A stretch of 63,568 nucleotides of DNA, filler included, from Salisapilia sapeloensis CBS 127946 (Eukaryota > Protista > Oomycota), in assembly GCA_023334545.1 (NCBI GenBank). It is 6 parts of 6 records of this genome, joined end to end, with 100 filler letters (N's around TTAATTAATTAA, not from the genome) between each part and the next. Parts side by side here need not be neighbours in the genome. Positions count along the whole stretch, not along the records: positions 55,080 to 59,066 come from JAADVB010000703.1; 5 more parts are not named here. The stretch is one strand, 5' to 3'. Numbering within the stretch: the first letter of the stretch is position 1; every line of letters begins with the position of its first letter. The position numbers and the translations under genes were made by a program. This document shows, one piece after another, positions 1 through 63,568 of this stretch. The notes beneath the pieces were generated by a model. That model saw only the letters and a list, made by a program, of their open reading frames with translations, made no database searches and was not told where the DNA came from.

Positions 1-183
1 GAAGATGCCTCCGCACAAGGTGCTGCGGAGGATGGAGATGAGTTGAATACGATGATTGAGAATGTATGGAGGGGTAGCATCTCGGAGCTTTCCCTCAACA
101 ATCAAGAGCGTGGTCGGTAACTGGCGTGGCTGAAGATGACTGAGCTGCGACTTCGACAGGATGATTCAACCGCTATGCGTTGA
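1..183 (+). pseudogene. Decayed coding relic of an unknown protein family (copy A, truncated by window start)
   Basis: Frame 1 reads EDASAQGAAEDGDELNTMIENVWRGSISELSLNNQERGR*LAWLKMTELRLRQDDSTAMR*. It aligns without gaps to the minus-strand copy at 63302-63568; the internal TAA sits where the other copy has Gln. Confidence 0.6.
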
Positions 184-207
184 AAAGAAAAGGGTTAGCA
201 TGATTTA

Positions 208-716
208 GGCCGTGTTCGTTGAGCATATAATCGGGTATTATGCGAGAAATAATAGGCATTTATTGAAGAAATAAAAGAAAACCTTCATCGGGATCATGCG
301 TCGATAATCGCCCTTTTCCTAATCAATCAAAAGGGAAGATTATGTTAAAAGATTATCCGATTTAGGCATAATTTGGCCGGAAAAGACTCGCTTAACTGTT
401 TCAAATCTCACACGGATCGTGCTACAGCGAGCATGGCAACGGTAACCTCAACTTTAAAATTGGGTAGAGCACGAGAAGTGAGATGTACTAATTACATAAA
501 GCGGCATCTATTGCGAGCACCAAACACTTGTTTTTGCACTCCTAATTTGGCGGGAAAGTTATATTGAAGCGCTTCGATACATTTCCAACGGCAAGTGTCA
601 AAACAAAATTGGCGATTCTCAACAAACGCGGAATTGCCGGATTCGATTTTCGTTAACAGAGGTACAAAATCTAAATCCTCGATTATGTTGAATCGGTATT
701 ATGCGCTAACATGGCC
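208..716. mobile_element. Tourist-like (PIF/Harbinger) MITE, 509 bp
   Basis: Left end GGCCGTGTTCG (208-218) and reverse complement of right end GGCCATGTTAG match at 9/11. TTA flanks both sides (205-207 and 717-719). The interior is AT-rich and non-coding, with repeated ATAATCG/GATTAT and AATTTGGC motifs. GGCC-x-TGTT termini with a TTA/TAA target duplication are typical of Tourist/PIF elements. Confidence 0.6.
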
Positions 717-981
717 TTAATATTTATTATTAAGTCAACTCAGGCTTTGAAACGCTCTCTTGATCCCCATAATGTTACAATAGGATCAAGCTGTATCATA
801 TCCAATGTCACGAAGAGCCCAGTATACGAGTAAATTGAGCGTTGGCTTGTTAGATCAAAAGCTACGATGCACATCATTCGCTGGAGCTCTCCAGAACCCT
901 AGATACACTTCAAGCGTGATGATTGCGAGATTAGACGACCCCGGACGCATATGATTCGCCTAAAATTCATTTGAAACCTTC

Positions 982-1040
982 TGATTGGCAGCAATGTTTA
1001 ATCTGATAATCGATCTTTCACAGCAGGTGCCATTTCATTC
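982..1040 (+). promoter_or_regulatory. Putative core promoter of LKR/SDH: reverse CCAAT box plus Inr-like element
   Basis: TGATTGGC at 982-989 and TCATTC at 1035-1040, just upstream of the ATG at 1053. Both resemble described oomycete core promoter motifs. Confidence 0.4.
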
Positions 1041-1052
1041 TTCCGCGTCAGC

Positions 1053-4000
1053 ATGAGCAAGTGCATCGGCATCGTACGGGAAGCGTATACGAAGTGGGAG
1101 CGACGAGCACCTTTGACGCCAGAGCACGTGAAGCAGCTCGTTCAGCGTGGTATCAATGTTTGTGTGCAACCTTCAACGGCGCGCGTCTTCTCCGATGAGC
1201 AGTACGAACGAGCAGGAGCGATCATAAGTGAAGATCTGTCGTCAGCAAATGTCGTCCTCGGTGTAAAGCAAGTGCCAGCAGAACGCCTACTCCCGGAAAA
1301 AACGTACCTATTCTTCAGCCACACCATAAAGGCTCAGCCGGAGAACATGGCTTTGCTTGATGCCATCCTTCGGGAGCGGGTCACGCTAGTCGACTACGAG
1401 TGCATTCGAGCCAACGGGCAGCGCAACTCTCCTCGACTCATTGCTTTTGGACGTAATGCCGGTCGAGCCGGTATGATCAACGGCTTTCGAGGTCTTGGCG
1501 AACGACTGATCAACTTGGGCTTCTCCACTCCCTTTGTCAATATTGCATCCGCATATATGTACCAGGACTTGGAGGAGGCAAAGCGAGCAGTCGAGTTGGC
1601 CGGCAAGCAATTGAAGAATGAAGGTCTGCCGTCGGATTTGGCGCCCATGACCTTTGTTTTCACGGGACGAGGAAACGTCGCGCAGGGTGCCCAAGAGCTG
1701 TTTGACCTGATGCCACATCAAATGGTACATCCGTCGGAGCTACCCAACCTTCCAAAGGACAGATACACTTTGTATGGTACAATCGTGGAAGACGAGTACT
1801 TGGTCCAGCCAATCGACCGATCTCGTCCGCAGTCGAGAGAGGACTATTATCAGAACCCGAGTCTGTACGAGAATGTATTCCACGAACGCGTGGCTCCATA
1901 CACCTCCATGCTTGTCAACGGCATGTACTGGGACGATCGGTTCCCTCGCCTGCTCACAAAGCAGCATATCCAGGATCTTCGAGCCAGTGGTAACAAGAAG
2001 CTCTTGGGCATTGCCGACATTACGTGTGATATCAACGGTAGTGTCGAGTTCCTCGAGTACACGACTGAAATTGAAAGCCCGTTTGCACTCTACAATGCTC
2101 AAGAGCAAAGGATGGTCAATACACTGGAAGGAGACGATGGTATCATGATGCTGGGTGTAGACATTCTGCCCAGTGAGCTCGCAAAGGACTCTAGCATCCA
2201 ATTCGGCGATCAGCTGATGAAGTTCATCGACTCGCTCGTCAGGCTAGACGCTTCCAAGCCGCTACAAGAGCAAAAGAACATTCCGCCAGAGATCATTGGG
2301 GCATGTATCGCTAGTGACGGCCTCCTAACGCCGCCATTCGAGTATATTCACCTCATGCGTGCCCAGCGAGAACGTAGTCAGAGCCAAGAATTGATGGACA
2401 GCAAGGCAGAGTTGGCCGGTAGTACTTGCATCCGACTCGATGGCCACTTGTTCGACACTGGTCTTATCAATCAGGTGCTTAATGTCATCGAACAGGCTGG
2501 AGGTGCTTTCCACCTAGCCGACTGCCAAGTGCGTCCGAACTTTGTCGACACCTCGAGTGTAAACAGCTCGAGTGCTGTTGTCCAAATCAGTATGGACTCG
2601 AGGGACGAAATCGAGGCGATCATTGACAAGATCCGAAAGTTGGCTGAACTGACGCCTGGCGCAAACACTTTGATCACCGAGGTCCCAGACTTTTGTGGAT
2701 CCAACTACTCTCGGACGGTCAAGAAGGATTCGGAAAGCCAATCCGTCATGGACAACCAAGCTCAGATTTATTCCCGTGAAAAGCGAAAGATCGTCTGCCT
2801 CGGTGCTGGTCTCGTGGCCTCTCCGCTAGTGGAATATCTCACGCGCTCTGGAGAATTTGACGTTCACGTAGCGTCTGGCATTGAAGGCGAAGCCAACACG
2901 CTGCAGAAGAAGCTCAATCGCAGCAACATTTCACCCTATACGATCAACGTCAAAGACGAAATGGAAAAACTGCGCGACTTGTGCTCTGGAGCAGACTGCA
3001 TCGTCTCGCTCCTTCCTGCCACCATGCACGCCGACGTTGCCAAGATCTGTATCGACAATCGAACGCCTTTGGTTACTGCAAGCTACGTGTCGCCTGAAAT
3101 GCGCGAGCTCAACCAGCAAGCTGTGGACGCTGGAATTCCGATCTTGTGTGAACTTGGTCTTGACCCAGGCATGGACCACATGAGTGCCATGAAAGTCATT
3201 GACGAAACCAAGGCTCAGAATGGAAAGATCTTGTCCTTTTCATCCGTTTGCGGTGGACTCCCAGCCCCGGAAGCTGCCGACAACGCGATCGGGTACAAAT
3301 TCAGCTGGAGTCCACGAGGCGTCCTCACGGCTGCTCTGAACCCAGCCAAGTACCTCAAGGACGGAAATGTGATCGAGGTACCAGGTGAGGAACTTTTGAA
3401 CAGCAGCGAGCGCGTCAACTTTTTGCCTGGTTTTGCCATTGAGCAAATTCCGAACCGCAACTCGCTCCCGTATGCAGACATTTATGGTATTTCAGATGCA
3501 CACAGTGTCTTCCGTGGCACACTCCGGTACGCTGGTTGCTGTGATATCCTGTACCAGCTGCGAAAGTTGGGGCTATTCGACAGCTCACCCGCAACGTCGC
3601 TTCCCTCCACCTGGCCACAGTTGCTGGATCAAGTACAGAGCCAGTCAAGCGTAAACTTGCAAAAGGATGCCCACAACTTTATGAAGTGGCTCGGTGCCTA
3701 CGACCAGAGCACTCCTGTTGCATCTTCGCCAACTGTACTTGATGCTTTCTGTAATCTGCTGCAAGAGAAGCTCGCCTATCAAGAAGGAGAGCGCGACATG
3801 GCATTGATGCATCACGAATTTGGTATCCAGAATGCGGATGGCACTTTGGAAAAGCGTACGTCCACTTTTGTCGGGTATGGATCGGACCAAGGTGGAGACA
3901 CCATTATGGCCAAGACAGTCGGCGTTACGGCTGCCATCGGCGTGCAGATGATCCTCCAAGACGCGATTCAAGGTAAGGGCGTGTTGACTCCTACGACGCC

Positions 4001-4079
4001 AGACATTTACGTGCCTGCTCTCGCCAAACTAGAGGCCGAAGGTGTTCGCTTCACCGAGAAGGTAATGCCAATGCCATAG
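1053..4079 (+). CDS. AASS: Bifunctional lysine-ketoglutarate reductase/saccharopine dehydrogenase (alpha-aminoadipic semialdehyde synthase)
   Basis: 1008 aa, intronless. N-terminal LKR domain (WERRAPLTP, GVKQ, FFSHTIKAQ, DYE, DITCD), a plant-type interdomain (GHLFDTGLINQVLNVIE) and a C-terminal SDH domain (LGAGLV, TASYVSP, ELGLDPGMDH, YKFSWSPRG, RGTLRY, MAKTVG). Confidence 0.96.
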   Translation: MSKCIGIVREAYTKWERRAPLTPEHVKQLVQRGINVCVQPSTARVFSDEQYERAGAIISEDLSSANVVLGVKQVPAERLLPEKTYLFFSHTIKAQPENMALLDAILRERVTLVDYECIRANGQRNSPRLIAFGRNAGRAGMINGFRGLGERLINLGFSTPFVNIASAYMYQDLEEAKRAVELAGKQLKNEGLPSDLAPMTFVFTGRGNVAQGAQELFDLMPHQMVHPSELPNLPKDRYTLYGTIVEDEYLVQPIDRSRPQSREDYYQNPSLYENVFHERVAPYTSMLVNGMYWDDRFPRLLTKQHIQDLRASGNKKLLGIADITCDINGSVEFLEYTTEIESPFALYNAQEQRMVNTLEGDDGIMMLGVDILPSELAKDSSIQFGDQLMKFIDSLVRLDASKPLQEQKNIPPEIIGACIASDGLLTPPFEYIHLMRAQRERSQSQELMDSKAELAGSTCIRLDGHLFDTGLINQVLNVIEQAGGAFHLADCQVRPNFVDTSSVNSSSAVVQISMDSRDEIEAIIDKIRKLAELTPGANTLITEVPDFCGSNYSRTVKKDSESQSVMDNQAQIYSREKRKIVCLGAGLVASPLVEYLTRSGEFDVHVASGIEGEANTLQKKLNRSNISPYTINVKDEMEKLRDLCSGADCIVSLLPATMHADVAKICIDNRTPLVTASYVSPEMRELNQQAVDAGIPILCELGLDPGMDHMSAMKVIDETKAQNGKILSFSSVCGGLPAPEAADNAIGYKFSWSPRGVLTAALNPAKYLKDGNVIEVPGEELLNSSERVNFLPGFAIEQIPNRNSLPYADIYGISDAHSVFRGTLRYAGCCDILYQLRKLGLFDSSPATSLPSTWPQLLDQVQSQSSVNLQKDAHNFMKWLGAYDQSTPVASSPTVLDAFCNLLQEKLAYQEGERDMALMHHEFGIQNADGTLEKRTSTFVGYGSDQGGDTIMAKTVGVTAAIGVQMILQDAIQGKGVLTPTTPDIYVPALAKLEAEGVRFTEKVMPMP

Positions 4080-4199
4080 CTCGTTCTCGACGCTGTGGTT
4101 TAGAAAAGAAAATCAAAGAATGCGTGGAGTGTTTGTAGAAGAGCAAAACAAAACAAGAAACTCTTTTACCCACACTTTAAATGTATATCCAGTCGCTGC

Positions 4200-7100
4200 T
4201 CACCAATTAGAAGTGGTAAACGGACGCTGGCGAGACTGAAAGTGGCCAAGTGCACCGGTCGCCACATTCTCGTTGTCGTCATCGTGAAGCAAAGCAGAGG
4301 ATCGATACTTTTGTGTGATGCCATCGGAGGATAGCTGGAATCGTGAAAAGAGGTTGGGGCGAGCACCGCCTTGACTGGTTTTTGCCCTTCGGCCGTCCAT
4401 CGGTCGAGGTAGCTCATTCGGTCCTTTATTCAAATTGTCTTCCGTGCGATCGAATAGGTAAGACATTTCCTGATTTTCTGATGGCAGACTCTTAGAAGGT
4501 GGCGCGTCGGGTATGTCCGGACACGAGATCAAGACGGAGGTTCTACCTAAATATCGCTGCGGCATCCGATCAATAGCATTGCGCTGTCGAAGCACAAGTC
4601 CAGGCGGACGCCATCGGTCAGTCTGAACTTCCTCCTCTACCATAGGTACTATAGCAGATATGCCAATACTACGGTCGGTTTGTCTCCGAAACTCGATGTG
4701 CTCTTCAGTGGCCCGAACCTTCTCTTGCATTTCATTTCTCTCCGCCGTTACTTCCGCCAGCGTTTGCTGCAGCTCGTCGATCGTTGTCTGGTTCGTTTTA
4801 ATGATTGCAAGGGCTTTCTCCCACGCTGCAGTCTTTTCAAACAGAGACAATGTCAGTCGCTTGTGGTCGTCCGTCAACGAGCTGTGTAGACTCTTCAGCT
4901 CGTCAAATTCCTCAAGCTGATCCAAATACTCTTTCTTGCACTGATCCAGCTCTTGTTTAGTCGAGCATAACGTCTTCTCACTCTTTACCAAGTTTGTCTT
5001 CTGGATCTCAACACTTAGCTGGAGTTTCGCAGTCTCCGCTTCCATATTGCGAATTTGGTTTCTACAAGCGTCAATCTCATCTTCCGCATACGCAAGGTCA
5101 TTCCTTACTGTTTCCGCCCCCTCTCGCATCTTTCTCAACTCCAAGGAAATCACTTCACCTCTATTCTTGCATTGTTGAGCAAACTTATTCGTCGCTCTAT
5201 CCATGAGGACTTTACGTCGAAGTGTCCGCTTCTTCTGTAATACGTCTGCACTCAGAACAGAGTCTTCCTGTGACCCCATCGAATGATCGTCGCGAAGATG
5301 AGGTCGGTCAATATCAACAGCAAGTAGCAGATTTCGGTTGTCAGTCAAGTCAAAGACTTTGCCTGAGATTTCTGTCAAGAAATTAATGAGAACATTTCCG
5401 CGCTCCGTCTCAAACCGAAGCTCTTGCTGGGTCTCATCTAATTCGTATGAGAGGTCTTGTATTTCTTGTGCAGAGCCAGCGCTACCTTGATTCAGCTGCA
5501 TCTTTAGTGAGTTCATTTTTTCGGTAAATGTCTCGATCGTGAGTTTTGCATCGTCCAATTTCTCCTGCAGTACCCCTTGTTTCCGTTCGTATTCATCAAC
5601 GATCTTTTGAAGCTTAGCCTTTTCTCTTTTCTCTGCCTCGATTTCCAATGCAATGGCTTGAAGCTCGCGATGGTACATTTCAAAATCATTATCTTCACCT
5701 CCATCAGCGTCCGTGTCGTCAACTTCATTTGTATTCCCGTAGTGGCTGATGTCCGCTTTAGCCTCTCCTCCAACTCTAAAGCTTTTACTGCTATCGCTTT
5801 CTACAGACTCGTGTACTTGCATACCAGATATCGAACTCTCTCCAGTTTCTGAAGTCAGACCAGCACTTATTGCGGTATTCTCGTTTCCGTCCGATGTAGG
5901 TACAAATCGAGTAATCAAGGTTGAGCTCGGCGCCCTTCGTATAGGTGCTTTGGTTCCCGGACGAGCACGTCGTCCGCTATTCTTAGATCGAACAATTGAA
6001 GAGAGCAAGTCGTTCTCCCTCATCAATGCTTGTTCCAGTTGTTCCTGAACTTCCTTTAAACTACCCATTAGGTCCTTATCTAAACCAGCAATCCGCGTCT
6101 CAACGTGTCCGTTAGTAATTGAATCCAGATTATACGAAGGCGCTAGTCTATTGTGAGCACTGCCGTCGCGACCAACATCATCATGTGATGCATCGGCGTC
6201 CGTATCCACGGCCATTCCGGAAGACAGACGATACTCCTCCAATTGACCAAGTAGCTTCTTATTCGCTTTACGATACTCTGTGTTTTGTTCTTGTACTTCT
6301 TCCCGAGCGTGCTCTTCTTCCACCAATCTGTCTTCCAAATGCCGCTTCGTGTGATCAAAGCGCTGGAGCGTTAGCGCTAATTCTTTCTTTAGTGTAGACA
6401 ACGATTCCTGTATCTCGCCTCGGGACATGTTCGATTCTGCAAGTTGCTGCCTACAACACTTCAGCTCACTTTCGATTGATTTGTTTCGATCTAGTGCCGC
6501 CTTTAGCTCAGTCGCTGCACTCCCACAACTCGCTTCAAACCGCTCTTGCTCCTCTTTTGTCTCATGCAAGGTTTTACTGACGGCTTCCAACTCTTTTGCC
6601 AACTTCTCTTTAGCTACGAGCACCGAACGTCTCTCCTTGTCCGCTTTCTTCAACTCCTTTTCTCGTTCGTGGAAACTTTGTTTCAGTTTATCCAGTTCTT
6701 CCTGGACTCTTTTCGCCACATGGAGCTTCGTACTCATCTTCTTCATAGCACTCTTTTGTTCTTGCTCTACATTTCGTGACCTTTCGAGCTGGTCTTTGGT
6801 GTAAGCCAGATCCTTCATCGTGCTTACCAAATTGCTCGCCACCTCTTCATATCGTGCTTTTAACGCCCGCATTTCTGCGAGAGATTTCTGCGCCTGGTGC
6901 CTCATTTCCTTTTCCGCCTTGACCGCCCTTACAGACTCTTGCTTGGCTTCCACTAGCTCTCGACTGTCTTGGTGGATCAATTCCAAGTGACCACCGCATA
7001 GATCGCATGGATGGGCCTTTAAGTATGTCTCGGTTGGCGCAAATAGCGGCAGTACTTCGCGCAGGTCGACTGACGGTATACCACTGAGAGAATCTTCGTA

Positions 7101-7499
7101 CGAAGCTTCCTTGTCCGGTACTTTGTCTTCCGCAGCGACCTGCTTGATGCGAAATGTTACGTTCGCAGTGCGCTCGTACTGCCGAACTTGTTCCTTGACG
7201 ACGAGGATGTCGCTATAGTACGCTCGCCGTACGACCTCCAAAAGCTTGTTTCGTCTTGCCAACCGACCTCTCAACATATCGATCTGTAGATCCAAGGACA
7301 TTTGAGACAGCGCTGCATCCTGGGATTCCACTTCCACGTCTAAAAGATCAAGCACCTCTTCACCAAAGTCTTCCAAGAGGTTTTCAGCTGCTGCAGACGC
7401 TGGTACTTTATCATGTGCATTCTGTTCCTGCGTCTCTTTCCTCCGGTCGGACACGCGTGTGGACAAGTCGTTGCTTTCATCCACCTCATCCAGCGGCAT
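4200..7499 (-). CDS. Large coiled-coil protein of unknown function
   Basis: About 1100-codon open frame; first ATG at 7499 (the track start is TTG). Long E/K/L/Q heptad regions, an N-terminal globular patch (RRAYYSDIL, HPCDLCGGHLE) and a disordered C-terminus. Confidence 0.8.
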   Translation of the reverse strand: MPLDEVDESNDLSTRVSDRRKETQEQNAHDKVPASAAAENLLEDFGEEVLDLLDVEVESQDAALSQMSLDLQIDMLRGRLARRNKLLEVVRRAYYSDILVVKEQVRQYERTANVTFRIKQVAAEDKVPDKEASYEDSLSGIPSVDLREVLPLFAPTETYLKAHPCDLCGGHLELIHQDSRELVEAKQESVRAVKAEKEMRHQAQKSLAEMRALKARYEEVASNLVSTMKDLAYTKDQLERSRNVEQEQKSAMKKMSTKLHVAKRVQEELDKLKQSFHEREKELKKADKERRSVLVAKEKLAKELEAVSKTLHETKEEQERFEASCGSAATELKAALDRNKSIESELKCCRQQLAESNMSRGEIQESLSTLKKELALTLQRFDHTKRHLEDRLVEEEHAREEVQEQNTEYRKANKKLLGQLEEYRLSSGMAVDTDADASHDDVGRDGSAHNRLAPSYNLDSITNGHVETRIAGLDKDLMGSLKEVQEQLEQALMRENDLLSSIVRSKNSGRRARPGTKAPIRRAPSSTLITRFVPTSDGNENTAISAGLTSETGESSISGMQVHESVESDSSKSFRVGGEAKADISHYGNTNEVDDTDADGGEDNDFEMYHRELQAIALEIEAEKREKAKLQKIVDEYERKQGVLQEKLDDAKLTIETFTEKMNSLKMQLNQGSAGSAQEIQDLSYELDETQQELRFETERGNVLINFLTEISGKVFDLTDNRNLLLAVDIDRPHLRDDHSMGSQEDSVLSADVLQKKRTLRRKVLMDRATNKFAQQCKNRGEVISLELRKMREGAETVRNDLAYAEDEIDACRNQIRNMEAETAKLQLSVEIQKTNLVKSEKTLCSTKQELDQCKKEYLDQLEEFDELKSLHSSLTDDHKRLTLSLFEKTAAWEKALAIIKTNQTTIDELQQTLAEVTAERNEMQEKVRATEEHIEFRRQTDRSIGISAIVPMVEEEVQTDRWRPPGLVLRQRNAIDRMPQRYLGRTSVLISCPDIPDAPPSKSLPSENQEMSYLFDRTEDNLNKGPNELPRPMDGRRAKTSQGGARPNLFSRFQLSSDGITQKYRSSALLHDDDNENVATGALGHFQSRQRPFTTSNW

Positions 7500-7622
7500 C
7501 GTCAAGAACCGACAGAGCTAAAAATACCTGAACCACTAAACTCGATTCTTGTTTCTAATTCCTAAACAGAAAAACAACACGCAGACCCAAATGTCTTCCG
7601 CCTCGCGACCTATTAATGTGCA

Positions 7623-9572
7623 CTAGGGAGTCTCATTCTCCACCCCGTCCACCTGCGTCTCTGTCACCACTACCGTCGAATTTACTTCTGCACTTGGCTC
7701 TTCCATCGCAATGTCATTGAGTGACGGCACTTTCACTAGGTCGGGAGGAGGAGGAGCTTCCGCCTGGCTAGTATCTTTCCCTTTCGCCCGACTCAAGGCA
7801 GCCGCAAATGCCGAGATGATGCCTCCGCTCGTCCCGGTCGCAAATTCCTGCGTCAGTGGTGGCTGCTCGATTGTATTATCTTCTTCAGCAGCATTCTGCT
7901 CGTCCATCCTCTCTGCATCGTCATCGTCTTCGTCATCGTCTTCCACGGCCTGTGGCTTGCGACGCCGAGCGTACCTGCTTCTAATTGTAATCGGCTCATT
8001 CTCATTTTCATCTTCCTCCTCCTTATCCTCAATCGCTTTTGCTTGAGATGCCTTTGCTCGAGACATCTTCTTCGCACGTGGCTTTTTCAACTCGTAGTGC
8101 GTATCAAAGTCCGGAAAGTGGTCTTTTAAATCGTCCTCGGGAGTGATACAGATCTCATTCAGCGTCGTCCAGAACGCCTTCTCCGACGCATACAGTTTGC
8201 TCAGCTCGTCGTCGCACTCGTTCAGCTGCTCCTGCATTTTGTCCACCTCTTTCTGCAACCTTTCGCCAGCTTTCGAGTCCTTCTTCTGCTCCGCCTGCGC
8301 CTGTTTCTTATCTAAGGTCTCTTGGTTCTTGGCACGCTGCAGCGTCATCTGATGGATCTTGTGGCACGTCTCTCGCTGCATGATACGCGTACGGAACTCG
8401 CACAGGGCATTCTCACATTGGTCGATGTGGGCCTCTACATCGTGCCAGACACGGCAGACAGCGGAGCGGCATGGCTGCGTGCCACTGCACATCTGCGCCC
8501 GAAGATCCTTGCATTTTTGCGTACAGACATGGTTTGGCGGAGGCTGGCATAGTTGGGCGTCCACAAACTCAATTGAGCGACGAAGACGGGACTTGAAGAA
8601 GGCTTGTTGCTTTTCGTCCCGGTTTTCAGGATAACACAATTCTCCAATGGCATCTTTAAATGAGAGAAGGAACTCTCCTTCTTCTTCCTCTTCTTCCTCT
8701 TCCTCTTTAGAGCTCACTTCTGCTCTAGCAGAAGTGCCACGACCTCTGCCTCTGCCTCTGCCTCGTCCTCTACCTCTTCCGCGACCTCTACCACTTGCAG
8801 GTCGAGGCTTTTCCTTATAATCCTCATCTTCTTCGTATTCTTCCTCACTTTCCGTCTTTAAACTTCCAGAGTATCTCGTGCGTCGCAGACTTTCGCTGTC
8901 TTCGCTCCTGGATCCACGCTGACGCTTCATTGGAGGCGAAATGGATGACGAACGAGATCTCACTTTCGACTTCTTAACTGTCGTTCTACCACGGTCCTGA
9001 TTGCCCGGAGCTTGGAACCAGAGTCGGTTCGGAATAACAGCCCTCAACACTCGGTCCGTAGCAGAGCTGTGGCAGGCGAGAATGACTCGCTCCATGTCCT
9101 TGACAAAGTCATCGGATGTCTCCATGTGCGCATCGATAAAGCGCGCCAGCCGCATGCAGCACCTGCTGTATGTCTGGTAGTCATATTCGACCCCGTCGTC
9201 CGCGAAATTCCCTAGCGACATGGCCATTTCCTCCTGTAAATCTTCATTATGAGCTATAGAGACACTCGCGTAGACGCGCTCGACCGTATCTGCCACGGCC
9301 GTCTGTATCTCTCTCTTCAGGCGCGACTTGGTCAATTCTTCCCGCCTCATCGCGCGATCCATAGTTTTGCTTTTGGGGCGGAATGTCTCTTTTTCACCCC
9401 AACTCACTTGGTTTTCGTACGCACAATGTCGCCAATTTTGTCGGTCAACTTGAACCAATGTATTGACGGGGCCATTCTCGATGTTGAAGATGATGCCTTC
9501 TTCGACCAACATCTTCCGCTTCTTGCGGAGCTTCTTTTCCAACCTCCACTCTCCTTGTCTACAGATGTACAC
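7623..9572 (-). CDS. Putative nuclear protein with GR-repeat, acidic tracts and TAZ-like zinc finger; true start uncertain
   Basis: 649-codon frame with (GR)9G, poly-Glu, a Cys/His cluster HVCTQKC...CSGTQPCRSAVC...HIDQCENALC resembling a TAZ finger, then a coiled coil and acidic tail. The track start is GTG; the real ATG is probably downstream. Confidence 0.75.
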   Translation of the reverse strand: MYICRQGEWRLEKKLRKKRKMLVEEGIIFNIENGPVNTLVQVDRQNWRHCAYENQVSWGEKETFRPKSKTMDRAMRREELTKSRLKREIQTAVADTVERVYASVSIAHNEDLQEEMAMSLGNFADDGVEYDYQTYSRCCMRLARFIDAHMETSDDFVKDMERVILACHSSATDRVLRAVIPNRLWFQAPGNQDRGRTTVKKSKVRSRSSSISPPMKRQRGSRSEDSESLRRTRYSGSLKTESEEEYEEDEDYKEKPRPASGRGRGRGRGRGRGRGRGRGTSARAEVSSKEEEEEEEEEGEFLLSFKDAIGELCYPENRDEKQQAFFKSRLRRSIEFVDAQLCQPPPNHVCTQKCKDLRAQMCSGTQPCRSAVCRVWHDVEAHIDQCENALCEFRTRIMQRETCHKIHQMTLQRAKNQETLDKKQAQAEQKKDSKAGERLQKEVDKMQEQLNECDDELSKLYASEKAFWTTLNEICITPEDDLKDHFPDFDTHYELKKPRAKKMSRAKASQAKAIEDKEEEDENENEPITIRSRYARRRKPQAVEDDDEDDDDAERMDEQNAAEEDNTIEQPPLTQEFATGTSGGIISAFAAALSRAKGKDTSQAEAPPPPDLVKVPSLNDIAMEEPSAEVNSTVVVTETQVDGVENETP

Positions 9573-10221
9573 GCTCCGTGCTCTACGATCACTTGCAGCA
9601 ATGAGAACGAACTGCTTTCGGTGATTATCTTTCGCTTGTTATCCGAATCAATCGTACTCTTTATGCTGATCCAAGTCATCCTTTTCGACACTCGAAACGC
9701 TTCCTTCATCCTCATAATCCGGTTACTTGCTCAAGTATGCCACGGGCACAACGTTCCTGGCTTTATTGGATTTCAACAGGAGGTTTCAAAGCTATGGAAA
9801 TTCTGGTCGATCTTCTTTCACGCACATTCACGCTTTACTTTGTATGTCGACTCATTACCAACAGAGATATACAGTCTCCAGAGCTGTTTCATACTGACAA
9901 GATTAATAATTGATGCGACTGAGATGTCCAGCTATTGCAGATAGTTCAGGCGGATACTTTGATCATCCAAATCTCCTATTTTCTCGAGGTTACCATTGGT
10001 AGAAAATCTTTAACAATGTGAAGCTATTCACTGCTGCATATTGTCGGCAGCGCCTTCTACAATGAAGACGTGCAAGTTTTTGTTCCGAAACCTTTAAAAT
10101 ACTAGTGGTTTATTTCATACATCAAGTAGATCTTTTGCTACAGTCGTCCATGTGACCTTTGGAAAGCCACAAGTCGCGGTGACCATTTGTCGACTACGGA
10201 CCAGTCCACAGATCTCACAAT

Positions 10222-13200
10222 ATGAAATCAAAGTCTGCTCCTCGTTTAAAAAGCATTTTAAAAACGCAAGAAGAAAATGAATGCCCACCAAAGGAGCAAG
10301 GTCAACGCGATATGGGTGACCAAGACTGCTTGCAAATTGGCGACGGAAAGGGAACGGACATTTTCATCCTATCCATTGCTTTGCAAGATGCCACCAACCT
10401 TCATTCTATCCTCTCGTCAGCAGCTAGTAAGAAAACCAAGCTTGACAAGCGATTCACCAAAGGCTTTTGGCTCTCGTATTCTCTTTTCGGTGTCGTGGTG
10501 CAGACAGACGTATTTACTCACTTAGAAGCCCCCGACTTCCCGCCAATCAAAGACTCCTTTCGTCTACAAAGCTGCTTATCCGATATGCGCACCTTTTTTC
10601 AAACGCAGCAGCCGACGCTGTCTGTGTATCTGTGTACCGAAAAGGCTATCCTTGCCGATGCCACTATCCCTCTCGCTATTCTTGTCAATGAAGAGCTTTT
10701 TCAAACCGCGGAACCATCTATCAAGACGGCGCAGATTGAAGCAAGTTATGCTATGACTGGTTCGTCAAAAGCAGCCATACAAGCAGCAGTCTATTTGTCA
10801 TGGCATTCGACAAGCTTGCAGGCGAGTGAGAATCCTGTGCATACCGACTCGCCTTGTCCCACAGTAGACCAGGTCGCAATGCAGCTTCAAATTGAGTACT
10901 TTGAGCTAGATCGGGAGTATTTTAAAAGTCGTGTGTCTGACGACATACACGCAGAGCTTATTGTTGACGACGAATCCGCTTCAGCCAGTGTACGAGTTGT
11001 CCACTATACCGACACGACTGTTGCGTTGAAGGCCTTCGATATGAAAATTCAACGAGAGGTAGATCCAACCATTTGCAGCGCACTCAACATGTCGATTCAG
11101 TTGTGTCAATCACGATCAGATAAAGTTATCGCGCGTACAGCTTCTCCATTGAAAGTAAACGCAAATCAACTACTTACTGAAAGTGCTCGAGTTCGCCTCG
11201 ACGACGAGTTTGGTGAACAGCGTGGCTGCTGTGTGATAAGTTGCCAACATTTCGACCCTCATGCTAATGAAACTTATATGGTGAAGAAAGAACCAGACAA
11301 CAGCCACCTATATTTGTTGCAACTGAATCTACCGGCTATCAAAGGATATCCCAACGAGTGTGAAGTATGCTTTCAGTACCAAGATCCGTTCTATTTGACT
11401 GGCACAAGTAAGCCTCAATGATTCATATACTTTCAAGTAGAATATTCGTTCTCACTGACCTACCTCGAGCAGTCCAGACAATGCCGACCTATGTAGGTTC
11501 ACGAGGACAAGTTCAGCTTCAGCATACTTCCTGCACCTTTCACCTTGTATGTCGGCCAGGCGATTTGAAGCATCTTTTGGACACTACTGTCAGTGTATTC
11601 TGCTTGAAACAATCAACAAAAGGGTAAGAGGCTCTTGATATCGTAGTGAGATAGAGTGACTGTAGTAAACTTGTTTGTCTTTCGAGTAGAGAAGCAGAAG
11701 TGATTGGCACGACGATTTTCAGTCTAAGCTACCTATTTTATTCGAATGCTTCTTACCGCTGTACATTTTGCAAGGGCAGCGATACCTACACGACTCTACT
11801 AGCCGCAGCCGGTCATTGCCGGTTTAAACATGATTCCAAGTGTATCCAGGAACGAAAGCAGTGCTGTGTCTGGTTACCACTTGTAGCTACATCTCAGTCC
11901 AGCGACAGAGATAACTCGAGCCAAAAGATGGGATCGGTTCGAATGGAAGCGACTATCTCAGATACCGGGATTGTTAGCGAATCAACCGCTCAAGAGATTG
12001 CCGTGAAGGAATCTGCCGAAAACTCCATCACGAGTACCAGTGAGCAACCTGTACACAATAATAACCATGAGAACGATACATGCAACTTGCTGTCATCATC
12101 TCAAGTTAGCTCTTCGATTGGGGATTCAGATGATAGTGACAAAGAGCAAGGTGCTGGTGCGACCTTCAACGAAGAACGTGTTCATCCTGAGTGCCAGAAG
12201 ACCTCTGCCCAGGCAATGCAGAAGACAGAGGAAACGACAACAATTCAAGTCCGAAGGATTCAGCACAAGATCGAGTTGGAAAAGAAGAAATGGCTCAAGG
12301 AGCAGCAGGAGAAGCAAAAGGAGTGGAAGCGATGGTTCGCCAAGCGCGAGAAGGACAGGATGGAGGCTCTAGAAGTCGAGTGGGCACGAAGGGAAGAAGA
12401 GCGGATATCAGCATTACGAGCTGCTCAAACGGACTATCAAACGTTGGAGCAGCAGCTGCAAACTTCCTTGAAGGAATTGCAATCGCGAGAAAGAAAGCTG
12501 GCTGATTCGGAAAGCAAACTAAAGCGGGAGCAGGAGAAACTGAAGGAAAAAGGAGAGACGATGCGCAAACGGCTTCAACTCGAGCACACACATACCGTGA
12601 CAATGGCAAAAACACAAGTCGAGGAGCAAAAGGTTCGGGCTGCGGCTCTTCAAGACCAGTTAAAGGAGGCAGAAGAGAGGTGGAAGCAGATTAGCGCTGC
12701 ATTTGATAGCTACCGGGAACAACAGGAAAGCGTTCCTGAAGCTGAGCTACGAAAGGAGATCAATCAATTACACTCTACCGTATCAGTGCTGGAAAAGGAA
12801 AAGGTAGCCGCAGAGCAAATGGGGCATGCAGCACAGAGGTCCACTGCATCGTTAAGAAAGCAGTTGGAAAAGATGGCTCAATTGGTATACCAAGAGAAAA
12901 TGCGGAAGGAGGTAGAGATTGCAGAAGAGCTGGAGAAACTCCGAATGCGGAATCGTGCGTTGGAAGAAAAAGATAGCCTCCGTGGTAACCGAGAGGAGTT
13001 GACAAACATCAAGCAGCATTTGAAGCATTTGCAAGAGACTAGCTTATCGCGACGTGATCGACCACTACACGAGCATAACCGGGGGCGTTCAAATACTATC
13101 AAAAGGCGCCATTCGACTAGAAATTCGGGGGATAGATCTAGGAGCTGTGCAAGTGAAGAAAGCTATTCTTCTAAACGACGTGATAAGCACGAGAGTTTTC

Positions 13201-13364
13201 AACGAAAGCAGCGCGGAGACAAGAGACTTGCAATCACATCTTTGGATCCGGAAATTAAGCGCCTAATACAGGAAAAAGAAAGTCTTTTAAAGAATGGAAA
13301 CTACGACGAAGACAGCTACTTGGTGCAAGAACTAGACCGTGCTATCCGTAAAGCACAAGAGTGA
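10222..13364 (+). CDS. CEP120: Centrosomal protein CEP120-like (C2 domains plus C-terminal coiled coil), spliced
   Basis: ORFs 10222-11421, 11418-11627 and 11700-13364 join into one gene (clear intron from GTAAGA at about 11625 to TAG at about 11690). C2-like segment FILSIALQDATNL...FWLSYSLFGVVVQTD.F..L..P.F, coiled coil ELEKKKW...EWARREEER, and C-terminal IKRLIQEKESLLKNGNYDEDSYLVQELDRAI matching the CEP120 tail. Confidence 0.8.
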
Positions 13365-14038
13365 CCAGTTTTGGTACAACCAAACGCTTTTCATGAATAT
13401 TCCTGGAGCGTCATTTCGCAGTTTGGCTTCTCTGCAACCTTTTAACGATGTCTTTACCCCTCTAGTACAGTCTTAAGCCATTTAAATATGAAAGCTGCTT
13501 CTACTACTTGCAATGCTTCAAAAAGCTTCAAGCATCACCTGGTGTAGTTTCTCTTGACTAACACAAGTTTCCATACGGTCGTGGGAACCACTCTCGACGA
13601 ACTTTCTACCTGGTGATACCATGCGCAACAATTCGTCATCTCTATAACCAATGCTGCATTAATCTTTCCTTTCACACCACTGACAATAGTGGCATCGTTT
13701 TCGATAGCAAACGCAAGTTGGATACCAGTGGTAACCTCCAAGTTTCATTCAATCTACAAACACTTAGATCGGATTATACGCGTTTGATCTGGAACAGTCT
13801 CGTTCTTTAAACTACAGGCTGCATTCATTATCTTTTACTCCCTCGGTGCAGAACTTTCACCGACCGATCGATATATGCCAACAACCTCATGCACGTGCTG
13901 CATATCTTCATCTTCCACCGCATCTATTTATTTACTTTAAAGTTTTATCACCGACCAGAGTAGCCGTCTAGAAGATGCATGGACAAACACAAGTGACTTT
14001 AAAGGTTGGAATTTGTATAATGAAATACGACTGCTGCT

Positions 14039-16749
14039 CTAAGCTGTCTTGAACCTTTCAAACGCGTGATTCAGTACCGTGAACAGCTCGCTTGCTTCCA
14101 GCTGCTCCGCCACTGGTGCACTCCGCATCTTGTCTGGGTGTATCACTCGAATAATGTTCCTACACAAACTGTTAGTCCAGCAATCATCACACATAGCAAA
14201 AGATGTCACCTGTAGGTTTTGCGCACTGTCTCGTTGTCTGGTGACTGGACGACGTTCATCTGGAACTTGCGCAGCGTTTCGTTTTGCGTCACCTGATCAA
14301 GCGTAAGGATGAGGTGCAGAAGCTCTTTCCCAAAGGCCCACAGTTCCACTCGCTTCCGGATCTGTTTGCGCAGCCCATCCGCTTCCTCCGCCTCCTCCTG
14401 CTTCTTACTTTCCATCTCATACCGCTCTCGTAATCTTGCCTGCTGCCGCATATACAAGTCATGCTCCGCCTCATCTGCTCCGGGTGGTGGAGGCGCCTCG
14501 TAGGCCGGTGGGGCAGCCTCTTCCTCGCTTTCCGAGCTCTCTTCCTTCTCGTCATTCTTTCTCATAGAGCTTCGCTTCTCGCCCATGTCCTTATCCTTGT
14601 CTTTTTCCTGAGACTTGGACGAGTGCTGGTTCTCCCGCTCTTTTCGCTGCGCTTGCTTGTTCATATGCTGCCGCATCTGGGAAACACGCACTGTCTTGAG
14701 ACTAGACGGACGCCTCCGTCCTTGACGCCGGTTCTGCTGCTTCCGCTTCCGCTCGCGTTCCTCCTGCGCTAGCTTCTCCCATTCTTCCTCGTACTCTTGC
14801 TTCTGCCGATGCGCCTCGTGCTCTTTTTCTTGCTCCTTACGCTGCTTTTCCTGCCGCATCCTGTTCCGAGCGTCCATGTACTTGTTCATGCGCGTTTTGC
14901 TCTTTCGAGACTTATCTCGACTCTTGTCCTTGGAGCTCTTGTAACTGGTCCGATCCGACTTACGCCGTTGCTTCTTGCCTTCCTCCTCTGACGAGAACGA
15001 GTTGGACGAATCGTCACTTTCGATCTCAATTTTCTTACTCGACCGTTTGTGTTTCGACTTCTTCAGCTCTTCCTCCGAGTCAGATGACACGGATGACACG
15101 AACTCGGCATCTTCATCCATCTCCTTCTCTTCATTCTCTCCTTCAGGGATTTCCTCGACATTTTCGTCAACCTCATCCTTCTCTTCAATATGCTGCGGCG
15201 GCGGAGGTGGTGCATCGGATGCCAAAGACTCGTCTTCACTGTCACTGCCGAAGATACTGTCGCTCGACTCGTCCAAGTCGTCGTCTCCGGCCGCTGGTGT
15301 AAACATCTTTGGTCGTTCATTTAGGACCTTGGCACTCCCCCTCCGCTCTATCGGAACCTCTTCCTCCTCGTTACCAGAAGGCGTTCGTTTGAATTTAGAC
15401 GAAATCTTTTCAAAGAAAGTCGGATACGACGCGCTCCCCTTTCTCTTGCTCTCGTCTTCCTGCGGAGGCGGTGGAGGCTCGTCGTCCACCAGCTCTTCCT
15501 CCTCTTCTTCCTCGTCCACCTCCCTCCGACTCGTCTCCACATCCGAAAACGAGTGTCGGCGGGATGGAGATTCTGGTTCTAGTACAGACTCGCGGGTAAA
15601 GTCGAATTGAGACAGATCGGCAGACGCATCGCTGCTTCTGACCTCCTCTTGTGCAGGGAACGTCGGGTTCTTGTCCTCTGTAGCAGACGCCAGTTGATCT
15701 CGAAGGTAGTTTTTCTCTTGTGTGACCTTTTCCAACTGGAACTTAAGACCTCTGCCCACCGCCTCTGCGTCCTGGTGTCGTCGACGAGCCTCCTCCAGCT
15801 CTTGCTTCGGCACCATTTCCGTCTTCAAAGAGTTCATCTGACTTTCCATTTCCTTCAGTCTATCATGGAGCTCTTTCTCACTCGACTCCTTCTCCCGTAC
15901 AGCGTCATCGTACTGCTGCTTTAGCTTCCCCATCTGACTCTGGTACGCAGACTCCATCTCGGACGACTTTTGCTCCCACTCTCGCTTCTTCTCACTTAGT
16001 TTCACACTCATCTCTTTCTCCCGCTGCTCTAGTTTCTCCGCCATCATCGTACGGAGACTATCGTTCTCACCGCGTAGACTCTCCATCTTTTCCTGGTACT
16101 CGTCCGACTGCGATACGAGTCGTTGCGAGTACTTTTCCATCCGATCACTCGCCTTCATCAGCTGTCTATTCCGCTTCTCAATCACTTTATCCTTTTCCTC
16201 TACCTTTTCCTGCAGATTAGTGCGTTCCGACTCGAGTTTGGACACTCTTGCACGCAGAGACTCAACCTCGGCTTTCATTCCCTCCCACTCGGATTGTTTC
16301 TGCTGCTGACGTTTCCGAACGCTGGCATGGAAACTCTCGAGCGACTCTGGTTCATCATCATGTTCAAAAAGACCTTTTCGACCGTTGCCACTGCCATTCG
16401 CTCTTTCAGTGGACGATCGCCGAGGCGGAGAAGAACGAGCTTCTGGTTTGGGCGTCACGGCGAGCGTACTCGTAGCGTCCGTCGACACGTCTTCGTCCGT
16501 TCTCCACGCAGACTTATCATCCACTTCCACGGACGAGTCTGACGAGTCGGAGAAGAGGCTATTCCGCTGCTTTCGTATCTCTCGCTCTACGATATCAAAT
16601 GTCCGTGAGATCGTCTCTATCTCAACATCTCTTCTGGAAAGTATGATCCAAAGCAGCTTTTGACTCCAATCATAGTATACATGGGGCAATGCCAGCAGAT
16701 AGGAGTATGGGAAAGGAGGGATGAAAGAGGTAAGAAAGACAAGTACCAT
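14039..16749 (-). CDS. Coiled-coil/low-complexity protein with C-terminal auxilin-type J domain, spliced; 5' structure uncertain
   Basis: The 847-aa frame ends IRKRVELWAFGKELLHLILTL...VRKTYR. A 50-nt intron (14209-14160, GT...AG) joins it to NIIRVIHPDKMRSAPVAEQLEASELFTVLNHAFERFKTA* (TAG at 14039-14041), which supplies the HPD motif. Confidence 0.8.
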
Positions 16750-18603
16750 TCAGGAGAGCGCTTCTGTCCATCGTGCTATTCTGTATGTCTTTCATGCAAA
16801 ACACTTCCTGCATAAAGATACCGACTGCACATCGAAGAGATTGTAATCTAGAACAGACGTTGACAATAATACAGGACAGGCAGTAAAGCTACCGACCACG
16901 TGGAAACCCGTCCAGCTCGTGACGTGACCTGATGACATGCACTAGCCTCATTTAAGCTGCGTGATGCTTCGCTTCGAATGAGACTTCCATATACAGCTTA
17001 CGGTGGTCTCAGTTTCACAGCAAGGTAAACGAAAGATTCCGTTGATGTCTATACCGAACACATGATTCGGTTTTAATCATGCGCACTCGGTCGAAGTGAG
17101 CGTTCTGGTAGGCAGTAGATATTATTAAAGATAACGGCGACGTAGTAAAAGCGATTTATACTAAAAGACTTTGTTCATTCGTATAATGTAAAGCTTTATA
17201 AGTATTGTGGTAAATAGCCAGACTTGCACAAAAGACAGTATGGAACAGGAAGAATGGCATCGCCTTCCGCGCTCAACTCGAAAATTTTTTCGAGATAATT
17301 GCTCAAAAACACGCGAACAGCTAATCTTCGGTAGCACTTACCGAGATCAGTCTGTGCATTGTACGTCAACAGGATGGTGAAGTTAAGATACAAGACGTAC
17401 CGTCAACCTCTGTACATATACACTACTTCAACATCTGGGAAAGCAAAGATCATCCTGTCTCACTCTCGACTGACCTGGTCTCTTCAATCTATTTGGTCTC
17501 TTAGCCTTCTGCAGTTATACTACGTCTCTCTTTCTTCTTTCACGCTTCCTCTACGGCAAGTGACCTTAGCAAGCACTATCCAAATTTCTGTTGTCTGACT
17601 AGAATGCTCTGTGCTCCGCTGTCTTCAAGAAAAGAGAACAACCGGAATATCAACACTGCGAGCTAGTGGTTTGATAAAAGTTCTTAGTCGCGTAACATAT
17701 CGACTGTTTTACAGGTGTGTCGAGACTGAACTCAAAGATACCTATACAGTTTGCTGCTGCTTCCTCAAGGCCACCTATTGTTCGAGCATCGTTCGGTTGG
17801 TCATTGATTTGCTTGGTTGAATCAATTGCGTTGTGATACGAGTGGCTTCATTGAAGTTGCGTGAAGATCCTTCAATCGATTTTAACGAGATGGTAGTTGG
17901 ATCGCTTGAAGGACAATGCTCGGTTCAAGTCGAGTCTCAACCATACTACCACAAATGCAATACGTACACACGCAATGTTAAATATTATAATTTCTGCTGT
18001 GTGAGCTCCGATAATAGTCAAGTGTAGCTGGTGGATAATGCAACATGTCTTTGCCATCGGAAACGCAGCGTCAAGAATTCACTAGTAGCTTGGTGATCGA
18101 GACTATTAGACTCGGATGCATGACGCAGATTGAAAGTTTCAATCGTACTGGCATCTTGCCGCCCTCGTGACCCATCCTTGGATCTACTTGACCCGCTTGG
18201 ACGATTGACTTTGAGACGCAACTCGTTCTATGCTCAAATGGATATCTACTTCCCAAGCACCGCCGATTTAAATGATGCGAGCAACAAAAGGTTCGAAAGT
18301 GAATAGCAAGCAGAGCTTTAGGCTTTAAGACACTAGTAAGTTGATGAAACAAGTAAAAGGTGTATCTACCAATACCGCGGATCCAGCATTGGGCATGTTG
18401 CTCCGCCCTGCTTCGGTGGTCCGAAAATACTCTCTTTTGTATAAACCTCGTCCGCGCTCAAAAGCCTCTTGTAAGGGGATATATTTGACCGTTACGGGGT
18501 GTAAATTTATCTCAAACAGCTTTTTGTGATGGGTTGATATTCACACATCCTGCTTGTGCAACAACCTACGCAATCCTGAAAGACCAATTCTTGGCAACGA
18601 AGC

Positions 18604-20754
18604 ATGGCGCCCAAGAGCAGTGCCAAGAAGGGCAAAAAAGGAGGCAATAATGCCAATGACGACGTCCAGAGAGAAGCGCCACTACAGGCAGTCGTCTTCG
18701 CCGACTCGTTCGCCGAAACCTTTCGCCCTATCACGCTCGAGCGACCAAAAGTCTTGCTACCGCTGAACAACGTGCCCATGCTCGAGTATACGCTGGAATT
18801 TCTCGCCTCTTCCGGCGTAGAAGAAGTTATTCTCTTCTGCTCCCACCATGCTGAACAGGTTGAAAAGTTTATCACAACCCAGTCTCAGGTTGCCCAGCGT
18901 CTGGCTGTCCAGTGCATCACGAGTCCAACCAGTCTGACGGCCGGTGATGCCCTTCGCGAGATCGATCGACAGCAGCTCATTCAGTCCAACCCGTTCATCT
19001 TAATGAGTGCGGATGTTGTGGCCAACGTAAACTTGGGCGAGGCCGTTCAGGAGCATAAGCAGCGGAAGAAGCAGGATCCGTCGTGCGTGATGACTTCGCT
19101 CTTCAAGGAGATCCAACCGAACTGTAACACTGGCATTCGTCCCTTGAACGACGATCTGGTGGTCGGGGTGAATCCAGATACTTCTCAGGTTGTATTCTAC
19201 GAAGACGACAGCACCAAGTCGAAGGTGTCTCTGGCCACCATCTTCCTGGAAGACCACGCGCAGGTGGCGCTCCGATCCGACCTCATGGACTGCTACATCG
19301 ATGTCTGCTCCACAGAGATTCTGCTGCAGTTCTCGGAGGACTTTGACTATCAAAACCTTCGCCAGGACTTTTACCATAACGAAGTGCAGAACTTTGAGCT
19401 CGGGAAAAAGTTTTTTGCCAAGATCCTCACCAAGGAGTTTGCTGCGCGCGTCATGGACCCTCGGACGTACACTGGCGTGTCAAGAGCCATCCTTCAGCGA
19501 TGGGTCTTTCCTCTCGTCCCAGACTCCAACTACCTCGGTCCGCACGAAACGAACTACGCTTACCACCGAGGCATGGTCTACAAGGACGACAACGTGACGC
19601 TCTCTCGTACCTGCAAGGCCGAGCAGGAGTGTGTCATTGGCGCATACACTGCGTGTGGAGACAACACGACCATCCGGAAGAGCACGATCGGCCGCAACTG
19701 CCGCATCGGGAACAACGTCCGGATCGATGGCAGCTTCATCTGGGACAATGTGGTTATCGAGGATGACGTCGTGATCGACAAGGCCATCATCTGCGACAAC
19801 GTACAGGTGAAGAAGGGGGCGGTGGTGAACGAAGGAAGCATCTTGAGCTTTAACACTGTATTGGGCGAGTCCTTTAGTCTACCTGCCTACTCCAAGGTCA
19901 CGACTGCCAGCGACGAAGACGACGATGCGTTCCTGTCGGATGAAGATAATAAGAAGCACGAGTCGAAGGAGGCGTGGGACGCGACGCAAGTGGGTGCAGA
20001 CGGTGTTGGCAGACTCTGGACTGTCGACGATGATGACATCCAGGTCGAGTCGGACAGTGAGGATGAAGATGAGGACCCAGTCGAAGTGGAACGGAAGAGG
20101 AAGCTCAAGCTCAAGGCTCTGCTCCCTGGCTCGGACGAAGTCGTGAAGCAAAAGCTGGAGATGTGGGACGACTGGGACTCTCTCAGCTCCTCCGACGACA
20201 ATGAGGGGCTGGAGGACTTTATCGAGCCCGCCGCTGAGCCTCCGTTCCACCAGATCGTCCGAGACATGGTCCGGTCAGGAGACCTTGAAGGCCACAATAT
20301 TGACGACTTGTTCGTGGACATCAAGGGCTTCAAGTTTGCTCAGAACAAGACTTTCAGCGACGTCTTAGAAGCCTTGCTCCCAGGTCTCCTGGACCTCGTG
20401 CCGGTGGATGACAGTCCGTCCAAGATGCATACGCTGGGCGTGATGCGACAGAAGCTAGAAAAGTGGAAGAGCGTTGTGCAAAAGTGTTTGGTCGGAGACG
20501 AAGAGCAGCGAGCGCTTGTCGAAATTTTAGAGTCGTACTGTTTGGAGCGTAGAGACACGTGGGGAGGACTGTTCCGATACCTGTTGCAGAGCATATACGA
20601 TTTAGAGTGGGTGGAGGAAGATGAGATCCTCGCGTGGTACGGCCAGAAGACGGACGCAGGTCAGGAGACGTTGGCGACGGACGCAAGTGTCGTGGAGTTC
20701 ATCGAGTGGCTAGAGCAGAGCGAAGAAGAGGACAGCGACGAGGACAGCGACTGA
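18604..20754 (+). CDS. EIF2B5: Translation initiation factor eIF-2B subunit epsilon
   Basis: LQAVVFADSF...FRPITLERPKVLLPLNNVPMLEYTLEFL pyrophosphorylase-like domain, hexapeptide-repeat beta-helix, and C-terminal W2/HEAT domain (EEDEILAWY...FIEWLEQSEEEDSDED). Confidence 0.96.
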   Translation: MAPKSSAKKGKKGGNNANDDVQREAPLQAVVFADSFAETFRPITLERPKVLLPLNNVPMLEYTLEFLASSGVEEVILFCSHHAEQVEKFITTQSQVAQRLAVQCITSPTSLTAGDALREIDRQQLIQSNPFILMSADVVANVNLGEAVQEHKQRKKQDPSCVMTSLFKEIQPNCNTGIRPLNDDLVVGVNPDTSQVVFYEDDSTKSKVSLATIFLEDHAQVALRSDLMDCYIDVCSTEILLQFSEDFDYQNLRQDFYHNEVQNFELGKKFFAKILTKEFAARVMDPRTYTGVSRAILQRWVFPLVPDSNYLGPHETNYAYHRGMVYKDDNVTLSRTCKAEQECVIGAYTACGDNTTIRKSTIGRNCRIGNNVRIDGSFIWDNVVIEDDVVIDKAIICDNVQVKKGAVVNEGSILSFNTVLGESFSLPAYSKVTTASDEDDDAFLSDEDNKKHESKEAWDATQVGADGVGRLWTVDDDDIQVESDSEDEDEDPVEVERKRKLKLKALLPGSDEVVKQKLEMWDDWDSLSSSDDNEGLEDFIEPAAEPPFHQIVRDMVRSGDLEGHNIDDLFVDIKGFKFAQNKTFSDVLEALLPGLLDLVPVDDSPSKMHTLGVMRQKLEKWKSVVQKCLVGDEEQRALVEILESYCLERRDTWGGLFRYLLQSIYDLEWVEEDEILAWYGQKTDAGQETLATDASVVEFIEWLEQSEEEDSDEDSD

Positions 20755-21379
20755 TTCTGACGCGGTCCGACGCGGTCGCTCGATGCGTTGACACCCAGTA
20801 CGCAATGTCCGTTCTCATGCCTTTGTCCGTCCAACGTTTTTATACCTCAAAAGATGAGACTTGGCCTCTATGAAATCGTTTTCGTCTTTCGGTCGTTTTG
20901 CATATCATTTCGAGGCTAGCTCGTGACTGGCATTGCCGCGCGCTGATTCAAGATCTCATCCTTCAGTATACGGTGCAACTGGGCACAGATGAGGACCGAT
21001 CGGCGATAGGTCTGTCGACAGACGAGCCGTCCCGAGGTGCTAGAGCCCGGGATGTCCCAAGATTCCCTCGCTCGCGCCTCCTATACAGTTGGTCTGAAAT
21101 GCACCTAATCCAGTGGAACCTTTGACTCGTGCGCCACTCCGGCCTTTGCTTCCTCCTTGACAAGCTCTAGTGCGAAACGGAGCGTCGGCGGAAGAAATCT
21201 TGCCTCCTGTCCAAGCACCAAGCGTTTTCATTCCCACTTTTAACCGCCAATACACCCACCTCCAACTAGCTTTTGCAGCTCCAAGACCGAACTTGGCAGA
21301 ACGGCGTGATCTCGACAGCTGCCGCCACCTAACAGGATTAGCGAAACGACTCACTTTGCAATTTCCCTCCACCAGCAGC

Positions 21380-22015
21380 ATGTACTGGTCCGCATCCCTC
21401 GCCCTTCGCACCGGGATCAACCAGCCAAAGGCAAAGCCAAACTATGGATCCATCCGGCCCAAATCCACCTCCGCCATACGGATCCCAGAAAGCATCCCGG
21501 AGCACCAGAGCGTATGCTACTACCTTCCGTTCCAGCACCGTAATTTACCTGCTCGTGAACACGACCCGCTCGTAGACAAGAACCCATCCAAACCGACATT
21601 CGACGGACTCAACGCGCACAAAAACATCGCGCTCACGGCCTCGGCCACCTTTAAACTACTCCTGCTTCAGCGAACGCGTAAGGAAGTGTCCGAAGCTACG
21701 ACCTTTGCAAACCAAGCCGTCGAGAGCGATGCACCGCAGCTTGCGTCCCCTAACAACTACTGGATGCAAGAACGGGAGCGACAGCGAGCTCGTGGCCAGA
21801 TCGCACCTGCGAGAGTGTGCACCTCAGTCCGCTCGACGAGCTCCGCTCAGGGCGTGCGATCCGGTCGATGGAGTGCCGTCACGATCATGTGCTCCGTCCC
21901 ACTCGCCTTTGTCGTCCTCTTCATCGTCCTCGTCATGATCGCCAACGGAGGCGACAACGAGGCCATCCCAGCCGTTGCCTTCAGCTCCAAGGCCCACCTG
22001 CGTGGAGCTCGATAA
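21380..22015 (+). CDS. Hypothetical protein with single C-terminal transmembrane helix
   Basis: First ATG in the 21170-22015 frame is at 21380. Hydrophobic stretch AVTIMCSVPLAFVVLFIVLVMIA near the C-terminus; no recognisable family. Confidence 0.4.
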   Translation: MYWSASLALRTGINQPKAKPNYGSIRPKSTSAIRIPESIPEHQSVCYYLPFQHRNLPAREHDPLVDKNPSKPTFDGLNAHKNIALTASATFKLLLLQRTRKEVSEATTFANQAVESDAPQLASPNNYWMQERERQRARGQIAPARVCTSVRSTSSAQGVRSGRWSAVTIMCSVPLAFVVLFIVLVMIANGGDNEAIPAVAFSSKAHLRGAR

Positions 22016-22081
22016 TAGCTCCAGTCATATATTAGTAGACTACCACTTTAAACGAAATGAAACAAGCTTGTATGTAAGTCC

Positions 22082-24679
<2,598 letters not shown>

Positions 24680-24724
24680 TCAATCATGTCGACTCGTTTC
24701 TAGTTTATTCTCGTCTCCGTAGAT

Positions 24725-25250
24725 CTAATCCGAATCCTCATCGTCCTGCCTGAGACTCGCCCACGCGTTCTGGGTCTTCACACCAGACGCTTGCGGCACC
24801 TGCTTGCTCGTTAGCTTGGCGGTGCTGGCGTCTTTGCCAAGCGTCGGGAAAGCCTTTTCGCTTTCGAGATTCATCTTGCGAGAGCTGCGGTTGCGCTGCT
24901 CTTGCTCTTCCCACGTCTTGGCCACGGCCTCCTACTCATGCACCTGTCAATACTGTTCGTACACTCGTTATGGCTAGTAGACGTACCTTGGTAGATACTT
25001 CCTTGTACTTTTTCGGGTTCTTGGACCACTGGAAGGAGGCTTTCTGCTCCTCCTCCTTTGCCGACGTATTCAGATCGGCCACCGCTCGGACCGGTTTCGT
25101 CGGGGCAGCGCTGGCTGCCGCAGCAGCGGGCGTGGTGTTGCTGGCAGCTTGCGCCATCACCGTGGCGTTGGCATTGAGACTCTTGGGTCCCTTCTTCTTC
25201 TTCTTCTTGAACAACGAGTTCAGCTTTGCTGTGTCATCTCCGGTAGACAT
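24725..25250 (-). CDS. CDV3-like small disordered protein, 2 exons
   Basis: N-terminal LNSLFKKKKKKG, an intron of about 55 nt (GTACGT...GAGTAG), then MNLESEKAFPTLG and NAWASL...DDEDSD. This matches the CDV3 pattern (FFxKxxKKK, FPTL, N.YA.L). Confidence 0.5.
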
Positions 25251-25347
25251 AAGATCACTCGTCGCGAGATTCCAATAACTTTCGCCTCCCGATCTGACGT
25301 TGTGTATGCCATACGTTCACCAAGCTAAATTTCTAGAACCAAGATTC

Positions 25348-25355
25348 GCCAATCA
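25348..25355 (-). promoter_or_regulatory. Reverse CCAAT box upstream of the CDV3-like gene, within the divergent CDV3/MYND promoter
   Basis: GCCAATCA on the plus strand is TGATTGGC on the minus strand, about 100 bp upstream of the ATG at 25250. It is the same motif as at 982. Confidence 0.35.
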
Positions 25356-25669
25356 AAGACACACAAAAAGAATGAAAATTTCATGATCTGTCGGTTGCTA
25401 ACGCTTCCGGTCCGGCATATACAGGCTATTGACAAGGTCCATCACTGCATAAAGAGAAGCATGTAGCGTCTGTATAGACGCATAGTAGCTATATGCGTCT
25501 ACTCTAATACGGCAATACACATTTGGAGCAACTAAAGACATATATTAAAAGATCTTTGCCACTTTAATCAGATAACAGGGAGTTACCACTAGGATGTTCG
25601 TAACGGTTAGATGTGTCAGTGAGACCAGCCTTCCGGAGCTCATAGTTAAATCGGTAGCTACTGAAGACA

Positions 25670-26797
25670 ATGATCGGTATCGTAGCAACGAAAAGTTGTT
25701 TATCTTGTAACACGCAAGGGGCCAAGAACCGATGTGGCGGGTGCAAAAGCGTCTACTTTTGTGATCGAGAGTGCCAGAAGAAGAGCTGGGGAGCTCACCG
25801 GCCTCAATGTATCGCCATCTCGTCCCAGGTATCCACTCCCGAGGTGCAAGAGAGGATACCTGACACCCACGAAGAGTCTCCTCCGACGGATCAAACAGCC
25901 ACGCGTCGCAATCGTCGAAAACACAAAAAGAAGCGCAAAGGACGCAGCAAGTCTCTTCCGAACGCGCCAAACGAAGCGCTCGGCGGTCGGCTCAAAGACC
26001 GGTCATCTTCGCTGCATGTCGACAAGCACGTCATGTGGGGCGACATTTCCATCAGGGAGTTCAACCGTTTTCCAGGAGGTGGAGGTGCCGTCCCTTACGA
26101 TGGAACGTGGGCACTAGGTCTTGGAGAGCCCCTTCAGGATCTCCAAGTGGGCAGTGTCTTGGACTATGAAGAGCACAAGAACCAGGAGCTGGAGCATCGC
26201 ATCAAGCTCCTCCCAAAGAAGCTCAGGAGCAGCGTCCACTCACTCGAGACTCGTCAGTTCGATTATCGTAAAGGAGCCAACAACCCTCTCTTCTCGAGAC
26301 TGGACGAGCGTGAGCGTCGTCAAGTCTTCTCGGAGGAGGAGACGTCACCTCCTTCTTCCCCAGAGCTCCATCCTCTAGAAATGGAGGAGGATCATCCAGA
26401 CTTTGCCTGTCTCTCGAGTGAGCAACAGGAGGAGTTTGCTCGGATACGAGAGTCGAGGGAGGAAGGGTGTGGGTGTTCCTGCGGAGAGCTCGTGAAGCGT
26501 GTCGGTCGGATGAACGTCAAGAAGCTGCATCACTTCCTCGAATCCAGAGGCGTCGAGATCGACAACCACGCCAAGCCGCAGCTTTTAGCGAGAGCCAAGG
26601 CCATCGCGATGGACGAGCAGAACTGCACCAACTCGGACGAGTGCGCGTGTCGTCAGAACGGCGTCGAGTGCCACGCGAGCGTCTGCTCCGGATGTGGCGA
26701 CAACTGCGAGAATCCGCTCAAGGCGTACTCGTACCATCGATCGCAAGTGGACCAGTACCGTCAACGTATCCTAACTGAATGCAATCACGTTCCGTAA
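25670..26797 (+). CDS. MYND zinc finger plus CSRNP (cysteine/serine-rich nuclear protein)-like domain with SAP-like insert
   Basis: N-terminal CLSC...CGGCKSVYFCDRECQKKSWGAHRPQC (MYND), a basic NLS, VMWGDISIREFNRFPGGGGAVPYDGTWALGLG, and IRESREEGCGCSC...C...CACRQNGVEC...C.GCGDNCENP matching the CSRNP conserved region. Confidence 0.8.
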   Translation: MIGIVATKSCLSCNTQGAKNRCGGCKSVYFCDRECQKKSWGAHRPQCIAISSQVSTPEVQERIPDTHEESPPTDQTATRRNRRKHKKKRKGRSKSLPNAPNEALGGRLKDRSSSLHVDKHVMWGDISIREFNRFPGGGGAVPYDGTWALGLGEPLQDLQVGSVLDYEEHKNQELEHRIKLLPKKLRSSVHSLETRQFDYRKGANNPLFSRLDERERRQVFSEEETSPPSSPELHPLEMEEDHPDFACLSSEQQEEFARIRESREEGCGCSCGELVKRVGRMNVKKLHHFLESRGVEIDNHAKPQLLARAKAIAMDEQNCTNSDECACRQNGVECHASVCSGCGDNCENPLKAYSYHRSQVDQYRQRILTECNHVP

Positions 26798-26846
26798 TGT
26801 CAAAAGAAAAAAACTCCATTTTGCATGTCCATTAGACCCTACGCAA

Positions 26847-28649
26847 TCATCGACGTCGAGAGAAGATGCCGCCAGACGAAGGCTTCTTCACACGACGCTT
26901 GTACACGGCAATCTTATCGTCCACGCGGATGCCCCACTGGAGATGGTCTGCCTGCACGGCCGAACGCAAGAAGGCATTCAGCTTTTCCGATCGGTCGCCC
27001 ACTACAGACTGAGAAAAGTTGCCTAGGATCTGTCGGTGCGGAAGTTCCGGAATATCTCGGCGTCGGACACCGCTTTCCTTGTGGAGACGGTCACACAGAG
27101 AGCGGAAGGTCGAGTAGCGTTTCCAGCAATAGACAGTTCCGTAGTTGCTCGTCTGGACCTCCAGCTTGTACTGGATGAACTTCTTGCCCGTCCGATGGAC
27201 GACGCGGCTGTCCACGATCCTGGCTGCTACGAGCTTGATCTCGTCCGGAATCGGACGCTGTGGGTCCTCTACGATAGCCTTCTCTTCCTCCTCTTCCTGG
27301 TGCACCTGCACCTGTGGGATCTGGACGAACGCCATGTTTTCCTCTCCATCCGTACCACCGAGTTCTGTCTTGACAGCGTAGCAGCCGACGTGAGGGTCCA
27401 GTCCGACCACTTCGCCCACGCCGAAGGGTGTGTCAACGACTGTTCTAGGAGACAAGATGCGGTCGTCGTCCAGATTAATGTCGTCGGGACGCACCTCGAT
27501 GGACAGACCGCCCATCTCCTTCTCCAGCTTGACCATGTACGTCTCCCTTTCCTTGTCATAGTACTCGACTCGTCCAGCTCCATGTCGACGAACAATCACA
27601 GGAACGTTCTTCGACAAAGACTGTTCGTACTTTTCAGCCTTGATCGCCTCCAGCTCCCTCCGTCTCCGCTCTTCTTTTTCACGCTGACGACGCTCCTCCT
27701 TCTCACGCTCCAGTCGCTCCTGCTCCTCCTGCTCTAACCTCCTCTGCTCCTCCTCTGCCCGACGCTTTCGCTCGATGGCCTCTGCTTCCCTCTGACGCTC
27801 CTCTTCCTCCTGTCTCAACCGCTCCTCCTCTTCCTTACGCTCCCGCTCTTCCTCTTCCAGCCGCAGTCTCTCCTTTTCTGCCTCCTCCTCACGCTGGCGC
27901 TCTTCCTCTTCCAAGCGCTTACGCTCCTCCTCCTCTTCCTCCTGACGCTGCTTTTCAATTGCAGCAAGACGAAGAGCCTCCTCTTCTTCCTCCTCCTTCC
28001 GCTTCTTCTCCTCTGCCTCCAGACGCAAGCGCTCTTCTTCCTGACGCTGTTGCTCCAGCTCCTCGGCTTCCTTTCTCAACCTGTCCTCTTCTTCCTTGGC
28101 AGCAGCCTCAGCCGCCAAGCGAGCGCGCAGCTCTTCTTCCTCCTTGCGCTCTCTTTCGATCTGCTCTCGACGGAGACGCTTGGATTCCTCGACGCGAGCC
28201 TCGTACTCTGCATCCTCCTTTTCCTTCTGAATACGCTCTTCATCCGATAGATCGTTCAGCTTCTCGGCCTCCTTCTTCTCCGTGTGCTCCTTTGCTAGTT
28301 CCACGACGTACTCCATGCCATACTGCAATCATACATGAGTATATAGTGGAATTAAAAGCCGATTAAAGACACGTACCCTCTCTTTCAGACGACGGACGGC
28401 AAAGGCTCGACCGAGACTTTGGATCTTTGTAGCCTTTGTGTGCACAAACTCCATCGTCTTGGGTCGGTGGAGGTACCAGAACTTGACTGCAGCCTTGGAG
28501 CTCATGATCGTCTCCAGATCCAACGGACGTAGCTGCGTCTCGTCCGACTGCATGCTCTTGTGCACGGCTTCATCTCGGTGGAGCGCCTCGTGGTCCGTCA
28601 GGACGGTGGACTCCCGCCCGTCCGACGGCTTGTAGTACGAAGAGTACAT
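26847..28649 (-). CDS. IQ motif - charged single alpha-helix - PX domain protein, 2 exons
   Basis: Exon 1 (28649-28377) carries ATKIQSLGRAFAVRR (IQ). A phase-0 intron spans 28376-28323. Exon 2 has a long E/R/K-rich run, two short beta-rich repeats (e.g. VVDTPFGVGEVVG) and a PX domain (IQYKLEV...WKRYSTFRSL...PELP...RSEKLNAFL). Confidence 0.82.
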
Positions 28650-29016
28650 GCTTATTCAATCTACGTGCGCGACGCAGGATCGATCGCCAAGTGACCTCCA
28701 GCTCACGAAGGGGAGGACGCGTCGTGCTACCGGAACTGGCACTTTGGACCAGACCTGGATTCTATACTTTACGCAAGTCAAACGGGACACTAAATTGTGG
28801 CGATCTCACGATGTCCGGCTTTTGTGATTCGTCAAAACGTATCCAATCACGTTACACACTCCTTCCGACCTTGCCGCGTCTCTGTAGGATTGTCGGAACG
28901 AGAGAACTGTATGGGATGCAAGCAGATATTGTCAGAGTAGCCATCGTGGTGCTCTATTTTTGTCTACTGGCAAACATCTATTCCTAGGACTCGCTGCATT
29001 CAAGCAATCAGGTACC

Positions 29017-30474
29017 ATGATCCAGCTCATGCTCGCCGGACCACCTGGGGCCGGGAAGACAAGCATCGCACAAGAACTTTGCCTCCGACTCGGACTCGAC
29101 CACGTCGCGACGGGAGATTTGCTACGGAGCCACATGACTTCTCGATCGAAACTTGGACAGATCGCTCGGCAATGTATCAAGCAGAGCAAACTCGTGCCGG
29201 ATAACGTCGTCGTCGACATGGTGGCTGACAAAGTACGACAATGCACGGCGTCAGGGTATGTGCTCGATGCGTTTCCTCGAACACCAGAACAAGTCCGTGT
29301 CTTGGAGGCGAGAAGCATTGTCCCAACTACAGTAGTAATCCTGAATCTATCCGAAGCAGAATGTGTAGCGCGAATTACTGGTCGCCGTTTCGATCGAACT
29401 ACAGACGCCATATACCACCTTCCGCAGCATATGCCGGATGACCAGATCATACAATCGCGCCTGTATCGTCGCAATGATGATCGAGCTGACCGACTACCAC
29501 CTCGTTTCACAGCCTATCGGTCGTACGGAAAGCAAACCATTACCATGTTTAAAAGCGTTGCTCACGTCGTCAATGCCAGTGGCAGTATCGAAGAAGTCGT
29601 TGGCCGAGTGCTAGAGATTGTTGATCCGCGTCGTGAATTTTCTGCTACAAACCAAGCATCCTTCCAAAATCCTGCTGGTCCATCGACGGAAAGCAGAATA
29701 AAAGCGTCATCTACTCACGCAAAGGCTAGACCATTCCCATACACTATTCGTGAAGAGCCTGAGGACGATATGGACTCTCAGACGGAAGACTGGCCGAACC
29801 AAAGCACCGGCCTCGATAAAGAAAAGTCGGGAGATAAAGATGTATATCCTGCTACAAGCACGACGTCCCCACACAAGGCTACTCGCAAAACTGACCAATC
29901 AAACTTAAAAGATGCGGAAACCCACTCGAACACGTTTGCAAGAGTGCACGACAACAACACTCCCGTCGACATGAGACGTGAACCGAGCGTACCGCAAGAG
30001 GAGCAAAAGATATCCGATTCGGAAAACCATTATCTCGAGTCCAAACCCGAAAAGGAGCTTATCACGGCGCCAACGGACGCGGATGCAGCCTACGCGATAT
30101 TCAAGGAAATGCTCTTGGACGGCTTTGAAGTGACCAAACATGGACGTCGTGGCCGACCGCACAGTCGTATGATCTTCACCGACTTGGAATTCAAGCGTAT
30201 ATTTTGGCAGAAACCGAGTCGAGATCACCGTACGAAGAAGGCGCGGATGGACCAAAGCATGGTGCTTCCAGCCATGGTCCAAGTGCTGAGAGGAATGAAA
30301 ACGGAAGTGCTAAAACGGTCAGGTAACATTGCAAAGTACGACCGCTACTTGTCTCTCATCGGGGACGATCGGACATTGGACATGGAGTTTCCGACAGAGG
30401 AGAGATGCGAAGAGATGCTCGTCGGCTTCGAGCGGTTGCTTCTCGACCTCCAATCTCGGCAGCAACATTACTAA
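29017..30474 (+). CDS. Adenylate kinase domain fused to a C-terminal PH domain
   Basis: GPPGAGKT P-loop, HVATGDLLR, GYVLDAFPRT, GRRFD and RNDD; a disordered linker; then LDGFEVTKHGRRGRPHSR...IFWQK...LSLIGDDRTLDME (PLC-type PH). First ATG at 29017. Confidence 0.85.
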   Translation: MIQLMLAGPPGAGKTSIAQELCLRLGLDHVATGDLLRSHMTSRSKLGQIARQCIKQSKLVPDNVVVDMVADKVRQCTASGYVLDAFPRTPEQVRVLEARSIVPTTVVILNLSEAECVARITGRRFDRTTDAIYHLPQHMPDDQIIQSRLYRRNDDRADRLPPRFTAYRSYGKQTITMFKSVAHVVNASGSIEEVVGRVLEIVDPRREFSATNQASFQNPAGPSTESRIKASSTHAKARPFPYTIREEPEDDMDSQTEDWPNQSTGLDKEKSGDKDVYPATSTTSPHKATRKTDQSNLKDAETHSNTFARVHDNNTPVDMRREPSVPQEEQKISDSENHYLESKPEKELITAPTDADAAYAIFKEMLLDGFEVTKHGRRGRPHSRMIFTDLEFKRIFWQKPSRDHRTKKARMDQSMVLPAMVQVLRGMKTEVLKRSGNIAKYDRYLSLIGDDRTLDMEFPTEERCEEMLVGFERLLLDLQSRQQHY

Positions 30475-30735
30475 ATCGTCAACCTTGTGAATGATGCAGA
30501 GTAACGCACGAGCATAGAGTATGCATGATCGCTAACAACATCGCAACAAGTACTATTAAACTTAATAAATATAAAAAGTATTATCATACGGCTATCATCA
30601 ATGTTTCCACTTGCTTTTGCATCCTGCCAACATCTATTTATAGGATGGCAGTGCGGATATCAGCAAAAGTGAAGCTCCTGTAGCGATTGCCAGTAAAATG
30701 GTAACTCAGCAGCAAGTAAGGGAGCCGCGCATTGC

Positions 30736-30835
30736 NNNNNNNNNNNNNNNNNNNNNNNNNNNNNNNNNNNNNNNNNNNNTTAATTAATTAANNNNNNNNN
30801 NNNNNNNNNNNNNNNNNNNNNNNNNNNNNNNNNNN
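30736..30835. other. Artificial contig spacer (44 N + TTAATTAATTAA + 44 N)
   Basis: Exactly 100 bp; the central 12-mer puts stop codons in all six frames. Confidence 0.97.
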
Positions 30836-30837
30836 AT

Positions 30838-30873
30838 CGTCCGTACTACGGTGGTTACGGCCACTACTGGTAA
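30838..30873 (+). CDS. Possible C-terminal tail of a Gly/Tyr-rich protein cut by the contig edge
   Basis: Reads RPYYGGYGHYW* immediately after the spacer; only 12 codons are visible. Confidence 0.25.
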   Translation, partial: RPYYGGYGHYW

Positions 30874-31273
30874 TCTGCTCTTGCGTTTGCTTCGAAGTGG
30901 ACTATCACGGATGCGTGGAAGGATGCTTTGATGAAGACTATCGAGACGGATTAAACGAAATGCATATCGTCTTTGCCAGAAACTCTGTATTTACGTTTAT
31001 TGGTTCCACTGGGGTATCTAGTAACTCCCTTATGCCTTGAGAACTTAGTTGAAAGAGATGGGCAACTATCGTTCGTGAAGGGTGCTTGGAAGTGAATTCC
31101 TATCGTTCAGTAAAAGGTGATGAGTTGAAAATCTGCCTAGAACTAAGGAAACGAGTACCAGCTTTCTGTTCCATTGTAAGAGAATAAAAACACGTTGATT
31201 AATGCGTCAGGTCAAAGTTCAAATCAACAAATATGAGCAGCAGCATTGAGTTCCTTGCTTACGTGCTCTTGTC

Positions 31274-32291
31274 CTATGCAGACAAGCTGCGTGAATGCAT
31301 CGGTGCCATGCCATGGTAGCGCTTCACAAACCCACCGACACCAGGACGTAGCCTTGGTGCTTCTGCATCCACCTCTGGCTCAATAGAAGCAGTGACTACG
31401 GTCACACCTACAGTTGTGTTAGCACTTTTTGACATAAAGACATGTGAGGTACGCACTGGGAAACTCCTGATGGATGCGGTGGAGAGCGAAGGCACTGATG
31501 AATGGGCACATAAAGTAGATGGCGTTCTCAGCCACTCCATCCGACAATAAGATCTATCTCATCATCCATCAGCTCTAGATACCTTTACGCTGATAAATGA
31601 CAAGTACCTCGATCGCGTGACAGATGATGGCTCCTTGGACACACTCGCCACTCATAAGTACTACATCTGTAGCTTGCAGACTCGATGGCAAATTCACTTC
31701 GCTCGCGACTGTCGGCTCTTGGTTTCCAGTCTGCGCGAAGAAGATCTCGCCTGTAGGATATTACTAAGTACTTTTATTCTCAAATCTAAAACTATTGCTC
31801 CTACCTGATAGAGCATCCGGCATGAGCTGCTTGAAGACACGCTGAACGATCAGACCACCGTTGTTGACGGACACACCGACACACTCCCGTTCTCGACAAG
31901 CGCCTTCCCATTGCTCTCCCGAAAGAGTGGTCACGTGATGTGGGACTGTCGGCGCTAGTGCCAATATCTCCTCTAGCAGCAGACTACGAACAAAGTCAAT
32001 CCTATGAAGCATATCGAGTAAGAAAATTGCAAATATCTACCGAATAAGTCGATCCGCAGTGCGCTGGAAAATTCTCCACGGAGTCGATTGGTCTCTCAAT
32101 ATAGTCAAGAGCTGCATCACCGCTGGTGATCGCATCTCTTCGATCAAAGGCGTCATCGGCTCTCTAGATGGGAGGAGACTCGTATCCGCTTCACCATCGA
32201 CGCGGTCGTTCGACTTGTGCTCATCTTCACTGTGCCCCGAATCGACCATGCTCACATCGTCCGATTCATCGTCCCTACTAGACACGCTCAT
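31274..32291 (-). CDS. Uracil phosphoribosyltransferase-like protein with degenerate catalytic motifs, 5 exons
   Basis: Spliced product: ...QLLTILRDQST...FQRTADRLIR/LLLEEIL...VTTLSGEQWEG...CVGVSV.../GEIFFAQ...LP...VVLMSGECVQGAIICHAIE/ILLSDGVAENAIYF...HQEFP/VTVVTASIE...PGVGGFVKRYHG. Colinear with UPRT, with canonical GT-AG introns restoring the frame. Confidence 0.75.
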
Positions 32292-32325
32292 CAATACCTC
32301 CCTAGTTATCTCATGACGTTATAGT

Positions 32326-32997
32326 CTACCTCCGAGAGGATGCGTGACGAGAATACGGATTAAGCGCCTCTCGAATGCCTCGACGACGATAGGCGCCGTA
32401 AGGAGCTGCTACACCTTGACGAGTGCCCGCAGGCTGGCGTGAAATATCCATTCCGTCAGCCACTGCCAGCGTCGCTTCTGGGCGTCCGTCTTGGTTACTC
32501 GTACTCTCACCTCGCAGCATCGCATACTCCGCCGCTAGGATGTGACTGTATGGAAGCATGCTCTGACTCACTCGTTCGCGTATGGCTTCTCGGTTCTTAA
32601 AGGTGTTGCTGATGGCAGCTCTAGTAACAGCGTACTCTCGTGCCAATTCAGTCTGTCGAGCTCCATTTTCAAGTCGCCGAATGATTTCCAGTCGCTCTTC
32701 CTCCAGTAGATACCGCAGTTCTCCTTGGAGACGTCGTTCCACTGCCCTACGTACTGGTATACCACGCACTGCGACCGACTGGGCCGTCACTTCGACTGAC
32801 TTTTCAGTCGCGTCAGGAAGCAAGTAGCTAGACAATGTGGGTAACTGTCTGCTAGAAGTAGAGCTGGTGTCACCAAAGCGCGAGGGAAGCGCAGAGTAGT
32901 TCCATGGCGGATGAAAAGCGATCGATTCTGCCATGGGAGACTGGTCCGTGGCCCCGCAACGGTAGTTGGACGGTACGCTGGCTTCTTCCTTACCCAT
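32326..32997 (-). CDS. CENP-B/pogo-type N-terminal helix-turn-helix protein without transposase catalytic domain
   Basis: LLEEERLEIIRRLENGARQTELAREYAVTRAAISNTFKNREAI matches the CENP-B_N/HTH_psq pattern; the flanks are low-complexity. ATG at 32997 or 32934. Confidence 0.65.
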   Translation of the reverse strand: MGKEEASVPSNYRCGATDQSPMAESIAFHPPWNYSALPSRFGDTSSTSSRQLPTLSSYLLPDATEKSVEVTAQSVAVRGIPVRRAVERRLQGELRYLLEEERLEIIRRLENGARQTELAREYAVTRAAISNTFKNREAIRERVSQSMLPYSHILAAEYAMLRGESTSNQDGRPEATLAVADGMDISRQPAGTRQGVAAPYGAYRRRGIREALNPYSRHASSRR

Positions 32998-34262
32998 TCT
33001 ACCTCAGTCTGTACGTGTACGGTGCTGAGAAGCTTGAGTGGTCTAAATGCAGATAAACTTAGCATGGAGTGGTTTCGAATGGCGTCGACTCCAGCATGCG
33101 GAAGACGACGCGGTGCAATCATCGCATGATAGTGACGAAATTCAGTTTACAAGAGATTATGGAACAGCGAGATCGCATACCTTTTAATGCTCTAGTTATG
33201 AATAACGATTCTACAGAGGCTGGAGAAGGTGTCCGTCGTGAATGGCTATTTAAGAAACCAGAGCTGAAAGTCACGCGTAGCGGTCCGATGTGAAAGTGAG
33301 CGAGTTTCGTTCCGAATGACTTCGAAAAGCGTTTACTGTCCCCCAGTCGCTCCAGCTGAGCGAGGGAGCTACCGTCGAAACGAAGTTTTGTCCGGGGCGA
33401 CAGTGAAAGGGAGATATGACCGTCGCTTAAATAGCAAAGATAAACTCGTAAAAGGAATGGAAAGTTGGGATCTCAACGACGATCTCTTTTCCGAATCGGA
33501 CGACCACGCAACCGTCTTTTTGCGTTAGATAAGCCACTTCCCACTGGCGACCGCACTGGCGCGAGGCTCCCTGCGTCCCTTTTCTAGTCCATAGGAGGAA
33601 AGTTTCTGGTTCATTCTATGGTTTCGTGGATGAGTACTGCCTCCTCCATTGGACGTAGTATTAAGCAGAGGAGATGGTGGCGTAAGGCTCGGTTGTCGCT
33701 TCGTCGGAGCCGCATGCGACTGGAATGATATGGTATCTTCATTCTTTACCGTATACAAATGTGGAAACTGATGTTCCACCGTCGGATGTCGTGATCGGAT
33801 AAAGTATGGACAGGCTAGGATCGATACCGGCGACAAATGTACCTTGATTGTTGAGGTATACGACTCCTGAAAGGTAAAGAATAATAGTCACAGGTCAGTG
33901 TATTGGCAGATCAAGAACAAGGGATTATCAGGTGTTCAGTACTCATTCACTTCAGTCTCTTCATCCTAACTTTATTGGAGACTACCATGTATCCCACAGT
34001 GCCTTTTTTCTTCAACAAGTGTGATGGATAGCTAAAAACATTGTCGAGCGGCGAGATATTTTTTCGAGTCTCTCCATCCATCATGTATAGCGACCAGTCT
34101 ACCGACGGCGTTGTCATGATCCATGCATCATGCATCATGCTTTTCTTCGCAATGTCCAACGCGAAGATGCTACATGACCCACCGACCGAACCAGTCCGCC
34201 CAACGAAGCTCATTGTGCGATCTGCCGCCTACTGCTCAAACGATCCCAACTTTCTACACGCG

Positions 34263-34362
34263 NNNNNNNNNNNNNNNNNNNNNNNNNNNNNNNNNNNNNN
34301 NNNNNNTTAATTAATTAANNNNNNNNNNNNNNNNNNNNNNNNNNNNNNNNNNNNNNNNNNNN
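34263..34362. other. Artificial contig spacer
   Basis: 100 bp, N44-TTAATTAATTAA-N44. Confidence 0.97.
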
Positions 34363-34372
34363 AAAGATTGAG

Positions 34373-34534
34373 GGTGGGGACGGCGCAAGCGCTCGTCCCC
34401 GCTACCAAAAATTCTACTGTGGAGTTACCACGAAGGGCACTCCTGAGCCATTACAGCGCCGGGGTGCAAGGGGCCTGCTCCGGCTCATGCCAACTGCCTC
34501 ATTGAGCACAGTCGGGCACCAGTCAGGTAAGTAT
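34373..34534 (-). ncRNA. U1: U1 spliceosomal snRNA
   Basis: Minus strand begins ATACTTACCTG. SL1 is CCGACTG-loop-CAGTTGG, SL2 is TGAGCC...TTGCAC...GGCTCA, SL3 is GGAGT...ACTCC, the Sm site is AATTTTTG, and the 3' hairpin is GGGGACGAGCGCTTGCGCCGTCCCC. Length is about 162 nt. Confidence 0.95.
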
Positions 34535-34719
34535 GATTTGATATTGGATAGGATTGGTGTAATATATAGTTTGAATGTGTTCGAGGGGGTCAGAGCGTGG
34601 TTTTGGACAAAAAACCTTTAGAGATTATGCTTTTATTATATTTCACGAGGAACACAGCACGAAAATGACAAACTGTAAAATGCATTGAGACGCAAGCAAC
34701 ACGGTGTCGTGCCCATGTC

Positions 34720-37700
34720 TTAGTTCCTACGACCCTTCCGCTTTCCCTTCTTTGCCTCAACCTTTGTCCAGCCTTCGTCCGCAGGCTGCTTCTTGACGGA
34801 CTTCTTGCTCTTCTTTTTGCTGGGCGTCTCGACAGGGCTGAGCGCCACCTCGGTGCCTTTTACATACTGCGTCAGCTTCTTGACAGCTTGCTCCAACTGT
34901 TGCCTCTCGTGCAAAACACTAATGAAGAAGCGCAGACGACATTTGCCTTCCTCCACTGCCGGATGGACGATGGGCTTCACGTTTACGTTCGCCTCTTTGC
35001 TTAAAAACTTGGATGCCTGCGCGGTCGCGATCGTACTTCCAAGCACGACGACAATCACAGGCGCTCCTCGTTCTGTGCGTTCACCAATGGGCAGTCCGTT
35101 CGCCACACACAAGTCGTAAAAGTAGGACGCCTTGTCCTGCAGTTGCTCCGTCCTCTTGCCACCCTCCGATTGCATGAGCTCGAGGGACCGGAGCGCGGCG
35201 GCCGCGTGCGCCGGACTGAGGCCGACACTGAACACGAATCCACCAGCACAGTGCTTGAGGTAGGAGGCCAGGGCCTTGCTACCGAGAATGAAGCCTCCAA
35301 CAGAGCCCAGGGCCTTGCTCATCGTTCCCATGCGGACGTCCACGTCTGCCGGATCGCACCCAAAGTGCTCGACAAGTCCTCTGCCAGTCTTGCCCATGGT
35401 GCCGAACGAGTGGGCTTCATCCAGGAAGAGCATTGCCTTGTATTTTTTCTTGAGTTCAATGACCTGCGGCAGGTGGACGACGTCGCCGTCCATGGAATAC
35501 ACGCTTTCCACAACTATCAGGACGCGACGGTATTTGAGTCGGAGGGAGCTCAGCATGCGCTCCAGCGCCTTCATGTCGTTGTGTGGGAACGGCTGAACAG
35601 TCGCGCCACTCAGCTTTTGGCCCGAGACGCAAGAGTTGTGGTTGAGCGCATCACATAGAATCAAGTCCTGGGGACCCACCAGCGCTTCCAACGTCGCCAC
35701 ATTCGCTACCCATCCGCCAACAAATAGTGTCGCTGCTTCGCTCCGGAAGAAACTGCACAGCTCTCTCTCCAGCGCTTCGTTCACGAGCGTCTGGCCGACG
35801 ATGGGAGAGGAGCTCATGGTGGATCCGTACTCGTCCACGGCGTCCTGCATCGCCTTGTGCACTCTCTTGTCGGATGCATGACCGAGGTAGTTGTACGTGT
35901 TAAAGTTCACCTGTTGCCTCTTTTCTTCCGTCAAGGATTCCAAGAACGGCACGTGCAGTCCAGCGTCGCTAAACTCCTTCATCTGCTGCTGGAGGTACTG
36001 CACCTCTGGGAAGGATTTAATGTCAAAAGTGCTCGCATCCACTTCCTCCAGACTGCCTACTTGCAAGTCGCTCTCGCGCGTCTCTCCAACTTCCACATCG
36101 CCAGTGGGAAGACCAGGCGCATGCGCAAGAGCCTCTGGAGTCTCGAACTGGAAGAAAGCGGCGGGAGGCACGACGCATCCGAGGAATTCGCCCAGCTCCG
36201 AGCTCAGTCCGACGAGAGCCACCGAATCGAGTCCAAAGGAAGACCAGCTAGCGTCCGAAGAAACTTTCTGGCCGACCTCTTGCTCCAGACGCTCTAGCAA
36301 CCACTGCAAGATCTGCTCTGGGCTCTTCTCGCCCTCCTCCGCTTTAGCCTTCACAACTTTTTTCGGAACAGTAGCCTCCACTGACTTGACTGTAGGCTTG
36401 TAAACCAATAAAGACTTGAGTTGTCCGTCCTCATACTGCAGCTTAGCGGCACTGCGTTGGATCTTGCCACTCGTCGTCTTCGGAATGCCTCTCTGTGGCA
36501 GCAAGACCAACGCCTCGCACTTCAGTTGATGCTCACGCAACACTGCACCAGCTACTTGTTGCGCCACACTCTCTAGATCCGATAGACCGTGACGCACTTC
36601 AGCAGCCACTACCAGCACCTCTTCCCCATTCCTTTCGACGCTAAAAGCAGCAGAGCATCCCGGCCGCATGCCCTCATGAGCATTCTCGACGGTGGCTTCC
36701 ACGTCCTGCGGCGCAATGTTCCTGCCTCGAACGATAATCAGGTCCTTCAGCCTGCCCGTCACGAACAGCTCGTCCTTCCTCAGGAAGCCCAAGTCTCCCG
36801 TGCGAAGGTACTCTTGTCCGTTCAGTTCGGCGTGGAACGCCTCCTTAGTTTGCTCTGGACGTTGCCAGTAGCCTTGTGCGACCGACGGGCCGGACACCCA
36901 GATCTCTCCCACCTCGTTCTCCCCCATGGCGCGTCCGTCCCGAACAATCTTCACTTGGAACGTCGGCGCCGCCTTGCCACAGCTGACGAGCGTCATGCCG
37001 TGTCCGTCAATAGCTTTCCTCTGCTTCTCCAACTGTTCCTTGCTAACGTCCAGAATCGTCACTTCCTTGCGCACCATCGGGTCTTGGCCAGTGCACACGA
37101 GCGTCACTTCCGCTAGGCCGTAGCCAGTGTTAAAGGTCTTGGGGTCGAAGCCGCTCTTTCTGAATTTGCTCGTGAAAGCGTCTAGACTCTCCCGTCGGAT
37201 CGGCTCCGCAGCACAAATGGCCTGTTTGAGGCAGCGCAAGTCCATCTTCTCTGCCTTCTCGTCCGTCGTCTTACGAGCCGCCAAAGCATATCCAAAGTTG
37301 GGCGCACAGATGTGCGTCGCCTGGTACGCATCGACGATCCGCATCCACATGCCAGGGTCCTTGATGAAACTGATGGGCGACATGCTGACGCAGCGAGCTT
37401 GGTTGACACACGGCATGATGATGAAACCGACGAGTCCCATGTCGTGGTAAGACGGCAGCCAGCTCACGAGCGTATCGTCCTTGATGATGCTGTCCCACGT
37501 GCGCAGCTGGGCTCGGATGTTGCCATGACTGATCATTATAGCCTTCGGGGCAGCAGTACTGCCGGACGAGTACTGAAAGAAGGCCAAGTCAGAGCTTTCC
37601 AACGCCACTTCCTCAAATTTGTCCTCCAGTCCACTGGCGAGTGCGTCCGTCGAGACCCAAGTCACTCCTTCCGGCCAGTTGCTAGTCTTACTCAGCGTCA

Positions 37701-38298
37701 AGTAGGCTTTGGCCGTCGCCAGTTGGCTCGCCACCTGATACGACCGACACGTCAAGACGCACTTGGCACCAGAATCTTCGACCAGTCTCGTGAACTTTGG
37801 AAGGTCTTTTGCCAATGTGCCTGGGTACGGAGGGTAGACGGGCACAGCCACTGCGCCAGCGTAGAGACAGCCCCAGAAGGCCAGGGCAAAGTCAAGTCCA
37901 GGAGGGTAGCACAGAGCCACACGATCGCCCTTTTGGATACCGTGTTTTTTCTGCAGACACGCTGCCACGCGTCTCGCGGCAGCATCCACTTCCGCAAACG
38001 AGTAGCTCGTGTCCTCTTTTCCTGCGTCATTCAGAAAAGTGTAGGCGAGCTGTTCGCCAGCAGCACTCGCAGCCACATTCTTGAGCTCCTGAATGACAGA
38101 CGTAAAGTCCTCCTTCTTTCCCTTCTTCTTTGCCTTTTTCCCCTTCTTGCCAGTCTTTTTGGCCTGCGTCACCGGGCGCTCCTTCCGGCATCCGTGGTAG
38201 ACGCCGGCAGCCATGGCCGAAGCGGAGACGACGGAGGCTGCCGTGATGACTCCTTCGTAGGAGAGCTGTCCCACGACGTCAGTGATGAGGGAGGACAT
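34720..38298 (-). CDS. Tri-domain fatty acyl-AMP ligase - acyl carrier protein - PLP-dependent alpha-oxoamine synthase (AONS/SPT family)
   Basis: 1192 aa, intronless. FAAL motifs: FQYSSGST..PKAIMISHGN, SWLPSYHDMGL, YGLAE, LRTGDLGF, GRLKDLIIVRGRN..PQDVE, IPKTTSGKIQR. ACP motif FGLDS (Ser about 692). AOS motifs: NFNTYNYLG, DALNHNS, FPHND, VESVYSMDGD, DEAHSFG, GTMSKA (PLP Lys about 995). Hydrophobic N-terminus. Confidence 0.93.
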   Translation of the reverse strand: MSSLITDVVGQLSYEGVITAASVVSASAMAAGVYHGCRKERPVTQAKKTGKKGKKAKKKGKKEDFTSVIQELKNVAASAAGEQLAYTFLNDAGKEDTSYSFAEVDAAARRVAACLQKKHGIQKGDRVALCYPPGLDFALAFWGCLYAGAVAVPVYPPYPGTLAKDLPKFTRLVEDSGAKCVLTCRSYQVASQLATAKAYLTLSKTSNWPEGVTWVSTDALASGLEDKFEEVALESSDLAFFQYSSGSTAAPKAIMISHGNIRAQLRTWDSIIKDDTLVSWLPSYHDMGLVGFIIMPCVNQARCVSMSPISFIKDPGMWMRIVDAYQATHICAPNFGYALAARKTTDEKAEKMDLRCLKQAICAAEPIRRESLDAFTSKFRKSGFDPKTFNTGYGLAEVTLVCTGQDPMVRKEVTILDVSKEQLEKQRKAIDGHGMTLVSCGKAAPTFQVKIVRDGRAMGENEVGEIWVSGPSVAQGYWQRPEQTKEAFHAELNGQEYLRTGDLGFLRKDELFVTGRLKDLIIVRGRNIAPQDVEATVENAHEGMRPGCSAAFSVERNGEEVLVVAAEVRHGLSDLESVAQQVAGAVLREHQLKCEALVLLPQRGIPKTTSGKIQRSAAKLQYEDGQLKSLLVYKPTVKSVEATVPKKVVKAKAEEGEKSPEQILQWLLERLEQEVGQKVSSDASWSSFGLDSVALVGLSSELGEFLGCVVPPAAFFQFETPEALAHAPGLPTGDVEVGETRESDLQVGSLEEVDASTFDIKSFPEVQYLQQQMKEFSDAGLHVPFLESLTEEKRQQVNFNTYNYLGHASDKRVHKAMQDAVDEYGSTMSSSPIVGQTLVNEALERELCSFFRSEAATLFVGGWVANVATLEALVGPQDLILCDALNHNSCVSGQKLSGATVQPFPHNDMKALERMLSSLRLKYRRVLIVVESVYSMDGDVVHLPQVIELKKKYKAMLFLDEAHSFGTMGKTGRGLVEHFGCDPADVDVRMGTMSKALGSVGGFILGSKALASYLKHCAGGFVFSVGLSPAHAAAALRSLELMQSEGGKRTEQLQDKASYFYDLCVANGLPIGERTERGAPVIVVVLGSTIATAQASKFLSKEANVNVKPIVHPAVEEGKCRLRFFISVLHERQQLEQAVKKLTQYVKGTEVALSPVETPSKKKSKKSVKKQPADEGWTKVEAKKGKRKGRRN

Positions 38299-38453
38299 GA
38301 GAAATGGATGACTTGGTCGCTGCGGCTCCGATGGTGATGTGCCAACGGGTGATATCAGATACTTTCTCTATAGAGTGCCATATGACTACCACCTGAGGAC
38401 AGCAGATGCAGGTTACTATTAATTACTCTATCTACCTACGGACGGATACTAGG

Positions 38454-40283
38454 CTATCGCTTGAACAACCGACTAAACTGTGGCCCGGTCGACTTCCCGG
38501 GTGCCTTTGCGCTCATAAAAGTACTACCAGGACGATTAAAGCTATCTGTGCGCTGAGGAATAACAGGCAGATGATTCGTGTGGTAATCGCCCGAGCGAGG
38601 AACGCTTTTACCCCTCGTCGCGACTGATTCCGCTTTCTTGTAGATAGCCGGAAGCTTTGTGCCTCGATTACCAATTTGCATACTCATCTGAGATGCTCCC
38701 ACACTTAAAGCTGCTCGTGCCTGCACCGGCGGCTTGCTCACGCCAGCTCGTGACGGGGCCGTTGTATTGTCTCGACCACCTCCTAAGGTTCTGCCATTAC
38801 TCAAACCACGTCCATGTACTGGCGCTGGACCTCGTGGAGCTCGATTACTAGGCCGTCGTTGTGTATTTTGTCCAAACCCTGCACGCATATTCACCGTCGT
38901 TGGAGCTCTTCGCACGGCCTCCGTCCGGCGTCCAAATTCCTTCTTCATCGTATCAAACTTTTGCATGCCAATGTTCGAATGAGGAATCTTTCTTCCGGAA
39001 GCGGCACCTACTGCAGGAGCACGCACCATCGGCTTCGTAACGTTCCTTCTCGTATTTGTCGACGCGGCCGGCCCGGTCGAGGTTCCCACTCGGCTAGCCC
39101 CTGTCGGCCTCGCTGCATTCGCACGTTTGACACCAGAGGGTGTGTTCATTGCATTCGTCCTTCGCTGGACTGCTGCTTGGCGCTTCTTTGCCATCCAATT
39201 CTTCACAACGAGGTCTTGCTTTTGTTTCTCCATCTCCTCCTGCTTCGCTTTCTCTTTCTTCAAGTACAATCGCTTCTCACGCTCCGTCATTCGACGAAGT
39301 TGCTTCTGCTTACTTTCTGGTACAGACGTCAAAAAGGTTCCGTTCGGTCCTCTTGTTCTCGGAGCTGGCACTCGTCGGTTATTGGTGGCAGGTGCTTTAC
39401 TTCGCACTTTGCTCACAGAGTACACTGTCTGCGATGGTCGCTGGTGCGCACCGATGGTCTTTCGCTTGTCGAATCTGACAGTATCCTTGGCCGTCGATGG
39501 CGCTCGTTCGGTAAAGTCTGTGCTTTCAAGCTGTCGAATACGTTTCTCCAATTCCATTAGTCTGTCTAGACTAGAGATGACAGTCTTTGGGTCCATGGCC
39601 TCTCGCATGCTAGCGCTTCGATACAGTGCTGGATCGTTCTCTTTATTCTTATCTACACTCTTCTCTTTAGCGTCCTTGGGCGGTAAGGAACTCGATCGTT
39701 GCCTCGAATTGAGCTCCTGAAGACCCTGCTTGAATCGAAATCGTCGCAAGTGCATTTCTTCTCGCTGAGCCAACTGCCCCTTGAGCTTTTGCAACTGCTG
39801 GATCTGACGCTCGGCACTCACTTCCATCCGTTCTTCCTTTTCTTTTTCCTTTTGCTGAAATTCCTGGAAAAATGCAGAGTTGACGTTCAAAGGCTTGAGC
39901 TGTTCATCCTCTACAATCTGCTGGATGCGCTGTGTCTGCTGCAACTTGTCGTTTCGTATCGTCACTTGCGCTATTTGCGAGTCCTCGGTCTTTGTCCGAT
40001 TCGTCTTGATAATCGCTGCCTTTAAAGCTGCTTCATTCGCTAACTTGTGCCACTGGAGAAGCTTCATCTCCTGTTGCAACTCCTCTAGCTGGTTCAGGGG
40101 CTTCTGGTAACCTCGCGGCGGCTTCCCTGGGATGAGACTCGCCTGAGCGCTATCTTGCGCAGGGTTCCCATCAGCAGACGTTTGGATGGGAAGATCAGTC
40201 TCTTGGTTTTCCTCTTTGTCCGCCGCTTGCTCATACAGATGCAGCTCCTTGACCCAGTTCGAAAATTCGGACGCGACCGCCAT
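38454..40283 (-). CDS. Hypothetical protein: N-terminal coiled coil plus long basic disordered tail
   Basis: 609-codon ATG-started frame with coherent composition (Q/E/K heptads, then an R/P/A/G/T-rich tail); no family recognised. Confidence 0.75.
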   Translation of the reverse strand: MAVASEFSNWVKELHLYEQAADKEENQETDLPIQTSADGNPAQDSAQASLIPGKPPRGYQKPLNQLEELQQEMKLLQWHKLANEAALKAAIIKTNRTKTEDSQIAQVTIRNDKLQQTQRIQQIVEDEQLKPLNVNSAFFQEFQQKEKEKEERMEVSAERQIQQLQKLKGQLAQREEMHLRRFRFKQGLQELNSRQRSSSLPPKDAKEKSVDKNKENDPALYRSASMREAMDPKTVISSLDRLMELEKRIRQLESTDFTERAPSTAKDTVRFDKRKTIGAHQRPSQTVYSVSKVRSKAPATNNRRVPAPRTRGPNGTFLTSVPESKQKQLRRMTEREKRLYLKKEKAKQEEMEKQKQDLVVKNWMAKKRQAAVQRRTNAMNTPSGVKRANAARPTGASRVGTSTGPAASTNTRRNVTKPMVRAPAVGAASGRKIPHSNIGMQKFDTMKKEFGRRTEAVRRAPTTVNMRAGFGQNTQRRPSNRAPRGPAPVHGRGLSNGRTLGGGRDNTTAPSRAGVSKPPVQARAALSVGASQMSMQIGNRGTKLPAIYKKAESVATRGKSVPRSGDYHTNHLPVIPQRTDSFNRPGSTFMSAKAPGKSTGPQFSRLFKR

Positions 40284-40465
40284 TCGTATCGGGGAAGGCT
40301 GAATTCGACTTGTCTCCTCGTCGGACCAAAGGACACAAATCTATTTTTGATCTTGAACAACTACTTCACGTGCTTATACGACTGCGCGTTGCTGCAAAGA
40401 AGATTTAGGAAAGTTACCAACGAAAAGTGGTTTATTTTCTCTCCTACGTTATCCTCACTTCTCAC

Positions 40466-42232
40466 CTACTGCATGTGCTTCATGTCGGAAGTGATCTCGT
40501 CGATCGTCTTGCCCTTCGTCTCCGGCACATATCGGATCATAAAGAGCAGCGCTGCGATCAAGATGGCAGCAAACGGCATGAACACGAGCTCGTTCAGCGC
40601 AGACTGGAGACTGGGGAAGACGAGGCCGACGAGGAAACTGCAAATCCAATTCACCATCGTCGCGATGCTCATGGCCGTCGGGCGAGGTGCAGCCGGGAAC
40701 ATCTCGGCCACGATGAGCCACGGGATGGGACCGAGGCCGATCTCAAAGAACCATACAAAGCACATGACGCCGCCGACGCTGACTAGGTTGGCGAATGGTA
40801 GCAGTTTAAACAATCCAAGTGTCAGGACGATGCAAGAGACGATCATCCCTCCAGCAGAATACATGAGCAGAGGTCGACGTCCGGCCGTGTCCATCAGTCC
40901 GAGAGCGACACCCGTCGAGATGACATTAATCGTACCGACGAGACATGTGCCGACGAGAGGGTTGGCCAGTCCGACGTTGCTAAAGAACATGTTGGCGTAG
41001 AACATGACTGCGTTGATACCACTGAGCTGCTGCGCCATTTGCAATACAACGCCGACGACGAGAGGGAAACGGATGCTCTTGTCCTTGAGCACAGTCATAA
41101 TACCAACGTCCGACCCGGTCTCGTTATCGTCTGCAGAGCAGATGCTGTCAATCTCTTCGTACACGTCGTTAGACCCTCGGAGACTGCGCAGCACTTCGGC
41201 AGCTTCTTTCGGCTGGTTCTGAGTCAACAGCCAACGCGGACTCTCCACCAACAGTGTCGAAAGGGCGATTTGAATGAGACCAGGCACGGCAGTGAAGCCA
41301 AGGAGGAATCTCCATCCAGGCTGGGCCAGTCCTTCGCTCGGAGCAGAGAAGCCGAACGCTAGCAGATCGGCGATCAAGATACCCGTGACCATGGCGAACT
41401 GGTATCCTGTGCCGAGAGCACCTCGCAAGTTTGGAGGAGCCAGCTCACCAAGGTACAGAGGGACGATGACACTGACAGTGCCAGACGCAAAGCCGACGAG
41501 GAATCGCCCGACGGAGAGCATGGCCATGTTGAGCGCACCGCCCATGAGGCAGCCAGCAATGATGAAGAGCAATGCGTCTGCCAACAACGCCTTCTTACGT
41601 CCTAGAACTGTACTGACTTTGCCAGCTGAGAGGGAGCCCAACGGACCTCCAATGGCAAAGATCGATACACAGACTGCCCACTCGAGGTCCGAGTGTCCTG
41701 GGAAGACGAGATTGGCATCCACCGCACCTGTGACACCCGTATTGAAGCCGAATTGGAAGGCAGAGATGAGGGCCACCAGACACGACAAGAGCAGCGGCCA
41801 TGTGTACCCCGGCTCAGGGAACTCGTCCGGCTCTCCAAGCAGAGGCTGCTCCTCTCCTCTCTACATGTCGTCCGTTAGTACGCTGGATTCGTATAACGTT
41901 ACTTTAATATATTCCTACCTTGACGAGGTCGGTGAACGAACCCCAGGAACTTCTGCTTTTCAGATTCGAGTAGCTACGCTCGCGCTGGAAGGACTGCCGG
42001 CGCATACCGGCGAGTGCCATGAAAGGCAGCTCCTGGTAGAGCCTCTTCTGCTCCTCGACTGCATTGCATGAGGTCAGCTAGATGGCATGTCGACTAAAAA
42101 TGTAGTGGTCGCACCATAAAAGTAGAGATTTTGGGCCGTATTCGATCGCTTTTTGAGCCCCTCCTGCTCCTTGATCTGGGCCCAGGACCCGTACTGGGTC
42201 CCGATCGCGACGTCACTCTTGCTTGGCTTCAT
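40466..42232 (-). CDS. MFS sugar porter (GLUT-like hexose transporter), 3 exons
   Basis: AFQFGFNTGV, GRKK, GRFLVG, YLGELAPPNLRG, WRF, PESPRWL-like VESPRWL, QQLSGINAVMFY, GRRPL, FFEIGLGPIPWLIVAEMF and PETKGKT. 5' exons reconstructed from the ATG at 42232 via two introns (one has a TACTAAC branch site at 41874-41880). Confidence 0.93.
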
Positions 42233-42763
42233 CTCTCTCTAGTACGGTAGACGAGTTCGAAAGTGTCAAAACGCTCGTCGCGGCAGAAGACAGCGCGATA
42301 ATTTGTGCTCGCGACTGAAGATGAAAGATCGTGCATCGTAACGGTTCATCATACTTACTCCAAGTGTGCGACGTGCGCCATACGTTCTCGCTGATGGAGG
42401 TATCTTCAGAGGTTGCTGGACGCTCGGCAGGTCGACCGAAGGTGCGTGAGGAAACCTAGAGGAAAGTGACCGGAAGGTGGACCTGGGTGTTATCGAGCAC
42501 AAAAGGCAGTGCCACATCGGAGCAATTCACACTGGCAAAGTGACAAGACAGCATCTGCATTTCCACTACGACAAGCGTATTTACTACCAAGTCCCCCGAA
42601 GGCATTACTGGTACTCAACATCTCTTGCCACTCCTACTTCAATCCGCGTGCACATGCATATACACTGAACGAGCTGTTCTTAACTTGATCTTATCCGTAG
42701 TCACCTCGTCGTCATCTTAGACTAGTCGTCCAAGTCTAGCCAGCTCTTTCCGAAGGAATAAGC

Positions 42764-44709
42764 ATGACACTACGGTCGCTCTTTGCGCAGGCCTTTTGGA
42801 CCAAGCCGTTGCCATCGCCTGCATCCACTGGGGCCGAACACGAAGCACATCCCGGTGCAAAGCTCAATTTCATCGATGTCCTGTTGATGGGCATCGGTGG
42901 CACAGTCGGCACAGGTGTCTTTGCCACTTCTGGCAAAATTGCGGCCTTGTATGCAGGTACGTCTACCTTGTCATCTCCTGATATCTCATAAAGACAATAT
43001 GACTAAAGCCGTTTTTCTCCATAGGACCGGCAGCCATCCTTAGTTGGCTCTTGTCTGGCCTCGGATGCCTGCTATCAGGCTTAGCTTTCATGGAACTATC
43101 TGCCCAAATTCCTTCTACAGGCTCTTCTTACGCCTACGCGTATCATGCACTGGGGGAGTTTCCAGCGCTCGTCGCAGGCTTCCTCCTTACCCTCGAGTAC
43201 GGCGTGTCAAGTGCAGGAGGTGCTCGAGCGTGGAGTCAAAAGCTGCAGACTTTCCTAGTCTCTCACATAGGTGTTAATCTGCCGTCAGCTTTGCGGACAA
43301 TCGAGCCGTCGAATGATGGGGTGGACTGCTTTGCCGGTCTCTTGTTGCTGGCATGCGTGCTCATCAACCTGTGTGGACTCCAGGCTGGGAAAATTGTGGT
43401 TAATTCAGTGACGCTGACTAAAATTGGCGTCGTGCTCTTTGTCATCATCGGGGGTGTTGTCAACTTTGACGCGTCCAACTTGACGCCTTTCCTTCCACCC
43501 GGAGTCTCGGAAGTGCCAAGTGCAATCCCAATGAACACGACTGACAGTTTAGACACTTCAGAAACAGTGTACGGCTGGCCAGGGGTCGTCCTAGGTGCTA
43601 GCGCCAGCTTTTACGGCTACATTGGCTTCGATGAAATCTGCTGCATGGCGTCCGAGGTGAAAGATGCACGGAAGACCGTACCTCAAGCCGTCTTCGGCAC
43701 CATCATTGGCACCATGCTTCTTTCTACTATGGCCACCTTCGCACTCGTTGGCATGCAGTCCTTTCGAGAGATTGACGTCGAAGAGTCGTTCGGATCTGCC
43801 TTTGAGGCAAATGGGTGGCACGTCGCAGGCACCATCGTCAACATCGGTGAACTGCTTACGATGCCCATCACGACCTTCATCGGGTTCTTGGCACAGCCTC
43901 GAGTGTGTAAAGCTATGGCGCAAGACGGCCTTCTTCCCAGCATCTTTATGAAGCCTGGGTGGAATGGAGACGAGCCTGTCTATAGCATCCTACTCAGTGG
44001 CATTGCCGTCATCCTCATCGCACTCTTCGTCCCGTTCGGTCTGCTCTGGAGCTGCATTTCTCTTGGCATCCTCGTCGCGTTTGTGCTTACTAACTGCTCT
44101 GTGATGGTGCTCCGACTGGACAAGGTGGAGCGAGCAAGTCCAGGCCGGGGTGCCAGCAGAGGAAAGAAACTACTGATGGCCTACCTCGTCTGTTCCTTCA
44201 TTGCTGCCTTCCACGTCCACCATCAAATGATGAAGAGTGACAATGCTATATCTCCTTTCGACGAGTACATGGTGTCTCTCATCGGCAGTATCATCACCGT
44301 CGTCTTCTCTGCAGCATCAATTGGTCTTGTCTTCGTGCTGTCTTGTGAAGGCAGTGTCGAGGCCAAAAGTAAAGAGATCGAGTTGGCTGTCAAAGAAAAG
44401 TCATCCCCACAAGAAGACACACCGTCGGAAGAGAAAGAGGAGAGCGGTGCGATGGTCGAAAACTATTCGATTTCTGACTCTACTCCAGTTTCCGATACTG
44501 GCTTCCGAGCGCCGTTCGGACCGTGGCCGCCATGTCTAGCCATCTTCATCAACTGGCTACTGATCGCCCAACTGAGCTCTACGGCAGCTCTGATGATCGG
44601 CTGCTGGATGTTCGTCGCCTTCCTTCTCTACGCTGCGTACGGAAGTCGGAACAGCCTCGCAAAGCAGCAGCTAGCGTACCACAAACTGGATGCTCCGTCT
44701 GTCCATTAA
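42764..44709 (+). CDS. Cationic amino acid transporter (APC superfamily), 2 exons
   Basis: MGIGGTVGTGVF, then an intron at 42958-43024, then AGPAAILSW, ELSAQIPSTGSSYAYAY, GEFPA, FYGYIGFD, EVKD, QPR...AMAQDGLLP and FRAPFGPWPP. Confidence 0.93.
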
Positions 44710-44873
44710 TCAACGTCTAACAAGGTCAATTCGCAAATAAAAAACATCCAAAGTCAAAACTGTGTTTCTCCTTGTTTCCCTAGTGGCATCGAGCTTCTCC
44801 ATCGCAGCGTCGCCATCCAGAGAACTATTAATCAGAAAAGTAGGCTGTGCACAAGAATCTTCGCCCGCAACAT

Positions 44874-47800
44874 CTACAGATCCACTTCCTTGCCACGGGA
44901 GCTCTGATGCGCATACCCCGACTGCGCTGGTGTCACGTACGACTGGTGATTCGACATGGGCGTGCGTTCCTCCTCCATGATAGCCATGCTGCCATTCTCC
45001 CGCTTTTCCAGCGTAAAGTAGCTCTCGTCGCCGTGACGAGCAGCATAGGGGTCACGCGCACTCGGTCGTGTCGAGGTGTCGCTGTCTGGAACCCGTCCCT
45101 GGGCCATGTCAATCTCCTTACTCGTGTACCCTTCCTTCTTGAGCTTCCACGTGCGGTAGAAGATGTACACTTGACGGATCATAAGCGCCAGAAGCACGAG
45201 CGCCTGGAGTCCGACGACAGCAAAGCCAACGCCTTCGCGGAGGTCGACTGGGATGCTGTCACTAAAGCTCATGGCGGACGAGGCGAGGAAGACGGTTAAG
45301 AAGAGCGCCGAGATCTTGATGACGCTCACAAACGTAGATGTTCGGTGGACGAACCGAGTCGGGTACGGCTGCTTGGTCTCCATGTAGAAGAGGAAGGCGA
45401 GGTTCAACGCGATGAGGACGACGATCTGCCAGATGCCATTCACCCACACGAGACCGGTCGTGACTCCAGACAAGAGCGCCAAGAGTAGCTTCGGGGCGAA
45501 GAAGAAGCGTCCTTCGAACTTGTACTGGTCGTATAGAGGTCCGTACTTTGCGTGCACTGGTTTGTCAAAGTGGTCGGCCGTGCCCAAGTCCCGCAGCTGG
45601 TCCTCATGCTTGCGAACAATGTACACTCCATAGCAGATCGTACCGACGCTGCCAAAGAGGAAACAGATGATGGACAGGAAGAGCGAGGCATCGATCTGGT
45701 TGTGGTCGATGCAGTAGCAGAACTGGTACGTGGCCGTCACTCCGATGGCGTACTCGGACAGGATTAGAATCATCATGAGCACACCCACCGCCTTGTCTCG
45801 CCACTTCTTGGCAAAGGCAGCAAAGTCCGACACGAACGGCGCAGCACAGAGCAGCAGTAGACCGTAGGCAACGCCAAGAGCCGCGATGAGAACCAGGACA
45901 CCGGCCGCCGTCAAGTAAAAGAGCATATCTTCTCTCACGCCGATGATCTTGGCGTACTTTTCCATTCCCTGGACTTCAGTCACCTCTTCACTGCCAGAGG
46001 ACCCAGAGTCACTGTCTGCTAGTCGACGACGATTGGCCTCGGCAGCTGACCCGTTCTCTTCCGTGTACGTGATGTTCTTAAAGTTCTCCTGGAACCACTC
46101 CCAGTTCTTGAGGAAGCCAAAGGTCGAAGCACTGTAGTACTTGCCCATTTCGTCCATCAGTCGAGGACGTCGGTCCAGGTTCATCTGCGTCATCATCACA
46201 CCAAACTGACAGAACTCGGCCGTCATGAGCGCAGTGCCAGGTGCAGCAGCAAGACTGGTACCGGCAGCACTGGCCACACCCATGGCGCCAGAGATAGCGA
46301 CGGAAGAGATAGCGGCCGTGCCACCCACGTAGGCCGTACCGATGGCTGTCTTGTCCAACTCGGTCTTCTTCGTACCGTCGGCCCAGTGGTTGTGGTCCTC
46401 CAGACCCTTGTTCTCCGGCACTGTGAAGGCACTGTACTCGGCGTTGTTCGTGTTGCCGTTCTTGGACTCATCGTCTCTGGACAGCATGTTTGAGCACTGG
46501 CACTCAGAGAACGTTCCGTCGCCCTTATAGGCGCACTCTTGGTTGGACTTGAAGTTCAGGTCAGTAAATGGCTGCTTCACGATGCCCGTCGTGTCTTCCG
46601 AAGCAGAAAGGAGAGACAGGAGATCCAGCCCTTCATAGATAGAAGAGTCAAAGCCGTCGTCAGAAGCGTAGTCCCACGTGCCAGTACTGTTGTCGCACGC
46701 AGGGAAGCGGCAAAGAGACATGCAGACGCTCATATCCGTGACGTACATACCGCTGTGGACGCCAGAGTACACGAGGCACTCGGACATACTCGCAGCCTCC
46801 TCTGCATCCAACGGGTTTCCGTTGCACGTGAGACCGAGGTTGTTCCAGGCGCTGTAGAATTTCGCGTCACAAGAGAACTCGATCGCTTCGGACGAGCTGT
46901 CGTCGACAGCCACGCTTCCGCCAGCCGATTCAGATGCGTCAAAAGGCAAAGACCCGACGAGGTTTCCGACAGCCGAAGAGACACCGTCCGTGGTGTTTTT
47001 GACAGTCGAAGCAACTCCTTCCGTGGTATTCTTGACAGTCGAAGCAACCCCGTCCGTAGTGTTCTTAAGAGCCGAAGGGACTTTAGCAACAGTATCCGAA
47101 ACACCTCCTACGGTAGAGGCTGCAGTTGACGCCACGGCGTCCGTAGCATCTGTCGCGCCATCCACCACACTACCGACCGTGTCTGTCGTGTCTTTCAAGA
47201 CATTGCCAGTGACTTCATCCAGCAAGAGATGGCGTAGACGTCGACCGTCACCTGAACCAGAGATAGAATTCGTACCGCCAGCACTATCACTCGACTCTTC
47301 TTTTCCAGAGTCGGAAGACGTAGGTTTCGATTGCGATGAAGACTTCGAGTCTGCGGATGGAGCAGGCGAGGCCGTCGTAGGCGCAGGACTCGTCTTTTTC
47401 GGAGGCGCCGTGATGGACCCAGACGAACCATTGTCGGTACTTTTGCTGTCTTCTTTCTTGCTGTCTTCCTTTTTGCTGTCTTCGTTCTTACTGTCGTCCT
47501 TCTTGCTATCGTCCTTGCTATCATCCTTGCCATCGTCCTTGCTGTCATCCTTACTGTCATCGTTGCTATCGCTCAAACTGCTGCCACGCTTCTTGCTATC
47601 ATCCTTTTGGTCGATAGTCACATCCCCACTGCTGGTGCTCGAGTCCATCGAAGCAGAGTCGAGACCGGCAGACATGTCCATGCTGAAAGAGCCAGATGAG
47701 CCGTATGCGCTGGAACCATCCATTGAAGAGAGACCAGAGGCAGAGCCTGCGTAGGAGCCTTTGGATTTGTCACCCTTCTTGGTCGCGTAGACGTTGGAAG

Positions 47801-48131
47801 CAGTCGGCATCGAATACTTGAACGTGCATGTCGTTCCTCCAGTGGAACCACCTGCAACGCCAGCCATGGACCCAGCAGCACTAGCGATAGAACCAGCGGC
47901 ACCAGCGACGGATCCAACGTCACCAGCATCGACATGCAGTGGGTTACCATTGGCATGGTCATCGGCCTTTGGATGGAGAGGAACCCCATTGGCATGGTCG
48001 GGCGTAGTGGATGCAGAGGAGTCTGCAGCGGGTGTTAAGTTAGTAGTGTCAGTCCGCTGACCAGTCGCGAATGATGAGGAAGACGCGACGACAGCTAGTG
48101 CGACCGCGAGAAGCTTCCCCGTCACGCGCAT
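44874..48131 (-). CDS. Signal-peptide membrane protein: mucin-like/repeat ectodomain, Cys-rich domain and TRP-like (fungal FLC/Pkd2-type) multi-pass C-terminus
   Basis: N-terminal hydrophobic signal, S/T/D-rich repeats, a Cys-rich module, then about 7-8 hydrophobic helices with EFCQF, KYGPLYDQYK...FF and QPY motifs seen in TRP-like membrane domains. Confidence 0.8.
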   Translation of the reverse strand: MRVTGKLLAVALAVVASSSSFATGQRTDTTNLTPAADSSASTTPDHANGVPLHPKADDHANGNPLHVDAGDVGSVAGAAGSIASAAGSMAGVAGGSTGGTTCTFKYSMPTASNVYATKKGDKSKGSYAGSASGLSSMDGSSAYGSSGSFSMDMSAGLDSASMDSSTSSGDVTIDQKDDSKKRGSSLSDSNDDSKDDSKDDGKDDSKDDSKKDDSKNEDSKKEDSKKEDSKSTDNGSSGSITAPPKKTSPAPTTASPAPSADSKSSSQSKPTSSDSGKEESSDSAGGTNSISGSGDGRRLRHLLLDEVTGNVLKDTTDTVGSVVDGATDATDAVASTAASTVGGVSDTVAKVPSALKNTTDGVASTVKNTTEGVASTVKNTTDGVSSAVGNLVGSLPFDASESAGGSVAVDDSSSEAIEFSCDAKFYSAWNNLGLTCNGNPLDAEEAASMSECLVYSGVHSGMYVTDMSVCMSLCRFPACDNSTGTWDYASDDGFDSSIYEGLDLLSLLSASEDTTGIVKQPFTDLNFKSNQECAYKGDGTFSECQCSNMLSRDDESKNGNTNNAEYSAFTVPENKGLEDHNHWADGTKKTELDKTAIGTAYVGGTAAISSVAISGAMGVASAAGTSLAAAPGTALMTAEFCQFGVMMTQMNLDRRPRLMDEMGKYYSASTFGFLKNWEWFQENFKNITYTEENGSAAEANRRRLADSDSGSSGSEEVTEVQGMEKYAKIIGVREDMLFYLTAAGVLVLIAALGVAYGLLLLCAAPFVSDFAAFAKKWRDKAVGVLMMILILSEYAIGVTATYQFCYCIDHNQIDASLFLSIICFLFGSVGTICYGVYIVRKHEDQLRDLGTADHFDKPVHAKYGPLYDQYKFEGRFFFAPKLLLALLSGVTTGLVWVNGIWQIVVLIALNLAFLFYMETKQPYPTRFVHRTSTFVSVIKISALFLTVFLASSAMSFSDSIPVDLREGVGFAVVGLQALVLLALMIRQVYIFYRTWKLKKEGYTSKEIDMAQGRVPDSDTSTRPSARDPYAARHGDESYFTLEKRENGSMAIMEEERTPMSNHQSYVTPAQSGYAHQSSRGKEVDL
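46982..47075 (-). repeat. 33-bp coding tandem repeat (about 3 units) encoding (V)KNTT[D/E]GVAST
   Basis: CCGTCCGTGGTGTTTTTGACAGTCGAAGCAAC and near-identical units recur; each unit carries an N-T-T glycosylation sequon. Confidence 0.8.
47445..47570 (-). repeat. 12/15-bp coding repeats encoding DDSK / KEDSK
   Basis: DDSKDDSKDDGKDDSKDDSKKDDSKNEDSKKEDSKKEDSK in the 44874-48131 protein. Confidence 0.8.
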
Positions 48132-48621
48132 ATTTCTCTCGGTGCGGAAGCGTAAATACGACTAGAACCAAGGACAAGTATATCGCCTTGTACTGAGCAC
48201 AAGGGAGTGAAAAGTGGATAGCCAGACGCTTGGCGTTTGGGTGTCTGTCGTAAGCGTGGTGGAAGAGCAAAGGGTGGCAAAGAAGCCAGCGCTGAGTTGG
48301 AAAAACTAATCCACCCAATCAACGTCTGTCACTTCCATTGCAATCGAACGACGACGTCCCTTTTTGTGTGCCCCCATCCATACCTAGCTTCGTTACACAT
48401 ATCTTTTGTGAAAATTTGGGACAGCTACTTTAACTTCCATCGTCAGCCAGCTTCGTAATTCCGCACGAAAACTGCAGCCATTTCGGCCAAATGTTTTTGC
48501 GTCTCGTTACGTAACTTTACTGGCAAAGTCTATGACGACAAGTGCGACAGCACGACACTTGAGATCGGCATACTTGACGAGCACGAAAAGCTCGACGATG
48601 CGATGCAAGCTCAACACGTTT

Positions 48622-49368
48622 TTAGCCAGTACGGAAGCCGAGTGCAAAGCCGACCGCAAATCCGCTACCGGCTGGCAGGCTGAATTCCAGAACGCGCATG
48701 ACGCGTTCGTAGAGTTCGTCCAGGTCCTTGGCGTCCGTTACGCCATCCTACATGTCAACTTCAAGTCAGCTTCAACAAAACGGGAGCCGACTATGCTGAC
48801 GTACATGATTCAGGTCGAGCCATTCCATGATGTCTCGCTCCATCTTCTGGTAGTCCACCTCAATGTAGCCATTGTACGCAGCCGTCTGCATCCCGATGAA
48901 GATGCCACCGACAGCGATGGCGCCAACCTTAGACAATTTGCGAAGCGTAAAGCCAGAGCAAGCGCCCATGATAAAGCCCCACGAGAGCTGACCACCAGCA
49001 CCAGACTTGAGCAGGTCGTTTACATATTGCTGGACGTTGTCAAAGCCGTCTGGCATGGACTTTTGTAGTGACTGTAGCGACGAGATGCCCTTTTCCTGTA
49101 ACTTTTTCTTCAGCTGGTCCATCAGTTCGTGAATCTCCGGATCGTCCTGCGGGTTTTCATTACTCTTCTTCTTTTCCTCTGCTCTCGCCGGTGGGTATGC
49201 CACCAAAGATGCGGATACGACTATACTGGATCCAATGATGAATGCTGGCTTTGCCATAGGGAGTACAATTGTCCCCTCCGACTGTGGCTTTGCATGAAAA
49301 GATCTCGTGTTAACAGTGCGCAGCGGCAAGCGTAGTCGGTGGGGGGAGAGCACTCTTCCGAGCATCAT
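48622..49368 (-). CDS. FUN14-family mitochondrial outer membrane protein, 2 exons
   Basis: GQLSWGFIMGACSGFTLRKLSK...GGIFIGMQ..AYNGYIEVDY. The last exon reads DGVTDAKD...LPAGSGFAVGFALGFRTG* (TAA at 48622-48624). R/L-rich presequence-like N-terminus. Confidence 0.88.
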
Positions 49369-49477
49369 TTTTTTCTATCGGTTCAGCTACTACCGTATCT
49401 CAGAAAACCTTATTCAGTCGACAGTGTTCCATTAAATTCGTTTTGTACCGAGAAGAGTGAGAAAAACGCAAAGCGAG

Positions 49478-50899
49478 ATGGAGTCGACGACGAATGGAGC
49501 TACTGCTGCTGCGAACACACCTAGTCTGTTGCGCCGATACGAAGAGTCTTTAACGAGAGCCATCTCCCCTCGGTCCACACGCGGCCTGTCAGATGCAAAC
49601 GCGCCCTTGGCGTCTCCGTCTGGACCTCGAAGCTCCGCGACGGCAGCCCAGGACCCATCTTTGGCTGTTCGCCCCATGTCCCCTCGAGCCGTCTTGAACT
49701 CTCCTCGGAATTTCGATGAGGTCGACCCGCAATCCTTTCCTTTTCTCCATAGGCGAAATCGAAATCAATTAAAATCCGAGAACAAAGATCAGGACGAATA
49801 TGAAGAAAAACTCCCGGCTTCGGATCAAGACGCACAGGTGCAGCTAGAAGACGTCGACACGACCAACACTGGTGCAGACAAGGGGGACGACTATGGAGAA
49901 GGTTGTCTCATTTGCATGGACGAATTCACAGAACGGAGGAAAGCCTATCCACTGCCGTGTACGAGCAACTGCGTCGGTGCCTACGTCCACTACCGATGCA
50001 TCATGGCATGGCTGGGACAGAGCGGAAGCTGTCCGCTCTGCCGAGGTCTGTGCGATCCGCTCGTGCTAGAACCTCTGGAGCGACTGGAGCTGGACGATAT
50101 TCACAAAGTGGCCTTGCAGCCAGTGCCTCTGGACGCCGGTATCATCCGCTGCTATGTGAAGCAGGTGTACCGAGGTTTGTTCAAACAGTACTCATACGAA
50201 CTGTATATGCAGGGTCAGTTAGGGACGCAGGAGGAAGACCGGTTTCTCCTGACGGCCAAGCGCCAAGTCCGGTCCAACATGACTGCCAACTACACCATCT
50301 ACACGGACCGAGAAGGCTCCGAGGATAGTCGTATTGGTCGCATGGGCTCCAACTTCCTAGGCACGTGCTTCACAATGTACGACAACGGCCGAGATCCGCA
50401 GAAATTAGCCAAGGTCCAGGACGCCATTTGCTCGGAAGACGTCGCGCAGAACGTGCTTCAAATTCGAGAAGAGCTCGGATGCGTCACGTACGAGCCCAAC
50501 CGGACGAGTGTCGGACCGCGGAAGATGCGCGTCGTGATTCCAGACGTGGACGAGAGCGGAGGTGCGTCCAAGGTCGTTCGGCCCATGAGTCGGCAGGACC
50601 GACTCGCCAGTCGACTTGCCAACAACGAAATGAAGGACCTCATGCGCTTTGCCAATCGGGAGCCTGTCTTCCGTGAAGACCTGGGCGCCTACTGCCTCGA
50701 CTTTGGCGGTCGCGTGTCAATGGCGAGCGTCAAGAACTTCCAGCTGATCCACACCGAGGACCCTTCCATGGGCAACGTCCTCCAATTTGGCCGAGTTGCG
50801 GACGACACGTTCACCATGGACTTCCAGTGGCCGCTCTCTCCCTTCCAGGCCTTTGCGATCTGCCTCTCGAGCTGCGACACGAAGCTCGCGTGCGTCTAG
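49478..50899 (+). CDS. RING finger - Tubby domain protein
   Basis: CLIC-x14-C-x3-C-x5-H-x2-C-x10-CPLC at 49904-50041. The Tubby domain has IRCYVK, FLLTAKR, SNFLGTCFTMYD, GPRKM, YCLDFGGRVSMASVKNFQL and FGRV...FTMDFQWPLSPFQAFAICLSS. First ATG at 49478. Confidence 0.92.
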   Translation: MESTTNGATAAANTPSLLRRYEESLTRAISPRSTRGLSDANAPLASPSGPRSSATAAQDPSLAVRPMSPRAVLNSPRNFDEVDPQSFPFLHRRNRNQLKSENKDQDEYEEKLPASDQDAQVQLEDVDTTNTGADKGDDYGEGCLICMDEFTERRKAYPLPCTSNCVGAYVHYRCIMAWLGQSGSCPLCRGLCDPLVLEPLERLELDDIHKVALQPVPLDAGIIRCYVKQVYRGLFKQYSYELYMQGQLGTQEEDRFLLTAKRQVRSNMTANYTIYTDREGSEDSRIGRMGSNFLGTCFTMYDNGRDPQKLAKVQDAICSEDVAQNVLQIREELGCVTYEPNRTSVGPRKMRVVIPDVDESGGASKVVRPMSRQDRLASRLANNEMKDLMRFANREPVFREDLGAYCLDFGGRVSMASVKNFQLIHTEDPSMGNVLQFGRVADDTFTMDFQWPLSPFQAFAICLSSCDTKLACV

Positions 50900-50984
50900 G
50901 CGTGTTTCTTTCGCGACGAAATACTAATGTCTTATATTTCTTTCTCTTTTCTTTTGGCTACACCCTACACTAGTCGCACGAACA

Positions 50985-51947
50985 ATGACGGTACTCCTGC
51001 CGGCGTCCGTAGCTGACGCCAATTGGTTTCTCCTGGCCTCAACGGTCCCTCTTCTTCTTTCCTTCTTGTTACTACGATGGTGGTCTCGATCCAAGCGCAA
51101 TAGAGGCAACGGGCGGATCGTCGTATGGATCCTGATACTCCTCTTTTGGCTACTCATCCTGCTCGGCGTGGGGCTCGAGGCGTACCACGCCAACGACTGT
51201 CCGAACAGCACATCCTTTCACTCGGAGACCAAGTCGGTCGCCAAGTTCCTCCTGGGTTTCCTCAACGCACGTGACTTGCCCTACTGGATTACCTTTGGCG
51301 ACTTGCTCTTCGTACTGCGACAGCAGACGGAGATCCCAGCAAAAGACTCGGACGCAGACGTTGCCATGCTAGATCAGGATTTCTTCCGAACCTTTTCAGA
51401 TGTATACACGTTTGCAAGAGAATTGCAGCAGTATAGCAACACGCCAGTCAATGTCCAATACCGAAGTAACCGCAGTATGATCCAAGTGTACGGTCCAACT
51501 GGCGACTGGGGACCGCACATTGACTTGTGGCTCTTCAACTTGGAAAAGGACAACGTGTCCGATGCACTCGCTGTCGTACACATGGATCGCACGATCCGAG
51601 CCCACCGTTTACCACACGACCAAGTCTTTCCTCTGACGACTGCATCTACTGCGTTTGAGGATGGACCAGTAAAGATACCATTCAACGCTTCTTTCGTCGC
51701 TGAACAAGAGTACGGCAGCAACTTTATGACGCCAGTGATGACGCGACTCGAGTGCATCGAAAACGTGTACAACGGGTTTACTTTCTACAATAATTTTGCT
51801 CTCGGCTTCCTCTACGCGTCTTCCTGGGTCCTACTCAGCTGTGCCTTGACCGTCAGCGTCGTCCTTAAGTTGCCAAAGCAGAGTCAAGCGACCATGCTGA
51901 ACGGCCACAAGTACGCCATGCTACCGACGAAGCAGTCGAAAGACTAA
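50985..51947 (+). CDS. LicD/fukutin-family nucleotidyltransferase-fold membrane protein
   Basis: Two N-terminal TM helices, YWITFGDLLFVLR...IP..DSDAD (LicD G[T/S]LL...DxD pattern), HIDLW, FPL and YG..FMTP, plus a C-terminal TM helix. Confidence 0.75.
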   Translation: MTVLLPASVADANWFLLASTVPLLLSFLLLRWWSRSKRNRGNGRIVVWILILLFWLLILLGVGLEAYHANDCPNSTSFHSETKSVAKFLLGFLNARDLPYWITFGDLLFVLRQQTEIPAKDSDADVAMLDQDFFRTFSDVYTFARELQQYSNTPVNVQYRSNRSMIQVYGPTGDWGPHIDLWLFNLEKDNVSDALAVVHMDRTIRAHRLPHDQVFPLTTASTAFEDGPVKIPFNASFVAEQEYGSNFMTPVMTRLECIENVYNGFTFYNNFALGFLYASSWVLLSCALTVSVVLKLPKQSQATMLNGHKYAMLPTKQSKD

Positions 51948-51990
51948 ACACGAGAACTAGGACGGAAGTTTGTCGTAATACTATTCTTTT

Positions 51991-52700
51991 CTAATCGCTT
52001 AGTAGCTTTTGGATCGACAATGGATCCATGGCCTGGAACTCGTCCGTGTGGATGAGCGAGTCGTGCTCCATGCGGTCAATGTAGAGGACGCCTTCCAGGT
52101 GGTCCATCTCGTGCTGGAAGATCCGAGCCTTGAAGTCCACCATGGTCTCTTCCTCCGTGTCTCCCTTGTCATTCTGGTACTTGACCTGGATCTCCGTCGG
52201 CCGCTGGACTACCGCCATGTACCCAGGGACGCTGAGACACCCTTCAAAGTCCTTTGCCGTCTCTTCACTTGCGCCCACAATTTCCGGGTTGAAGATGGGC
52301 TTGTAACGGAAAGACTTGGCGATCTCCTCTTCCGAAGGCATCTCGCTCTCGTCATCAAAGTCGTCGGCCTCGGGCGGGTTATCCAACACTAAAAAACAAC
52401 GCAAGTTCTCTCCGAGCTGTGGAGCTGCAATGCCAACCCCTGCACTCGCTCGCTAGAAGGCTGTTAAGCATGTCGCTTTACCTCGATTGCATATAAGTAC
52501 GTACGACTTGCTTCTCCAGCGCTTGCACCAGGTTCTTGACGGACGCAGCCGACGTGTCCTCCACCGGCTTGCTCACCCGTCGAAGAGCTGCAAAATACGG
52601 GTTTCCTAAGTATCAACTAGTATACTTATCCTTAAGTATGCTTCGTACCGGGGTTGCCCAGTAGAGCCAAGGCCAATCGCTTCGCTGGTTCTTGCCTCAT
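51991..52700 (-). CDS. PDF: Peptide deformylase, 3 exons; start may extend to in-frame ATGs further upstream (e.g. 52739)
   Basis: Spliced LLGNP/ALRRVSKPV.../GVGIAAPQ, EGCLSVPG and IFQHEMDHLEGVLYIDR: all three deformylase motifs are present. Confidence 0.92.
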
Positions 52701-52906
52701 TTGTCTGTCAAGAAGTTGCTGGCCATCTCGACGTTGCATTCGTTGAAAATCAAGTCTTTCAGTCATTCCATTGGCTATTATACTAGATGTTGTAGTTGTA
52801 ATCTCTTTATATTAGATCAACTTAGTCGTTACAAATGTATTCCTCACAGGCAACTTTAACGGGACTTTCCCGCCAACCTAAAGTTTGCACTTGAAGCCGA
52901 CGCAGC

Positions 52907-54089
52907 ATGGCATCGGACGACGACGACTTTTCACTCGCGTCAGACGAGGAGGTGGAGGAGGAGGAGGAAGTTGTATCGTCTTCCAACCCACCTTCGGATG
53001 ATGACGACTTTGTCAGCGACGACGAAATCACGACACCCAAGAAAGCCGCCAAGACGCCACCCAAGAAGCAGAAAGCAAGCCCATCGAAGAAACGCGGTAT
53101 CCAGTCGACTGCAACTCGAGACGCAGACCAGGACGCAGTCGCGCCACCGACGAAGCAGGCCAAGCCATCACCCAAGAAAGCTACCAAGAGCACGCCCAAG
53201 AAGGCTGCCAAAAGCACACCTCCTGCTGCCAAATGCGCATCGTCTACTGTGAAGCAGACAGCAACGCTGCCTCCCTCCGAGGCCAAGAGGAAAGCTCCCG
53301 CTGCATCTCCACCAGCAACAGCTACCACAGAAGCTACTACCAAGAAAACAGTCTCGGCAGATGACGCTAAGAAGCTCGTTCTAGAGTACATGCAGCAGGC
53401 GAATCGTCCGTATAGCGCAGTGAACGTCTGGGAGAACCTGCACAAGTCGATCCCCAAGCCGACGATCACCAAGATACTGGACACGCTCACGCAGAGGTAC
53501 CTTTGCTATCCTTTTTCCATTATCACTCAGTGCTAAGGCCAAAACAGAGGTGACTTAAAGAGTAAGACGTATGGCAAGTCGGTCATCTACTTTCTCAACC
53601 AGGACAAACTGGACGTCATGACCAAGGCTGAGATGGACGGACTATCGAACAAGATACAGGAGGAAGAGGGTAACGTGGAGGCGATCGAGTCGGAGCTGAA
53701 GAAGAAGACGAGTGAGCTGAATCGGTTGCGGACGCAGCTGTCGGAGGAAGAGCTCGAGAAACGGTTGGAGGCGGCAGGAACGAAAGCCGAGGAGCTCCAA
53801 GTAAAGCTCCAGTCGCTCCAAGATCCGAGTCGGAAGCCCATTTCACCCAACCGGAAGGCCAAGCTGAAGAAGCAGTTCGACAAGTACAAGGTACGTTTAA
53901 TGCAGGGTGAAAAGGATACAGAATGTAACAGACTGTGTGCAGAAAGCGTGGGTCGAGCGGAAGCGGTTGATGACGGACGCCATAGACACGATCGCCGACG
54001 GAATGGAGAAGAAGCCAAAAGCGGTGCAAGACATGCTCGAGCTAGAGACAGACGCCTCAGCTGGTGTCAAGACCATGCCTTGTATTTAG
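52907..54089 (+). CDS. HOP2: Meiotic recombination factor HOP2 (TBPIP) with long N-terminal acidic/basic extension, 3 exons
   Basis: VLEYMQQANRPYSAVNVWENL...ILDTL/ GDLKSKTYGKSVIYFLNQD winged helix, a coiled coil, then WVERKRLMTDAIDTI...ELETD. Introns at about 53498-53549 and 53891-53944. Confidence 0.9.
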
Positions 54090-54579
54090 ACCAGACGAAG
54101 AACGCCAATGGTGCTTATGCGAACGCTCTCTTTCGCCTCTCCTCTATCTCTCTCTTCTTCTTTTCCTAGTTACAGAATGTATTCTTTAATATGTACCAGC
54201 CACACCATGATAATGATCCATACCTTCATGCACTCCTTGTAGCGATCAAAGTGAGCTTGGCACGCATCCGGACGACCTTCATGGTCTGCAAGCAAAAGTT
54301 ATACGACAGGCAGGTGGCATTGGACGAAAGGATGAACGCACCGAGCAGGCAGCGCAGTGACTCTTTCTGAAGCTTGGCGCATTCCTGTCTTGTTCATTAG
54401 CTGTAGCATGTGCACGATGGATAAACCGTCTACGTACGCCCGCATCAAACTTGGTCGGTGCCGTCATTTACTTCTGCTTGCTTTGCGTCGGCAGGAAGGT
54501 TTGGATCTCGAAAAGATGTACAGATCACCACAGATACTTTCTGTCTTGTACTCATACTTCACTTTATTTTTACAGGCAC

Positions 54580-54979
54580 CTAAACAAGTAGGTTGGCGGC
54601 CTCAGTAGCGTATCGAAGGAGACTACTCTCTAGGTCTTCATAAGGCGCCTCTGTCGTGTTAAAGTACTCGGAAGCCATGTCCAAGTTCCCCACGCACCGA
54701 TCGACCTTCACCGGTCGTCTTATCTCTCCAGCCATGTCCGTCCGGTAATACTTTCGCACCACATCGTACTCGGTCCCGCCATTAAACTGCTGTATATGAG
54801 TCCACGCAAGCTTCCCTTGCGCATCCTCTCCCTTCCCGGTTACTTTTTTTGAATTTCGGTGAAAGAAGACAGGGTTTCCATCCATATCATGTTGCACCAT
54901 GGTCATGCCACAGTATTGGTCGCGCCGTGACTTGGCTCCTTTCCAACGCATAAATCCGGCCGTCCCGGGAGGATATGGG
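54580..54979 (-). CDS. C-terminal fragment of an oomycete-type alpha-mannosyltransferase-like (nucleotide-diphospho-sugar transferase) protein; 5' end lost at contig edge
   Basis: PYPPGTAG...YCGMTMVQHDMDGNPVFFHRNSKK...WTHIQQF matches the CG.TMVQ.D..G...F.HRN..K pattern of this family. Confidence 0.6.
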
Positions 54980-55079
54980 NNNNNNNNNNNNNNNNNNNNN
55001 NNNNNNNNNNNNNNNNNNNNNNNTTAATTAATTAANNNNNNNNNNNNNNNNNNNNNNNNNNNNNNNNNNNNNNNNNNNN
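54980..55079. other. Artificial contig spacer
   Basis: 100 bp, N44-TTAATTAATTAA-N44. The genes on both sides lack their 5' ends, so the true gap cannot be 100 bp. Confidence 0.97.
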
Positions 55080-56872
55080 ACTATGGGAGGGATGTGAAGC
55101 AGCTTCCTGTTTTCTCCTTCTTGGTTCGCTTCGGCGATCGGTTCCTGCACTACAACTTTGTGTGTGCCCTACTAAACGACCTCTTCGGTGTCCAAACGCG
55201 TGGTGGCTGCCAGTGCGCTGGCCCTTACGCATCCCGTCTATTAGGACTTACCAAAGAAGACTTGGTAAGTATCGAGAACTCTCTTATTGACAAGAAAGAG
55301 ATGCTCCGCCCGGGTTTCTCCCGCGTTTCATTCCCCTATGCCATGACCCAGGCAGACTTGCAATATGTACTCGATGCCATTCACTTTGTCGCGAATGAAG
55401 GCTGGAAGTTCATGCCGTACTACAAATTCAACCATAAAAGTGGTGCTTGGAAACATACGTCGAGGTTTACGAAATTCCCGAACAGAAAATGGCTGTCGAA
55501 CATTGCGACTAGGAAAGAGAGTCGCAATCTCAAAGTAGACGACTTGGAGTCACATCGAAAAGCAAATATGGAGGAAGCACATCGATTAGCGAAAGAGAAT
55601 TTAAAGAGCGTTGGCTCCGTCGCACCCACTGCTGCAGACATGCTGGATGAAGCGTACGAACCGCTGCGTTGGTTTGTGTATCCGTATGAAGCAGTTGCTG
55701 CCATGCAAAAGGGAGAGAAGCCAGCTCTTCAATCTTTGTTAGAAGGACCGTACCAACCACAGCGGTACGTGGATGGAAGCCTTCGACTCCAATGGGAGAG
55801 CACAAGTACAGATGAAAAGCAAACTGAAGTGGACGAGCAAGAGACTATCTCATCACCAACATCCGTATCCGACGTTTCTCATACAAACGCTCCTGTCGCC
55901 ATTCCAGAGAAACTACGACAGCAGTCACTTGACCGACAGGTTGGAGGCAAGTATCCTCTTCGCTCCACAACTGTCGACTATAAGCAACCTCGATCGGAAG
56001 CACCTGTGCAACCAACTGTCTCTACACCTGCACCTCCAATCATTCCAACTGCCAAACTCTTCCCGACGCCTCCGAAGAAACTGATGCGATGGGTCGGTCA
56101 AGCTCTGATGCAGTGGGGTATGATCAAAGACGGTGATCGTCTTCTCTTGGGACTTTCAGGAGGTAAAGACTCGCTGAGTCTCCTCCACGTCTTGCTTGCG
56201 TTCCAAAAGCGTGCTCCGATCAAGTTTGACTTGGCATGTGCGACTGTGGATCCTCAGTCAGCAGGCTTTGATCCATCTCCTCTAAAAGCATACATGAAAG
56301 CGCTAAACATTCCGTACTACTTTTTATCGGACAACATCATGGAGCGAGCGACGTGTGAGATGCAAGGAGACTCTTTCTGTTCCTACTGTGCTCGCATGAA
56401 GCGCGGACTGCTCTACTCCTGCTGTCGAGAGGAAAAGTTTAACAAGCTAGTGCTGGCGCAACACTTGGACGATCTGGCTGAAAGCTTCTTCATGTCTGCC
56501 ATGCACAATGGTCAATTGCGGACGATGAAGGCTGTGTACTGGAATGATGAAAAGGATATTCAAGTGATTCGACCGCTCGCGTATGTGCGTGAAGTGGAGC
56601 TCAAACACTTTGCCACCAAGGAATGTCTGCCCGTGATCAATGAGAATTGCCCTGCGTGCTTTGAAGAGCCGACGGAGCGTCGACGTGTGAAGAAGATGTT
56701 GGCACAGGAAGAAAGCTTGTATCCAGAGATGTACAATTCCTTGCGCCGAGCATTGCTGCCGCTTATGGATGACGACGTCTACAAGCCTTTGGAGGCCGTT
56801 CGATCTCGACTGGAAGAATCCAAACAAGCACGATCGAAGCGTGTCAAGCAGCCCAAGAAAGGAAAGCAGTAG
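55080..56872 (+). CDS. Cysteine desulfurase-like (class V PLP) C-terminal half fused to TtcA-type tRNA 2-thiocytidine synthetase; 5'-truncated
   Basis: LPVFSFL...LHYNFVCALLNDLFGVQTRGGCQCAGPY...KPG-like RPGFSRVSF (SufS/CsdA-like), in frame with KKLMRWVGQAL.....IKDGDRLLLGLSGGKDS, CSYCARMKRGLLY, AQHLDD, VIRPLAYVRE and CPAC, which are colinear with bacterial TtcA. Confidence 0.88.
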
Positions 56873-58891
56873 GAAAGTATTAATAGCAAACTCGTAGGCT
56901 TCGTTCGCGCTTCCGATAATGGCTTGTAGATTTGCTTGGTAGAGCACGACGATAAGAATACCCATGCAAATGGTAGCTTTCGACTACATTCGAATAGCTA
57001 TTTGGTAAGATCTTTCTGGCTAATATGTTGGTGGAAAGATTGGCGATTTTAAATGGCGGTAGGCATTTTTGTACTGAGAACTAAGAGTCGTTTTCCACTG
57101 TGTGTACAGATCCACAAGACTGTATCAACCAAGCCATGTATAAAAGTATCGTGCGTGAACGTGTCAATCGCAGTAGAATCTTGTTCGCAGCTTAAGAGGC
57201 AGCATCCACGCGAATATCTTTATGTTGTGACTGTTGCGTGTAGACTGCTAAAGAATTGATAGAACTTCACGCACATGAGCGTTCTATCACACAACAGTCG
57301 GAGTATAACACTAAGCATATTGTCAATAAATCCACTCAAATATTTAAATGAAGAGTTAGGAGCTATGCGACCTATTTCAAGCTTCTGACTAACTTTCAAA
57401 GATCAAGCTATATGTCCTCTTCTTCTGTCTTCAATTCTATAGCTAGAATTTTTGCCCCATACTACTGTAACCACCAACGTGACATCTAGTTAGATCCGAA
57501 TTCATGTTCGGCAGGAATCAACCTCGGAGTGCTAGATTCAGCAACGCCTAGTAAGCTATACGCCAGACCTTGATAAATGTACTCGGACGTAGGTACTAGT
57601 TAACTACTTCACTGTCCATTATTGTATGTTGCAGTTTTACATATAATATTGATAGACAAACAGAAGCAAGAGTAGCCAAGCGCTTGCTCATCTTTTGCAA
57701 TAAAATGGTGATGGTACGAATCGTAGAGTAGTAGAATATAGTCTCATTTTGTTAGAGCAGTATAAGTTGGTAGCACGCTACAAGAACTGGAGTGTTATGT
57801 GTATGGTAACCCACGGCATCGACGGATAGTAGATACCTTTACAGTCATCTGCGATAGCTGCTTTTCAACGTTTTGTGTCTCAACGACGGTAGGGGTAACA
57901 AGATGCACCAAGCCGAAGGGGAATTAGCTGGCACATTGTTTCGAGCTTTCCCAGGAAACTAAACTTAAAGCATCAGTGATGGTAACTTGGACTACACCCT
58001 GCATCGTCTATTATCTTTTCTTTCCTTTTCTGTATCAAAGAGAACGGTGATGATGAGCAAGATGCTTGATCATCGCAGACGGGAGCGAAGGCAGGATCAG
58101 CTATGGTCGCATGCAGTCCACTGGATGCTTGAAAATGGCATCAACTACCAAAGGCTTTTCTGATTAGTCATTGACTAGATATAATGACTGATGGGTGAAT
58201 ACCTAGCAACCATGAATTCAGAGGGACGATAAGTGATGAAGAAGAGACCAATTGGCAGATGCACAAACTAATCAACCCGTGAGCCTTTCTTTTTTACTTT
58301 TAAGCGATAGACGAGTCTGGCCAAGTGTTAAATGAAGTTAATGGCTGCCTTTCGTTGAATTAGATTGTCTGAACACTTCAATAATCAAGTTATTGAGCTG
58401 ATACTCGTTCGAGAGTAATTGGTCAGGCATAGCAATAAGTAACTGTCTACTTTGCCTTTTGGCATGCGATCAATGTGGCAAGATCTTCATGCTCTCCTTG
58501 GATTTCGTATGAGACAATTTGTCCATAAAGATATTCGGACCAGAATGCTGTCCGGAATAGCAAGAGACGTATCCGCTCAAATGCACCCATGGAAACCGAC
58601 ATTAAGCTTGAAAATGTGTCAAACTGACTGACATGGATACGCGCTCATCTTGTATTACAAGATGCACTGAACAGTGGAAAATGAAAGTATAACAGGAACA
58701 AAATTTGCCTTGGTTGAACGTTCCATTCATTCCTATTTTCTCTCGATTCCGAACAAGTCTTCGCAGCTCGGTCATCCGCGAGATCAAGTTTCAACACTAA
58801 TTGCTTTCCTTTAAATTACTTCGGAGGTTTCAAGAGATAACCAGTAACTTCACCTTCCATCGGATTTCATCAAGACCAACTCTCATTCCGC

Positions 58892-59066
58892 ATGACTGTG
58901 TGCATCAAAATGGCTACGCCTGCACCTTCACCAAAACCAGTAGGGTACGACCCACGCCAAGCCATGCCGCCTCAGGCTGTCGATAATCAAGACTTGTCCG
59001 ATGACGAGAACAACGTGCAAGTGAGCAAGTCAATCGAGACCCTCGACCTCGTGCGAGAGAGTGTCA
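58892..59066 (+). CDS. N-terminal fragment of a hypothetical protein cut by contig edge
   Basis: M(TVCIK)MATPAPSPKPVGYDPRQAMPPQAVDNQDLSDDENNVQVSKSIETLDLVRESV runs open into the spacer and follows a TCATTC Inr-like motif at about 58883. Confidence 0.4.
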
Positions 59067-59166
59067 NNNNNNNNNNNNNNNNNNNNNNNNNNNNNNNNNN
59101 NNNNNNNNNNTTAATTAATTAANNNNNNNNNNNNNNNNNNNNNNNNNNNNNNNNNNNNNNNNNNNN
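59067..59166. other. Artificial contig spacer
   Basis: 100 bp, N44-TTAATTAATTAA-N44. Confidence 0.97.
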
Positions 59167-59307
59167 TGTCATGTATGTTGGTCGTGAAAGTCTAGTAGAC
59201 ACCTTTGTCTTGACTGTGTTTCCATGTCAAGAGGAAGACGAGCACATCCCTCAAAAGTGAATGCTATACACAAAAGTAAGTGAGCAGACACACAAAATAA
59301 CAACAAA
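59167..59307 (+). repeat. Left arm of a perfect 141-bp inverted repeat bounding the contig
   Basis: TGTCATGTATGTTGG...AAATAACAACAAA is the exact reverse complement of 62323-62463, checked base by base. Confidence 0.95.
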
Positions 59308-59357
59308 ACAATAAAAGGCCATTCGTAGGAGCGACGGCGCCAGCATACGACGCTCGT

Positions 59358-59894
59358 ATGGAGGCAAGAAACGAAGCGGAGCCGCTTGTGAAGGACAAAG
59401 AACCAGTAAAGAAAGCTTCAACAGAGAACAAGCGTCGTAGAGGGTCTGAAATCCCACTCAAAGTCCGTGAAGAGTGTGTCGCGAAAGCCCATACACAAGG
59501 CTGGGGATATCGTCGCATTGCACGTGAATTGGAGCTGTCTCCAAACACTGTGAAACTAATTCTTCGACGTGCTCGTGCCCGTGGGTCCGTCCAATCTCAA
59601 GGTCGTTCTGGTCGGCCACGGTGCACGGACGCACAGCTAGACAAGCTACTTCTCCAGCTCGGTCATGAACAGCAGTTGTCTTTACGCCAATTGCAGCAGG
59701 AACTACGCAGTCGGCATGGCATCGAGCTCTCACTTGCTACCATTCGAAACCGTGTAAATGAACAGCGTCGACGTGAACTCGTATTGACGGACCAGTTCGA
59801 CCAGAGTACGCACACGAGTGGCATGCAGCCTACCGTTAGTGATGAGTCCATTCTGTCAGGAGACGTGGCTCTCCCTACCACTTCCATCTCATAG
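59358..59894 (+). CDS. Tc1/mariner-type bipartite HTH DNA-binding protein lacking the DDE catalytic domain
   Basis: GWGYRRIARELELSPNTVKLILRR (HTH1), the GRSGRPR linker, and LSLRQLQQEL...IELSLATIRNRV (HTH2). The frame stops before any DDD/E domain. Confidence 0.75.
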   Translation: MEARNEAEPLVKDKEPVKKASTENKRRRGSEIPLKVREECVAKAHTQGWGYRRIARELELSPNTVKLILRRARARGSVQSQGRSGRPRCTDAQLDKLLLQLGHEQQLSLRQLQQELRSRHGIELSLATIRNRVNEQRRRELVLTDQFDQSTHTSGMQPTVSDESILSGDVALPTTSIS

Positions 59895-59946
59895 TGGATC
59901 AATTATGTACACAAACACGTCTAGTTGCATTTCCAAACAAGCGCAT

Positions 59947-62310
59947 TTATTCTGCAAACTCTGAAATCTGTTGTTGATATCTACGTTTCTTCGCCTTGCG
60001 TCTACGGTCGTTCTCACGCAGCTTGTCTTCTCGCTCCTTTCGCTTCTGCAGCGACCCAGAAGCAGCTGATGTACCTGTGTCACGAACTTTCGTCGACGCA
60101 GGAGGCTCTCGAAGTGCAAAGCTCTTGGCAATATGACCAAAGTGCAGTCCTCGGACGTGGAAGATGTGACGCGTATCGGCCGCATGGGTCGCGTAACTAC
60201 GGACGAACGAGTGGAAGGCTTGACAAGCACTCTCAAAGAGTGCTTCGTCTCCGATTAAAGTCTGTTCAAAGCGGTACTGAAGCTCGCTTTGCACGAGTTC
60301 ATGCAAAAGCATCTTCTGACTCTTCTTGCTATTGGCAGTCGCGAGGAACTGCTTCGTCTGACCTGATGCTGCACGCACAATCGTCTTGTCTAGGCTTAAG
60401 GCATTCATGGATAGACCGTGGCCATGGAGGTGGTCTAAGTACTTGGCCTCAGATGGCATGAGGAAGAGCAGACTGCTTCCTTGTTTTCCGCTTCGAGCTG
60501 TTCGGCCGACGCGATGAACATAGTCCGTCGTCTCGGTAGGAGGATCGTATTGGACGATCCATGAGACTGTCGGAAGATTTAAACCTCTGGCAGCGACATC
60601 CGTACACAAGAGAACGCCGGAGGACGAGGAGGCACAGAAACGACGGAACGTCTGCATGCGTTCCTTCTGCGGGATGTTGCCATGCAGTCTGTACACTTCG
60701 TCTGTCGGGACACCTAGCAGAGCTGGGTGCTTGCCAGCGTCATCACCAGCGATAGGCCAGGAAGTCTTTTGGAAGAGAGCGTGGTGGAAATCAACGGAAT
60801 CACAAGTAGAAAAGAAGACAACAACTTTCGCATGGTCAGACGACGACAGTTCATGTCGGAGGAAGCAAGAGAGAGCACAGAGACGACTGCGTGCAGGTGT
60901 GATGACAAAGTGTTGCTGAAGCTGTGCTGGCGTAGAGAACTGGTCATCTCCACCCTGCTTCTCAGACGTGTCTGCATCAACCCACAGAGGATTGCGTAAA
61001 CTCATATTAGCAAGCTCCTGGATGCCCTTGTTGATGGTCGCGGATACGAGGACGTTCTGTCGGTCTTCACTACTGCCGAGTTTCGTTAGAATCTGCGTGA
61101 TCTGCTTGGCAAAGCCCATGTCGAGCAGTCGATCGGCTTCATCTAGCACCAGGAATTTCAACTTGTGGTACCGGAAGGCTTGTGTAGTCTCGAGATGATC
61201 TGCGAGTCGACCAGGAGTGGCGACGAGGATCGTCAGACCTTTACGCAAACGAGCCTTCTCTGCCTTCTTCTTGTCGCCACCGACGACGGCACCAGGTACG
61301 AGGTATACGAACGGATGTACTAGCTTTTGTGCTGTTTCTAGAATCTGCATGCAGAGCTCTCGTGTCGGAGCGAGGATGAGCGCAAGACATCCGTCTTCTC
61401 GAGTCACTCTCGGTGTAATGGCCTGGAGCTTGGCGATGATCGGAAGGAGATACGCTAGTGTTTTACCTGAACCAGTTTCGCTCTTGACGAGCAAGTCGCG
61501 GCCGTCCAGGACTTTGGGTACGGTCACCACTTGGACTGTCGTAGGTTTCGTAAAACCAAAGCCACCCGATGAAGCGTCTTTCGATAGTAGCTGCTGGAGT
61601 TTAGTAGGGATGTTCATGCTTTCAAATGTCGCAGCGGCATTAAAGATTTTATTGCTCGTGGTGGACGGTAGTGGAGCGTCGAGTGCATTGCCAACGGCGG
61701 ACGATGACACTTGTGTGTACTTTTTAGGATCGTATGAACCCTTGTTTGGGTTCTTTCGCGTACCAGTCATTTTTGTTGGGGCGTCAGTCGAATCAGCTTG
61801 CGTTGTGACTGGCTCTGGTGTCGATTTCTCCATTGGTTTTGCTGGTAGTGTCGTGGTATCGCTTTCGATAGGACTTTGGTGCTGTTGAATTTCTGCTTTA
61901 TTAAGCTGAGTGGGAGGATTGACTGCCGATTCGTTCTCGGACTCTGATGTAGACGAATAGCTTGGTTGGTCTGCTGGCTTCTCGTGGTCATCGGCTTGTT
62001 TCGACTCTACGTGGCTGGTACGTTGCGCCGGCACTTGCTCATCGAATTCAACAGTGCCTACATTTTTCGTCTTTTCTGCTGCAGATACTTCTGTAGAGGT
62101 AGGAGCTTTGCTTGCTGTGGACTCGGCTGGTTTTGATTGCTGGTTCGAGCCATTCGCTTTCGCTCCTGCTTTTTGATTCTTTACTTTGGCTCGTTTTGCA
62201 CGTTGGTTGGCACGGAACTTGTTCACTTTCTTCTTCTTAGCAACCGGAGGTCCAGAACTAGCAGATACCGAGCTCAAATTGAGCGAGAAGCCTCCATCCT
62301 CGTCGGCCAT
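59947..62310 (-). CDS. DBP7: DEAD-box RNA helicase DBP7/DDX31 (60S biogenesis)
   Basis: Q motif FGFTKPTTVQ, SETGSGKTLAY, APTRELC, TPGRL, DEAD, SAT, HGNIPQ.ER, TDVAARGL, YVHRVGRTAR, and C-terminal AFHSFVRSYATH...HFGHIAKSFALRE (DUF4217-like). Confidence 0.93.
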   Translation of the reverse strand: MADEDGGFSLNLSSVSASSGPPVAKKKKVNKFRANQRAKRAKVKNQKAGAKANGSNQQSKPAESTASKAPTSTEVSAAEKTKNVGTVEFDEQVPAQRTSHVESKQADDHEKPADQPSYSSTSESENESAVNPPTQLNKAEIQQHQSPIESDTTTLPAKPMEKSTPEPVTTQADSTDAPTKMTGTRKNPNKGSYDPKKYTQVSSSAVGNALDAPLPSTTSNKIFNAAATFESMNIPTKLQQLLSKDASSGGFGFTKPTTVQVVTVPKVLDGRDLLVKSETGSGKTLAYLLPIIAKLQAITPRVTREDGCLALILAPTRELCMQILETAQKLVHPFVYLVPGAVVGGDKKKAEKARLRKGLTILVATPGRLADHLETTQAFRYHKLKFLVLDEADRLLDMGFAKQITQILTKLGSSEDRQNVLVSATINKGIQELANMSLRNPLWVDADTSEKQGGDDQFSTPAQLQQHFVITPARSRLCALSCFLRHELSSSDHAKVVVFFSTCDSVDFHHALFQKTSWPIAGDDAGKHPALLGVPTDEVYRLHGNIPQKERMQTFRRFCASSSSGVLLCTDVAARGLNLPTVSWIVQYDPPTETTDYVHRVGRTARSGKQGSSLLFLMPSEAKYLDHLHGHGLSMNALSLDKTIVRAASGQTKQFLATANSKKSQKMLLHELVQSELQYRFEQTLIGDEALFESACQAFHSFVRSYATHAADTRHIFHVRGLHFGHIAKSFALREPPASTKVRDTGTSAASGSLQKRKEREDKLRENDRRRKAKKRRYQQQISEFAE

Positions 62311-62322
62311 TGCTTTTGATGA

Positions 62323-62463
62323 TTTGTTGTTATTTTGTGTGTCTGCTCACTTACTTTTGTGTATAGCATTCACTTTTGAGGGATGTGCTCGTCTTCCTCT
62401 TGACATGGAAACACAGTCAAGACAAAGGTGTCTACTAGACTTTCACGACCAACATACATGACA
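62323..62463 (-). repeat. Right arm of the 141-bp inverted repeat
   Basis: Exact reverse complement of 59167-59307; it ends 12 nt upstream of the DBP7 ATG. Confidence 0.95.
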
Positions 62464-62563
62464 NNNNNNNNNNNNNNNNNNNNNNNNNNNNNNNNNNNNN
62501 NNNNNNNTTAATTAATTAANNNNNNNNNNNNNNNNNNNNNNNNNNNNNNNNNNNNNNNNNNNN
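62464..62563. other. Artificial contig spacer
   Basis: 100 bp, N44-TTAATTAATTAA-N44. Confidence 0.97.
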
Positions 62564-63183
62564 ATCCGAAGTACTATGGAGTGAAGAAGTTGCGGACTTT
62601 ATTAGAGCTATTAGAAGATGTTTGTACGATCGTGCCACCTCGGCGAGAGGGTGATACCGAAACGCTCGAATACCCTTTAGCATCCGAAGACGACAATGGA
62701 AATGGTCCGAAGTGTCCTCGTAATTCGTTTTACTGCCGATTTTGCCCTGGAGTCAGCTACGATACACGACAAGAACTTCAGATCCATGAGCGGTCTAAAT
62801 GGCACTATTGGAATATGCAGGCAAAGAAGAAAGGAAATGAGCCTCGAAAATGGACACTGGCGTCGACATTCTGGACTGAGGCATTCGACAGCGTCAGTGG
62901 TGAGCTTTGCTACTACAATAAGCTAACTGGAGAAATATTGCAAAGTGATGATCCCCCTCCTGAAATGGAAGGTGAAGATGTTATGATGGACTTGTTGGAG
63001 GATGACGAGCCAAAAGAACGCGAACAGGATTTGATTGATGAATTTCAAGTGGCAGAAGAAACAATGGATGAAACAGTTCAGTCTGGTAACGGAAGTATCG
63101 ATAGCTTGACTCACGAACTCATGGACGAAAATGCTACAAAAGACGGCAACGTTGTTCAGATTACTAAGAGTGAATACCCTTAA
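62564..63183 (+). CDS. C-terminal fragment of a protein with a C2H2 (matrin-like) zinc finger and WW-like domain; 5'-truncated
   Basis: FYCRFC...ELQIHERSKWH followed by FWTEAFDSVSGELCYYNKLTGE and an acidic tail. No ATG start is visible before the spacer. Confidence 0.65.
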
Positions 63184-63301
63184 ACACAGCAGTTGGACAT
63201 ATCACAATGCATAGCCATTTCCAACTTTGCATACTATCAAGGAGTATAAACTTTGCTGAGTCCACCTTTAATGCTAGTTAAGCATCTTGTTTCCCCTCTT
63301 G

Positions 63302-63568
63302 CTACCATACTAAAGCAGTTTAATCGTCCTGTCGGAGCCGCATCTCAGTCATCTTTAGCCACGATAGCTGCCGGTCACGTTCGCGCTCTTTTAGATCAAG
63401 TTCCATGGAGCTACTTCTCCATATCTACTCAATCATCATATCCCACTCTTCAGAATCGGTGGAAGCGCCTCGCATGAGAGACCCTTCGTCTGAGGATCTC
63501 CGAGACTCAATTATTGGAGTATCATCACTCCATGATGTTAGCTGGGCAAAGGCACTGAGTGAGCCTTC
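63302..63568 (-). pseudogene. Decayed coding relic (copy B), homologous to 1-183
   Basis: Reads ...GASTDSEEWDMMIE*IWRSSSMELDLKERERDRQLSWLKMTEMRLRQDD*TALVW*. Counted 90/123 nt identical to 52-174, with two internal stops. Confidence 0.6.

What the first reader, a model, noticed from the sequence alone, without database searches (positions are those of the whole stretch)
34720..38298. Stand-alone FAAL-ACP-alpha-oxoamine synthase: a one-polypeptide route to sphingoid-like aminoketone lipids in a eukaryote
Seen: three intact domains in one intronless ORF. The adenylation domain has FAAL rather than acyl-CoA ligase signatures (QYSSGST, GRN..PQDVE, and a LDVSKEQLEKQRKA segment before LVSCG that fits the FAAL-specific insertion). 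The carrier domain has GLDS (Ser about 692). The PLP domain has DEAH and the SK Lys (about 995), with NHNS where free BioF/SPT enzymes usually have NHAS. Established: FAALs load fatty acids onto ACP without CoA; AOS enzymes (SPT, BioF, KBL, and carrier-linked domains of RedL, PigH, TamD, SxtA) condense an acyl-thioester with an amino acid and release CO2. Eukaryotic sphingolipid synthesis normally uses the LCB1/LCB2 heterodimer with acyl-CoA. Inference: this minimal assembly line makes a fatty acyl-amino acid aminoketone (3-ketosphinganine-like with Ser, 1-deoxy type with Ala/Gly) by a bacterial-style route, possibly acquired by horizontal transfer.
Basis: partly seen in the sequence, partly recalled or inferred. 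Interest (0 to 1): 0.85.

Follow-up and report, generated by a model that had tools for sequence, protein, structure and literature searches.

The report
Oomycete fatty-acid/amino-acid lipid synthase
A water-mould (oomycete) genome carries an expressed, intron-free gene of bacterial origin that fuses a fatty-acid activator, a carrier domain and an amino-acid condensing enzyme, so one protein should build sphingoid-like amino-ketone lipids, and nobody appears to have tested what it makes.

Summary
ORF 34720-38298 (minus strand, 1192 aa) encodes a fatty acyl-AMP ligase (FAAL) with the FAAL-specific insertion, a carrier domain (Ser692) and an alpha-oxoamine synthase (AOS; Lys995, His887, Asp960, His963). 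RNA-run contigs cover exactly this gene, colinear with the genome, at 104-162x against 0-35x beside it.

The neighbours are eukaryotic genes, and the upstream gene is syntenic with Phytophthora cactorum. The same three-domain protein occurs in all sampled oomycete orders (48-62% identity). Elsewhere I found it only in bacteria (31-42% identity, dozens of 50%-identity clusters). AOS, FAAL and full-length trees each make the oomycetes one clade. The rooted AOS tree places that clade inside bacterial diversity, so the already fused gene was probably transferred once, anciently. Oomycetes then added an N-terminal hydrophobic segment and basic tails.

Most likely chemistry: free long-chain fatty acid to acyl-AMP to acyl-S-ACP, then decarboxylative condensation with an amino acid to release a 2-amino-3-ketoalkane. 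The amino acid is unresolved, because the AOS domain passes no curated SPT, BioF, KBL or ALAS cut-off. A biotin (BioF) role is unlikely.

I found no characterisation of the protein in oomycetes or bacteria. Verdict: a real, new variant of a known kind; interest is moderately high.

The parts
34720..38298 (-). Whole coding sequence of the FAAL-ACP-AOS protein (1192 aa plus stop), with no intron
   Evidence: ORF list and translation; Pfam domains; colinear RNA-run contigs
34663..38358 (-). Outer limits of the transcript-sized contigs: about 33-60 nt of 5' leader and 14-57 nt of 3' trailer
   Evidence: Records 1, 4 and 8: 3669, 3631 and 3651 nt, 0 other letters, 0 gaps, depth 103-162 against 0-35 in the flanks
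38104..38298 (-). Oomycete-specific N-terminal extension (residues 1-65): an Ala/Val/Ser-rich hydrophobic segment at 16-34, then a Lys-rich stretch. Inferred membrane anchor with the catalytic domains facing the cytosol.
   Evidence: Hydropathy scan of the window protein, 16 oomycete-clade orthologues and 6 bacterial homologues: 15 of the 16 orthologues show such a segment and none of the bacteria do. pLDDT is below 50 for residues 1-58.
36400..38103 (-). Fatty acyl-AMP ligase domain (residues 66-633), including the SSGST motif and the catalytic Lys612
   Evidence: Pfam; NCBIfam fatty acyl-AMP ligase subfamilies at 370 bits; PDB FAALs at 392 bits; Foldseek TM 0.93 to 7r7f
36985..37077 (-). FAAL-specific insertion (residues 408-438)
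   Evidence: No large gap against the FAAL structures. About 24 residues have no counterpart in E. coli FadD. Modelled as strand-helix-strand (E415-418, H420-426, E435-438), pLDDT block means 88-94.
36094..36336 (-). Acyl carrier domain (residues 655-735); phosphopantetheine site Ser692 at codon 36223-36225
   Evidence: PF00550; Ser692 invariant in 96 sequences; it lies at the start of helix 692-706 in the model
34849..36036 (-). Alpha-oxoamine synthase domain (residues 755-1150): PLP lysine Lys995 (codon 35314-35316), His887, Asp960, His963, Arg1121, Arg1123
   Evidence: PF00155; PDB SPT, KBL, BioF and ALAS hits; separate model with pLDDT 92, TM 0.91 to S. multivorum SPT; conservation counts
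34723..34830 (-). Disordered Lys/Arg-rich C-terminal tail (residues 1157-1192), absent from the bacterial homologues
   Evidence: pLDDT below 50; 16 K+R in the last 50 residues against 3-7 in bacteria

Best explanation
This is a functional oomycete enzyme of bacterial ancestry that acts as a one-protein, one-module assembly line.

- Step 1 (inferred from family membership): the FAAL domain adenylates a free, probably long-chain, fatty acid. Because of its insertion it does not pass the acyl group to CoA.
- Step 2 (inferred): the acyl group moves to the phosphopantetheine arm on Ser692 of the protein's own carrier domain. A separate phosphopantetheinyl transferase must first install that arm.
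- Step 3 (inferred): the AOS domain, a PLP enzyme that should dimerise, binds an amino acid on Lys995-PLP and condenses it with the acyl-S-ACP, losing CO2. This releases a 2-amino-3-ketoalkane, a 3-ketosphinganine-like lipid.
- Downstream (inferred): a reductase encoded elsewhere probably turns the product into the amino alcohol.

The amino acid is unresolved. My split is serine about 0.4, alanine or glycine about 0.3, another amino acid about 0.3.

The gene entered the oomycete stem lineage already fused. It then gained an N-terminal hydrophobic segment and polybasic ends that probably hold it on a membrane. It exists beside the conventional LCB1/LCB2 enzyme.

Shown here: domain identity, intact catalytic residues, conservation, transcription, eukaryotic residence, bacterial affinity. 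Not shown: any chemistry.
For: - Domains and motifs are all present.
- The adenylation domain is FAAL-type, not a CoA ligase: 392 bits to the FAAL structure 7r7e against 113 or less to CoA ligases, an insertion localised against E. coli FadD, and TM 0.93 to the stearoyl-AMP-bound olefin-synthase FAAL.
- Pocket residue Ala301 aligns with Ols Ala229, whose A229I variant is the one crystallised with the shorter palmitoyl-AMP. This position is small in 15 of 16 oomycetes.
- Ser692 and Lys612 are invariant; Lys995, His887, Asp960, His963 and Arg1121/1123 are invariant or nearly so across 96 homologues.
- The AOS fold is confident: pLDDT 92, with SPT as the best solved match.
- Transcript-sized contigs match the gene with no joints and far greater depth than the flanks.
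- The neighbours are eukaryotic genes. GC3 is 0.69, like the neighbours. The upstream gene is orthologous to the one upstream of the P. cactorum orthologue (39% identity, E 4e-100). The Aphanomyces orthologue probably has introns, since its gene span is about 430 nt longer than its coding length.
- The architecture is present in Pythium, Globisporangium, Phytophthora, Peronospora, Hyaloperonospora, Bremia, Aphanomyces, Saprolegnia, Achlya and Thraustotheca.
- The oomycetes form one clade in the AOS tree (97), the FAAL tree (100) and the full-length tree (100). In the AOS tree rooted on E. coli BioF/KBL, that clade sits inside a 99-supported clade made otherwise of bacterial tri-domain proteins and ACP-AOS or AOS-only gene models.
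- In two bacterial lineages a reductase gene overlaps the 3' end of the tri-domain gene: a classical SDR in Nostoc minutum and a 3-beta-HSD/epimerase-type reductase next to P0090. This fits a keto product that is then reduced.
- P. ramorum has a conventional LCB2 (PMC5519370).
Against: - There is no biochemical datum for any member of the family, bacterial or oomycete, in the literature I could search.
- The AOS domain reaches no curated equivalog cut-off: bioF 319.9 of 426.45, KBL 272.9 of 460, SPT 272.6 of 640, ALAS 231 of 338.55. It is about equally distant from all characterised subfamilies, so the amino-acid substrate is a guess.
- The clade replaces the family-wide H-A-S with H-[N/D]-S beside the PLP-stacking histidine. 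Oomycetes further changed two conserved loops: SASRLVSG to SSSPIVG, and GGH to GGW. These changes could mean an unusual substrate.
- The hydrophobic segment of this particular protein is weak (Kyte-Doolittle mean 1.5), so membrane anchoring is not certain.
- The RNA runs are only guessed to be RNA.
- No reductase or other partner gene lies next to the oomycete gene.
Confidence: 0.75

Rival explanations
1. It is a biotin-pathway enzyme. The adenylation domain activates free pimelate, loads it as pimeloyl-ACP, and a BioF-type AOS condenses it with alanine to give 8-amino-7-oxononanoate.
For: TIGR00858 (bioF) is the highest-scoring AOS model in NCBIfam at 319.9 bits. The top Swiss-Prot structural matches are annotated BioF at 30-37% identity. 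Pimeloyl-ACP is the known substrate of E. coli BioF (own knowledge), so the logic is coherent.
Against: - The score is below the bioF cut-off of 426.45.
- E. coli BioF is only 29% identical and serves as a distant outgroup in the tree.
- By phmmer against solved structures, the BioF chains score below the human, plant and Sphingobacterium SPTs (143-157 against 200-219 bits) and level with the other bacterial SPTs.
- tblastn with E. coli BioA, BioB, BioC and BioD found no bioB, bioC or bioD within about 8 kb in 22 bacterial loci (353 kb) or in 4 eukaryotic loci. There was one weak BioA-like hit.
- The genes that do accompany the bacterial homologues are reductases, an MFS exporter and a porin.
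- The adenylation domain is closest to long-chain FAALs, and its pocket residue is small.
- The H-[N/D]-S signature differs from the H-A-S of BioF.
Confidence: 0.06
2. The chemistry is the same (acyl-ACP plus amino acid gives an aminoketone), but the acyl substrate is short, branched, hydroxylated or aromatic. The product would then be a diffusible signal or secondary metabolite, for example a precursor of pyrazines or pyrroles or a CAI-1-like molecule, rather than a membrane-type long-chain base.
For: - The bacterial homologues sit next to exporters and porins: MFS_3 in Pyrinomonadaceae, ABC transporters in Nostoc, BBP7 in 7 of 20 loci, mostly planctomycete.
- The pocket position is large (R, F or Q) in many bacterial members.
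- Altered active-site motifs suggest a non-standard amino acid.
Against: - Oomycete sequences keep a small pocket residue like the C18-binding olefin-synthase FAAL.
- The gene is kept in obligate biotrophs with reduced metabolism (Hyaloperonospora, Peronospora, Bremia) and in saprotrophs and animal pathogens alike. It also appears highly expressed. Both fit a core lipid role better than a niche metabolite.
- The CqsA model scores lowest of the AOS models, at 161.8 bits.
Confidence: 0.12
3. The adenylation domain is in fact an acyl-CoA synthetase, and the carrier domain is vestigial. The AOS would then use acyl-CoA like free SPT, so the fusion only brings two ordinary enzymes together.
For: Database names call the orthologues 'fatty-acid-CoA ligase'. 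Some bacterial SPTs work with acyl-CoA in vitro even when an ACP gene is adjacent (discussion in PMC8895605).
Against: - The FAAL insertion is present and modelled with confidence.
- All of the closest solved relatives are FAALs.
- Ser692 is invariant in 96 sequences that have diverged to 31% identity. A vestigial domain would not be preserved like that.
- The names are automatic annotations, not experiments.
Confidence: 0.04
4. It is not a real gene of this organism: bacterial contamination, an assembly chimera, or a dead relic.
For: The protein has bacterial affinity and the gene lacks introns.
Against: - The flanks carry eukaryotic genes: a Tubby-RING protein, a TRP-like channel and Hop2.
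- There is conserved microsynteny with Phytophthora, and the codon GC3 matches the neighbours.
- The frame is intact, the catalytic residues are conserved, and the oomycete tree is broadly congruent with the order-level classification.
- Transcript-sized contigs cover the gene.
Confidence: 0.01

Closest known systems
Bacterial A-CP-AOS tri-domain proteins (for example Blastopirellula marina A3ZWL3, Microscilla marina A1ZVW4, Synechococcus PCC 7002 B1XHP8, listed by Milano et al. 2013, PMC3870968; here the Planctomycetota, Pyrinomonadaceae and Nostoc loci L001-L073)
   Same: Same domain order and length of the catalytic core; 31-42% identity over about 90% of the protein; the same H-[N/D]-S and S-K signatures; the same invariant Ser and Lys
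   Different: The bacterial proteins lack the N-terminal hydrophobic segment and the basic tails. They keep SASRLVSG and GGH where oomycetes have SSSPIVG and GGW. Some are coupled to a reductase or an exporter gene. They too are uncharacterised as far as I could find.
ACP-dependent bacterial serine palmitoyltransferase systems with separate acyl-ACP synthetase, ACP and Spt genes (Sphingomonas wittichii per PMC8895605; Caulobacter from my own knowledge)
   Same: Same logic: a fatty acid is activated without CoA, carried on an ACP, and condensed with an amino acid by an AOS. A reductase follows.
   Different: Those systems use three separate proteins; here there is one polypeptide. The AOS domain does not reach the curated alphaproteobacterial SPT model (174.7 of 670 bits). 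The activating enzyme here is a FAAL with the insertion.
Eukaryotic LCB1/LCB2 (SPTLC1/SPTLC2) serine palmitoyltransferase
   Same: Same AOS fold and catalytic residues. Human SPTLC2 is the best-scoring solved relative (219 bits, 36-37% identity). Both are probably membrane-bound.
   Different: It is a heterodimer with small subunits and ORM regulation, uses acyl-CoA, and has H-A-S and T-K motifs. Oomycetes have a conventional LCB2 as well (PMC5519370).
Apicomplexan homodimeric SPT of bacterial origin (Mina et al. 2017, PMC5519370)
   Same: It is a precedent for a eukaryotic lineage acquiring a bacterial AOS for lipid synthesis by horizontal transfer.
   Different: It is a free AOS that uses acyl-CoA and replaces LCB2. 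It has no FAAL or ACP and belongs to a different bacterial AOS lineage.
FAAL loading domains of lipid assembly lines (Synechococcus olefin synthase FAAL 7r7e-g; mycobacterial FadD32/Pks13; Legionella and E. coli FAALs)
   Same: Nearest solved structures of the adenylation domain: 37% identity and TM 0.93 to 7r7f, and the insertion is present
   Different: Those hand the acyl chain to ketosynthase-containing PKS modules. Here the only downstream catalyst is an AOS.
Carrier-linked AOS domains in PKS/NRPS lines (PigH, RedL, SxtA; PMC3870968)
   Same: In both, an AOS takes its acyl substrate from a covalently linked carrier domain.
   Different: Those are parts of multi-module lines with KS/AT or other domains and make pyrrole or saxitoxin precursors. 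This protein has no extension module.
BioF (8-amino-7-oxononanoate synthase)
   Same: Same fold; it gives the highest NCBIfam AOS score and the top Swiss-Prot structural hits
   Different: The score is below the cut-off. BioF has H-A-S and G-K motifs. No biotin genes accompany the bacterial homologues.

Membership tests
Fatty acyl-AMP ligase (FAAL) | ANL-superfamily adenylation core with the phosphate-loop motif and the C-terminal catalytic lysine | tested here: met
   PF00501 at 4.6e-67 plus PF23024; SSGST at 244-248 and Lys612 in PKTTSGK, invariant in 96 sequences
Fatty acyl-AMP ligase (FAAL) | FAAL-specific insertion of about 20 residues in the N-terminal domain, absent from acyl-CoA synthetases | tested here: met
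   Continuous alignment with FAAL structures through residues 408-438; about 24 residues unmatched in E. coli FadD; strand-helix-strand in the model, pLDDT block means 88-94
Fatty acyl-AMP ligase (FAAL) | Closer to biochemically defined FAALs than to CoA ligases | tested here: met
   392, 342 and 256 bits to the Ols, Legionella and E. coli FAALs against 113 or less to 4CL, FadD13 and FadD-1. NCBIfam fatty acyl-AMP ligase subfamilies score 370 bits, below their subfamily cut-offs of 600-775.
Fatty acyl-AMP ligase (FAAL) | Rejects CoA and transfers the acyl group to a phosphopantetheine arm | not testable with these tools
   Needs an enzyme assay
Acyl/peptidyl carrier protein | Helical bundle with the modified serine in a (G/L)-D-S motif at the start of helix II | tested here: met
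   PF00550 at 8e-09; GLDS with Ser692 invariant; helix 692-706 starts at the serine. The modification itself is not testable here.
Alpha-oxoamine synthase (fold-type I PLP, CoA-dependent acyltransferase subfamily) | Schiff-base lysine, PLP-stacking histidine, Asp and His that bind the pyridine N and O3', and the C-terminal arginine for the substrate carboxylate | tested here: met
   Lys995, His887, Asp960, His963 and Arg1121/1123 are conserved in 16 of 16 oomycete and 76-80 of 80 bacterial homologues. TM 0.85-0.91 to SPT, KBL, ALAS and BioF structures.
Serine palmitoyltransferase (curated bacterial equivalogs NF047600, NF047599, NF047603) | Score at or above NCBIfam's curated cut-off | tested here: not met
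   272.6 of 640, 243.9 of 500 and 174.7 of 670
Serine palmitoyltransferase | Uses L-serine and gives 3-ketosphinganine | not testable with these tools
   Only hints are available: the best solved sequence match is SPTLC2 or S. multivorum SPT, and the S-K motif is as in the bacterial SPT. H-[N/D]-S differs from the H-A-S of SPTs.
BioF (TIGR00858) | Score at or above the curated cut-off, plus a biotin-gene context | tested here: not met
   319.9 of 426.45; no bioB, bioC or bioD in 26 loci
KBL / ALAS / CqsA equivalogs | Score at or above the curated cut-off | tested here: not met
   KBL 272.9 of 460, ALAS 231 of 338.55, CqsA 161.8 of 428
Modular PKS/NRPS with embedded AOS (PigH/RedL/SxtA type) | Presence of KS/AT, condensation or other extension domains in the same protein or cluster | tested here: not met
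   Only three domains are present. The neighbours are unrelated eukaryotic genes.
Bacterial A-CP-AOS tri-domain family (uncharacterised) | Same three domains in the same order, alignable end to end, and one clade in the domain trees | tested here: met
   31-42% identity over about 90% of the protein; nested in a 99-supported clade that holds the bacterial tri-domain proteins in the AOS tree, and grouped with them at 91 in the FAAL tree

The most novel reading that the evidence does not exclude
Oomycetes run a second, CoA-independent route to long-chain bases or related amino lipids. It was acquired whole from bacteria and is absent from their plant and animal hosts. The route would turn free fatty acids, possibly taken from the host, plus an amino acid that need not be serine, into a distinct pool of sphingoid-like lipids. 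Candidates are 1-deoxy or otherwise non-canonical bases. These might account for unusual oomycete sphingoid structures, and the enzyme might be required for growth or infection, which would make it a lineage-specific target for disease control.
Probability: 0.25. Interest if true: 0.8.

Novelty: new variant of a known kind. Interest (0 to 1): 0.6.

Why it matters
Oomycetes include major crop, fish and animal pathogens, and they are usually described as poor in assembly-line (PKS/NRPS-type) enzymes.

This is a pan-oomycete, apparently highly expressed enzyme of bacterial ancestry that I did not find in any other eukaryote. It should make an amino lipid by chemistry that is well understood piece by piece, yet has never been demonstrated for this fused form in any organism.

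- It gives a direct, testable handle on whether eukaryotes can make sphingoid-type bases without acyl-CoA and without LCB1/LCB2.
- It would assign a first function to a large family of bacterial proteins: dozens of 50%-identity clusters, prominent in Planctomycetota, Acidobacteriota and Cyanobacteriota.
- It is a candidate selective target, because hosts lack it.
- It is also a clean case of an ancient interdomain transfer followed by eukaryotic tailoring: an added membrane segment, basic tails, and probable introns in Saprolegniales.

Tried and rejected
- **Literature.** All ten full-text searches combined FAAL, oxoamine synthase, SPT, oomycete and Pfam names. No paper on this protein turned up. 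Only three were relevant: a 2013 in-silico list of bacterial A-CP-AOS proteins (PMC3870968), a 2021 table naming Saprolegnia and Achlya 'bacterial/plant FAAL' entries without mentioning the AOS (PMC8460268), and the P. ramorum LCB2 statement (PMC5519370). One search was wasted on terms that were too broad. PMC8895605 concerned a free cyanobacterial BioF homologue and does not bear on this protein.
- **Assigning the amino acid.** NCBIfam scores, PDB sequence scores and two Foldseek searches rank the AOS subfamilies differently and within a narrow band, so I make no assignment.
- **Reference SPT sequences.** I could not place any in the tree, because PDB sequences are not retrievable as objects and I did not type sequences from memory. 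The outgroups were E. coli BioF and KBL only.
- **Donor lineage.** The full-length tree puts a metagenomic bacterium (P0090) next to the oomycetes with only 39% support, so the donor is unresolved.
- **Conserved bacterial operon.** Only a BBP7 porin recurs (7 of 20 loci). Reductases and exporters are lineage-specific.
- **Contamination or chimera.** Rejected.
- **Protein Atlas.** It gave only automatic names for the same family.
- **Organism.** I did not identify the species. The protein branches with the Pythium/Phytophthora group, but outside both.

Full report
**1. What is in the sequence**

The piece 34363-54979 holds one long ORF on the minus strand, 38298 down to 34720, starting with ATG and encoding 1192 residues. 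Pfam finds four matches in this order:
- AMP-binding, residues 82-478, E 4.6e-67
- the DIP2-like C-terminal subdomain of adenylating enzymes, 519-628
- PP-binding, 665-726
- Aminotran_1_2, 795-1142, E 3.6e-47

Ser692 in GLDS, Lys995 in SK, His963 in DEAH and His887 in NHNS were checked codon by codon.

**2. FAAL or acyl-CoA synthetase**

By sequence, the nearest solved proteins are all fatty acyl-AMP ligases:
- the Synechococcus olefin-synthase FAAL domain: 392 bits, 37% identity
- the Legionella FAAL: 342 bits
- the E. coli FAAL: 256 bits
- mycobacterial FadD23, FadD32 and FadD28

CoA ligases such as 4-coumarate-CoA ligase, FadD13 and Archaeoglobus FadD-1 score 113 bits or less.

I fetched E. 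coli FadD, a true acyl-CoA synthetase, and aligned it with the window protein, other oomycete orthologues and bacterial FAALs. FadD has about 24 fewer residues in exactly this place. Some oomycete orthologues have an even longer insert.

An AlphaFold model built on 96 homologues has mean pLDDT 85.3. It folds the insert as strand-helix-strand, with pLDDT block means of 88-94. Its best structural match is the olefin-synthase FAAL bound to stearoyl-adenylate, with TM 0.93 by target.

One detail bears on chain length. The olefin-synthase variant A229I is the one crystallised with palmitoyl- rather than stearoyl-adenylate (entry titles; sequences). The aligned residue here is Ala301. That position is small in 15 of 16 oomycete sequences but often Arg, Phe or Gln in bacterial homologues. 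This is weak evidence that the oomycete enzymes accept long chains.

**3. Carrier and PLP domains**

In a 96-sequence alignment that spans 31-62% identity to the window protein, Ser692 and the adenylation Lys612 are invariant. Lys995, His887, Asp960 and His963 are conserved in 90% or more of sequences. Ser692 sits at the start of a helix, as expected for a phosphopantetheine site.

A separate model of residues 770-1150 has pLDDT 92. It superposes on Sphingobacterium SPT, human SPTLC2, KBL, ALAS and BioF with TM 0.85-0.91.

No substrate assignment is possible from these data:
- By phmmer, the SPTs score highest: SPTLC2 219 bits, S. multivorum SPT 211, KBL 181, BioF 157 or less.
- NCBIfam ranks its bioF model first, and every curated cut-off is missed: bioF 319.9 of 426.45, KBL 272.9 of 460, SPT 272.6 of 640, ALAS 231 of 338.55, CqsA 161.8 of 428.
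- Foldseek places BioF, SPT, KBL and ALAS within a narrow band.

The domain therefore belongs to a separate AOS subfamily.

That subfamily has a signature. The residue after the PLP-stacking histidine is Asn or Asp in 78 of 80 members. It is Ala in E. coli BioF and KBL and in human SPTLC2 and S. multivorum SPT. The residue before the Schiff-base lysine is Ser throughout the clade, as in the bacterial SPT; it is Gly in BioF and KBL and Thr in SPTLC2.

Oomycetes alone changed two further conserved loops: SASRLVSG to SSSPIVG, and GGH to GGW. I cannot say what these changes do. They are the best leads to the substrate.

**4. A real, expressed gene of a eukaryote**

- The other ORFs of the piece encode a sugar transporter, an amino-acid permease, a TRP-like channel, a RING-Tubby protein and a Hop2 homologue.
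- GC3 of the gene (0.69) matches its neighbours (0.53-0.68).
- The gene immediately upstream (38454-40283, same strand) encodes a coiled-coil-looking protein with no Pfam match. It is orthologous (39% identity, E 4e-100) to the gene immediately upstream of the Phytophthora cactorum orthologue. The locus has therefore been inherited vertically since before those lineages split.
- The Aphanomyces invadans orthologue spans 4157 nt for 1242 codons, about 430 nt more than its coding length, so it has probably gained introns.

Four runs (kind guessed as RNA) hold all sampled words of the gene. In the three that were laid, single contigs of 3631-3669 nt cover 34663/34706 to 38331/38358 with no mismatch, gap or joint. 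Their depth is 104-162, while the flanking intergenic DNA and the upstream gene show 0-35. Contigs that stop at the gene's ends, with a step in depth, are what a transcriptome gives and not what genomic DNA gives. The first ATG inside these contigs is the ORF start.

**5. Distribution and origin**

The same architecture is found at 48-62% identity in these genera:
- Pythium, Globisporangium, Phytophthora (many species), Nothophytophthora
- Peronospora, Hyaloperonospora, Bremia
- Aphanomyces, Saprolegnia, Achlya, Thraustotheca

Some gene models are split or truncated. Three unnamed metagenomic relatives branch at the base of the oomycetes, and a fourth (P0127) is the clade's sister; the two contigs I inspected, those of P0039 and P0127, carry eukaryotic genes.

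The next-best hits, at 42% identity or less, are bacterial proteins of 1070-1200 residues with the same three domains. An exhaustive HMMER search collapses the oomycetes into one 50%-identity cluster. It lists dozens of bacterial tri-domain clusters among the top 150 of 20,628 hits at E 1e-30 or better. In species-representative genomes, the full-length matches are in Planctomycetota, Pyrinomonadaceae, Nostoc minutum and Limnothrix.

Three trees were built:
- **AOS domain**, rooted on E. coli BioF and KBL: oomycetes are one clade (SH-aLRT 97), inside a 99-supported clade made otherwise of bacterial tri-domain proteins and ACP-AOS or AOS-only gene models; further free bacterial AOS proteins lie outside.
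- **FAAL domain**: oomycetes are one clade (100) that groups with bacterial tri-domain proteins (91).
- **Full length**: a long oomycete stem (0.84 substitutions per site) and an unresolved sister.

Both domains tell the same story, so the fusion predates the transfer. The direction is from bacteria into the oomycete stem lineage. The donor is not resolved.

After the transfer, oomycetes added a hydrophobic Ala/Val/Ser-rich segment at about residues 8-35, followed by a Lys/Arg-rich stretch, and a basic or low-complexity C-terminal tail. Bacterial homologues have none of these. The model shows these parts as disordered. By the positive-inside rule, I infer a membrane anchor with the catalytic domains in the cytosol. 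For this particular protein the segment is only moderately hydrophobic.

**6. What the bacterial relatives suggest**

There is no conserved operon. Three lineage-specific associations stand out:
- In Nostoc minutum a short-chain dehydrogenase gene overlaps the 3' end of the tri-domain gene, followed by LtrA and ABC-transporter genes.
- In the bacterium carrying P0090, the nearest non-oomycete neighbour in the trees, a 3-beta-HSD/epimerase-type reductase overlaps the 3' end.
- In Pyrinomonadaceae an MFS_3 exporter follows the gene, and 7 of 20 loci, mostly planctomycete, have a BBP7 porin gene nearby, convergent in most.

A coupled ketoreductase is what one expects if the product is a 3-keto amine that is then reduced, as in sphinganine synthesis.

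I tested the biotin alternative directly. tblastn with E. coli BioA, BioB, BioC and BioD against 22 bacterial loci (353 kb) and four eukaryotic loci found no bioB, bioC or bioD, and one weak BioA-like hit.

**7. Mechanism**

1. The FAAL adenylates a free fatty acid.
2. The acyl group is transferred to the phosphopantetheine arm on Ser692.
3. The AOS domain condenses the thioester with a PLP-bound amino acid, with loss of CO2, and so releases a 2-amino-3-ketoalkane.

The protein needs a separate phosphopantetheinyl transferase. It should work as a dimer, because AOS active sites lie at a dimer interface (established for the family; not tested here). Each of these steps is inferred from family membership; none is shown.

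Phytophthora ramorum is reported to have a conventional LCB2 (PMC5519370). This enzyme is therefore additional to the standard route, not a replacement for it.

**8. Comparison with what is known, and novelty**

- The bacterial architecture was listed in silico in 2013 for Blastopirellula, Microscilla and Synechococcus PCC 7002, without a product (PMC3870968).
- A 2021 survey of FAALs lists Saprolegnia and Achlya entries as 'bacterial/plant FAAL' and does not mention the AOS domain (PMC8460268).
- Databases name the orthologues 'fatty-acid-CoA ligase', 'polyketide synthase', '4-hydroxyphenylalkanoate adenylyltransferase' or hypothetical. These names are automatic and mutually inconsistent.
- I found no experimental work on any member.

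The chemistry of each domain is textbook. The logic is known from bacterial systems with separate acyl-ACP synthetase, ACP and Spt, and from carrier-linked AOS domains of PKS lines. I therefore rate this a new variant of a known kind: a fused, membrane-tailored, pan-oomycete form of bacterial ancestry with an unknown product.

**9. Limits**

- The amino acid, the chain length and the fate of the product are unknown.
- The trees lack characterised SPT references, because only E. coli sequences could be fetched as objects.
- The trees used the quick search, with SH-aLRT support only.
- The RNA nature of the runs is a guess by the tool, although the contig boundaries support it.
- The species was not identified.

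Noticed in passing
window 38454-40283 (-): A 609-aa protein with no Pfam match, rich in Gln, Lys, Glu and Arg and looking like coiled coil plus disordered sequence. It lies immediately upstream of the FAAL-ACP-AOS gene on the same strand. Its orthologue (39% identity, E 4e-100) holds the same position in Phytophthora cactorum (L085 7821-9770). Depth in the RNA runs is low (about 2-5).
   Followed up: partly
window 49457-50899 (+): The ORF combines a RING-H2 finger (residues 150-196) with a C-terminal Tubby domain (220-475). Nearby are a 1085-aa TRP-like channel (44874-48131, minus strand) and a Hop2/TBPIP homologue (52907-53536).
   Followed up: no
window 35632-35640 (-), residues 887-889; alignment: H-[N/D]-S replaces the family-wide H-A-S next to the PLP-stacking histidine in 78 of 80 members of this AOS clade, bacterial and oomycete. 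The two exceptions are the long-branch tri-domain proteins of L016 and L018. Oomycetes alone also changed SASRLVSG to SSSPIVG and GGH to GGW.
   Followed up: partly
L004 11368-12204 (+); L088 12273-13244 (+); L002 6636-7931 (+); L005 11662-12894 (-): Partners of the bacterial tri-domain gene vary by lineage. Nostoc minutum has an overlapping SDR. The P0090 bacterium has an overlapping 3-beta-HSD/epimerase-type reductase. Pyrinomonadaceae have an MFS_3 exporter. In 7 of 20 loci, mostly planctomycete, a BBP7 putative porin gene lies nearby, convergent in most.
   Followed up: partly
L018 7911-17556 (+), Limnothrix sp.: A divergent tri-domain gene that keeps H-A-S heads a run of same-strand genes: an SDR, a second FAAL, a protein with FAD-binding and epimerase domains, and a family-4 glycosyltransferase. 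This looks like a glycolipid cluster of a different subfamily.
   Followed up: no
L086 10001-14157 (Aphanomyces invadans); P0036/P0043; P0042/P0044; P0123, P0124: The Aphanomyces invadans orthologue probably has introns: it spans 4157 nt for 1242 codons. A. stellatus has two paralogues. Saprolegnia parasitica has a second FAAL-ACP protein without an AOS hit, recorded on a contig of the same length (320,093 bp), and the C-terminus of its tri-domain gene model looks frame-shifted. The Bremia and Peronospora belbahrii models hold only the AOS part, so they are probably split gene models.
   Followed up: no
window 38111-38151: Short pieces (19-39 nt) of other transcript contigs match the Lys-rich coding stretch near the N-terminus and then run on as unrelated sequence (loose ends at 38113 and 38129). 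Other transcripts therefore share a similar AAG-rich low-complexity repeat.
   Followed up: no
P0241 (2624 aa): A protein from the representative library carries the whole tri-domain unit in residues 16-1069, followed by about 1500 more residues. This suggests that some relatives extend the module.
   Followed up: no

Follow-up and report, generated by a model that had tools for sequence, protein, structure and literature searches.

2-Thiocytidine has long been regarded as a tRNA modification of bacteria and archaea, and to our knowledge the cytosolic sulfur for tRNA thiolation in eukaryotes is thought to come only via NFS1 and the URM1/CTU route. A gene of the oomycete Salisapilia sapeloensis CBS 127946 raises the question of whether a eukaryotic tRNA thiolase may carry a sulfur donor of its own. 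The gene is in the window, i.e. the whole stretch of 63,568 nucleotides that was analysed (six joined parts of assembly GCA_023334545.1, filler included), and lies at the left edge of the piece that spans positions 55,080–59,066 (JAADVB010000703.1). An initial annotation, made from the sequence alone, read it as a cysteine desulfurase that runs in frame into a bacterial-type TtcA and proposed that the product makes 2-thiocytidine.

The in-frame fusion is borne out by the reading frame and by homologues. ORF search and translation give a single frame of 596 codons that is open up to the 5′ edge of the piece and ends with a TAG at 56870–56872 (Table 1). Full-length homologues of about 900–1040 amino acids each carry both PF00266 and PF01171, and the Salisapilia ORF aligns with them gap-free over 96–100% of its length. 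The best homologue has an E-value of 1e-252, and therefore the similarity is far beyond chance. Residue 5 of the translation corresponds to residue 405 of a Pythium homologue (P0002), and the piece holds the 3′ two-thirds of the fusion gene, a nuclear gene, with about 400 N-terminal codons missing. A donor-like sequence, GGTAAGTAT, at about position 55265 was considered as an intron border and was ruled out, because the in-frame translation aligns to the homologues without a gap. At the level of sequence comparison, the oomycete fusion of a desulfurase-like enzyme to a bacterial-type TtcA-like thiolase is confirmed as genuine.

The 596 amino acids are laid out in four parts: the end of a class V PLP enzyme, an extension of about 135 residues, a linker of about 75 residues and a TtcA-like PP-loop domain. 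The AlphaFold model shows two folded blocks with the disordered linker between them. The first part had been described as the C-terminal half of the PLP enzyme, and this needs correction: it is about the last quarter, some 100 residues of the fold, followed by the conserved extension.

Table 1. Features of the Salisapilia piece (positions are those of the window; aa, residues of the translated ORF).
Feature	Position	Strand	Basis or remark
3′ part of fusion gene, class V PLP enzyme + TtcA-like thiolase	55082–56872	+	ORF, translation, homologues
C-terminal small domain of type II (SufS/CsdA-like) class V PLP enzyme, aa 7–103	55100–55390	+	alignment via P0002
Loop RGGCQCAGP, aa 40–48	55199–55225	+	candidate persulfide Cys, C45, at 55214–55216
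Subfamily-specific extension of class V domain, aa 104–240	55391–55801	+	conservation
Disordered Ser/Thr/Pro/Gln-rich linker, aa 243–318	55808–56035	+	pLDDT, alignment
TtcA-like PP-loop ATP pyrophosphatase/tRNA thiolase domain (predicted), aa 325–565	56054–56776	+	PF01171, NF007972
PP-loop motif SGGKDS, aa 359–364, ATP binding/adenylation (predicted)	56156–56173	+	E. coli TtcA has SGGKDS at the aligned position
First CxxC, C433-S-Y-C436	56378–56389	+	equals E. coli TtcA Cys122/Cys125
Second CxxC, C523-P-A-C526	56648–56659	+	NCPAC aligns with PCNLC of E. coli TtcA
C-terminal helix and basic tail, aa 566–596	56777–56869	+	alignment, AlphaFold model
About 2 kb without recognisable gene	56873–58891		composition; tRNA, Rfam and Pfam searches
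ATG-started ORF of 58 codons leaving the right edge	58892–59066	+	ORF list, no Pfam match

The DNA that follows the stop codon has a G+C content of about 0.39–0.44, against about 0.5 in the fusion ORF, and is probably 3′ UTR plus intergenic DNA. Searches of 56873–59066 for tRNAs, for Rfam families and for Pfam matches in ORFs were all without a match, and the repeats there are short and of chance level only. The short ORF at the right edge is separate from the fusion and may mark the beginning of the following gene.

The assignment of the desulfurase-like part depends on its relatives. Taken alone, the N-terminal part matched no Pfam model, since the piece includes no more of the class V fold than its tail. 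A comparison with PDB sequences gave a marginal match to the cysteine desulfurase 6a6e (E 0.79), which stood among chance-level matches such as PAS, APOBEC and phycobilisome linker. As no clear match was obtained in this way, the identity of the domain was settled through full-length homologues. The segment of P0002 equivalent to residues 7–103 aligns with residues ~325–377 of solved SufS chains, and the small domain has pLDDT values mostly above 90 in the AlphaFold model. The PLP lysine motif HKF of the full-length homologues aligns with the HK of solved SufS chains; S.HKF.GGPG is nearly invariant in these homologues, and the corresponding region of the Salisapilia gene is cut off at the edge of the piece. 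The SufS/CsdA-like character of the enzyme thus holds, via the full-length homologues, as that of a type II desulfurase-like family.

Type II desulfurases have a catalytic loop of the form R-x-G-x-x-C-A-x-P, and this is present as RGGCQCAGP. In P0002 the loop aligns with RAGHHCAQP (chains 8d8s and 5b7s) and RSGHHCALP of SufS structures. The candidate persulfide cysteine of the initial annotation is exact in position and aligns with the catalytic cysteine of SufS; C45 is likely to be the residue that carries the persulfide. G42, C43 and C45 are invariant both in a set of 16 sequences and in 62 eukaryotic sequences, and their equivalents in stand-alone paralogues are likewise invariant. The relationship to SufS is a remote one. 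The SufS family model TIGR01979 is the best desulfurase model for three full-length homologues, which score 106–123 bits and do not reach its cut-off of 475 bits, and the domain represents a distant, separate subfamily. No characterized member of it was found in the literature searched.

The extension, residues 104–240, matches no Pfam family and has the conserved blocks GWKF.P.Y.F....G.W.H, RKWLS and LRWFVYP.EA. Both alignments show Y114, W137 and W197 without variation, and R135, R196, P201 and P226 are invariant in the 16-sequence set. AlphaFold predicts that the extension is folded and mostly helical, with two low-confidence loops. It is also found in stand-alone class V proteins of about 560–700 amino acids, oomycete paralogues among them. 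The P/S/T-rich linker that had been noted is present, and its low-complexity span is confined to residues ~243–318. Here pLDDT is below 50 over residues 243–258, 260–289 and 291–318, the 16-sequence alignment has no conserved columns, and the length differs between species.

Profile searches of the second folded block point to TtcA. PF01171 (PP-loop) is matched at residues 354–517 (E 1.8e-17), and NF007972 (TtcA) is by far the best NCBIfam model, with 209 bits over residues 332–561. The scores are 45 bits for TtuA and 32 for NcsA (31.7, against a cut-off of 500), and no non-TtcA model exceeds 70. There are no flanking zinc-finger CxxC pairs, i.e. none beyond CSYC and CPAC, in residues 320–596. 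The domain is of the TtcA type and not of the CTU1/Ncs6/NcsA type, as had been proposed, and the SGGKDS motif and the CSYC and CPAC pairs named with that proposal are read in the translation and align with E. coli TtcA. The E. coli enzyme cannot do without Cys122, Cys125 and Cys222, either for its cluster or for s2C32 (Bouvier 2014, PMC4081106); Cys219/Cys222 of that paper are C210/C213 in the RefSeq translation. All three cluster-ligand positions are occupied by cysteine in the alignment (C433, C436 and C526), and C526 is likely to be the third ligand of the [4Fe-4S] cluster. SGGKDS, C433, C436, C523 and C526 are, together with C43 and C45, invariant in the 62 eukaryotic sequences. The tail that follows the domain differs between species.

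It should be pointed out that NF007972 is the NCBI equivalog model for TtcA, with a curated cut-off of 272 bits. A score of 209 is below this, and the domain is therefore classed as TtcA-like and not as an equivalog. The other fusions also miss the cut-off (190–217 bits), the nearest bacterial relatives score 201–215, and E. coli TtcA scores 514. Since the domain and the bacterial proteins closest to it all lie below the cut-off, they are considered a sister subfamily, with the motif ENCPACF. This sister subfamily has no characterized member, and no demonstration of enzymatic activity was found in the literature for any member of the fusion family.

How far does the fusion extend beyond this oomycete? 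More than 100 proteins combine PF00266 with PF01171; they represent at least five supergroups of eukaryotes and include complete ORFs of transcriptome assemblies. Carriers are found in oomycetes, other stramenopiles, Guillardia, Naegleria, Euglena, Stentor, a chytrid and early-branching animals. The fusion is not peculiar to S. sapeloensis and forms a widespread eukaryotic family, whose proteins are already in databases, some of them under the name TtcA. Oomycete members are 62–66% identical to the Salisapilia ORF over 96–100% of its length. On the tree, the TtcA domains of eukaryotes fall into a single clade (support 99/97), with sponges, Trichoplax and a crinoid as animal members. In two trees the Salisapilia sequence groups with peronosporalean oomycetes, inside the oomycete clade, in keeping with the eukaryotic host that had been assumed. 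The nearest bacterial rows are TtcA-like proteins of sulfur-oxidising Gamma- and Betaproteobacteria and of Acidithiobacillia. E. coli TtcA has a very long branch and lies far from the fusion domain and from these relatives. A bacterial pairing of the two domains was sought with an HMM of the eukaryotic N-domain against all ORFs of 80 TtcA-like loci with short flanks (3 kb); no linkage was found, and the sole match was a marginal one (E 1.7e-4).

What might such a protein do? The reading that we favor, with a probability of roughly 0.6, is that in this widespread family the PLP domain feeds sulfur to the TtcA-like domain, which makes s2C32. The PLP domain would draw sulfur from L-cysteine and carry it as a persulfide on C45 of the invariant RGGCxCAGP loop. 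Inside the protein or the dimer that it forms, this sulfur would be handed to the iron left free in a [4Fe-4S] cluster, whose ligands would be C433, C436 and C526 of the TtcA-like domain. With ATP, the PP-loop SGGKDS would adenylate certain tRNAs at O2 of cytidine 32, and displacement of AMP by the cluster-bound sulfide would yield 2-thiocytidine. The fusion would supply the thiolase with its own sulfur source. The protein is probably located in the cytosol; the N-termini of the oomycete full-length homologues are acidic and not presequence-like.

Outside support for the favored reading comes from a mollusc. s2C32 has been detected in the cytoplasmic tRNA-Lys-UUU of Aplysia (bioRxiv 10.64898/2026.09.27.754811, September 2026), and the same preprint names the orthologous Aplysia fusion as the candidate enzyme, a link that consists of co-occurrence only (10.64898/2026.09.27.754811). 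With this finding the view of s2C32 as a prokaryotic modification, on which the initial annotation relied, is outdated (10.64898/2026.09.27.754811). The proposal that the fusion makes s2C gains from the presence of s2C32 in an animal that encodes the fusion; thiolation by the fusion itself is what we infer.

The sub-threshold TtcA scores of the domain and of the bacterial proteins nearest to it, and their distance from the long-branched E. coli TtcA on the tree, are also what might be seen if the architecture were the same and the target another one. In that case the ENCPACF-type domain would thiolate, instead of C32, a different nucleoside or position of tRNA, an RNA of another kind or a small molecule; the PP-loop [4Fe-4S] relatives TtuA, NcsA and LarE run the same chemistry on other substrates. 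We consider this unlikely. TtcA is still the best model by far (209 bits, with no other model above 70), every residue essential in TtcA is retained, and the only fusion-carrying eukaryote examined, Aplysia, has s2C at position 32.

The role of the PLP domain raises a different issue. The class V subfamily occurs without TtcA in oomycetes and animals, and probably stands alone in bacteria too, and therefore has a job that is independent of TtcA. Perhaps the domain builds or repairs the Fe-S cluster of the thiolase, or is a lyase for selenocysteine or another C-S lyase, and the sulfur of the substrate arrives via NFS1 and the CIA pathway. The large distance from characterized SufS would be consistent with this, as would the action of SufS/CsdB on selenocysteine as well (some PDB entries among the matches bear the name ‘selenocysteine lyase’). 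However, the SufS-type catalytic cysteine loop is invariant, with the PLP-lysine motif nearly so in the full-length homologues, and a fusion retained in different supergroups of eukaryotes speaks for a direct coupling of the two functions. In bacteria, the sulfur for s2C32 comes from IscS. A PLP domain that is not the sulfur donor is thus distinctly unlikely.

An artefact, i.e. two adjoining genes read through, a bacterial contaminant or a dead pseudogene, might be suspected from a piece of only 4 kb with the 5′ end missing, but is very improbable in view of 596 stop-free codons with the invariant catalytic residues intact, the same fusion in the more than 100 eukaryotic proteins (complete transcriptome ORFs included), best matches to oomycetes at 62–66% and not to bacteria, and TtcA-like genes that stand alone in the 80 bacterial loci, one marginal match aside.

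The Salisapilia gene adds a member to a family that databases already contain and that was recently noticed in print. As the Aplysia preprint already ties the fusion to s2C32, the interpretation first given to the Salisapilia gene is supported but largely anticipated, and the result from the window alone is modest. Because the conserved fusion spans oomycetes to sponges, its distribution suggests that s2C32 or a related thio-modification is widespread in eukaryotes and made by an enzyme that carries its own sulfur donor. The oomycete copy is found in a microbe, where the genetic proof missing from the animal study could be obtained, and it offers specific residues to mutate, because the likely persulfide cysteine, left open by the preprint, is named. 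A bolder proposal, rather unlikely at present, is that the fusion is an ancient enzyme, possibly of LECA age, which works in the cytosol independently of NFS1 with its own sulfur, and that the ENCPACF thiolase makes a thionucleoside at a target new for eukaryotes, e.g. a group of tRNAs or a class of RNA unlike the bacterial s2C32 substrates; the class V subfamily, with fusion and stand-alone paralogue taken together, would then constitute a second sulfur-mobilising route of eukaryotes that had been overlooked.

The fusion of Aplysia californica, termed ‘IscS-TtcA’ (LOC101861551) and proposed as the s2C32 synthase (10.64898/2026.09.27.754811), can be compared via the description in the preprint. 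Its CsdA-type PLP domain is joined to the TtcA-like domain by a linker of low conservation, and it shares with the Salisapilia protein a CxC pair after the PLP domain, SGGKDS and the CSxC ... CPAC arrangement. The linker is about 75 amino acids in Salisapilia, whereas the inter-domain region of Aplysia has 405. The preprint left the catalytic cysteine unnamed because its alignment was to IscS; in the Salisapilia protein, the second cysteine of the CxC pair aligns with the catalytic cysteine of SufS. Cys588 is a conserved residue of molluscs; in the 16- and 62-sequence alignments, no residue that is invariant across eukaryotes corresponds to it.

E. coli TtcA can be aligned with the thiolase domain over 229 amino acids; SGGKDS and the two CxxC motifs have a common order and spacing in both, and a [4Fe-4S]- and ATP-dependent mechanism like that of the E. 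coli enzyme would be expected. Identity over the 229 residues is 33%, and the scores on the TtcA model differ (209 and 514 bits). The second motif is ENCPACF in Salisapilia and PCNLCG in E. coli, and two dispensable conserved cysteines of enteric TtcA are absent. E. coli TtcA relies on a separate IscS, whereas the presumed sulfur donor of the oomycete protein is fused. The TtcA-like proteins of the sulfur oxidisers and their kin that are nearest on the tree, e.g. those of Thermithiobacillus tepidarius and Thiofilum flexile, are 50–61% identical over the whole domain of about 240 amino acids. They share the ENCPACF motif and the sub-threshold TtcA score, but stand alone as proteins of about 250–280 amino acids. 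CTU1/Ncs6, NcsA and TtuA, which are the known PP-loop [4Fe-4S] thiolases of archaea and of the cytosol of eukaryotes, have a fold and a cluster-based chemistry in common with the domain, and the best structural matches of the modelled thiolase block are the [4Fe-4S] thiolases NcsA and TtuA (E ~1e-13, TM-score by target 0.61–0.66). NcsA and TtuA differ in sequence, with 32–45 bits and about 20% identity, and the oomycete domain is without their N- and C-terminal zinc-finger CxxC pairs.

The full-length members of the family align with SufS/CsdA in fold, in the HK of the PLP lysine and in the R-x-G-x-x-C-A-x-P loop. They differ from SufS in their family score (about 120 bits for a cut-off of 475), in an extra invariant cysteine two residues ahead of the catalytic one and in the conserved extension of about 135 amino acids, which SufS does not have. 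A type II desulfurase normally depends on an acceptor that is a separate protein (SufE, SufU or CsdE), and we know of no such partner for the desulfurase-like subfamily of the fusion. The design has parallels elsewhere. MOCOS/ABA3 is a cytosolic NifS-like desulfurase fused to its own sulfur-acceptor domain. Natural desulfurase-rhodanese chimeras are also described (PMC8931425). Both resemble the oomycete fusion in that a class V desulfurase is joined to a persulfide-consuming domain, outside the mitochondrial NFS1 route; the acceptor is MOSC or rhodanese, in place of a PP-loop thiolase, and the product is another one, and the likeness to the Salisapilia protein is drawn at the level of design.

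A single open reading frame in the window joins the tail of a class V PLP domain, like those of SufS/CsdA-like cysteine desulfurases, to a TtcA-like thiolase. This fusion had been proposed in the initial annotation as a self-contained tRNA C32 2-thiolation system, and the motifs named there are all found by translation at the positions it gave. The fusion is confirmed, and its domain identities, residue equivalences and eukaryotic distribution are shown. The interpretation is supported as well: the protein is most likely a self-supplied tRNA C32 2-thiolase, with putative activities and a predicted target.

Features of the piece that carries the fusion (C45, residue of the ORF translation)
Feature	Position	Strand	Basis
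Usable piece	55080-59066		
Fusion ORF, 596 codons	from 55082, left edge open; TAG at 56870-56872	+	ORF translation
RGGCQCAGP	55199-55225; second Cys (C45) 55214-55216	+	translation
Linker, ~75 aa	55808-56035		AlphaFold model
SGGKDS	56156-56173	+	translation
CSYC	56378-56389	+	translation
CPAC	56648-56659	+	translation
58-codon ORF, ATG start, Pro- and acidic-rich	58892-59066, past right edge	+	

The PP-loop family PF01171 is found at aa 354-517 in a Pfam scan of the ORF. The NCBIfam TtcA model (NF007972) scores 209 bits over aa 332-561, and the models for the TilS N-domain, TtuA and NcsA score 70, 45 and 32 bits. No CxxC pairs other than CSYC and CPAC are present in the translation of aa 320-596, so the protein lacks the zinc fingers seen in CTU1, NcsA and TtuA. 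The domain is clearly TtcA-type and not CTU1-type, which upholds the earlier preference for TtcA over CTU1/Ncs6.

Identity to E. coli TtcA (from NC_000913) is 33% over 229 residues, and the E. coli motifs SGGKDS, CSLC and PCNLC align opposite SGGKDS, CSYC and NCPAC. In the E. coli enzyme the [4Fe-4S] cluster and s2C32 need both Cys122 and Cys125, together with the latter Cys of the downstream CxxC, and three further conserved cysteines are dispensable (PMC4081106, Bouvier et al.). The window domain keeps the essential cysteines in the alignment; the third is Cys222 in PMC4081106 numbering and C213 in the RefSeq translation. It should be pointed out that the numbering of PMC4081106 (Bouvier et al. 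2014) shifts by 9 partway, where Cys219/Cys222 and Cys200 are RefSeq C210/C213 and C191, and Cys122 and Cys125 agree; the E. coli K-12 ttcA gene is at L081:6014-6949, minus strand.

The curated NF007972 cut-off is 272 bits, so that the window domain falls below it; E. coli TtcA scores 514 bits. The domain belongs to a subfamily apart from the characterised enteric enzyme. A scan against bacterial and archaeal genomes, one for each species, gave at least 593 relatives. The best 80 of these come without exception from Pseudomonadota, for the most part sulfur oxidisers among the Gammaproteobacteria, Betaproteobacteria and Acidithiobacillia, and have the motif ENCPACF in common. At 50-61% identity across the whole 240-aa domain, they are nearer the eukaryotic domain than is E. 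coli TtcA. All four ENCPACF-type bacterial proteins scanned are also under the TtcA cut-off, at 201-215 bits. The bacterial relatives are stand-alone proteins of ~250-280 aa (e.g. at bacterial loci L013:2956-3762 and L006:2959-3726), and no class V gene of the fusion's family lies within 3 kb of the 80 loci, bar one marginal match (E 1.7e-4).

The N-terminal part alone matches no Pfam model because only the tail of the class V fold falls inside the piece, and against PDB sequences it gives a cysteine desulfurase match that is marginal only. Its aa 5 aligns with aa 405 of a 1041-aa Pythium homologue. Full-length homologues have PF00266; of the desulfurase models the SufS family fits them best, at 106-123 bits, which is far short of its cut-off of 475. 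Solved SufS chains align with a full-length homologue over a stretch that begins at the PLP-lysine motif (homologue SGHKFIGGPG, SufS SGHKMLGPTG) and reaches the catalytic loop (homologue RGGCQCAGP, SufS RAGHHCAQP), and the loop alignment identifies C45 as the counterpart of the SufS persulfide cysteine. Both C43 and C45 are invariant in eukaryotic alignments of 16 and of 62 sequences. The donor-like sequence GGTAAGTAT at 55262-55272 was ruled out as an intron boundary, since the in-frame translation aligns without gaps to homologues.

A conserved segment of ~135 aa follows the class V fold, with blocks GWKF.P.Y.F....G.W.H, RKWLS and LRWFVYP.EA, and lies outside all Pfam families. With aa 1-245 as query, an exhaustive profile search gives 2532 cluster representatives (E <=0.001), many of which are 560-700 aa in length with the matched region at the C-terminal end; ten of ten such proteins scanned have PF00266 only. 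One of eight aligned, P0226, has the beginning of a TtcA domain, as if it were a fusion cut short. Stand-alone oomycete paralogues from Albugo laibachii (P0132, CCA24615.1, 619 aa) and Aphanomyces euteiches (P0262, 657 aa) retain in alignment both the CxC loop (RGGCxCAGP) and the extension; the extension is thus a feature of the class V subfamily rather than of the fusion itself. C2H2-type zinc-finger inserts (PF12874 or PF12171) occur in or before the class V domain of database proteins P0106 (Stentor), P0157 and P0088/P0089, which suggests that individual lineages added them, possibly to bind nucleic acids.

An AlphaFold model of the ORF, built on the 62-sequence alignment (mean pLDDT 81.6), has folded blocks at aa 7-240 and 325-590. 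Between them, aa 243-318 have pLDDT <50, which puts the true linker at about 75 aa; it is not conserved and differs in length among homologues. Foldseek places the C-terminal block nearest the [4Fe-4S] thiolases NcsA (6scy) and TtuA (5mkp, 3vrh, 5ztb), with TilS next; no TtcA chain from the PDB is among the matches of the sequence or fold searches.

A word-indexed protein search found at least 864 relatives (E <=0.001) among the candidates scored, and most of the 120 listed have PF00266 and PF01171 together at ~900-1040 aa. The fusion is present in the oomycetes Pythium, Phytophthora, Peronospora, Bremia, Plasmopara, Saprolegnia, Aphanomyces, Achlya and Albugo; other stramenopiles with both domains are Triparma, Tribonema, a Bacillariaceae diatom and Chrysophaeum. 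It is also found in the protists Guillardia, Naegleria, Acrasis, Euglena and Stentor, the fungus Batrachochytrium salamandrivorans, and the animals Trichoplax, three sponges, Porites and Antedon. Entries from Ectocarpus, Heterosigma and Cylindrotheca are shorter or partial, with PF01171 alone or lower coverage. Several entries are complete ORFs in transcriptome assemblies, so that other lineages do have the fusion on a single mRNA.

A maximum-likelihood tree of TtcA domains from 15 eukaryotes, 24 bacteria and E. coli puts the eukaryotic domains in one clade (support 99/97), which fits a single origin for the fused domain. The window domain groups with oomycetes (99/94), and the branch of E. 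coli TtcA is very long. In a quick tree built from all 596 aa, the window ORF falls inside the Pythium/Phytophthora/downy-mildew group (SH-aLRT 98), and its branch is fairly long. No database protein exceeds 66% identity, so the source species itself is not among them.

The ORF has a G+C of ~0.5, and the 2 kb 3′ of its stop ~0.39-0.44. This stretch (56873-58891), long by oomycete intergenic standards, contains no tRNA, Rfam match, Pfam-matching ORF or meaningful repeat. The 58-codon ORF beyond it is without a Pfam match and may be a first exon or the beginning of the next gene.

In the proposed mechanism, C45 would take up sulfur as a persulfide and pass it on to a [4Fe-4S] cluster held by C433, C436 and C526; the PP-loop would adenylate C32, and the sulfur would then be substituted in. 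Full-length oomycete homologues have acidic N-termini unlike mitochondrial presequences, which argues for a likely cytosolic protein. The main reservation on function is that both domains belong to uncharacterised subfamilies below the curated TtcA and SufS cut-offs, and therefore other roles are conceivable. That the thiolase domain acts on a target other than C32 is unlikely; its TtcA score below the cut-off speaks for such a target, and the retention of the cysteines needed for s2C32 in E. coli speaks against it. It is quite improbable that the PLP domain, which misses the SufS cut-off and has C45 in the SufS-like loop, serves another purpose.

The fusion is not new in kind, being widespread, in databases (some records are already labelled TtcA or cysteine desulfurase) and described in a preprint, the one paper among the literature searched that mentions it (bioRxiv 10.64898/2026.09.27.754811, 28 September 2026). 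The preprint reports that cytoplasmic tRNA-Lys-UUU from Aplysia californica contains s2C at position 32, styled the first eukaryotic s2C, and names LOC101861551 (1177 aa, with a CsdA and a TtcA-like domain) as candidate enzyme, a link stated without knock-out or in vitro test. According to it, molluscs and animals further removed from them have the fusion, and Aplysia has a stand-alone paralogue with 44% identity. Cys448 and Cys450 are conserved in the Aplysia fusion, and the catalytic Cys was left unassigned, the comparison being with IscS. The present analysis adds how widely the family is spread over eukaryotic supergroups, a predicted persulfide cysteine, a class V subfamily marked by an extension and by paralogues that stand alone, and the bacterial proteins closest to the thiolase domain.
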